A stretch of 64,000 nt of DNA from Salpingoeca rosetta (taxonomy: Eukaryota > Protista > Choanoflagellata): contig JAWQFM010000010.1 of the NCBI GenBank assembly GCA_033442325.1, forward strand, positions 1,843,638-1,907,637. Reading direction: 5' to 3'. The translations under genes and the position numbers were made by a program. Below are positions 1 to 64,000 of this stretch, piece after piece. Each line of letters starts with the position of its first letter. The stretch's first letter is position 1. The notes under the pieces are model-generated. The model was not told where the DNA came from and ran no database searches. It saw nothing but the letters and a program-made list of their open reading frames with translations.

Positions 1-113
1 GCGGGCACGCTGAGGATGGCAGCAGTGGCGGTGACTCGCACCATGCGCAGTCATCGGCCGCGGCGAGCGAGGACGCATTTGGCGATGATGACGACGCGGA
101 CTTGCCGTGGTGA
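1..113 (+). CDS. 3' end of an unidentified gene (acidic C-terminus ...SEDAFGDDDDADLPW*)
   Basis: GC-rich open frame from nt 3 ending at TGA 111-113, followed by UTR-like sequence; the rest of the gene lies outside the window. Confidence 0.45.
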   Translation, partial: GHAEDGSSGGDSHHAQSSAAASEDAFGDDDDADLPW

Positions 114-920
114 TGTGGCACGTGCATCGATGTAGGTGTGGTGATATCACAGCCGTGCGTGCTTGATTGAATGAACCACAGTGAGAAGCCAGCAGGGACA
201 GTGTGTTGGCTGCCCCTGTTTCCGCCTCTTCGCCAGGTGGCTTGATGATGTACATAATTAATTGATGTGTTGGCGTTGTTGCTATGGGTGGAGGGGTGCG
301 AAGCGAGATGCGGAGTTGGTGTGCAAGGTTGTGATTGTGGTGTTTGTGGGTGTCAGGGTGGTGGCGGTTGTAACACCAGATTACGCGCCTCGTTTGTGGG
401 CTCGCTTGCTTTGCTTGACTGCGGGTTTGGGTGACATGCATGATGTACAAGGATGGCTGGCAAGCAAGCAAGTAAACCAATGCTAGTTGAGAAAGGGAAG
501 CGGCTACGAGCAAGCAAGAAGACGGCACAGGGGACAGAACAAGCAAAGACAAGCAAGCAAGCAAGGCGGGGGGGGGGACAAGCAAGGGTTGACAAAGGCC
601 TGTCAAAGGACAGACGGGTGTGCGAAGATGCACACCACTCCGACACAGAGAAAGGAAGACAGAAAGAAAGACGCCTTCCTTGAGGTCACAACAAAGATGG
701 GCGCCTTTCTCTCTCTCTTACACACACACAGACGCAGACACACACACACACAGACGCAGACACACACACACACAGACGCAGACACACACACACACACACA
801 CAGACGCACAGACGCAGACACACACAGACACACAGACGCAGACACACACACACACACAGACGCAGACACACACACACACACACAGACGCACAGACACATA
901 CACACACATGGGGACAGGGA

Positions 921-2164
921 TTAGGTGGTGGCGACGCGACGCCTACGCACGGCCTTGCCGTTGCCGTTGGTTGCGTGTTCGCCGTCATCGTGAGCAGCCG
1001 CTGCGTCCGTTCCGTTGGTTGCGGGTGCCTTGACAGCCGTCTTTGCGTGGCCGTTGGTGGCAGCCTGCTGCTTGCTCTTCTTCTTGTCGTCCGCACCGTA
1101 TGTCTTCTTGAAGAAGCTGGTGAAGAGCACAATCATGGTGAGGTGGTACGCAAACTGGACGTATGCGAGGTACTTCGGGTACACGGTCTCCAGCGGCGAG
1201 ATGCACAGGACGGCGTGGGCAATGCACGAGTAGAACTGGAAAATCTGCCAGGAGGTGATGAGTGGCTTGAAGGGGTGGCGGATGCCGAGGGCGCTGACAA
1301 AGTAGTGGGTGTACATGAGGACGTGGGTGAAGCTGTTGATGCACGCGCCAAAGCACGCGGTGGCCCCGCCGTAGCCGAGGTAGAGGAGCAGTCCCCAGAT
1401 TGGGCCGATGGTGGCGTGGTGGTATACGTGGAGGAAGGACATCTGGCGATCCTTCTTGCGCAGGGCAATGAAGATGGTGTCGAAGAAGTCGAGGAACTTG
1501 GAGAGGTAGTGGACAAGGACCCAGAACTCCGCCGCCTTGGTGAAGGTGGTGTTGAGGCCGAAGAGGTTGGGCACGCTGAAGGATGTGTTTGGAATCTGGA
1601 TCGGCTCGCCCGCACGCAGTTCGTTGAACAACCCTGTCCGTTGGGTGAAATAGATGGGGAATGAGGGAAGGGACGGGGAGAGGCGGGAAAGTAGGCATGT
1701 GAATTGCGAACACGTCCAGAAGGCAAGGCATGGGACTGGAGGCTTGGAACACAAGGGTGGGCCGATCGACACGGTATGCAAGTAACACAGAGACAGAGAG
1801 AGAGAGATGCACGCAGATAACACTCACATACACACACATACACGTACACATGCACATACACACATACACGTACACATGCACATACACACATACACACATG
1901 CACATACACACACATGCATACACACATGCACATACACACACATACATACATATACGCACATACATGCACATGCGCACCTGCTGTCATGGCGGCGCAAACG
2001 ACGACCTGGGCGATGTTGTAGATCATCATTGGGATCTTGAGCTCAAAGGCGGGCCTTGAGCGCATAAACTTGTACAGGCTCACAGCCACAATGACATAGA
2101 TAATGCCAGACCCAATCAACACGGGCGGCTGCACCAGGTAGTCATACTCAGAGTGGTACTGCAT
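921..2164 (-). CDS. Fatty acid elongase (ELO/GNS1-SUR4 family), 2 exons (2164-1978, 1633-921)
   Basis: ELO motifs KFLDFFDTIFIALRKK, SFLHVYHH (HxxHH box), NSFTHVLMYTHY and ITSWQIFQF; several TM helices; a GT-AG intron joins MTAG|LFNE in frame. Confidence 0.93.
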
Positions 2165-2379
2165 GGTGATGGTTGTGTGGTGGAGGAGGGTGGTGGCTGC
2201 AGTGGTGTGGGTGTGGGCGGAGGAGTGTGCGCGGTGGTTGTTGGCAGAAGGCAAAACACACAACAACACGCGCCTGCAGTTTATGCTGTCGTTCACCGTT
2301 CCTCCAAGCGGGCGGACACAACACCACACCGCTCCACACACACCGCACACACAGCACACAGCAACTCAGCACACCAAGC

Positions 2380-2661
2380 ATGTCTGAGGGAGGAGGAGGA
2401 GGAGGAGGAGGGGTTCAGGGGAAGGATCGTGTGCGACAGCTTGAGCATGACCTGACGTTGTTGAGGCAGAAAGTGAAGGATCTGGAGCGGCAGTGCGAGG
2501 AGGAGGAAGAAGCCACGGATCGCAGCAGCGCACGCATTCGGCAACTGGAGGGCGAGCGCATGGATACTATCAAGACAACCCAGCGCATTCAAGAGGTCGT
2601 CTCCGCCATGCGAACAACCGTCACAGACCTCATCAAGGAACTGGGAGGCGACATCGACTGA
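2380..2661 (+). CDS. Small (93 aa) single-exon coiled-coil protein, unknown family
   Basis: ATG 2380 to TGA 2661; heptad-like VRQLEHDLTLLRQKVKDLERQC...IRQLEGER; coding-like composition; divergent from the elongase ATG by about 215 bp. Confidence 0.6.
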   Translation: MSEGGGGGGGGVQGKDRVRQLEHDLTLLRQKVKDLERQCEEEEEATDRSSARIRQLEGERMDTIKTTQRIQEVVSAMRTTVTDLIKELGGDID

Positions 2662-2699
2662 CGCGTGCGCTGCAGTTCAGAGGTTGACACATCCACGGG

Positions 2700-9660
<6,961 letters not shown>

Positions 9661-9752
9661 GCCACCTTCCAACCCTTACTGCCACGCTCGAGCCCGCCCA
9701 ATCGCCCTTTCTCTCACGTTTCTCTCTTCCTTCCACCACAACACGTCTCGTA

Positions 9753-11372
<1,620 letters not shown>

Positions 11373-11765
11373 GAACGAAACGACAGTCAAGACAACAAAG
11401 CAGGAACGGACGACAGACAGTCAAGACAACAAAGCAGCGCGTGAGGTGCCGTGGGTATGTACGCGAGCACAACCATGTGGATGTATGCATGAGTAACGAG
11501 ACCACAGATCCAACACACTCTAACAACGGTTACACGACAGATCAAGGCAAGCCAGCGCACCATGGTTGTTGTGGTCGTTGTCGTTTGGCTCGAACGACTG
11601 CTGTGGCGGCTGTGTATTGGTTGTTGATGATTAGTGGATATTTTGCGTGGAATTTCACATTAACTACACCAAACACCACAAACCGCAGCAGACATCCACG
11701 TGCCCTCAGTCAGAACACACACACACACACCCAGCCAGCCAGCCAGCACCCCAACACACGCGACC

Positions 11766-13027
11766 ATGTCAAACGAGCTTCTTGTGACGCAGAAGCAGGC
11801 AGACCTGGCTGCCCGCGCCTTGCTCCAGGTCATCTCAAAGAGCCACCAGAGCAACCTCTTGCCAGAAGAACACATCCTCTTCCTCACAATCGGGCTCAAG
11901 AAGCTGCCCAAAACCAGCAAGCACCCCAAGCACATGTACGTTGTGTGCGTGCGTGCGTCTGTGTGAGTGAGTGCGTGTGAGTGAGTGAGTGTGTGCGTGT
12001 GTGTGTGTGTGTGTGTGATCGAATTGATGCTTGCAAGTGAGAGCTGGCGCGCGGGAAGTTTCAGCACGAGTGCGCTTACACATGCACACAAACACACATC
12101 GTCTGCCTCTCTCTGACGTCTGATCTGTTGCCATCGCGCTGCCATCGCCCCGCGTACCGTCTCCACCACAGTTCCCTCAAGCACAGCCTGGTGGATTCCG
12201 AGACAAGCGAGGTGTGCATGTTCACAAAGGATCCACAGGATGAGATGGAGCAGCTGGTCCAGAAGGCGATGCCCAAGCGCAAGATCACCGTCATCTCCGT
12301 CTCAAAGCTCAGGGAAGAGTATCAGAGCTACGAGTCCAAGCGCCATCTCTGCGCAAGCTTTGACAAGTTCCTCTGTGACGATCGGTACGCCCGTGTGCTT
12401 TGCATGTTGTGTGTGAGTGTGTGTTGCGTATGTGTGGCGTGCGCGTATGAGTTGCGTATGTTTAGCGTGCGCGTGTGAGTTGCGCATGTGTGCATGTGCG
12501 TGTGGTGTGCGCGTATGTGTGTGTTATGGTTATGTGCGATCCCATGTCTCTGTCCACCCACCCATCCATCCACTGATCTGTCAGTCCACCCATCAATTCA
12601 TGCAACCACTCTTTCGTTCGTTCACGTCTTGTTGCACCGGGATGTTGCTGTCTGGTGCAGTATTCTTCCCCTGATGCCGCGGCTGCTGAGCAAGAAGTTC
12701 TACGACGCAAAGAAGTGAGTGCAATCCCACCCAATCAACACTTGCGTGCCTGTACACACGTGTGATTGCTGTCGCTGTTGCTGATATCCTTGCTAGTGTT
12801 GTGGGCAGTGTTGTTGTCTTGGCTGTTGCCTCTGCAAGCCTTTGCTCATGTTCGTCTGCCGTCGTCTCAACCGTGATTGCACTTGCGGCATGCCGTGATT
12901 GCGGTTCAACAGGTTCCCTGTTCCTGTGTCACTGGCGCGTGCCAAGGCGGCTGGCACCCGCATCCACGCGGCCCTCCGCTCCACCCCGTTCCAGATCAAC
13001 GGCATCTCCATGTGAGCAGGCTCTCTG

Positions 13028-13076
<49 letters not shown>

Positions 13077-14170
13077 TTGTGTTTTTGTGTTTGTTTGTGT
13101 TTTGTTTGTGTGTGTGTGTTTTTGTGTTTGTTTGTGTTTTGTTTGTGTGTGTTCTTGTGCGCGCGTATGTGTGTATGTGTATTCTTGTGTTTATTCAGTG
13201 CCGGTTTGCAACCTCCATTGTCAGTGGCACCAGCATTGGTACCACACCCACACCCACCCTATATACTCGCACACTCGCTTCATCCATCGTGCCTGCTACC
13301 CCATGTGCTACAGTGGCGTGCGCGTGGGCAACACTGGCATGAGCCCCAAACAGATTGCGGAGAACGTGGTGGCGGTCCTTGAGCAGGCAGTGCCACTGAT
13401 CCCGGGCAAGGCCGCAAACGTGCAGGGCGTGTTTATCGCGGGCAACAACACGCTGGCGCTGCCGCTGTACCAGAGCGAGCCCACAGCCGCCGACGAGGGC
13501 GTGCTGTATGATCTGGGCCTTGAGGAGCAGCCCGCGAAGCGCAGCAAGCGCGGTGGCGACAACAAGCAGGGAGGCGCCGCTGCCACCGCTGCTGGTGTTG
13601 CTGGTGAGGGTGCCAAGCGCAAGGAGGTGACGAAGAAGGGCAAGAAGGGCAAGAAGGGCAAGAAGGACCAACAAGGACAACAAGGTCAGCAAGGACAACA
13701 AGGAGAAGAAGAGCGAGGGGAAGGTGGAGGCAGCTGCCAAGGCAACAAATGGGAAGAAGAGCCAACAGCAGCAGAAGAAGCAGAAGGATCAACCACAGAA
13801 CAAGAAGCAGCAGCAGAAGAAGCAGCAGAAGAAGAACAGCAAGGAGGTGGTGACGACCCAGGGAGCGAGCGATGCAGAGAAGAAGGAGCAGCCTGTCAAG
13901 GGCAAGCAGGGCAAGGCTGCCAAGGCGACAAACGGCGAGAGCGCTGCCAAGCAGCCGGAGAAGAAGAAGGCTGCAGCCAAGAAGTCTGCGGCGTCAGCGC
14001 CGGGCAGTGCACTCAAGGCGAAGAAGCAGCAGAAGGCGGGCAAGAAGGAGGCAGCCGCAACAGCACCTGCCACGCCGGCCAAGCTGAACAAGGCAAGCAT
14101 GAAGGCCAAGAAGACCCCAAAGAGCGCGGCAAAGGCAAAGGCAAAGAAGACCCCAAAACGCAAGGACTAG
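11766..14170 (+). CDS. RSL1D1: Ribosomal L1 domain-containing protein (RSL1D1/Utp30/Cic1 family) with Lys-rich tail; apparent +1 frameshift near 13668
   Basis: SLKHSL...EVCMFTKD, KLREEYQSYESKRHLCASFDKFLCDDR|ILPLMPRLLSKKFY, FPVPVSL, VRVGNTGMSPKQIAENVVAV and ALPLY; the H1-like K/A-rich tail is in a shifted frame ending at 14170. Confidence 0.87.
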
Positions 14171-14567
14171 CTACACATGCGTCTGCGAGTGTTTTCATGT
14201 GTGCATAGTAGTTGTGTGTGCGTAGTTGTGTGTGTATGTGTGTGTGTGTTGAAGGCTTGTTTTGTTGTCACTGGACATGTGGTTTGACACAGTTGCAAGT
14301 TTGGACGACGGTTGGCGGTGGTGGTGTTGATGGAACAGGGACAACCCCTCTATCTCGTGTCTTGCTTCGGCCCGTGCTGCACGTGTTGATGAAAATCATG
14401 GATAAACTTCCACAAAATTCCATACCGCGCACGGCGGTGCCTTTTTTTCTCGCCACCAAACCAAACCACCTCCCCTCTCGTACCTCCTTGTTGTTGTCGT
14501 GTGCTGGACTTGGGTGGTCTTCTTGTGAGCTTCGTGCGTCTGTCAAACGGAAGGGAAACAAACGACA

Positions 14568-15853
14568 ATGCGCCCCATTGCTTTGAACGGTCATGATCGA
14601 GCCTTGACCAAGGTTCGCTACAACCGCGAGGGTGATCTCCTCTTCTCCGTGGCCAAGGACAAGGTTCCTTGCGTCTGGTACTCACACAACGGTGCGTTCG
14701 TGTCTGTGTGTGTGTGGTGTGGTGTGTATTGTGCTGTGTGCATGTGTTGTGGTGTGTATTGTGCTGTGCGTGCGTTTGTGTGTGTATGTGCGTGCGTGCG
14801 TGCGTGTGTTTGTGTGTCTTGTGGTGTGCGTGTGTGTGTATGTGTGCGTACGTGAGTGCATGGATCGGTGATAGACAGTCGTGGGTTACATTACATGCAC
14901 AACGTCGACAACAACACATGGACAAACACTTGTACACACACATACACACACACACATACACACACACACACACAAGCACACACACACACGCGCGCTCAAT
15001 CACTCATCTCGTTGCTTGTGTTGTTGAACACGATCTTGCCGTGCAGGCGAGCGCATCGGCACATACGAGGGCCACGAGGGTACAGTGTGGTCGTGCGACG
15101 TCGATTATCTCTCCGAGCACCTGGTCACAGCCTCTGCCGACAACACCCTCAGGGTGTGGGATGTGCAGACCGGTACGTGCTGGTTGTTGCTCACATGTAT
15201 TGCTTTTTCTGCGACCCAATGTGGGTTTTACGCTTGCTTTCGTGTGCCACAGAACTTCGTTCTGTACACATGTCACGGTGTATGGCACGGTGTGCGCCGC
15301 AGCGTTCCCGTACGAGCTGCGATATCACGTGTTGCATCCACGCTTTTCCCACCTTTCTTTCTCTCCTCCATTGACAACCCCGCTCTGTCTCCCCCGTATT
15401 CGTTCACACCAACACGTCCAAACGTACAGGCAAGTCGCTGGCTATGATTGAGACAAACACGGCTGTGAGGTCGTGCTGCTTCTCGCTTGACGGGCGCAGC
15501 ATCATGTACTCGACGGACCACGCCATGGGCTACCCTTGCTACCACCGCATTGTGGACCTGCAGCAGCTCAAGCAAGAGGGCGGCAAGGCGAAGCCCCGCT
15601 ATGAGACGGAGATTAAGGTCAAGGAGAAGCGCATCACATCGCTGCTGTGGGGCCCGGACTCGTGCTTCACCGCACACGCCAACGGCGACATTGTCTCCTG
15701 GGACCTCGAGGTGCGTGTGTGTGTGTGTGTGTGTGCGTGTGTGTGTGCGTGTGTGCTTGTGTACGTATAAGTGCATGCGTGTGCATGCGTGTGCATGCGT
15801 GTGTGTGTGCGTGTGTGTGTGTGTGCGTGCATGTGTGTACTTGTGTGTGTGTG

Positions 15854-15904
<51 letters not shown>

Positions 15905-16432
15905 ACCTTCCTCGATTGGGTACGGTGCACCCTGTCGTGTCTCACTGCCTACATGCAAACTTCAATGCACCGCTCCCTCTCAACAGACGAAGAAGCCCAA
16001 GGCGTTCCAGTCTGCCCACAAGGGCATCATCATGGATCTTCAGTTCAAGAGCGATTTCATGTTCATGATCAGCGCCTCAAAGGACCACACCGCAAAGGTG
16101 CCCACCTCGTGTTTGTTATGTGTGTGTATGTGTGTGTGTGAGAGAGAGAGACATGAGCACACCAGGTTACAACAGAGCGCACCCCTTTGCTCAGGCAGGC
16201 ACTCTCTCACATGCACGCGTGTGCCCTGTGCGCGGCGTTTGCTAGGTGTTTGACTGCGACACGATGGACATTGTGAAGACATTTGAGACGGAGCGTCCTG
16301 TCAACGCGGCTGCCATCTCCCCGACCAGAGACCACGTCATCCTCGGTGGCGGTCAGGAGGCCCGCGATGTCACAACCACACACGGCGCCGCAGGAAAATT
16401 CGACGCACGCCTCCACCACCTGGTGCGCTGCG

Positions 16433-16500
<68 letters not shown>

Positions 16501-16985
16501 GTGTGTGTTTGTGGTTTGCGCCTGCGTCGTCTGACAGATGCTCCCCCCCCCCGGGCTGCAGGTGCTTGAGGAGGAGATTGGCCGCATCAAGGGCCACTTC
16601 GGTCCCATCAACACACTCGCCTTCCACCCCACCGGCAAAGGGTACGTACGACACCACCATCCCCCCCCCCAAAAAAAAATAAGCCAGCACTCATTTACAC
16701 ACTTACACACGCACCTTCAAATCGTTCACGTCGTGTACATGCTGGTTTTGTTGCTGTTTCCCTGTACATTGGCGTGTTGTCTGTCGTTGCATCTTGTATG
16801 GTCCTTCACCTTGCCTTTCTCACCAATGTGTGTATGTGCGTGTGTGTATGTGCGTGTGTGTATGTGCGTGTGTGTTTTTGTGTGTATGTGCGTGTGTGCA
16901 CAGGTACGCATCTGGTGGTGAGGATGGTTTCGTGCGCGTGCACGAGTTTGATGACATCTACTTTGACTTTGAGTTTGAGTACTAG
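14568..16985 (+). CDS. EIF3I: Eukaryotic translation initiation factor 3 subunit I (WD40), 7 exons
   Basis: [84 protein letters not shown] and [20 protein letters not shown]. Confidence 0.97.
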
Positions 16986-17601
16986 ATGAACAGACGCCAG
17001 CCCATCAACCAGCCCCTTCGCCCTTCTTCCTTGTCCCCCTCGCTGTTGTTGTCGTCGTGGCTTGTTCGTTGTTAACACCCCGTTTGTGCCGTGGGCCATG
17101 CGTGTCATCATGTGTCATGTGTGACGTGTGACATGAGACTGCAATTGATGCTTCATTTCTTGGCCTCTCTCTTTGTTGTTGTATTGACTCGTGTGTTCGT
17201 CCCCCGTTTCCGCTTCTCCTCTCTGTGTGCGTTGTCATGTATTGCGCCAATGAAATGCCAACAACAATCCTCTTTAGAAGTCTGTTCAATCAAACAACAA
17301 CATCACACGTACAAACCAAAACAAACACAAACCAATCTTGCCACATGCACGCCAACACGTGCACGGAACAACAAGCAGAGAAAGGGGGGGCAGTTTATAC
17401 AGCAGCTGATTTGGGGAGCAAACATATTGGGTGAAGGGCTGATGCTTAAGCGTGGAGATGAAAACAGTGATTTGACGAGGTGGAAAGAAGAAGTGTATGC
17501 GTATGTGTGTGTGTGTATGTCACTGTTGGTTGTGGTTGTGATGTGGTTGTGGAGGTAGCAATGATGTAGCAATGAAGTAGCAGCAATGATTGATGGTGGT
17601 G

Positions 17602-17863
17602 TTAGACGAGGAGGACAGCGTTGATGCATCCGTCGTTCTCCGGGTGGTTTGTCACCTGCGCGTACTTGCCCTACTTGCCCCACACGACCTTACCGCCCGT
17701 GGTGACGAGCCCGAGCTCGCTGACATTCACCTCGAGGATGGTGCCCTTGGTGATCACGCCGAGCTGCGTGAACAGCGGCGACGACGGGTTCTTCTTCACG
17801 CCCAGGATGGGAAGCTTGAACGTCGCCTTCAACTGATGGCCGCAATGTGGTGGTGGTAGGGGG

Positions 17864-17937
<74 letters not shown>

Positions 17938-19471
17938 AGAGAGTAGAGAGAGTAGAGAGAGAGAGAGAGAGAGAGTAGAGTAGAGAGAGGNNNNNNNNNN
18001 NNNNNNNNNNNNNNNNNNNNNNNNNNNNNNNNNNNNNNNNNNNNNNNNNNNNNNNNNNNNNNNNNNNNNNNNNNNNNNNNNNNNNNNNNNNNNNNNNNNN
18101 NNNNNNNNNNNNNNNNNNNNNNNNNNNNNNNNNNNNNNNNNNNNNNNNNNNNNNNNNNNNNNNNNNNNNNNNNNNNNNNNNNNNNNNNNNNNNNNNNNNN
18201 NNNNNNNNNNNNNNNNNNNNNNNNNNNNNNNNNNNNNNNNNNNNNNNNNNNNNNNNNNNNNNNNNNNNNNNNNNNNNNNNNNNNNNNNNNNNNNNNNNNN
18301 NNNNNNNNNNNNNNNNNNNNNNNNNNNNNNNNNNNNNNNNNNNNNNNNNNNNNNNNNNNNNNNNNNNNNNNNNNNNNNNNNNNNNNNNNNNNNNNNNNNN
18401 NNNNNNNNNNNNNNNNNNNNNNNNNNNNNNNNNNNNNNNNNNNNNNNNNNNNNNNNNNNNNNNNNNNNNNNNNNNNNNNNNNNNNNNNNNNNNNNNNNNN
18501 NNNNNNNNNNNNNNNNNNNNNNNNNNNNNNNNNNNNNNNNNNNNNNNNNNNNNNNNNNNNNNNNNNNNNNNNNNNNNNNNNNNNNNNNNNNNNNNNNNNN
18601 NNNNNNNNNNNNNNNNNNNNNNNNNNNNNNNNNNNNNNNNNNNNNNNNNNNNNNNNNNNNNNNNNNNNNNNNNNNNNNNNNNNNNNNNNNNNNNNNNNNN
18701 NNNNNNNNNNNNNNNNNNNNNNNNNNNNNNNNNNNNNNTTCAAGGCAACAACGAGACCAGTCGCAAACGCAGACACCAGCATCAAGCGCCAGTCGCAAGG
18801 AAGATGGAACACACGGCCATGCTCGGTAGCGCGGGGATCGCCCGTACCCAGGACACTCAAACCACAACATGCGCACGCACCGATCCATAAGATACGCGGG
18901 GGATGGCGCCTTCTGGAACATCGGCCTCCTTCTTCTTCTTGCTCTTGCGCTCCTCGTGCATGGCAAGCCTGTCGCATGGAACGCACGACACGGGAATGTG
19001 GGGATGTGGGGATGAGCATGAGTGGAGTGCAGGGAGAGCTGGTGTGGGGCGGGGAGAAGAAGGAGGCGAGAGGATTGGCACACACACATATGTATACACA
19101 CATATGTATACACACACACACACACTCACACACACACTCACTCACTCACTCACACACACACACACACACAAATACAGTCCAAAGAAGCCCCAACACACCC
19201 ACGCCAACACGCCCACGCCAGCACACCCACACGTGCACACAGAAACAACGTTAGATACAAGACAAACAAGCACCACGCACGTCTTCTTCATCTGGATCTT
19301 CTCGGCATGGCGCTTCTTGTTGAAGAGCTTGGCCTTGATACCGCGCAGCTTCTGTGCCTGCTTGGAGACGCGATGCACCTCGCGTGCAGCCTTCTTGCGC
19401 ATGCGCTCCTCGTGGTCCAGTCGGCGGCCATGCAGCTTGCGATGCCGCTCAATGTGTTCGTTCTGAGGCAT
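17602..19471 (-). CDS. NSA2: Ribosome biogenesis protein NSA2; middle lost in an assembly gap; two apparent lesions
   Basis: [23 protein letters not shown]...[13 protein letters not shown]; GAIPAYLMDR; [53 protein letters not shown]...[20 protein letters not shown]. Confidence 0.93.
17991..18738. other. Assembly gap (N run), flanked on the left by an (AG)n tract at 17867-17990
   Basis: N characters in the sequence. Confidence 1.
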
Positions 19472-19814
19472 GGTTGTGTGCTATGTGTTGTGTGGTGAAA
19501 GAGAGAGAGAAGGAGAGAGAGAAGGAGAGAGAGAAGGAGAGAGAGAAGGAGAGAGGACAAAGAACAGGGATCAAGGGCTCTTGGAGATGCTATCCGCACA
19601 CTCCACCAACAAAAGCGGGCACGGCTCGTGTCGCACGTGTCTGTGCTGCAGATGTGGACGAAAGATGGGTAAGGGCAACGTGCGCGCGGGTTGAAGTTTG
19701 GCGTGTAAGCAGCGCGTGTGGCTAGAAAATTATCAAAAATCATTCGCCAATAATCAGCAACCACATCGGAAGCGAAGGAACAAGAGGAACAAGCGCGTCA
19801 CACGGCAAACGGCA

Positions 19815-22746
<2,932 letters not shown>

Positions 22747-23154
22747 GCCACGATGACAGCACCACTCCACCCGAGACCACATGGTTACAAGCTGGCTGGG
22801 CGGTGATCGGGCTGTCTTTTGCCAAACATCTGGCGACGTTGCTTGCTTGCTGCGTGCTGTTCATTGATGCAAATGATTACAAATACAACAGACACTTGCA
22901 ACGAAAGAAGCACTGAAAAGCCACTCTTATGGCACAACACACCCCCTCAAACACACTTTGCGTTCTCTGAGTCACACTCCCCAACACACACGTCCACAAT
23001 CAGAATCATCTCAAGAATTAGAAACAGCACTGTCGGTCTGAAGTTACAAGCCACACACAGCACACACCACATAGCTCGCCGCCAACTGCTCAGCACAAAT
23101 ATCCCCCCCCATCCATCTTCGCTTGCCAAAATCTTATGTCAATCAACAGCTCGC

Positions 23155-31382
<8,228 letters not shown>

Positions 31383-31625
31383 GCGTGTGTGTGTGTGTGT
31401 GTGTGTCGTGTTGTGTTGTGTTCGATGCAGCTTGTGGACTTGAACACCGATGTTGAGGTGACAATGGCAGGAGGTGGGGTAGTGGGCTGTTCGTGTTTGG
31501 ATGAGGCCTTGTTGGTGTTGGTGGTTGGCAACACACGCCCGAAAAACAACAATACAAAACAAGCAGCAGCAAAACAACGCTGCAGGGTTTAAGGGAACGG
31601 CTTTTATGAATGCTGTCAACGAGAA

Positions 31626-31658
31626 TCACAGCACCTCAAACTTCACGCCAGCACCCTG

Positions 31659-31735
<77 letters not shown>

Positions 31736-32773
31736 TGTGTGAGGGTTGCGGGAAAGGGGAAGACACAAGATCAACGTGCACGCGTTGTTCAAACATGTTA
31801 CGAGGCGTGGCACCAACACCGATGTTTGCATTTGTGGTTGCGTACGTTAAGGCGCTGAAGGATGTCGGTGTGGCGAAACGCAGTCGCGGACGTCAGCACG
31901 CCCCTCGGCACCTTGCCTTCGTTTCCGATCACTGGCGTGTGGTGCGTTGTGAACGTCATGACGTGGACATGATTAGCGAGAGAATGGCCAACGAGGAAAC
32001 TGACGCTGACAAAACAGAGTGGACTACACAAACGTGCATACATGCACGCACGCACGCACAAAAAGGTTGCAACACGCACGCACACATTTGCACATACACT
32101 ACAACAAACACACACACACAGTACAGTACAGCGTGGCACAGGCAAACCGTACGAGCGAGCGCGCATTGCACGATGCAGATGGGCGTGGCGACGTAACCGG
32201 GCTCGGGGCCGCTCACACGCGTCTTCACCTGTTGTAGAGCATCACGTGCAAGGACAGGACGCGGCGTGACTAGCGTGTTGTTGGTGTTGCTGCTGCTGCT
32301 GTGGCAGGCTCGAACCCCAAAGGACAGGAGCATGGCTGTTGTATACACACAGGTCAAAGGTGGATCGTACCGTCACGTCTGGGGCGCCCCGCGCCTCGGC
32401 GGCAGCAGCGGAGGTGTAGCCCTTTGCCACAAAGTTCATCTCAAAGCTGGTGGCGCGCATCTGCTCCTCCGTCGGGCCGTCGTGAGTGAACCTGAAGTGT
32501 GTGCACGCGTCGTTGGGATTGGCAGTGGAAGACAAGGATACAGTTGAAGGGTTTGTGCAAAGGAGCAGCGAAGGAAGGTCGTGAGAGGTGAGCGGACCAA
32601 CACACGCAGACACACGGGGAGAGAATTTGGGCGTGCATTCCGAGATGACGTACACGCCGAGGGTGAAGAGCTCTGGGAACTTGAGGAGGAGGGAGCGGCC
32701 GAACGAGAAGTTGGCCAGCGCCCCAAACACCGTCCCCGCAGCCTGGCGTGTGCGTGCGTGCGTGCGTGCGTGC

Positions 32774-32854
<81 letters not shown>

Positions 32855-32957
32855 TCAAAGAAGCAAGGAAGCAGGTCGGCAAACGAATGCACACGCGAAG
32901 AACACATGTGCAGACACAGGCACAGGCACATGCACATGCACAGGCACAGGCACACAG

Positions 32958-33029
<72 letters not shown>

Positions 33030-33351
33030 AGTAGTTGACTCTCCCCCCCATCTGATAGTAATTATGGGGCGTGTTTTCGTAAAAGCTTGAATTACATAAG
33101 GGTGTGAAACGTCGAGTGGGATCGAAAACCGTGCCTCGCATTGGTCAACGAGGACTGGCCTCCGTGCAGGCATAGGTCATTTAGCTCAGATACGCTTGGC
33201 GAGCAACAGAGACAAAACAGGAGCGGACACTATCTACACCTCTAATTCGTTACAAACTGTCCCTTGGTCTGGCTAGATGCCGTAGCGGCACCCGATATCG
33301 CGGGGATTCTCAAGGTTCATTGCCCAGGCGTGACGACGACGACGACGACGA

Positions 33352-33417
<66 letters not shown>

Positions 33418-33925
33418 CACACCATCATAACGCCAGTCCAGAAGCCGCTGGGAAGGCTGAACCAAGCTGCGTACTGCACGGGCTGCACCTCGGCACCGTG
33501 GGCCTGCAGGTACTGCTGCGACCTGAAGACCACAACAGCAACAACAAAGCAAGCGGGCACAGATCACCGTGTATGTGGGGTCGTTATGACAGGAGTCTCG
33601 AACGAGAGACGCAATGGACGTGCACGCAATCAGGGCGTCACCTGCGGACGATGGACGCGTCTGATCCGGGGAAGGGGATGCAGTACCCGTGGCCGTCCTC
33701 GCGCCACTCCGGCAGCATGCCAGGGCTGATGGTGGTGGTGGTTTGGCAAAGGAGAAGGTTGGGGAGGCAAAAGGGAGGAAGTGAGTTTGGTCGGGTGCAG
33801 CACAGAGACACAGGGAAGGGCAGGGGCACATGTACACAGAGATATACTCACAGAAAGACAGGGAGACACCCAAATGCGTATGCAATGTACAGAAAAGCAA
33901 ACACACAAAAAAAAAAACACAGACA

Positions 33926-33982
<57 letters not shown>

Positions 33983-34001
33983 ACAGATAGACCGACCGAC
34001 C

Positions 34002-34047
<46 letters not shown>

Positions 34048-34800
34048 TAGACACACAGACAGACAGACAGACAGACACACACACACACTCAAACAAACAA
34101 CCAAACCAGCAACAGACCGCTTGAGCTTCCTGCCGACGACGGGGACGGTGACTTTGCCCTTCTTGCGACGCAGATCCCGCAGCTCGCCCGCAGAGGCAAA
34201 GCCATGCACGGCTGACTCAAACGTGGCAAAGTGGACCTTCGTGCCAGCCTCCCCTGCACACAAACGAAGGGTACACATGAGTCACCATCAACATCATCGC
34301 CACCACAACCCTCTCCCTCCCTCCCTCCCTTCTTCCTTCCCTTCTCCTGCTCCCTCACTCTTGCTCCTCAGCATCATGATATCGGCACCTGATTTGATCT
34401 GCAGGAAGGATTCAACGGAGGATGGGATCTGGCCGTTTGTAAACTGTTTCACAGTGAACATGGTGCCCAGATCTGCGGGGATGCTGTCAAATCCGCACGC
34501 GCTGATGATTGTTGCTCCCTGGCAGGTGGGCATGTGAGAACGGACAGTCGGTAAGCTGAGACAATGGCATAGCAATGGAAAGGCATTCACCACAAGCAAC
34601 ACCTGCAGCGTAGCTGGAAGCAAGTGTGTTGTGCTGTGTGCTCTTGTGCTGTTCTGTCTCTGTCTGTGTGTGTGCGTGTGCGTGCGCGTGTGTATGTGTC
34701 TCTCAGTCTTAATCTGTCTGTGTGTATGTCTTTTTCTGTCTCTCTGTCTCTCTCTGTCTCTCTCTGTCTCTCTCTGTCTCTCTCTGTCTGTCTCTGTCTG

Positions 34801-34883
<83 letters not shown>

Positions 34884-35384
34884 CATACACACACTCTCTC
34901 TGCGCGTGTACCGTTTGGCGAGCTTGCTCGTCGTAGAGGTACTCCATGCGCTCGATAAACTCTGGTTCGCCGCAGATGTCGAGGTAGTGCGTGCCGACGG
35001 CAGCGCATGCCTTGACGACAGGCTCGCCGAAGAACCGGTATGGGCCGACACAGTTGAGGCACACCCGCGCCTGCTGCGCCATGGCGACGATGCTCTCCTC
35101 ATCCTTGACGTCTGCCACAATCACAGGGTAGTTGGTGCCCAGCTTCCGGTTCAGTGCCGCAAGCTTGTCCGCCCTAGGTGTGTGTGTGTGTGTGTGCGTG
35201 TGTGTGTGTGTGTGTGCGTGTGTGTGTGTGTGTGTGTGCGTGCATGAACGGGAGGTGTTTACAGGTGGCATTGGTTGTTTACACAAGTCAGCGATGACAC
35301 ACGCACACACACACACAAGCACAGACACACAGACACACACTCAACCACACATGCAGCCACACGCACACACACACACACAGACAC

Positions 35385-35423
<39 letters not shown>

Positions 35424-35430
35424 CACAGAC

Positions 35431-35482
<52 letters not shown>

Positions 35483-35627
35483 CTTACGATCGACCGGAGA
35501 TGGCAATGGACTTGTCCTGGACAGTACCCCGCAAATACTGCACAACATACTGGCCCGTAAAGCCCGTGGCTCCAAACACAACAATGTCCACAGCCCGCGG
35601 CTGCTGCGTCTTCTTCGCCTCGCTCAT
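31626..35627 (-). CDS. SCCPDH: Saccharopine dehydrogenase-like oxidoreductase
   Basis: Rossmann motif [33 protein letters not shown]...[56 protein letters not shown] and final exon GAGVKFEVL*. Confidence 0.93.
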
Positions 35628-36545
35628 GATGAGATGTTGAGATGCGATGTTGAGATGCGATATTGATGTGATGGGGGGTGAGTGAGGAGTGCGTGTTGTT
35701 GCTCCTGCCCAGTCAGTCAGTGTATGTGTTATGTGTCGCTCTGTCGTCATGCACTCATTTCCTGTCATGCGTGTTTTGCAGTGTCCCAGTCTCACAACAA
35801 CGCCACCACCACAACGCCACCGCCAGTGGTTGCCTGGAGAGGACAGCTGTTGACGGGTGGCGATGTAAGGGGCAAGCGAGCAAGACGCAGAAGAACACGC
35901 CGCGCCGCACGCAAGCAAGCCAGTGTCATCAGCACGCTTGCTTTGAGCAGCAGTGCAGGTTTTGTCCCACCACGCATTGGTTGCGCGGGTGCAGGCCCAA
36001 TTGCTGGGTGGTGTGACAGTGACTGAGCAACTACGGATGTCGCCTCACACACAACGCACCCCCCACACAGCACAGCACACAGCACAGCAGGCGGAGAGCG
36101 TGACTTGCTGTCGAGCAGCGTGCGTGCGTGGTCGTGGACGTTTGCGTGTGAGCGAGCGGGGGAGTGAGTTTGCTCTGTCGTTGTCTGTGCGCTCAGCACC
36201 GCCACTCACCACCACGCCACACGCAGCCCACCACAAGTAAAGAGAGCGAGGGGAGCGAGCGGAGAGTGTGATTTGACCATCGGCATCAACACACAACCAG
36301 CACGGCGCACAGCCAAGGCACAGCTCACAACGAACGCGCCGCAACCAATTGACAAAACAGCAGCACCAACAGCACAACCACAGCGACAACAACCACAGCA
36401 GCACCAACAGCAGTACAACCACAGCTGCAACAAGAGCAGCACAAACACGGTGACAACAACCACAGCAGCACCAACACAGCAGCACCAATACAGCATCATT
36501 CAACCTCCCCAAACAAACACGCACACGCAGTCAGCAGCACCAGTC

Positions 36546-37262
36546 ATGGCCACCCGCTGTTTGGCCAAGAGAGCCAACACGCAGAGGTGGCAGGCTGCAT
36601 CTCCCAGCGCAGCACCGCCACATCGGTTGCTGTTGCTGCTGCTAGCAGCACTCGCTGTGGGCTGCATCTGTGCTCACGCCACCACGCCGAACAGCGCCAC
36701 AGCGCAGAGCAGCCACCGAAACAACCAAAACACCCCTTTTGGTCGGCTCACGCCCTGTGGCGCCACAAGCAACTGCGCGCAAGTCGTGCACCAGCAGCGA
36801 CAACAGCAGCAGCAACAGCAGCAGCAACGACAGCAGCAACGACAGCAGCAGCAACACCAGCAAACTGCATCGTCAACGTCATCGTCGTCGTCATCACAGC
36901 ACAGGACCATCGCCATCAACGATGAGGCGGAGGGTGGTAGTGCGCACGTTCAGCTGGTGCTCGAGGCGGACGCGCGCAACGTGCACCCGCAGCTGACGGC
37001 AGACACAGGGGTGCAGTTCTGGCATGGGACTGTGCAGGGGGAAGAAGGGTCTGTTGTGCGATTGTCCACCGATGCCAACATGTGCATTCGGTCTGGGCTG
37101 GTCATCCACACCATGGCGTCAACAATGCAGGCGTCCTGGTTCCAGCAGTCCCAGCACACGAGTGCATTCGCAGTTCTGGAGCGAGCACAAGACGCCCCAC
37201 CCAACGACCAACAACAACACCAACAACAGCATCAGCAACGGCAAGAACAGTACCAACAACAA

Positions 37263-37297
<35 letters not shown>

Positions 37298-38612
37298 TGA
37301 CAGTCGTGCAGGCAGCGATGATGGCGTTGCTGTGGAGTGCCCGCACGTGCACATTCGTCGACTGACACTGGAAGAGGTTCAGGCCTTGAAGGACATGGCC
37401 CCGGATCCAACCCACGCGCACAGCAATGCCACTACTGAGCACGGAGCTGCGCCACACAGCCACGATCATGTTGGCACATGCACGCCTGCACAGGAAGTGG
37501 CCTTGTCCGAGCTGCTCCACGACGGCGACGATGGCGATGCTGCCGGCCCCTCGCATCGTGCGCGCCGCGCGTCTGTGGTGGCGACTGGAGATGGGCAGCC
37601 GGGGCCCGACCACATCACGTGCAGCGTGTTCCTCGATGCGGACGCGTCGTTCCTGCGGGCGTGGGGCGGCGTCGGCTCGCTCGCCCAGCGCAAGCAACGC
37701 GCCCTGCTCAAGATGGTGGACATCCTCTTCCAGGTGGACGGGCTGTACCAGCACCATGACAACCTCGCCAACATCCTCACTTTCCGCATTGCCGGGGCCG
37801 CGGTGCACGATGCTCTGGAGCTGTCCACCATCCCCATCACCGCCGGCGCATCAGCAGACGTCGCCTCCCGCGTGCTGCAGCAGTACCAGCGCTGGCTCGC
37901 ACGCAAGGAGCGCGCCCGCGGTGACGGGTACCTAACGGCCCAGCAGGTCTGCCTCAACCACCTCTTCACCCACACCAACCTGGACGGCGTGCTGGGCGTG
38001 GCCGTTCAGGCGTCCACCGCGAGCACGGTTGTTGGCGGGCTGTGCGAGTCGCGCATTGCACAGGGGCGCAGCCTCAATGCCGGCATCAGCACCACGAAAT
38101 CTGCGCGTGAGATCCCCGTTGCAACGTGGCAAACCGTCCTCTCCACTGCACACGAGGTGCGTGTGGAGGGCGAAGCTAATGGAGGTGGGGGGGGGGGAGG
38201 AGGCAGAAGGAAAGGGTTGGGGGTGGGTGGGTGTGGGTTTCTTGGTGCATGTTGCTGGTGGTGGTGGTGGTGGTGGTCGTGTCGTTGTTGCTGGTGATTG
38301 TTCTGGTTTTGTTGTTCTGTGTTCCGCGTTGTGTTGTGTGCTCTCTTTTGTCTCACTGTTTTCCTTTCCTTCTGTGACGATGGCTTGGCTGACGTGTGCT
38401 GACGTGTTGCTCGTCCTTACCCGCCTGTTTCCCCTTTGCCGCTGTGTCATTTCTTGCTGTGTGCCTGCTTCCAGTTTGGCCACAACGTCGGCGCACGACA
38501 CACGTGCGACTTGAGCGACACGTCCGCCTCCTACTGTCCCTCCGTGGAGGGCACAAAGTGCCATCCAACGCTCGAGCAGGTGCATTGGAGTGTGTGTGTG
38601 TGTGCGTGTGTG

Positions 38613-38666
<54 letters not shown>

Positions 38667-40112
38667 CGTGTGTGTGTGTGCGTGTGTGTGTGTGTGTGCT
38701 GTGTCTCCGTCTTTCGAGGTTGATGGTGGCTTGTTAGTGGTAATTGAGAGCTGGGTCCAAGTTCATGGCAGCGGACAGCTTGTCGCCATCTTCTTCCTTT
38801 GCCATATGTGTGCCTCCCTTCCTTGTTCATCCATGTAGCCTCACCACGACCCCAACACGTGCTCGTCTTGCCCCCCCCCCCTCTTCCTTTCTTTTCCCCT
38901 TCTTTCTTCTGTGCTTGTCAGGGCGGCCCATATCTGATGTATCCCGCCATTGCACTTGAGAACACGCACCGCAATGCCCAGTTCTTCAGCCCGTGCAACA
39001 TCGACGCCATCACCGCTGTGCTTGCCGTCAAGGGCGGCTGCCTGGAGGAGGCGCACCCGTGCAACGACCTCACCGACAACGGGCCGTGCTGCCTGGGCAA
39101 CCGCTTCCTCCCCTCCGGCGTCGTATGTCGCGAGCTGACGGCGCAGGAGGCCGAGTGCAAACTACCTGGCCTGTGCACGGGGAGCACGGCAGAGTGCCCG
39201 GCGTACCAGCACAAGGACAACGGAACCCCATGCCGGTTCCTGGATACCGACGGCGGCACCATCGGTCACGGCGCATGCCAACAGGGGAGATGCATGCACC
39301 TGCACGACGCCTTCTGTGCGGATTTGGGCCTCTTTGGCTGCAGCCACTACACTGCCGAGTGTGCAGTGTCGTGCTCCAGTGCCCGTGGAGGCCTCTGCCG
39401 CCCTTACAGCCCGAGCTGCCGCAACCTGATTAATGCAACCACCCCAACGCAGACGTGGGTTGCCGGCGGCATGTGTCCTGTGCCGACGGGCGATGCCTGC
39501 ACTTCGCACAAAGGGTATGTCGGCACGTGTGCGGCCAATGGGGAGTGCGCGTGCACAGCGGAGGACTGCACGGCCCCGCGCCCCGACAGCAGCAACCACG
39601 AGTACACGTGCGACTACGCCGTCACGCTGACAAACCCGTGCGACCAGCCCTGCAACACCGGCGAACAGGTGTGTGTGTGTGTGCATGTGTGTGTTTGCAT
39701 GTGTGTGCATGTGTGTGCATGTGTGCGCGTGTGTGTGTAGTTGTGTGCATGTGTGTGCATGAGCATGCGTGCGTGTGTGTGTAGTTGTGTGCATGTGTGC
39801 ATGAGCGTGCATGAGCGTGCGCGTGTGTGCGTGTGTGTGCGTGTGTGTGCGTGTGCGCGTAACCTCATGTTTGTCGTGCAGATTACGCTCACAATGTGTA
39901 CATGCCATTGCACTTCTTTTGCAGTCTGTGTTCTACCAATGTATGTGTGAGGACAGTGGATCTCGCATGGCCGTCAACGCCTCGTTTTGCTCCTGGCGCG
40001 TCCCTCGTACGTTCACCTAACCACAGTTGTGTGCTTGTATTGTTTGGATGGGGTTGCTTGTTTTGAGTTGGCGCACCCCCATCTCCTCCCTCACACGCAC
40101 ACACACAACACA

Positions 40113-40146
<34 letters not shown>

Positions 40147-40484
40147 ACACACACACACCTTCTCTGGGTGCAATGCTAATTTGCGACACTGCGGTGTCTC
40201 TTCTCCACACGTTCCCCGCACCAACTTCGCGTTGCTGCAGCTGCTGATCGGCGCACTTGCCAGCACACTTCATGCGAGGCTGCCCAGCAAGAGTTTCTTC
40301 GTGTCGTCATCTCGCCACTTCGCACCATCGACGCCGTACAAATCATGCTGTCACAGGTATGTGCTTTGTGAATGTTTGTGTGTTTGTGTGTGTGTATGTG
40401 TATGTATGTGCACGTTTGTGTGCATGTGTATGTGTGTGCGCGCATGGGTGCACGTTTGTGTGTGTGTGTGTGCGCATGGGTGCA

Positions 40485-40539
<55 letters not shown>

Positions 40540-41402
40540 ATGTGTGCACGTTTGTGTGTGTGTGCGTGCATGTGCATGTGTGTGTGTGCATGTGCATGTG
40601 TATGTGAATGAACACCAACGTCGTGTGCGCAACGTGGTATCATCATGAACTTTCCAGGCACTCGGCTTCCCGGTGTCGGTCAGCACCCTCGCGCAGGGCT
40701 CCAACGAGACAGCCTTGCAGCTGTGGGCCTGCAGGACAGACAACACGGGCTGTCTCTCCGCTAACCAGCTCATTGCCGTCCTGGTCGAGCCCGCTGTCAC
40801 CTCCGCCGTCCACAGCGCAGGTACGTGTGTTGTGTTGTGTTGTGTGTGCGTGTTTGTGTGTTTGTGTGCGGTGTAAGAATTCAGCTTTGCATGTATGTGT
40901 GTGCAAGCCGACACACCATGGAGGAGATCTTCACAAAGGCTGCTACATGTTCTCTGTGTGCATGGCATGCATTGGTGCGTGCATTTCCAAGAACTATTCT
41001 CACCCATTTTACTTCTTTGATTTGTCATTTGAACAGGATTCTCTGTGGATGATGTGAGTCGTATTGAGGAGACATCAGGCCCCAACACGGTCATCATCAT
41101 CGCAAGTGCGTACTTCGAGAGCAACCACCTTCCTTGCACCCCCACGCTCCGGTGCTTGCTTGCATGCATGCTGACTTCTTTCCCATGTGCGAAAGGGGCA
41201 GCACGACCTCCTTTGCTCACCTTTGCATGGCCCATGCCCAACACTTGTTGTTTCGCAGTTGTTGTGGCAGTTGTAGCCGTGCTTGCCACCGCCGCTGCTG
41301 TCGGCTTGTTCATCCACTATTCCAACAAAACCAAGCAATACCAAGCACAACTCTCTCTTGAGGTACCCATTGTGTCTGCGTGTTTCTGTGTGTGCGTGCG
41401 TG

Positions 41403-41440
<38 letters not shown>

Positions 41441-42379
41441 TGACTCTGTCTCTCTCTGTCTGTCTCTCTCTGTCTGTCTCTCTCTCTCTCTCTCCCTTGT
41501 CCCCTCTCCTCTTTCTCTGCCCACTCCACAATAAGGGTGATTTTGGTTTGTGTTTCACGTTGGCGGCAGCTCACGTCAAAGAACCCTGTTGGTCCACATC
41601 ACGTTGCACGTTGGCAGGAGGATGATGCGCTCGTGTTCTTGCAGGCCGGTGGCACCGCAAAGCAGGAGCTGCGCCGCTCTGTGCGCAGCAGCGTGCGCAG
41701 CGGTCCCTATGCCGGCACCAAACACCACCACCAGCCTCCTCCTCCACATCCTCTTCACCAGCAGCAACAGCAACAGCAGCTGCACATCGGGTCGTCACCG
41801 CTTGCCCACCAGCTCGCTGCTGCATCTGTGCCGGATATGAGTGGCGTCCCACTTCCACCGTACACGCCGCCCGCGGACGAGCTGGTGTATGAGGAGCTGT
41901 ACCACAACAGGGACTTCCACCCTGGTTATGACAGCGCCGAGTACACGGGCACAGTTGATTTTGGCAGGCGGCACCCTGACGAAGAAGGCGGCGACGTTAG
42001 TGGGCAGCATGTTGTGTACCACCGTGCCGATGGCGTGTATGACGATGACGATGGGTTCATTGACGACGAAGGCGAAGCGACTGCGCTGGGAGGCGGCGGC
42101 AGGCATGGCGGCCAAGACCAGTGCCACCCTCTGCATGAGGATGACGCGCTGGAGGAGGAGGAGGAGGAGGAGGTCGAGGGGCAGCCCAGGCCTGTGCCGC
42201 CGCACAGGGACACGCACTGCAGCGGGGCGTATCATGGCTCCAGGCCTCCGCCGTCGTATGATGACACGCCGCTCTATGTGGGAACCGGCACAGGCAGCAT
42301 ACGCACGAACACAACCACAAGTGTACGGAGTGTCGCACTCCTCGCTGCACTGCAGTCTGCGCCAACCAGTTCTTTCTGA
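36546..42379 (+). CDS. ADAM10/17-like membrane metalloprotease (M12B) with prodomain, disintegrin/Cys-rich region, TSP1-like module, TM and Tyr-rich tail; about 9 exons
   Basis: Hydrophobic signal region; furin-type site RARR; CLNHLFTHTNLDGVLGVA; zinc motif HE|FGHNVGARH split by the intron at ~38157-38473; Met-turn GPYLMYP; FSPCN; disintegrin GPCC...CRE...EC..PGLCTGSTAECP; TM VVVAVVAVLATAAAVGLFIHY. Confidence 0.9.
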
Positions 42380-42387
42380 CGTGAGAG

Positions 42388-42443
<56 letters not shown>

Positions 42444-42626
42444 GAGAGAGTGAGTGTGTGTGTGTGAGTGTGTGTGAGCGTGTGGCACAGAAGATTGTTG
42501 TATGCCGATCTCTTGTAAATGATATCAGTAAATTTTCCACAATCACAACAAAGCAGACCAACAACAACAAACAGCACTGACACTGCCACTGAACGCACAA
42601 CAAGAAGGTACCAACCAACCACTGGG

Positions 42627-44685
42627 ATGCGCTTCGTGCAGTTTGTGGAGCAAGGCCAGGCGGACGCCAAGGTGAGAGGGAAGCAAGCTCATACAGTGTC
42701 AGTTTTGTTCATGCAGTCGCTGCCGTGGTTGTGCATGTGTGTTTATGAGTAAACGGTTGGTTTGGGGGGTTGCTTGCTCACTCCAAACCCACTGCGTCGC
42801 AAAACACAAACAATAGCCGCGTTTTGGCGTGCAGGTCAGCGATGGCGGTGACATCGTCGACGTCACGGCCACCGACAAGACCATCCCAGCAACCACCCTC
42901 GACGTGTTGCGTGGAGGAGACGCCGTCATTGAACGCGTTCGGGCGTACGTTGAACAACATAGCCAGCGGGATGGAGGGAGTTGGGGAGTGTGTGTGTGTG
43001 TTTGTGTGCATGAAGTCGCACGCGCGCGTGCGTGTGTGCACACGCGTATGTGTTCGTGTGTATGAAGTCACGTGCGCGCGCGCGTTGGTGTGAATGTGTG
43101 TATCAAGTCGTGTGCGTACTTGTATTCGTGCGGCGTGGAATATGCTTAGATGTGTCCTTCCTGTTTACCTGCCCGTCGTTCCCATTGGCAGTGCCGTTGA
43201 GAGCAAGGCGAACGTGATCAAGGCTGCAGATGCAGTCATCAAGGCGCCCATCTACGATTGCGAGAAGGTCATCTGCATCGGCATGAACTACGTCGACCAC
43301 TGCACCGAGCAGGTAGCGCACCTTGCCGCTTGTGGAGGGTGGATGGCAATCATCGCCACCATGGCTTTAGTGCTTTGGATGAGGCTGTGTGTTCAGCTTG
43401 TACCAGCTCACATCGGCATGCTCATTAAATGTATGCAGAACCTGCCTGTGCCCAAGGAGCCGCTTGTTTTCTCCAAATTTGCCTCCAGCATCGCAGACCC
43501 TGGTGCAGACATCATCAAGGCGCCAGTCGTCGAGGTGTGCGTGTGTGTGTGTGAGTGTGTGTGAGTGTGCGTGTGAGTGTGAGTAAGTGCGTGTGTGTGT
43601 GAATGCGTGTGTGTGTGTGCGTGTGTGCGTGTGTGTGTGTGTGTGTGCGTGCGTGTGCGTGCGTGTTCGTGTTCGTGTGAGCTAGGTGACTTACTCACTG
43701 CAGTTGCGTGCAAGTACATGCTGGTGCTTGCGTGTACAATGACATGAAGAGGCTCTCCAATCCCAAACATATTCAAAGCTCCCTCGTTCACACACACACA
43801 TGTTCAAACGTGCTTCTCCTGTTAACTGCAGAAACTCGACTTTGAGGTTGAGTTGGCAGTTGTGATTGGCAAAGAAGCACACCGCGTCAAGGTAACGCCT
43901 GTTATCAGAGCGGGTGATGGCGGTGGCGTGAACCCTGTGATCTCCGTTGGCTTTCATCCAATTGTGCAAACGAATTCATTGTCACTCTGTGTGTGCGTGT
44001 GTGTGTGTGTGTGCAGGCAGCGGAAGCTATGGAGTATGTGGCTGGATACACGGTCGCGCACGACGTCAGCGCCCGCGATTGGCAGCTGGAGAAGAACGGG
44101 GGCCAGTGGCTCATCGGCAAGGTTAGTGGGAAGAAGACGGAATGAGAGACAAACGGACCGGGGAGTGTTGGTGAGGTTTACATGGGGTGGGATTGGAAGT
44201 CCACACACGTTCAAGCGGTTCTCTCAGATCGTTACTCATGCCAGCCCCTTCACCCCTGCGTGTTGCGCACGCCCCTCTCATCGCATGCATGTGCGCCCAC
44301 TGCTTCATCATGGCCACCGCCGCCAGACGTTTGACACATTTGCACCCATTGGTCCCGCCATCGTCACCCGCGACGACCTTGCCGATCCCCACAACGTCTG
44401 TGCAATCGCTTTGTGTCCGACCCGAATGCACGACGCTTCCGTGGCTTGTCTCATGCCTTGTATTTGTTTGTTTGTTTGTTTGTTTGTTTGTTCATGCGGC
44501 TGTGCATTTGTTTGTTTGTTTGTTTGTTTGTGCGGGTGTACAGCTTGGGATCCGGTGCCGCGTCAACGGCGAGACGATGCAGGACAGCAACACCAACCAG
44601 CTCGTCTTCAAGACAGAGACCATTATCGAGTGGATCACCCAGGTGCTTGCCGTGTGTGTGTGTGTGCGATACAACTTTGCCTCTT

Positions 44686-44735
<50 letters not shown>

Positions 44736-45140
44736 CTGGGGCGTGCGTTTCGCCATTTTGTGTTCGTGGCCACCAGCCATTCCCCTCATCCCACATTTCA
44801 TCACCACGATGATTTCTCTTCTTCAGTTTGTGACGCTGAAGCCTGGTGACATCATCCTCACTGGCACACCGCCAGGCGTCGGCTGCTTCCGCAAGCCGCC
44901 AGTCTGGCTTAAGGTGAGAGCTGTTCCTTGATGTGGTGCTTTTGAGTGTACTCTGTCGTGCACACATGTGTTGTCGTTCACACATGTGTTGTAGTTCACA
45001 CACGTGTTGTTGTGTACGCACGTGTTGTCGTTCACATGCCCCCTTCATCCCCTTGCTTCTGCTGCTGTCAGGATGGCGACGTCGTGGAGGTTGAGATTGA
45101 CTCCATTGGCTGCATCTCAAACACCGTCCGTGAGAAGTAA
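42627..45140 (+). CDS. FAHD2: Fumarylacetoacetate hydrolase domain-containing protein 2-like, about 10 exons
   Basis: [63 protein letters not shown]|[10 protein letters not shown] and [17 protein letters not shown]. Confidence 0.95.
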
Positions 45141-45508
45141 ACACACCTTCGCCGCTGAACGCACCCGGCTTGGTGTGTGTGTGTGTATGTGTGTGTGTGT
45201 GTGTGTTTGTTTGTTTGTGTGTGTGTTTGTGTGTGTTTGTTTGGGTGCATTTCTCTCCCCCTCCCACCTTTTCCGTGCCTGTGCGCGTTGTTTCTTCTCC
45301 GTTCAGGATTCGTGGGTGTTATTCATGTTTCTTGCCAGAGCAATACACGCTGACAATCAACACGACCGTCAAACGAAATCGTGCAGCCCACAGGGAAATG
45401 GGGAGGATTGAACGTGCTGTTGCGACCCTGGGCATGTGTGTGCGGAGCACACGTACGTCTGCACGGCTTCGTCTTCTCCTCGTTCTTCTACGACACGCGT
45501 CTGCGTGA

Positions 45509-46374
45509 TCAAAACCCGTACCGCTGCCGTGCGGCCCTGCGTGCCGCTGCGCTGTGTGCCCACTTGGTCTGCAGCTCCTGCTCGCGGGCCCGCGCCTCAG
45601 CCGCCAAATACGTGATCTGATGCTTCCGGCGCTCCATCCCCTTTGGTACGTCCGCCTCCTGATGGTGGTGAGAATGGGAGTGAGTGAGAGCGCGTGAAAG
45701 TGTGTGAGGTGTGAGGTGCGTGAGTGAGTGTGAGTGAGTGCGTTTGCGTGAGCGTGTAGGCGTGTGTACCTTTGTGTACAAGTGTGCGCACATGCGTGAA
45801 TACATGTGTACACACACACGTGCATAAGCACACGCAGGCGTGGTGCAAACGCAAGCGTGCATGCATATGGTGTTGTTCTCATTACCAGGCTGCTCTTGGG
45901 CGTTGTGTCGGTGCTGTTCTTCGTCTTTGCTCGCCACTCGTCAAATGTGTCCCTGTCGAGCGTCAAGAGCAGGTGAGTTGGGCACGTGGCCTGAGAATGA
46001 AGCAGGCACACATGAATGCAAGCAAGGCACAACTTACAGGCAGATAAGAGAGGCCCCAAGAGACAAGCGGGCTCATATCCACGCACACACACACACACAC
46101 AAGCACATATAAGCACGCAGACAGGCACAGATATAAGCACACAGACACACGCACACAGACACACAGACATACACACAGACATACACAGACATACACACAC
46201 ACACACACACACACACTTGTGCCAACCTTCGTTCGCGATCGTCGACGTTGACGAGTTTGATGGCGCCGTGCCCCTCGCGTCGGCCGAGAAACCGCTTCAG
46301 CTGCGCAAATGGAAGGAGGGGTGCAATGCGGGTGACGGTCAGCAACACAAAGCCGGCATGGTGACCAAACACAG

Positions 46375-46408
<34 letters not shown>

Positions 46409-46419
46409 ACACACACACA

Positions 46420-46479
<60 letters not shown>

Positions 46480-47736
46480 GAGACACACAAACGAACCTCT
46501 TCGTCCTCCTCGGTGACGACAAGCTTGGATGTGGTGCCGTGCGCGCTTTGTTGTTCTTGGTATTGTTGTTGCTGTTGCTGCTGTGATGTCACGACCTGTG
46601 GTGCACGCCCGTAGCCAAACTTGGGCTTGCCCTTTGGCACGGGTGCTGATTGGTATTGGCTGTGCATGTCGTATGATGGTGGCGGCGGCAGGCCGCTTAC
46701 CGGCGCCGCCGTCACGGACGTGGACGCGATGCGATATTGGGTCTGACGGCGCACGGAAGCAGAGAAGCTGCTGGCACGTGCACCGCTCACCCCACCTTCG
46801 CCATCGTCGTCATCATCACCGTCATCATCGCCGTCGTCGTCGTCGGCCACCAATCCAAACCGGTTGGCCGGCCTGGCAGCGGTGGCTGTGTGCTTTGAAG
46901 TCGAGGTGGCGGGTATCCCCGCTGCTTTCTTCTGCAGCTGACGCGGCTGCAGCGACGACGCCGCAGTAGAGGATGATGACGACGATGCCGCTGCCGATGA
47001 AGCAGCTGCGACTGTCGATGTGGTTGATGACGAGGACGCACCTGGGCCTGTGGATGCTGGCTTGCTGGTGGTGGTGGTGGTGGTGGTGATGCTGCTCCTC
47101 TGCACTTTGGCGGCTGGCGTGGCACTGCTGTGCTTGGGCGCCGGCAGCAGCTCGGAGAAGAGCTTGGGCTTCTTTGGCGCCGGTGCCATCTGTCGGCTTT
47201 GGGCATCGTCGTCCTCGTCGTCATCTTCCTGGAACTCGCTCTGCACGCGCGTACAGGAAGGTGGCCAGCGGTGCACGTGAGCGCACGCATAGGCAGCTGG
47301 GCAGATGATGATAAAAGTTGCAGCACACAGCAGAGAGGCAGGCATAGACAGGAAGGCACCACAGACACAGACACAGACAGACACACACAAACAGACACAG
47401 ACACAGACAGACACAGACACAGACACAGACACATACACATACACAGACACAGACACAGACACAGACACACGCACGCACACGCACACACACGCACACACAC
47501 GCACACACACGCACACACACAGTCGTTCGCACCGCGTCTGGATCTGGCAGGTTGAACATCTGTCGTCGCTTGGCCTCCAACGCTGCGCGTAACCGTTGCT
47601 TCTTCTTGTCAACGGCTGCTGCTTGCCGTGGCGGTGCTGCCTTCTTCACACCGGCCGTACTGCCCACCACCCTCTGCTCTTCCTCGTCCTCACTGTGATC
47701 CTCATCGCTGCTCGAACCATAGTCAACAAGCGACAT
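45509..47736 (-). CDS. PRCC: PRCC (proline-rich mitotic checkpoint control / spliceosome-associated) homolog
   Basis: N-terminus MSLVDYGSSSDE; LFSELLPAPK; conserved C-terminus RRKHQITYLAAEARAREQELQTKW...RQRYGF*. Confidence 0.87.
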
Positions 47737-48311
47737 GCTTGGTTGGTAGTGTGTGTGTGTGTGTGTTGTGCGGTGGTTGTTCGTTTGTGGTTGCGTTCTC
47801 TTCTGCTGCGTTTGCGTTTGTTTGTGTGTGATTGGTTGGCGATCGGTTGATGAAGGTAGCAAGGACACACAACACACGCACGCACACTTACACACTCACA
47901 CACACACACACACACACACAAGCAGGCAAGCAGGCAAGCAAGGGAGTAATGATAGAGAACAAGAGAGGGAAGCGAGACTGAAAAGCAAAGGAACCATAGC
48001 AAGCAAGTCAGTTGAAGGGTGGTGGTGGTGGGAACGCAAGCCGACAACAGAGCGCACGCGCAACAGGAGGCAAAAACGTGGCAAGTGTCTGTCAGCCGTG
48101 CGGATGATGCCAGACAGGCAGGAAGGCACAGGGGAAGCAGGTGGGCCGAACATCGACGCAGCCGATGGCTGCTGAGCACGTACTGGCGGAACCGAAATGG
48201 AAGACACACTGACGACGTTGGGTGGGATACAGAGAGTGACGCAGACAGGCACAAACAGAGAGAGAGACATGTACACACACACACAAACACAGAGAGAGAG
48301 AGAGAGAGGTG

Positions 48312-48345
<34 letters not shown>

Positions 48346-48495
48346 CACATGCACAGACACATGCACACACATATGCACACAAACACACACACACACCCGC
48401 TAGAACATGCTCATACGAAACAAAGAGGTGACGCTACGACAAGTGCCCGTGTGGCACGCGATGCAAAGAAGACAGAACAAAACTAAACAACACAG

Positions 48496-49002
48496 CTATT
48501 GGTGGAACGCGAGCGGGGTGGTGAGGCGGCAGGGCAGGCCACCGCGGTCATCAGGATCGTGCAGGCGATAAAACGCAACCAGCTCGTCGAGGTTTGGGAA
48601 CTTGTTGTCTGCAACATCCTCCTCGCCGTGGTCAATGTGCACCTGTCCGCGCTCGTGGATGACGCGGAAGTGGGCGACCTTGCCTGGCGCCCGCATGGAC
48701 AGCGCAAGCTTCGAGTTGCGCATGCGGAACATGAACGTGCCATAGGACGAGCTGGTGTGCCACGCACGATTTTGAGGTTTGGGGGTTTGGGGTTTGGGAG
48801 GGGATGGGTGATCAGTGTGAGTTGCAGAGTGAAAGTGTGTGTAGGTGAGCGTGTGTATGTGAGCGCGCGTGTGTGAGCGTGCGTGTGCGCGGGTACGAGC
48901 ACACAACACAGAGAAGGCTAACAGGCAAAACGCAGGTACAACGACAACTAAAACGCAGACAGACAGACAGGCAGATAGACAGACACACGGGCACACACAC
49001 GG

Positions 49003-49066
<64 letters not shown>

Positions 49067-49081
49067 GCACACACACACACG

Positions 49082-49116
<35 letters not shown>

Positions 49117-49364
49117 CATGCAAACCGCTTTCACCTCTCGAGAAGGACGTCGGCCTCGTTGCGGGTCCTGTCCTGCTGCATCCACGCCAGGAGCGTGGCG
49201 TTGGACGTGAGGTCGAGCCCGCGCTTGAACGGCTGCGACTGCGGTGCCGCCTGCCGCTGGTCGGGAACGCAGTTGACATAAAGCGCATCCGGGGCAGTTG
49301 GCGGCGGCTGCCGGTGTGGCGGTATCGACGGCGGCGCAGCAACGACTGTAAACTGTTGCTGTTG

Positions 49365-49415
<51 letters not shown>

Positions 49416-50246
49416 TTGTTGTTGCTGAAACTTCATTGGTGTGGAGTACAGGTCCGCCGGCGGATCTGTGGGCTTGCGCTTTGTCACTGTCGAGTAGAGG
49501 GCGTGCGAGTCTGGAAGGGCCTCGTAAATGTCCTGCCCTGCGTCCTCCTTGTTTGCCTGCGTAAAGACGCGGTGGCCCTGCTGAGCATGCACCGCTGCTT
49601 CGTCCTTGGTCACCTCCTTGTACTCACCCTGAAGCACCACAAAATACTTCTCCAAAACGCGGGGCGCCGAGGACGGCGGCGCCACGGGCGTGATCGGTGG
49701 TGGTGCCGCCGTGGGCTGTTGCATCGTCGGTCGCGGGCCGAGCGTGGGCGGCACCAGAGGAGGCGCAGCCTGGCTCGGAGCGCCAACCTTGTCGGGGTCA
49801 TCGTACACAATGTTGTCAGCCATTGCGCCGCCGCTGCTGGGCGGGTAAACGCCGTTGGTTGGCGGGTGGGTGCCGTGGAACTGTGGCGGAGGCCCTCCGT
49901 GCTGAGGATACTGGTGTGCGCCGCCGCGATCCTGTCTCCCGGCCCCAGACGTCCGCCGGCTGGTGAAGTTGCCCAGGATCACCAGCACAACGAGGGCAAG
50001 CAAAACCAGCACCGAAATGAGTGCAGACGCCGACGACGCCAGGGAAGCGCTTGCACCAGCATCGACTGCATCCTCGACGCCGTCGTGGCTGTGGGTCTCT
50101 CCGGTGACGAAGGCCGCCGTGTCCCAAACACTGTCGTCTCTGGCATGTGCCGATCGAGCGTGAACCGTGGAAGCGCAGACGACGCAGGCCACCGCTGTGG
50201 CCCACAACAAAGCCGTTGTCAGTGAAGAAGGGCGTGGCCTTGTCAT
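48496..50246 (-). CDS. Single-pass transmembrane adaptor with multiple Tyr motifs and a C-terminal SH2 domain, 2 exons
   Basis: Signal peptide ALLWATAVACVVCASTVHA; TM ALISVLVLLALVVLVILGNF; motifs IVYDDP, EYKEV, IYEAL, LYSTV, LYSTP, LYVNC; SH2 fold AWMQQDRTRNEADVLLES|SSYGTFMFRMRN...LALSM...VAHFRV...FPNLDELVAFY...LPCRLTTP. Confidence 0.85.
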
Positions 50247-50597
50247 GACTGTTGCTGCTGCCGGCCGTGAAGGCGCAACGATGCTTGCCACCTACCGACC
50301 GCTCTCTGCCTCTGCTGGCTGCACTTGCGTTTCAAAACTGGAAGTGTGTTTGTGTCTGGCGGTGTTGTGCTGTGTTGTCGTGGGTGGTGAAGGTGAGTTA
50401 GGGTGATGATGCAGAGTGGGTGGATATGGTGTTTGTTTGCTTCTTCAACAACAACACAACGCAAATGGCATCGCTGACAATTTACTATATCTTATACCGA
50501 TTCTCGTACACGGCAAGAAGCAAGAGGGAGAAGAAGCGGGGGGCGTTCTTGGTTGCTTGCTTGATTGCTTGCACACACACACACACACCCACACACA

Positions 50598-50646
<49 letters not shown>

Positions 50647-50671
50647 GCACCCACACCCACACACACACACA

Positions 50672-50791
<120 letters not shown>

Positions 50792-50797
50792 CACAGA

Positions 50798-51453
50798 TCA
50801 TGCGTTGAGGCTGGCCAAGGTCTGGACAAGGGCCAGCTGGCGTTGCTGGACGCGCTGTCGCAAGACCTGCAAGTCAGCAGACTGTTGCGCAGCCTGCGTG
50901 TCCTCACGCTGCAGCAAGTGTATCACATCCTCCACGTTGCCGTGATGGTGGTGCGCATCCCCATCGTCACCCCCATCGCCGGCAGTGGGGGCAAACGCGG
51001 CTGTGAGCACGCGGCACAGGAACGAAATCTTTTGGTTTACACCGGCGCCCGCGCACGGTGCAGCCACCCCGTATAGCTCCTCTTGCTGCTGTTGCTGCAG
51101 CGGCGCAGTGGTGGTTGACACAGAGGCGTCCGCTGGTGCCACTGGCGGTGACGGTGGCGACGTTGCTTCCTCGTTGCCGGCCACTTTGCGCCGCTTGCTA
51201 AGATGGTTGTCGGTGGCGGCAGCGGCGGTGTGGGACCCGGGATGGTGCTGCTGTAGCGGTTGCTGTGTATGCAATGCGGGATCTTCAGATGCGTCATGCG
51301 CCTGCAACATTTGCAGGACAGGCATGACAAAAAGCAACTGCGATGAGCACGACACGAACCGTGATAGTCACACAGGTGATGGAGTCGTGGTGGGAGAGGG
51401 AGAAAGCAAATGCACAAAAAACGCACAAAACAGGCCACACACACACACACAGG

Positions 51454-51500
<47 letters not shown>

Positions 51501-54200
51501 TACACACACACGCGCACACACACACATACACACGCACGAACGCACCACTGCAGCTGTGCTTGTCCGTGCATGCGTAACTGCTTCGTCGTCTGCTTCATCA
51601 GCACCGCCAGAGACGTGCAGCCCGCGCGTAAACTCAAACCACAGCTTGGATGCGCTGCGACCAAAGTCGATGGCTGTGTTGAATGCCTCGGGCTCCGTGT
51701 CTCCGAGCGGTCGCGGTGCCGGCGCCCCAAACAGATCGGATCCGTCCACACCCGCCGTGAGCACGCCCGCCGCCCGCCGCAGGTGGTCCGGGCCCTTCAG
51801 GTGCACCTGCAGGTCCCCGGTGCTGGCAAACGCCTCCCCGCACAGCACGCACGACGTGAGGTTGGTGTTGTGGCGGCCGGCGTTCTGGCGGTGGCGGACC
51901 ACGGCTGCATCGCGCCGCCGCAGCGCCAGCTGGCACTTGGACGAGCGGCTCAGGTGCCGCTGCAGGTGCGTAAACACCCGTCGACACGAGATGCACGCCA
52001 CTTGGTTTGCATACTTGGCATCGCCCTTGTTCGCGTTGCTGGTTGTGGTGGTCGCGCTGGTGGCCGTGGCGGCCGCCTTGCTGGCTGAAGCCGTCGGTTC
52101 CGTCTTCACCGCTCTCGTCCCACGTGCCGGACCGCTCTCATCGTTCGCACTGCTGCAACTGGTGGTGGTTGTTGGCGCAGCGGTTGGTGTTGCGGTTGTC
52201 ATGGCTTGCTTACTGCGCTGTGTTGATGGCTTGCCCTGGCTGTCGCTTGAACCGTCTGCGCCAGGCTTGCGCGCGGCGGGCTCGGTTGCTGCGGCCGATG
52301 ACGATGAGGACGATGATGCTGATGTTGACGGTGTGCGGGAGCGACGGGTGGTGCGCGGCCGCGGGGAATTGCACGCGCTGCAGATGATGTCGCCTCGGTT
52401 CACAGTCGTGCACCGGCACACCCACTCGTCATCCTGCACAGCGAGGTGAGTGAGTGTGCGTTCGTGTGTGTGTATGACAGAGTGTGCGTGTGTGAGTGAG
52501 TGAGTGCGCGGGTGAGAGTGGATGCGTGAATGCGGGTATGTGGGCGAGTGTATCACAGAGAGAGAGAGAGAGATAGAGAGAGAGAGTGTGTGTGTGTGTG
52601 TGCGTGTGCGTGAGGCACGCAAGGAGAGTGCGTTTGTGTGGAAGAGCAATGAATTGGCGTCACGTCACATCAATCAGACCGCTACGGCAAGCAAGGGACA
52701 AACACATCAGCGCACCACGGCTGGGCATGCACTGCGGCGCCCAGGATTCTCAAACTGGAGCCCACGAAGTTCGCGTGGAACCGGCGCTGTTTTCGACGAT
52801 GAACGCCGCTTTTTCGTCCCCGTTCCCGCCGATGGTGGTGGCGCAGAGGTGGAGGTCGAGGTGGCACTGCTGCGCGTGGTGTTCGCCCGGCCGGGAACGG
52901 GTCGTCCAGCCTGGCGATGTGGACAAAATGAGCAGAGCAACCATTAGGGCATGTGAGTTGACGTTCGGAAGTGATGGGTGTGCGTGCACGATGCAAACAG
53001 GCAACGAAATCAGTGGAAGCAGTGAAGTCATGGAAGCAGTGTAGCAGCGCAGGTGGGAGACAACGTGTCGACACACCAAAAGCAATGTACGAAAACCCAC
53101 CCGACGCAGGATGGCAAGACGTGGATCTTGGAGATCAGTGTTGTTGACAGGGCCTTTCGTCTCTGTGCTGTGCGACGGGCTGGCAGATGCGACAAACGAC
53201 ACATCCACCTCGCTCTTGACGCTGGTGCTGGTGCTGGTGCTGGTGCTGCTGCCGTTCGTTGTGGTGGTGGCAGCGGCGAGGGCGGGGGAAGTTATTGTCG
53301 ACGTCGTTGCTGTCATGGCCGACTTGGACTGTCGATATGCAGACAGCTCTTCATGGCTTGTGAGTGTTCCTTTGATGACATAGAACTTGCCACCGACCTC
53401 AAAGGACCCGGGCACGTGTCGACCGCTCACTTCCTGCAGTTGCGAGGCGCTGAAGCCCGACAACTCAGCAAGGTTCAACGACGGGACCTCAGCTGACGAC
53501 GGGGATGTGCTTGTTGTACTTGCTGCTTCTGATGTTGATGTGATGGCTGTTGTTATCCAATGTTGGTCTTGTGTGGATGCGTAGGGGGCGCTTGTCGACA
53601 CGGGATGCCGCGGAGCGGACGGAATCGACACGTGCTCCTGTTCTTGCTCCCTTTCATTCTGTTGCTTCTGCTGCTGTTGTTGTTCTTGGTCGTGTAGCTG
53701 CTCGTGTGTACTCTTGTCTTCGTCCTCAATGACATCAAAAAGGGCGGCAGTGATGCTGCCTGCAGTAGGAATGTGCAGCTTGCCTTCACTCAGCTGCTGC
53801 ACTGTCGACCTGCAACATGGGTGCGCATCGAGACGAGATTGCGTTGTTGGTGGAGTGAATGGGCAACGTCGGCGTGTTAGAAAGAGGGGTGAAGGGGTTG
53901 GTAGAGGGTTAAGGTTAGGCAAAGTTTGGCACAGAGGTTGCGCCGAACCACCCGTACACATGCGCACACACACACACACATGCACACACACATGCACACA
54001 CACACACACGCACCACATCACATCACATCACATGCACACACACCACATCACATCACATCACATGCACACGCATGTTCTCTTACAGAGCACGTGCAGCAAG
54101 GGCAATCTCGTCGCAGCTGTCACTGTCCAGAGATGAGCGTGTATGGCCATTGCTACCCGCGTCTTCAATGCCTGCACACAGGAACGCTTCAATGGACTGT
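50798..54200 (-). CDS. Multi-exon protein with a RanBP2-like zinc finger and two C2H2-like zinc fingers; 5' exons uncertain (may extend toward ~56690)
   Basis: DDEWVCRCTTVNRGDIICSACNSPRP; CISCRRVFTHLQRHLSRSSKC; CVLCGEAFASTGDLQVHLKGPDH; in-frame splice DEIALAARAL|STVQQLSEGK; last exon ends ...LVQTLASLNA* at 50798. Confidence 0.6.
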
Positions 54201-56396
54201 CGGAACGACAAGCGCGTGTGTGCCGAGGACATGTCTCGCTCGCGCCAAGAAGGGTGTTGGTTGGTTGTTGTTGTGATGTGGCGGTTGTGGATGATTCCTG
54301 CACCGCATCCATGAAATTTCTGCAGGCAAACGGCAAAAGGCGAAGGATGATGAGGGTGAAGGTGCAGGTCGCTCACCACGTCGCTCCACGCGTCGCCACA
54401 CATCGCACCCCGGCTGCTGCTGTTGCAGCTCCTCCGATTCGACTGCCACTGCTGTGTTCATGCAGTGTTCCTACATGCGAGCAAGGTGAGCCCGTCATGC
54501 ATGCTTTGGTTGGCACATGGTGCATGGGTTGGTGTTGTTGTTGCTGTGGGTGCTTGGTGTTGCTGCTGCTGTGCCTCGTGCACCAGTGTAGCTGTGCAGC
54601 TCACATGTCATGCGTGTGTGCATGTGGCTGCAGGGGGGGGGGCGACTGCGTGAGGATCGTTGAAGGATGATGGGCGGTGCACACATGATGGAATGGGAGG
54701 AGCAGCTGTGGACACACACGTCCATGGTCATGGTGGGCACATCCTATCACAGCGACGCAGTCATATGCAGCAGGTGTGTGTGTGTGCGTGTGTGTGCGCG
54801 TGTGTGTGTGTGTGTGTGTCGTGGGGTGAGGGGGGGGAAGCAGAGGAGGGGGCAGGAAGTGGATATGTCTGCTGTGCTCACATGCCATACCTGTACCTCG
54901 TGTGTGCAATGTGTCTTGTTGATGTGTGTTGGTTGCGTGGGCGCCAGGGCCATATCAGAGGAGGGCAAGGAAGCCGCCATGAACGACACATCATCATCAT
55001 CAACCTCCCCATTTCTCTCTCTCTCTTCTCTCTCTTCCACCTCAGCTCCGCTGTCACCGCCATCACCATCATCATCATCGACCGCACAGCCGCCATCACA
55101 CGCCGGCCGACACCAGCTCCAATCTGGCGTGAGGCAGACATTGCACATGTCAGTCGCTCTCATGAAGAGGTGAGCATGTGCGTGTGTGTGGTGGTGGTGA
55201 GTGGGGACAAGATGTGTGCGTGGATGGGTGTCAATGCGGATGGTTGGATGGGGATGGCGTGTGGTTGATGATGCTTCGCTGTCAACCTCACCACCCTGCA
55301 TTCTCTCCCATCTTGTTTCCGTGCACACACACGTTTCACAGCGTTGAGGAGGCGCATGAAGCGGTGGAACCAACGACGATGACGATGACGAGTGCTGAAG
55401 GTGAGAGGGCGACTGAGATGTGTGTGCGAGTGTGTGTTGGTTGACACGTTGTGTTTCCTTGTTCGCCTCCCACTTTCCTTGTCTGTTCTGTCCGCTGTCT
55501 TTTCTTCTTCTTCCCCCTTTTTCGATTGATTTGGACACAGGGCCATGCATCCGCTTCCATCCAACCGACCAACCAAGCAGCCGAGCGAGCGAGCAAAGGA
55601 CACGGCGTGGCAAGGGGCCGTTGTTTTCACCCTTTCCACCACAAGCAACAACAGCAACAGCGGATGTGTGGCTGCATTGTGGATGAACTGGCCCCCTGCC
55701 TCTCATCCATCTCCACCTGCTCTTCGTCGTCATTGGTCACCAACAGCAGCGGCAGCGGCCGTGGATGTGGAGGTGAGATGAATGGTGGTGGTGGTGGGGA
55801 TTGTGGTGGTGATGTGTGATGTGTTGGGTGTGAACAACAGCATGTATGGGGAATGATTGTGCGGTGCTGGTTGGATGTCGTTGGGTCTGTTGGTGCTGGT
55901 GGCAATGGGCGTTGTTGTCGTTGATAACCTGATTCTGTGACAACTCACCTCTTTCTCCACACGCACACATGCAGAGTGTGATGTGCGTCGATGTGCCGTT
56001 GCCTCGTGTGACGACGATGGTGGTGATGGTGAATGATTTGTGGTGGATGTGGACTTGCGCACGCACACGCATGTGCAGATGTGATGCTTGTGGTGGTGGT
56101 GGTTGTGGTCGTCGTGGTGTGTATCTGTGCTTGGAATGTGCGTGCACAGGTGATGATGTGGGTGATGCGAATATGACAAAGGAGGTGGATGTGGTTTGTT
56201 TCTGCCATGCTGGCTCACTGCGTGGTGTCATTCTTGCTGATTTGGTTCTTTGTGCTTGCGCATGTGTGCATGTGTGCATGTGTGTGATTTGCACAGGACG
56301 GAGGCCGTTCTCTTCCCAAGCCCTCATGACACGACCAGGGCGATACACGCACACACAAATGTGCGAGAAAAGAAGACACAAGGTGAGACGCTGCCG

Positions 56397-56436
<40 letters not shown>

Positions 56437-56821
56437 TGATGGGTGGAGTGGTAGTACTCATTCACACGCATGCACGCATGTACACATGCACGTGTGCCAA
56501 CACATCAAAGCAGTCATTGGCTGTGGGGTGGTTGCACTGATGTGTGCCTCACATGAATCAATCTCACAACTCAAATGCGTGTGTGTGTGTGCGTGGCTGC
56601 AGGCGGACGTTGTGCGGGGTTCCCCAACCGAATTTCCCTTTCCTTTCCCAACCAATCGCCTTCGCTCTGTCATCGTCAGCCTTCCCCATGTGATGTGGAG
56701 CTGTTGAGGCGTGATTGAGACTGCGGCCAACGCAGGTATTTCAGCAGTGGTGGATGTGGTGCATGTGGTGATATTTTGTGCCTGCCTGCTGGCTCGCTTG
56801 GTTGCTTGCTTGTTGGGTGCT

Positions 56822-56921
56822 NNNNNNNNNNNNNNNNNNNNNNNNNNNNNNNNNNNNNNNNNNNNNNNNNNNNNNNNNNNNNNNNNNNNNNNNNNNNNNN
56901 NNNNNNNNNNNNNNNNNNNNN
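56822..56921. other. Assembly gap (100 N, probably unsized) truncating the IPT/TIG gene
   Basis: N characters in the sequence. Confidence 1.
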
Positions 56922-57142
56922 GTCGCCAACACCGGCGCTCCCGCTCCGAGCAACAACAACCACCTCCGTCGACGTCCCAGACACAACCATCGCCGCAACG
57001 CCGCCAAGCCGCACAGTCGCAGCAGACGACCCGCCTCCAAGCAGGTTCGTCCCGTTGATCGTCACGCGCGTCCCAAACTGGCCAGACGCAGGCTGCACCT
57101 GGTCAATCGCGCCCGCGGCCACATACGTGAACCCGCCAGTCG
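56922..57142. repeat. 221-bp exact direct repeat, copy 1 (identical to 63780-64000)
   Basis: Base-by-base comparison: gtcgccaacaccggcgctccc...aacccgccagtcg occurs at both positions, offset 6858 bp. Confidence 0.95.
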
Positions 57143-60100
57143 CAATCACCTCCGCACCAGTGTTGGCCGTCAGAACAACGTCCCCAGCACCGGCGCTCCC
57201 AGCAGCCGCAACCACAACAACGCGCGTGTTGTTCCCGCTCACAATCGAAGCCACGCTCACGCCGCCCAGCGTCACAGACACAAGGCTCGACCCGCTCCCG
57301 AGCAGCCGTGTGCCCTCAATCACAACGCGCGTCCCCGCGTGTCCGCTGTCGGGGCTCACACTCGCAACAGCACCAGGCTCGCTGTAGTTGAACCCGCCAA
57401 CCAGGCTCACAAACGCCCCGTTGGCAGACTGCACCACAACATCCCCAGACACCGCGCTCCCGTGCGCTGCCGCAACCACCACTACCTGCGTGTCGTTGAA
57501 CGACACAATCTCGCGCACAGACACGCCAGCAAGCGTCACGTCCCGCAGCGTCGTCGCGCCGCCAAGCAGCGACACACCCGTCACCGTCACCCGCGTGCCA
57601 CCCTGCCCAACACCAGGCGTTGCTCCGCTGATGCTCGAGGGCGCAACATACCGCCACGACGATGACAGGCTCACAACAGCGCCAGTGTCAGCAACAAGCT
57701 CAACCGCAGACACTGCCGTCGCCATCGACGCGCCAGCCTCAACAACAACAACGCTGTTGTTCTGGGTCACAATGCTTGCCGGCACACTCGCAAGCGACAC
57801 GCTCGCAAGCGACGCGCCGTACCCAAACAGGTTCGTGCCGCGGATCGTCACGCTCGTGTTCACCTGCCCCTGCGCCGGGCTCACGCTGCTGATGCTTCCA
57901 GCGACCTTGTACAGGAACTCGGCGCGGATGCTGCCGTCAGCACCCGTCACACTCTCCACAGTCTGCCCGTTGTCAGCCGTAATCGTCACAGTCACGTTCG
58001 TGTCAGCCGTGTTGGTGTTGGCCCCCGCGCGCACAACGACGCGCGACGCCGTGGCAAGCTCAATGGCTGTCGCTGACACAGTGCCCAGCCGCACAGCCGT
58101 GGCATCCGTGCCACCACCGAGCAGCCCAACACCGTCAATCGTCACGCGCGTGCCGCCCTGGCCAGAGCCAGGCGAGATGCTGTCCACAACACTGTATGTC
58201 CACGCATCCAGCTTGCGCACCGTCACCCCGTTGTTGCCAACAATGGTCACGTCTCCAACAGCCTCGCTGCGGCTGTTTGGCCCAGGGTTCACGCGCACAA
58301 CCGCCTGTGTCGATGTCGGTGTGCCCACAATGGACGCAGGCACCCCGCTCAATGAGATGGACGTCGCACTGCTCCCGCCACCCAGGATGTTGGTGCCGCG
58401 GATCGTCACAAGCGTGCCCGCTTGGCCTGTTCCCGGCGACACAGACGTGATGTTGCCCGCAGACAGCTGCTCCCAGGCATTGGTCGCCACAACAACAGCG
58501 CCCGTGTCCGCAATGAGAACAACATCGCCAACCGTGCTTGCCCCAAGATCGCCAGCCTCAAGGCGCGGAAGGTTGCAGTTGTCGCTCACCACCGTCGCCT
58601 CAAACCCAGCAAGCGTCGCAGCCGCAATAGCCGACCCTCCGCCGCACAGGTTCACACCAGCAATGTTCACAACAGTGCCAGCCTGTCCCGAGCTCGGATC
58701 CACCGTCAGAATCTCGCCATAGTCAACGTACGTGAACGCGTTCACCTTGGTGATGATCGCGCCATTGGACGATGTCACAACAATGTTGCCCACTGTAATC
58801 GCATCCACGCCCTGACCAAGCACGACCACAACCTCAGTGTCGTTCTCGCTCACAATCGTTGCCGGAACATCAACCACAGTCACATTGGCAACAGATGCAC
58901 CACCGCCACGCAGAGACGTGCCGTTGATGGTCACCCGCGTTCCCTCGCGGCCACTGCTTGGCACAGCAACGTCCACAGTGCCAACCTCCACATACGTGAA
59001 GCCATTCACAAGCGTGCTGTACGCGCCGCTGCTCGACGTCACAATCACATCGCCCTGCCCAGGCGCAGACACGGCCGCCCGCACAACAACCTGCGTATCA
59101 GACTCGCTCAGGATCGTCGCCTCCTGCCCGACCAGCGTCACAGAAGCAACAGCTGCACCACTGCCGCGCAGGTTCGTGCCCGCAATCGTCACAACGGTCG
59201 ATGCCTGGCCTTGTGCCGGCGTCACACTGCCAATGGCGCTCGCAACAGCGTACATCCACCCGCCGCTGCTTGTAGCATACGCGCCACTGTCAGACGTCAC
59301 AACAACGTCGCCCGTGCCCGCCGTTGCAGACGCAGCCACCACTCTCACCACGCTGTCGTTGCCGCTCACAACCATCGCAGGTGTCCCGGCCAGCGTCACA
59401 GAGGTGATGCTGCTGCCGCCGCCAAGCAGGCGCTCGCCGCGAATGTCCACGCGCGTGCCCACCTGGCCCACAGAAGGCACAACCGCCGTGACGGCGCTGT
59501 CCTGCAGGTACTCCCACAGCCCAGCACCAACCGTCCGGGCGCCGTTCGACGCCTCAAGCAGCACGTCGCCAACGCCAACAGTCCCGTTCTGCGCCACCGC
59601 AATCACGTCCGTGGCGTTGCTCACACGCACCTCCGCCGCCGGCCGTCCGCCAAGCAGCACCGTCGTGATCTGCGTCCCGCTCACTGGGTTGTTGCCCAGC
59701 AGCCGCACACCAGAAATGTGCACAACCGTGCCCCGCTGGCCTGCCATCGGCGTCACGTCCGTGATGGCGCTGGCCACCTCATACACCCACGTCTCCGTGC
59801 GACTCACGCGCGCCCCGCTGTCAGACGTGATCTCAATCGTGCTCAGGCCCAGGTTGCTGTTGGCGCCTGCGCGCACAACCACTTGCGTGGCGGTGCCCGA
59901 AACAACCTCCAACACGCCCACGCCACCAATCGTCACGTTCTGAACCGCACTGCCGCCACCAAGCAGGTTGGTGCCGGTAATCGTCACGCGCGTGCCGAGC
60001 TGGCCACGCGGTGGCTCCACAAGGATGATCCGCGCATCGCCAAGATACGTGAACACGCCGCTGCCGCTCACCGCGGCTCCCGTGTTCGACACAATCTCAA

Positions 60101-63100
60101 CGTCAAGCACGCCAGACATGCCGGTGCCAAGCACGGCCACAATCGACTCAGCGCTCACAGACACCACGCGCTCCACGGCAACGCCGCCAAACAGCAGCGA
60201 CGATACGCTGCTGCCGCCGCCCAACAGGTTGGTGCCGTTGATCGTCACCTGCGTGCCAGACACGCCAGAGTCGGGCGTCACCGCCGTCACCACGCCTTCA
60301 GCCAGGTACTCCCACGCAGCAGGCGCGCGCACCACGGCACCAGTGTCAATCTCAAGCACAACGTCCACTGCTCCGTTCGTCGCCGCCCCGCGCGCAGCAA
60401 CAGCCTCAATCAGCGTGTTGCTCTGCGTCTCGTTGATCGAGCTCACGGGCACGCCGCCCAGCAGCACACGCTCCACCGTGCTGCCCCCAGACAGCAGCCG
60501 CTCGCCTCGGATCTGCACCCGCGTTCCAACCTGGCCAGAGCTCGGCGACACAAGCGTCACGTTGCCCGGCTCCAGGTACTCAAACCCGTCAGCCAGCTGC
60601 ACAAACGCGTCGCTTGCCGCTGTCAGCACAACCGCGCCAACGCCTGCCGTGCCAGTCAAAGCAACAACCTCAACCTGCGTGTTGCTCGGCGTTCCCGTGA
60701 TGTTGGCGCTGACCCCGTTCAGTGTCACGCTTGCCAGCGACGTCGCGCCGCCAAGCAAACTCGTGCCCGTGATGGTCACGCGCGTGCCACTCACTCCGCG
60801 TGATGGCGACACGCCCGTCACCTGGCCCTCGGCAAGCTGCTCCCACAGCCCAACGCCGCGCACAATGGCCCCGCTCACAGACTCAATCTCAACGTCGCCC
60901 GTGCCAACCGTGCCGTTCGACGCCCGCACCACAACCATGGTCGAGTTGGCGCTCACAACGCTCATCACAGCGCGGCCGCCAAGCCGCACAACAGCCGGCG
61001 ACATCGCGCCGCCAAGCAGCCGCTCGCCAACAATCGTCACACGCGTCCCGCGCTGCCCGCTCGCTGGCATCAGCGTCGTCACAACGCCCGCGTCCGCATA
61101 CGTAAAGTCGCCCGTCGCAACAGCCCGCGCTCCAGTGTCGCTCTCAACCACAACACGGCCTGCGCCAGCAACGCTCGCTGCTGCACGCGCCACTACATAC
61201 GTGCTGTTGCCGCCAGCCTGCACCGCAGCATCCACGCCAGCAAGCGCAACGCGCGAAACCGTGCTGCCGCCGCCAAACAGCCGCTGCCCACGGATCGTCA
61301 CATACGTGCCCTCCTGGCCAGTCACAGGTGCAAAGCTGTCAATCGTGCTCGCCTCAACATACGTCCACACGCTGTCGCTGCTGTACGACGCACCCGTGTC
61401 CGCCGTCACCGTCACGCTGCCGTTCCCGGGACTGCCGCTCCCTGCAACTACAACGACGCTCGTGTCGTTGGCGCTCACAACGCTCTCCGCAGCTACCCCG
61501 GCCAGCGTCACGTTCGACACGCTGCTGCCGCCCGCAAGCAGACCGCTGCCAACAATCGTCACCCGCGTCCCAACCTGGCCGCTCGGCGGTGTGATGTCAG
61601 TCACGCTCGCCGCAGCCGTGTAACGGAACCCGCGGCGTCGCACAACGCTGCTGCCAGTGTTACTTTGCAGCATCACATCCACGACACCAGCGCTCGCAGC
61701 GCCAGCAACAGCCACAACTTGCGTGCTCGTTTGCACCTGCACGCTAGCAGCAGTGTTGCCAAACATCACAGTCACGCCAGTTCCGCCGCCAAGCAGGGAA
61801 ACACCACCAATGGTCACGCGCGTGCCGGCCTGGCCACTGCTCGGCTGCACACTGTAGATGGTGCTCGCCGCAACGTACGTGAAGGTGGAATCCGCAGTCA
61901 ACCGAGCACCGTTCTCGCTCACAAGCACAACAGAGCCAGAGAAGTTGGTGCTCACCTGCGGCGCGCTTGCACGCACCACAACCACAGTGTCGTTCTCAGA
62001 CACAATGGTCGCAGCAAGGCCAGCAAGCAGCACCTGCGCAACAGACTCCCCACCAGAGCGGAGCGAAGTGCCGCGCAGCGTCACCAACGTATCAGTCGTG
62101 CCCTGCACAGGCTCAACCAAAGTCACGTTGCCATCAGCCACATACTCCCACAGGTTGCCGCGGGTCACCAGCGCGCCCGTGTCAGCGGTCAGCTCAACGC
62201 CGCCAACACCAGCGACGCCGCCGCTCCCGGCCACAGCCCGCACAAAGAAGTTGGTCTGCTCCAGAATCTGCGCCTCAACGCCGCCAAGCATCACGCTCGC
62301 CACGCGCGACCCAGAGCCACGGAGGTTGTTGCCATAGATCAGCACTTCCGTGCCAGCAACACCACGCCCAGGATCAACACCCTCAACGTAACCAGGCGTG
62401 CCAAACGTCCACGCGTTGGTGCTGCTCACAATGATGCCCGTGTTGCCAACAACAACGACGTCGCCCGTCTTGGCCGTCGACGCATGCGCCGTCACGTTGA
62501 TCTGGCTCTGCGACGCGCCAGTCACCGTCGCCGCAACCCCAGCCAGCGTCACGCTCATCACATTGTCCCCGTCGCCAAGCAGCCGCTCGCCCTCAATCAC
62601 AACCCGCGTGCCGTCCTGGCCCACGCTCGGGCTCACGCTCGTGATGTTGCCAGGCTCCAGGTACGTAAACGCCCCGCTCGCAGTCACCGTCGCCCGCGTG
62701 TCAGACATCAGCACAACGTCCCCAGCGCCAGCCGTGCTCCGGCCGCCAGCAACAACAACGACAACCGTCGCGTTGGCGCTGTCAATCGACGTCACCTCAA
62801 CGCCGGCAAGCGTCACGCTCGACACGTCGCTGCCGCCGCCAAGCAGGTTCGTCCCGCGGATCACAACAACAGACCCACGCTGCCCAGTCGCAGGCTCAAC
62901 GCTGCTTACGCTGCCAGCCTCAATGTACGTCCAGCCATCAGCAAGCTCAACAAACGCCCCCGTGTCAGCCTCAATCCGCACACTGCCATTGCCAGCAGCA
63001 CCGGGCGCAGCGTCAACAACAACAGACGTGTCGCTCTCGCTCACAACCGTGCCAACAGCAACGCCCGCAAGCGTCACAGTGCGCACGCTCGACCCGCCGC

Positions 63101-64000
63101 ACAGCAGGTTCTGCCCGCTCAGCGTCACGCGCGTCCCTTCCTGCCCGCTCGCAGGCGACACAGTGTCGATGCTCGGGGGCGCAATGTACGTAAACGCCGT
63201 CCCACTCGACAGCACGCTCGTCGAGCCAGTGTCAGAGGTCGTCACAACCATCCCGCTCACCGCACTCGACTGCTGTCCTGCCTCAACAACAATCACCGTG
63301 TCGTTGCCGCTCACAACCTGTGCAGCTGCAACACCAGCGAGCGTCACGCCCTCAATGCTCGCGCCGCCGCTCAGCAGGTTGCTGCCGCTGATCGTCACAA
63401 GCGTCCCCGCAGAGCCCGTGCTCGGCTCCACGCTGCTGATGCTCCCGCGCGCAACATACTCAAACCCGAGCGAAAGAGACACCTCGGCGCCAGTGTCAGC
63501 AACAAGCAGCACGCTGCCGTTCGCACCAGCCGTGCCAAGCGCAGCCACAACAACTACCTCCGTGTCGCTGCCGCTCCCGCTCTCGTACGTCGCATCAACG
63601 CCAGCAAGCACAGCCCGCGCAATGTCCTGGCCGCCGCCCAGCAGCCGCGCACCTTGGATCGTCACGCGCGCATCCTTCTGCGCCTGCGCCGGAACAACGC
63701 TCGTAATCACGCCATCCTCAAGCTGCTCCCACGCGTTGCTCTTGCTCACAACAGCCCCCGTGTCAGCCACAATCTCAACGTCGCCAACACCGGCGCTCCC
63801 GCTCCGAGCAACAACAACCACCTCCGTCGACGTCCCAGACACAACCATCGCCGCAACGCCGCCAAGCCGCACAGTCGCAGCAGACGACCCGCCTCCAAGC
63901 AGGTTCGTCCCGTTGATCGTCACGCGCGTCCCAAACTGGCCAGACGCAGGCTGCACCTGGTCAATCGCGCCCGCGGCCACATACGTGAACCCGCCAGTCG
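56922..64000 (-). CDS. Giant intron-less tandem IPT/TIG-domain protein (partial; at least 26 complete ~88-aa domains)
   Basis: More than 7 kb open frame with repeated consensus I.SVSPSSGQ.GTRVTI.G..LLGGGSS...V.LAGV.A..VVS.NDT.VVV.A......GDVV...DTGA......F.Y, typical of IPT/TIG; many NxS/T sequons; open at both ends. Confidence 0.92.
63780..64000. repeat. 221-bp exact direct repeat, copy 2 (identical to 56922-57142)
   Basis: Same as above; the match runs to the window end on one side and to the gap on the other. Confidence 0.95.

What the first reader, a model, noticed from the sequence alone, without database searches (positions are those of the whole stretch)
56922..64000. Giant IPT/TIG protein apparently built from a 26-domain, 6,858-bp super-repeat
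Seen: the minus-strand frame encodes 26 consecutive, mutually diverged ~88-aa IPT/TIG domains, and the 27th is a nucleotide-identical copy of the 1st (63780-64000 = 56922-57142). The offset is 6858 bp = 2286 codons, in frame. Identity is cut only by the window edge and the N gap, so just 221 bp of overlap can be compared. Inference: the gene is a tandem array of near-identical 2,286-aa super-repeats (titin-like organisation), recently duplicated or homogenised, and the gap marks where short reads collapsed. At roughly 4 nm per Ig-like domain each unit would extend on the order of 100 nm, so this is a candidate giant surface or extracellular filament (collar link, matrix, adhesion or kin recognition). 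Known eukaryotic IPT arrays (plexin/MET, fibrocystin/PKHD1L1, Dictyostelium Tgr) have fewer domains, and I know of no such higher-order identical repeat in them.
Basis: partly seen in the sequence, partly recalled or inferred. Interest (0 to 1): 0.9.

Follow-up and report, generated by a model that had tools for sequence, protein, structure and literature searches.

The report
Collapsed 26-domain TIG super-repeat array
The last 7 kb of this Salpingoeca rosetta scaffold is an orphan contig that closes on itself. It is most likely the collapsed image of several near-identical 26-domain (2,286-aa) repeats of a giant secreted IPT/TIG protein, and the same 26-domain register is conserved across this protein family in choanoflagellates.

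Summary
Window 56922-64000 (minus strand) is one open frame of 26 IPT/TIG domains plus a 27th that is base-identical to the first, at an in-frame offset of 6,858 bp.

- Position 64000 is the end of the scaffold.
- The piece was a free-standing 7,079-bp contig in the original S. rosetta assembly.
- It sits behind a 100-N join, so it is a cycle contig.

Its shared parts (2,168 bp and 797 bp) are about 99.9% identical to a 5,300-aa TIG frame about 105 kb upstream. That frame spans the unit junction without a break.

Short-read contigs from four independent studies rebuild the cycle. They also reveal a third version of one segment that the assembly lacks. Word depths put the cycle at about 3-4.6 times its single variants.

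Relatives show the same architecture directly:
- One long-read metagenome contig holds 2.75 tandem units of 6,853 bp at 98-99% identity.
- Three other assemblies wrap at 7,203 bp.
- Two further giant genes have identical blocks at offsets of 26 and 52 domains.

A mod-26 domain register is conserved across the family, including in Monosiga brevicollis.

Verdict: the super-repeat is real and ancient. Copy number and exact locus in S. rosetta remain inferred. No paper describing this was found.

The parts
56822..56921 (.). 100-N join between the main scaffold sequence and the orphan contig. It is a scaffolding gap of conventional size, not a measured distance.
   Evidence: N run 56822-56921. (the product lies on a stand-alone 7,079-bp NCBI contig). 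(the draft assembly of this species was re-scaffolded with Hi-C; that this genome is that version is my inference). (no TIG coding or related sequence in 48000-56821).
56922..64000 (-). Orphan cycle contig. One open frame of 26 IPT/TIG domains plus a partial 27th. The unit is 6,858 bp, or 2,286 aa.
   Evidence: AlphaFold2 model of domains 1-3 has pLDDT 94.8, and the best solved fold is plexin A1 IPT3-6 at E 2.3e-12.
56922..57142 (-). Terminal overlap, left copy. It is identical to 63780-64000, the first domain of the unit seen again.
   Evidence: 221 of 221 bases.
63780..64000 (-). Terminal overlap, right copy. It ends at the end of the scaffold.
62326..64000 (-). Shared block S1, first part (domains 1 to about 6.5). 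With 56922-57635 it forms one 2,168-bp block that is contiguous in the upstream gene at C10:1790388-1792555. Only 2 mismatches (62907, 63477).
56922..57635 (-). Shared block S1, last part (domains 25-27). It is 100% identical to the upstream gene, which runs straight on into the sequence of 63779 downward. The unit junction is therefore spanned there.
   Evidence: Logan contigs of 4 runs cross the same junction.
57636..60804 (-). Segment c (domains 13-24). It is unique to this contig and only 24-52% identical in protein to the register-equivalent domains of the upstream gene.
   Evidence: No other copy of 90% or more in the genome. Present in runs of 6 studies.
60805..61601 (-). Shared block S2 (domains 10-12), 797 bp. 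It has 1 mismatch (61246) to the upstream gene at C10:1793310-1794106.
61602..62325 (-). Segment a (domains about 7.5-9), unique to this contig. In read-derived contigs it has two alternatives. Version a' has equal length, covers 61584-62109 and is absent from the assembly. Version b is the upstream gene's version.
   Evidence: joints 61583>62110 and 61601>62401; records 5, 14, 15, 17. (the loose end at 61601 equals the upstream gene). (a is unique in the genome).

Best explanation
The 7,079-bp piece is the collapsed image of a head-to-tail array of near-identical 6,858-bp units. Each unit encodes 26 IPT/TIG domains (2,286 aa) in frame, with no intron. There are at least two units, and probably about three to five.

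The array most likely lies inside the giant single-exon TIG gene at C10:1782909-1798808 (annotated product 5,178 aa). In the numbering of that gene's 59-domain open frame it would sit between domain 29 and the block of domains 30-41. That would give P-[S1-a-S2-c]n-S1-b-S2-d and a secreted, heavily N-glycosylated rod-like protein of roughly 12,000-16,000 aa.

The draft assembler kept one pass in the gene and left the loop as a free contig. Later scaffolding hung that contig on the nearest scaffold end.

The 26-domain unit is not an accident of this gene. It is an ancient module of the family: each position in the unit has its own counterparts in paralogues and in other species. It has been re-amplified or homogenised in register, independently, in at least five genes.

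Shown:
- the cycle;
- the shared blocks;
- three versions of one segment;
- the family-wide register;
- tandem units in relatives.

Inferred:
- the copy number;
- the position inside the upstream gene;
- secretion and function as a long extracellular filament or coat whose length is set by the unit number.
For: Evidence in S. rosetta:
- Cycle contig with a 221-bp exact end overlap, in frame. It is a stand-alone 7,079-bp contig in NCBI.
- The upstream gene carries S1 (2,168 bp, 2 mismatches) and S2 (797 bp, 1 mismatch) and spans the unit junction. Every unique segment has exactly one way in and one way out through S1 or S2, so a single path through the gene uses everything.
- Logan contigs of 4 runs from 4 studies (2013-2024) run from 62116 or 62567 through the junction to 61583 or 61601: records of 6,326, 5,893 and 5,577 bp. 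In run X1 the contigs break exactly at the four shared/unique boundaries.
- There are three versions between S2 and S1 (a, a', b), and a' is not in the assembly.
- Word depths. X1: cycle 212-261, a 166, a' 84, b 73. X3: cycle 450, a 374, b 98. X2: cycle 30.4, a 24.1, a' 7.4.
- Seven sites in c and a differ between runs of one clonal species, as expected for variation between copies.

Evidence in relatives:
- L036 holds 2.75 tandem units with a period of 6,853-6,855 bp at 97.9-98.9% identity.
- L033, L034 and L035 wrap at 7,203 bp, with one GT..AG intron per unit.
- PTSG_12890 and P0001 have 100%-identical blocks at offsets of 26 and 52 domains.

Evidence for the register:
- 44 of 45 pairwise best cyclic shifts are mutually consistent.
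- The top raw diagonals are spaced by 26.
- Permutation p is 0.002 or less for rep against the Monosiga protein, P0005, P0003 and P0001.
- Self-periodicity in the Monosiga protein has p = 0.0005.
Against: - No raw or long reads of S. rosetta were available. The tool warns that contig word depth is no copy number, and the S2 contig in X1 (227) is lower than the model predicts.
- In X2 and X3 the contigs pass the P/c and c/d branch points without breaking. This needs the ad hoc assumption that low-coverage branches were pruned.
- The upstream gene itself shows only weak 26-domain self-periodicity (0.39 against 0.365, permutation p 0.0065).
- The placement at the scaffold end could reflect a real second locus.
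- Version a' could be a variant that differs between cells of a culture rather than a further copy.
- Function is inferred only from signal peptides of relatives and from composition. No C-terminus or membrane anchor was found.
Confidence: 0.6

Rival explanations
1. The array is real but lies at a separate locus: a second, inverted paralogue at or near the scaffold end, or elsewhere on the chromosome. It would share the 2.2-kb and 0.8-kb blocks with the upstream gene through recent gene conversion.
For: The scaffolder placed the contig at the end of C10 in the opposite orientation. In X2 and X3 the cycle contigs do not break where the upstream gene's flanks should branch off. Long identical blocks between distant parts of one gene do occur in this family, for example 2,725 bp at 13,695 bp distance in the C3 gene.
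Against: No entry or exit sequence of such a locus exists in the assembly: c and a occur only on this contig. The 8.8 kb left of the gap has no TIG coding and no similarity to the upstream gene's flank. All junctions are accounted for by one path through the upstream gene. In X1 and X15 the contigs break exactly at the predicted branch points.
Confidence: 0.2
2. There is no multi-copy array, only one extra 26-domain stretch. The true gene would be P-S1-a-S2-c-S1-b-S2-d, a two-copy mosaic made by gene conversion. The third version a' and the uneven depths would come from variation between cells or strains and from noise.
For: This is the minimal path that uses every assembled segment once. The tool states that contig depth is not a copy number, and S2 in X1 is not deeper than c.
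Against: Version a' appears in two studies eleven years apart, at about a third to a quarter of a. It has the same flanks as a, so a third copy of the S2-x-S1 interval is needed in a haploid clone. Under this model S1 and S2 should be twice as deep as c. Observed are about 1.1-1.2 times in X1 and a single unbroken contig in X2, X3 and X15. Relatives do carry 3 or more units.
Confidence: 0.13
3. It is an assembly artefact: a chimeric or mis-joined contig whose end overlap arose from a single-domain duplication or an assembler error, with no higher-order repeat.
For: The contig is small, unplaced in the original assembly, and lies next to a gap at a scaffold end.
Against: About 93% of its sampled words are held by runs of 6 studies. 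Independent contigs of up to 6,326 bp reproduce its order, including the junction. Identity to the upstream gene runs 2,168 bp across the junction, not 221 bp.
Confidence: 0.03

Closest known systems
Titin and nebulin super-repeats (7- and 11-domain Ig/Fn3 super-repeats of titin's A-band; 7-module super-repeats of nebulin). Comparison from established knowledge.
   Same: A giant rod of small beta-sandwich domains. Domains a fixed number apart are more alike than neighbours, and each position in the unit has its own counterparts across units and species. This was tested here: offsets 26 and 52, and cross-protein register.
   Different: The unit is 26 domains of a single type (IPT/TIG). The protein is extracellular and secreted rather than sarcomeric. 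Some units are 98-100% identical at DNA level, whereas titin's are old and diverged. No periodic partner is known. Titin Ig tandems are only distant fold matches (ranks 18-26).
Apolipoprotein(a) kringle IV-2 array and mucin VNTRs (multi-kb, in-frame, near-identical coding tandem repeats that vary in copy number and collapse in assemblies). Comparison from established knowledge.
   Same: An in-frame multi-kb unit repeated head to tail at near identity, collapsed by short-read or Sanger assembly into a cycle. In the relative L033-L035 the unit includes its own intron, as in LPA.
   Different: The unit is far larger in protein terms (2,286 aa, 26 domains). Copy-number variation between individuals was not shown here: depth ratios of about 3 in X1 against 4-4.6 in X2 and X3 are only a hint.
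Plexin, MET/RON, fibrocystin (PKHD1) and PKHD1L1 IPT domains
   Same: The same domain family and fold. Pfam PF01833 matches. Plexin-A2 is the best PDB sequence match. Plexin A1 IPT3-6 and MET IPT are the best fold matches.
   Different: From established knowledge, those proteins have 3 to about 14 IPT domains mixed with other modules and a membrane anchor. Here there are 59-73 or more TIG domains in a row, and nothing else was detected. Sequence identity is only 15-20%.
S. rosetta PTSG_12890 (6,350 aa, partial), Monosiga brevicollis MONBRDRAFT_29861 (5,763 aa) and Salpingoeca infusionum transcript P016687: uncharacterised giant TIG proteins
   Same: True relatives, 38-44% identical over the whole query, and in the same mod-26 register. 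PTSG_12890 and the Monosiga protein have signal peptides. PTSG_12890 also has identical blocks at offsets of 26 and 52 domains and ends at a contig break inside a repeat.
   Different: They are annotated only as hypothetical proteins. In the Monosiga protein the units are old: 35-36% identity at offsets 26 and 52 against a 32% background, with no identical blocks.
Oscarella lobularis 'mucin-19-like' (XP_065838203.1) and similar metagenome proteins
   Same: Long TIG arrays found by the same search (P0021 cluster).
   Different: About 20 TIG domains in 2,355-2,968 aa and no 26-domain signal detectable at that length. The name was assigned automatically.

Membership tests
IPT/TIG domain (Pfam PF01833) | Sequence match to the family profile above the curated cut-off | tested here: met
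   545.9 bits against a cut-off of 20.9, E 5.5e-168, 22 stretches. 26 full domains plus a partial 27th with a profile of its own.
IPT/TIG domain (Pfam PF01833) | Ig-like beta-sandwich fold of the IPT type | tested here: met
   AlphaFold2 model of domains 1-3 has pLDDT 94.8 and is all-beta. The best solved folds are plexin A1 IPT3-6 (E 2.3e-12), MET IPT and Bacteroides SGBP-B.
Super-repeat protein (titin/nebulin type of organisation) | Domains a fixed number apart are more alike than other pairs within one protein | tested here: met
   Offset 26 or 52. P0002: 0.99. P0001: 0.50 and 0.66 against 0.40. PTSG_12890: 0.45 and 0.67 against 0.38. Monosiga: 0.345 and 0.356 against 0.319 (p 0.0005). Upstream gene: weak, 0.39 against 0.365 (p 0.0065). 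Control P0025: none.
Super-repeat protein (titin/nebulin type of organisation) | Position-specific counterparts of each unit position across paralogues and species | tested here: met
   44 of 45 best cyclic shifts are transitive. The best match falls in register for 12 of 26 and 13 of 26 domains against 1 expected. Top diagonals are spaced by 26. Permutation p is 0.002 or less for four large proteins. The C12 gene of the same genome does not share the register.
Super-repeat protein (titin/nebulin type of organisation) | Unit length matched to a periodic binding partner or lattice | not testable with these tools
   No partner is known. It would need localisation and ultrastructure.
Near-identical in-frame coding macro-repeat (LPA KIV-2 / VNTR type) | Head-to-tail junction of the unit, in frame | tested here: met
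   Offset of 6,858 bp, or 2,286 codons. The junction is contiguous over 2,168 bp in the upstream gene and in contigs of 4 runs.
Near-identical in-frame coding macro-repeat (LPA KIV-2 / VNTR type) | Two or more complete units on one molecule | tested here: inconclusive
   In S. rosetta the evidence is only indirect: a third segment version a', and depth ratios of about 3-4.6. It is met in relatives: L036 has 2.75 units on one 18.8-kb contig, and L033 spans two unit boundaries with introns of 210 and 217 nt.
Near-identical in-frame coding macro-repeat (LPA KIV-2 / VNTR type) | Copy number varies between individuals or strains | tested here: inconclusive
   Depth ratios differ between runs (about 3 in X1, about 4-4.6 in X2 and X3), but contig depth is unreliable.

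The most novel reading that the evidence does not exclude
The 26-domain unit (about 100 nm if extended) is a molecular ruler. These secreted TIG giants would form a periodic extracellular structure in choanoflagellates, such as theca, glycocalyx, collar links or colony matrix. Only whole-unit gains and losses would be tolerated, which would explain why amplification and homogenisation hit the same 26-domain register independently in at least five genes. Unit number would vary between strains and set the length of the filament.
Probability: 0.2. Interest if true: 0.9.

Novelty: new variant of a known kind. Interest (0 to 1): 0.74.

Why it matters
[quoted passage not shown] Here a family of their largest secreted proteins turns out to be built on a conserved 26-domain module.

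- The module is old enough to be shared by Salpingoeca and Monosiga, yet it is still being amplified to near-identical multi-kb units.
- This gives a second, extracellular example of the super-repeat principle known from muscle titin. It raises a testable question: what periodic structure or constraint fixes the number 26?
- Practically, the reference genome under-represents these genes. The product of the upstream gene is probably two to three times longer than annotated. At least three such genes end at gaps or scaffold ends.
- One relative is filed under a Planctomycetes genome bin. This affects proteomics, knock-out design and horizontal-transfer screens that list IPT/TIG genes.

Tried and rejected
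- Dot plot beyond 64000: impossible, because the scaffold ends there.
- Raw-read depth and long reads: all 24 runs offered are kept only as Logan contigs.
- Loose ends at 57563 and 62765 looked like a further context of segment c. They map to an unrelated gene on C33 with no real similarity, so they were dropped as chance short matches. Other loose ends come from paralogues on C3 and C12 and from other parts of the upstream gene.
- Calibrating depth with the 2,725-bp C3 repeat failed, because its own copy number is unknown.
- An ancient 26-domain period inside the upstream gene alone is weak. It became clear only with more proteins.
- The C3 terminal contig behind its 100-N gap is not TIG.
- Contigs L037-L040 of other relatives do not wrap on themselves.
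- The C12 giant TIG gene shows no 26-domain period and no significant register with this unit.
- C-termini: all annotated models stop at what look like exon ends, and no membrane anchor was found.
- Literature: no paper was found on TIG super-repeats or on PTSG_12890. One paper lists IPT/TIG among domains of candidate horizontally transferred genes in S. rosetta, without detail.
- All 40 script runs were used, so some numbers (for example the L034 intron) were read off printed sequence.
Full report
**1. What is in the sequence**

Window 56922-57142 and 63780-64000 are identical at all 221 bases. The offset is 6,858 bp, or 2,286 codons. On the minus strand one frame is open over the whole 7,079 bases (2,359 aa); the other two frames have 69 and 131 stops. 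Pfam TIG matches at E 5.5e-168. A profile built from the domains finds 26 full domains and a partial 27th that repeats the first. An AlphaFold2 model of domains 1-3 is confident (pLDDT 94.8), and its best solved match is plexin A1 IPT3-6.

**2.

- The window is G000:C10:1843638-1907637, and the scaffold is 1,907,637 bases long, so position 64000 is the scaffold end.
- The organism is Salpingoeca rosetta: a paralogue is PTSG_12890.
- The annotated product of this stretch (P0004, 2,341 aa) lies in NCBI on a contig of exactly 7,079 bp. The stretch was therefore a free contig with overlapping ends, the usual trace of a cycle in an assembly graph.
- The 100-N run is a join. The draft assembly of this species was later re-scaffolded with Hi-C (PMC10232365). 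That G000 is that version is my inference.
- The 8.8 kb left of the gap has no TIG coding and nothing in common with the flank of the related gene.

**3. Relation to the gene about 105 kb upstream**

C10:1782909-1798808 (+) is one open frame of 5,300 aa with 59 TIG domains and no N gap. Its annotated product is P0005, 5,178 aa. Four segments of the orphan contig relate to it as follows:

| Segment | Window coordinates | Relation to the upstream gene |
|---|---|---|
| S1 | 62326-64000 plus 56922-57635 | One contiguous 2,168-bp block at C10:1790388-1792555, 2 mismatches |
| S2 | 60805-61601 | C10:1793310-1794106, 1 mismatch |
| c | 57636-60804 (domains 13-24) | No close copy anywhere in the genome |
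| a | 61602-62325 | No close copy anywhere in the genome |

Segments c and a are only about 40% identical in protein to the register-equivalent part of the gene.

The unit junction is thus spanned by real sequence over 2.2 kb, not 221 bp. Every segment has one way in and one way out through S1 or S2. The simplest path is P-[S1-a-S2-c]n-S1-b-S2-d inside that gene.

**4. Independent reads**

Runs of six studies hold about 93% of the contig's sampled words. All are kept as Logan contigs only.

- Laid on 56922-62921, contigs of X2 (6,326 bp), X3 (5,893 bp) and X15 (5,577 bp) start at 62116 or 62567. They carry exactly 858 further letters, the length of 62922-63779, and continue at 56922 through c and S2.
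- In X1 the contigs break at 57606-57635, 60805-60834, 61572-61601 and 62401-62430. These are exactly where the contig and the upstream gene part ways. Both contexts are therefore real.
- Between S2 and S1 there are three versions: a; the upstream gene's b (joint 61601>62401, identified); and a' (61583>62110, same length, under 95% alike). Version a' is not in the assembly. Three versions in a haploid clone need three copies of that interval, hence at least two units besides the gene's own copy.
- Ten sites differ from the reference. Seven of them differ between runs, as expected if contigs pick different majority letters among copies.

Word depths point the same way:

| Run | Cycle | a | a' | b |
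|---|---|---|---|---|
| X1 | 212-261 | 166 | 84 | 73 |
| X3 | 450 | 374 | not seen | 98 |
| X2 | 30.4 | 24.1 | 7.4 | not seen |

No genomic sequence of a clone can be rarer than single copy. The cycle is therefore about 3 to 4.6 copies. The tool warns that such depths are not copy numbers, and one value (S2 in X1, 227) does not fit, so I treat this as an estimate only.

**5. The same architecture elsewhere**

An exhaustive profile search with segment c brought in giant TIG proteins.

- P0002 (ENA) has 56 domains. Domain i and domain i+26 are 99% identical over 30 pairs. Its 18,837-bp long-read contig is 2.75 tandem units of 6,853-6,855 bp at 97.9-98.9% identity.
- Three MEGAHIT assemblies of another organism give contigs of 7,541, 7,344 and 7,290 bp that wrap on themselves at 7,203 bp, or 2,401 codons.
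- In that organism each unit is one exon of about 6,993 nt plus a GT..AG intron. L033 holds two such introns, of 210 and 217 nt. It is therefore a eukaryote with at least two distinguishable units.
- PTSG_12890 on C3 has ten domains that are 100% identical at an offset of 52 domains (2,725 bp at 13,695 bp). It also has a 578-bp block at an offset of 6,865 bp that ends at a contig break.
- The metagenome protein P0001 shows the same two offsets.

**6. An ancient register**

- Within proteins, offsets 26 and 52 stand out even where no identical blocks exist. In Monosiga brevicollis MONBRDRAFT_29861 the z-scores are 3.2 and 4.5 and the permutation p is 0.0005. A TIG protein of another type shows nothing.
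- Between proteins, the best cyclic shift modulo 26 is mutually consistent in 44 of 45 pairs.
- The best-matching domain lies in register for 12 or 13 of 26 positions, against 1 expected.
- The top raw diagonals are 26 apart.
- Permutation p is 0.002 or less for this unit against four large proteins.
- The C12 giant TIG gene of the same genome does not share the register, so the signal is not a by-product of the method.

**7. What it is and how it probably works**

Shown:
- a collapsed cycle of a 26-domain unit;
- blocks shared with a neighbouring giant gene;
- a family-wide 26-domain module that is repeatedly amplified or homogenised in register.

Inferred:
- Three to five units sit inside the upstream gene, giving a product of roughly 12,000-16,000 aa.
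- The protein is secreted. Signal peptides are present in PTSG_12890 and the Monosiga protein. Each unit has 34 N-glycosylation sequons, 12 of them in one conserved column, and almost no Cys or Lys.
- The domains follow each other without linkers.
- No anchor or C-terminus was found.
- The mechanism of amplification is most likely unequal crossing-over between long identical blocks created by gene conversion. That only multiples of 26 are seen in five genes suggests a constraint on the register.

**8. Known or new**

Super-repeats (titin, nebulin) and near-identical multi-kb coding repeats (apolipoprotein(a) KIV-2) are known from established knowledge. IPT/TIG arrays are also known, but with far fewer domains. 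I found no paper on a TIG super-repeat or on these choanoflagellate proteins. One paper merely lists IPT/TIG among domains of candidate transferred genes. Earlier notes of this scan flagged the upstream gene and the C3 gene as giant single-exon TIG proteins. They did not mention the period.

I rate this a new variant of a known kind, with interest 0.74. The main uncertainties are the copy number and the exact locus in S. rosetta. Long reads would settle both.

Noticed in passing
G000:C3:2773427-2792697 (loci L021-L023): PTSG_12890 has a 5,731-aa open frame. C3:2774375-2777098 recurs at 2788070-2790794 (99.9%, offset 13,695 bp, or 52 domains). C3:2785255-2785832 recurs at 2792120-2792697 (offset 6,865 bp), and that copy stops at a 100-N gap 4.3 kb before the scaffold end. 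This gene is probably also missing units.
   Followed up: partly
G000:C12:1706229-1720496 (loci L024-L026): Another TIG array: a 4,755-aa open frame with 55 domains, boxed in by a 6,229-N gap and a 100-N gap. It shows no 26-domain period and no significant register with this unit, so it seems to be a different branch of giant TIG genes.
   Followed up: partly
L033:72-281 and L033:7275-7491; L035:988-1197: In the uncultured relative, each 7,203-bp unit carries one phase-1 GT..AG intron of 210-217 nt. The intron is placed inside the conserved G-T motif of a TIG domain, so the repeated unit is exon plus intron.
   Followed up: partly
L037 (NCBI GCA_002686945.1, contig NYYZ01000016.1, 7,107 bp): One of the closest relatives of this unit (about 50% in-register domain identity) is filed as a protein of a Planctomycetes metagenome bin. 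The contig is one TIG frame open from end to end. It is most likely a mis-binned piece of a eukaryotic giant gene.
   Followed up: partly
window 57766, 58797, 59136: At these three sites the contigs of all four runs agree with each other and differ from the reference. These are either errors of the draft assembly or minority letters among the copies.
   Followed up: no
G000:C10:1798800-1798900 (just after the upstream gene's open frame): The 5,300-aa frame ends directly at a long TG microsatellite. The family's annotated C-termini in three species end with similar short Cys-containing motifs that look like exon ends. The true 3' exons are therefore probably missing from the gene models.
   Followed up: no
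G000:C26:818800-824300, C1:1850497, C3:289139, C17:85112-86422: There are further long open frames with TIG domains in this genome (3,987, 9,148, 3,543 and 2,338 aa of open frame around the matches). They were not examined for periodicity.
   Followed up: no
run X15 over window 60805-61601: In run X15 (kind not on record) block S2 has a word depth of about 298 against 19 for the rest of the cycle. This is unexplained. It could be an RNA or amplicon library, or a further high-copy context of S2.
   Followed up: no
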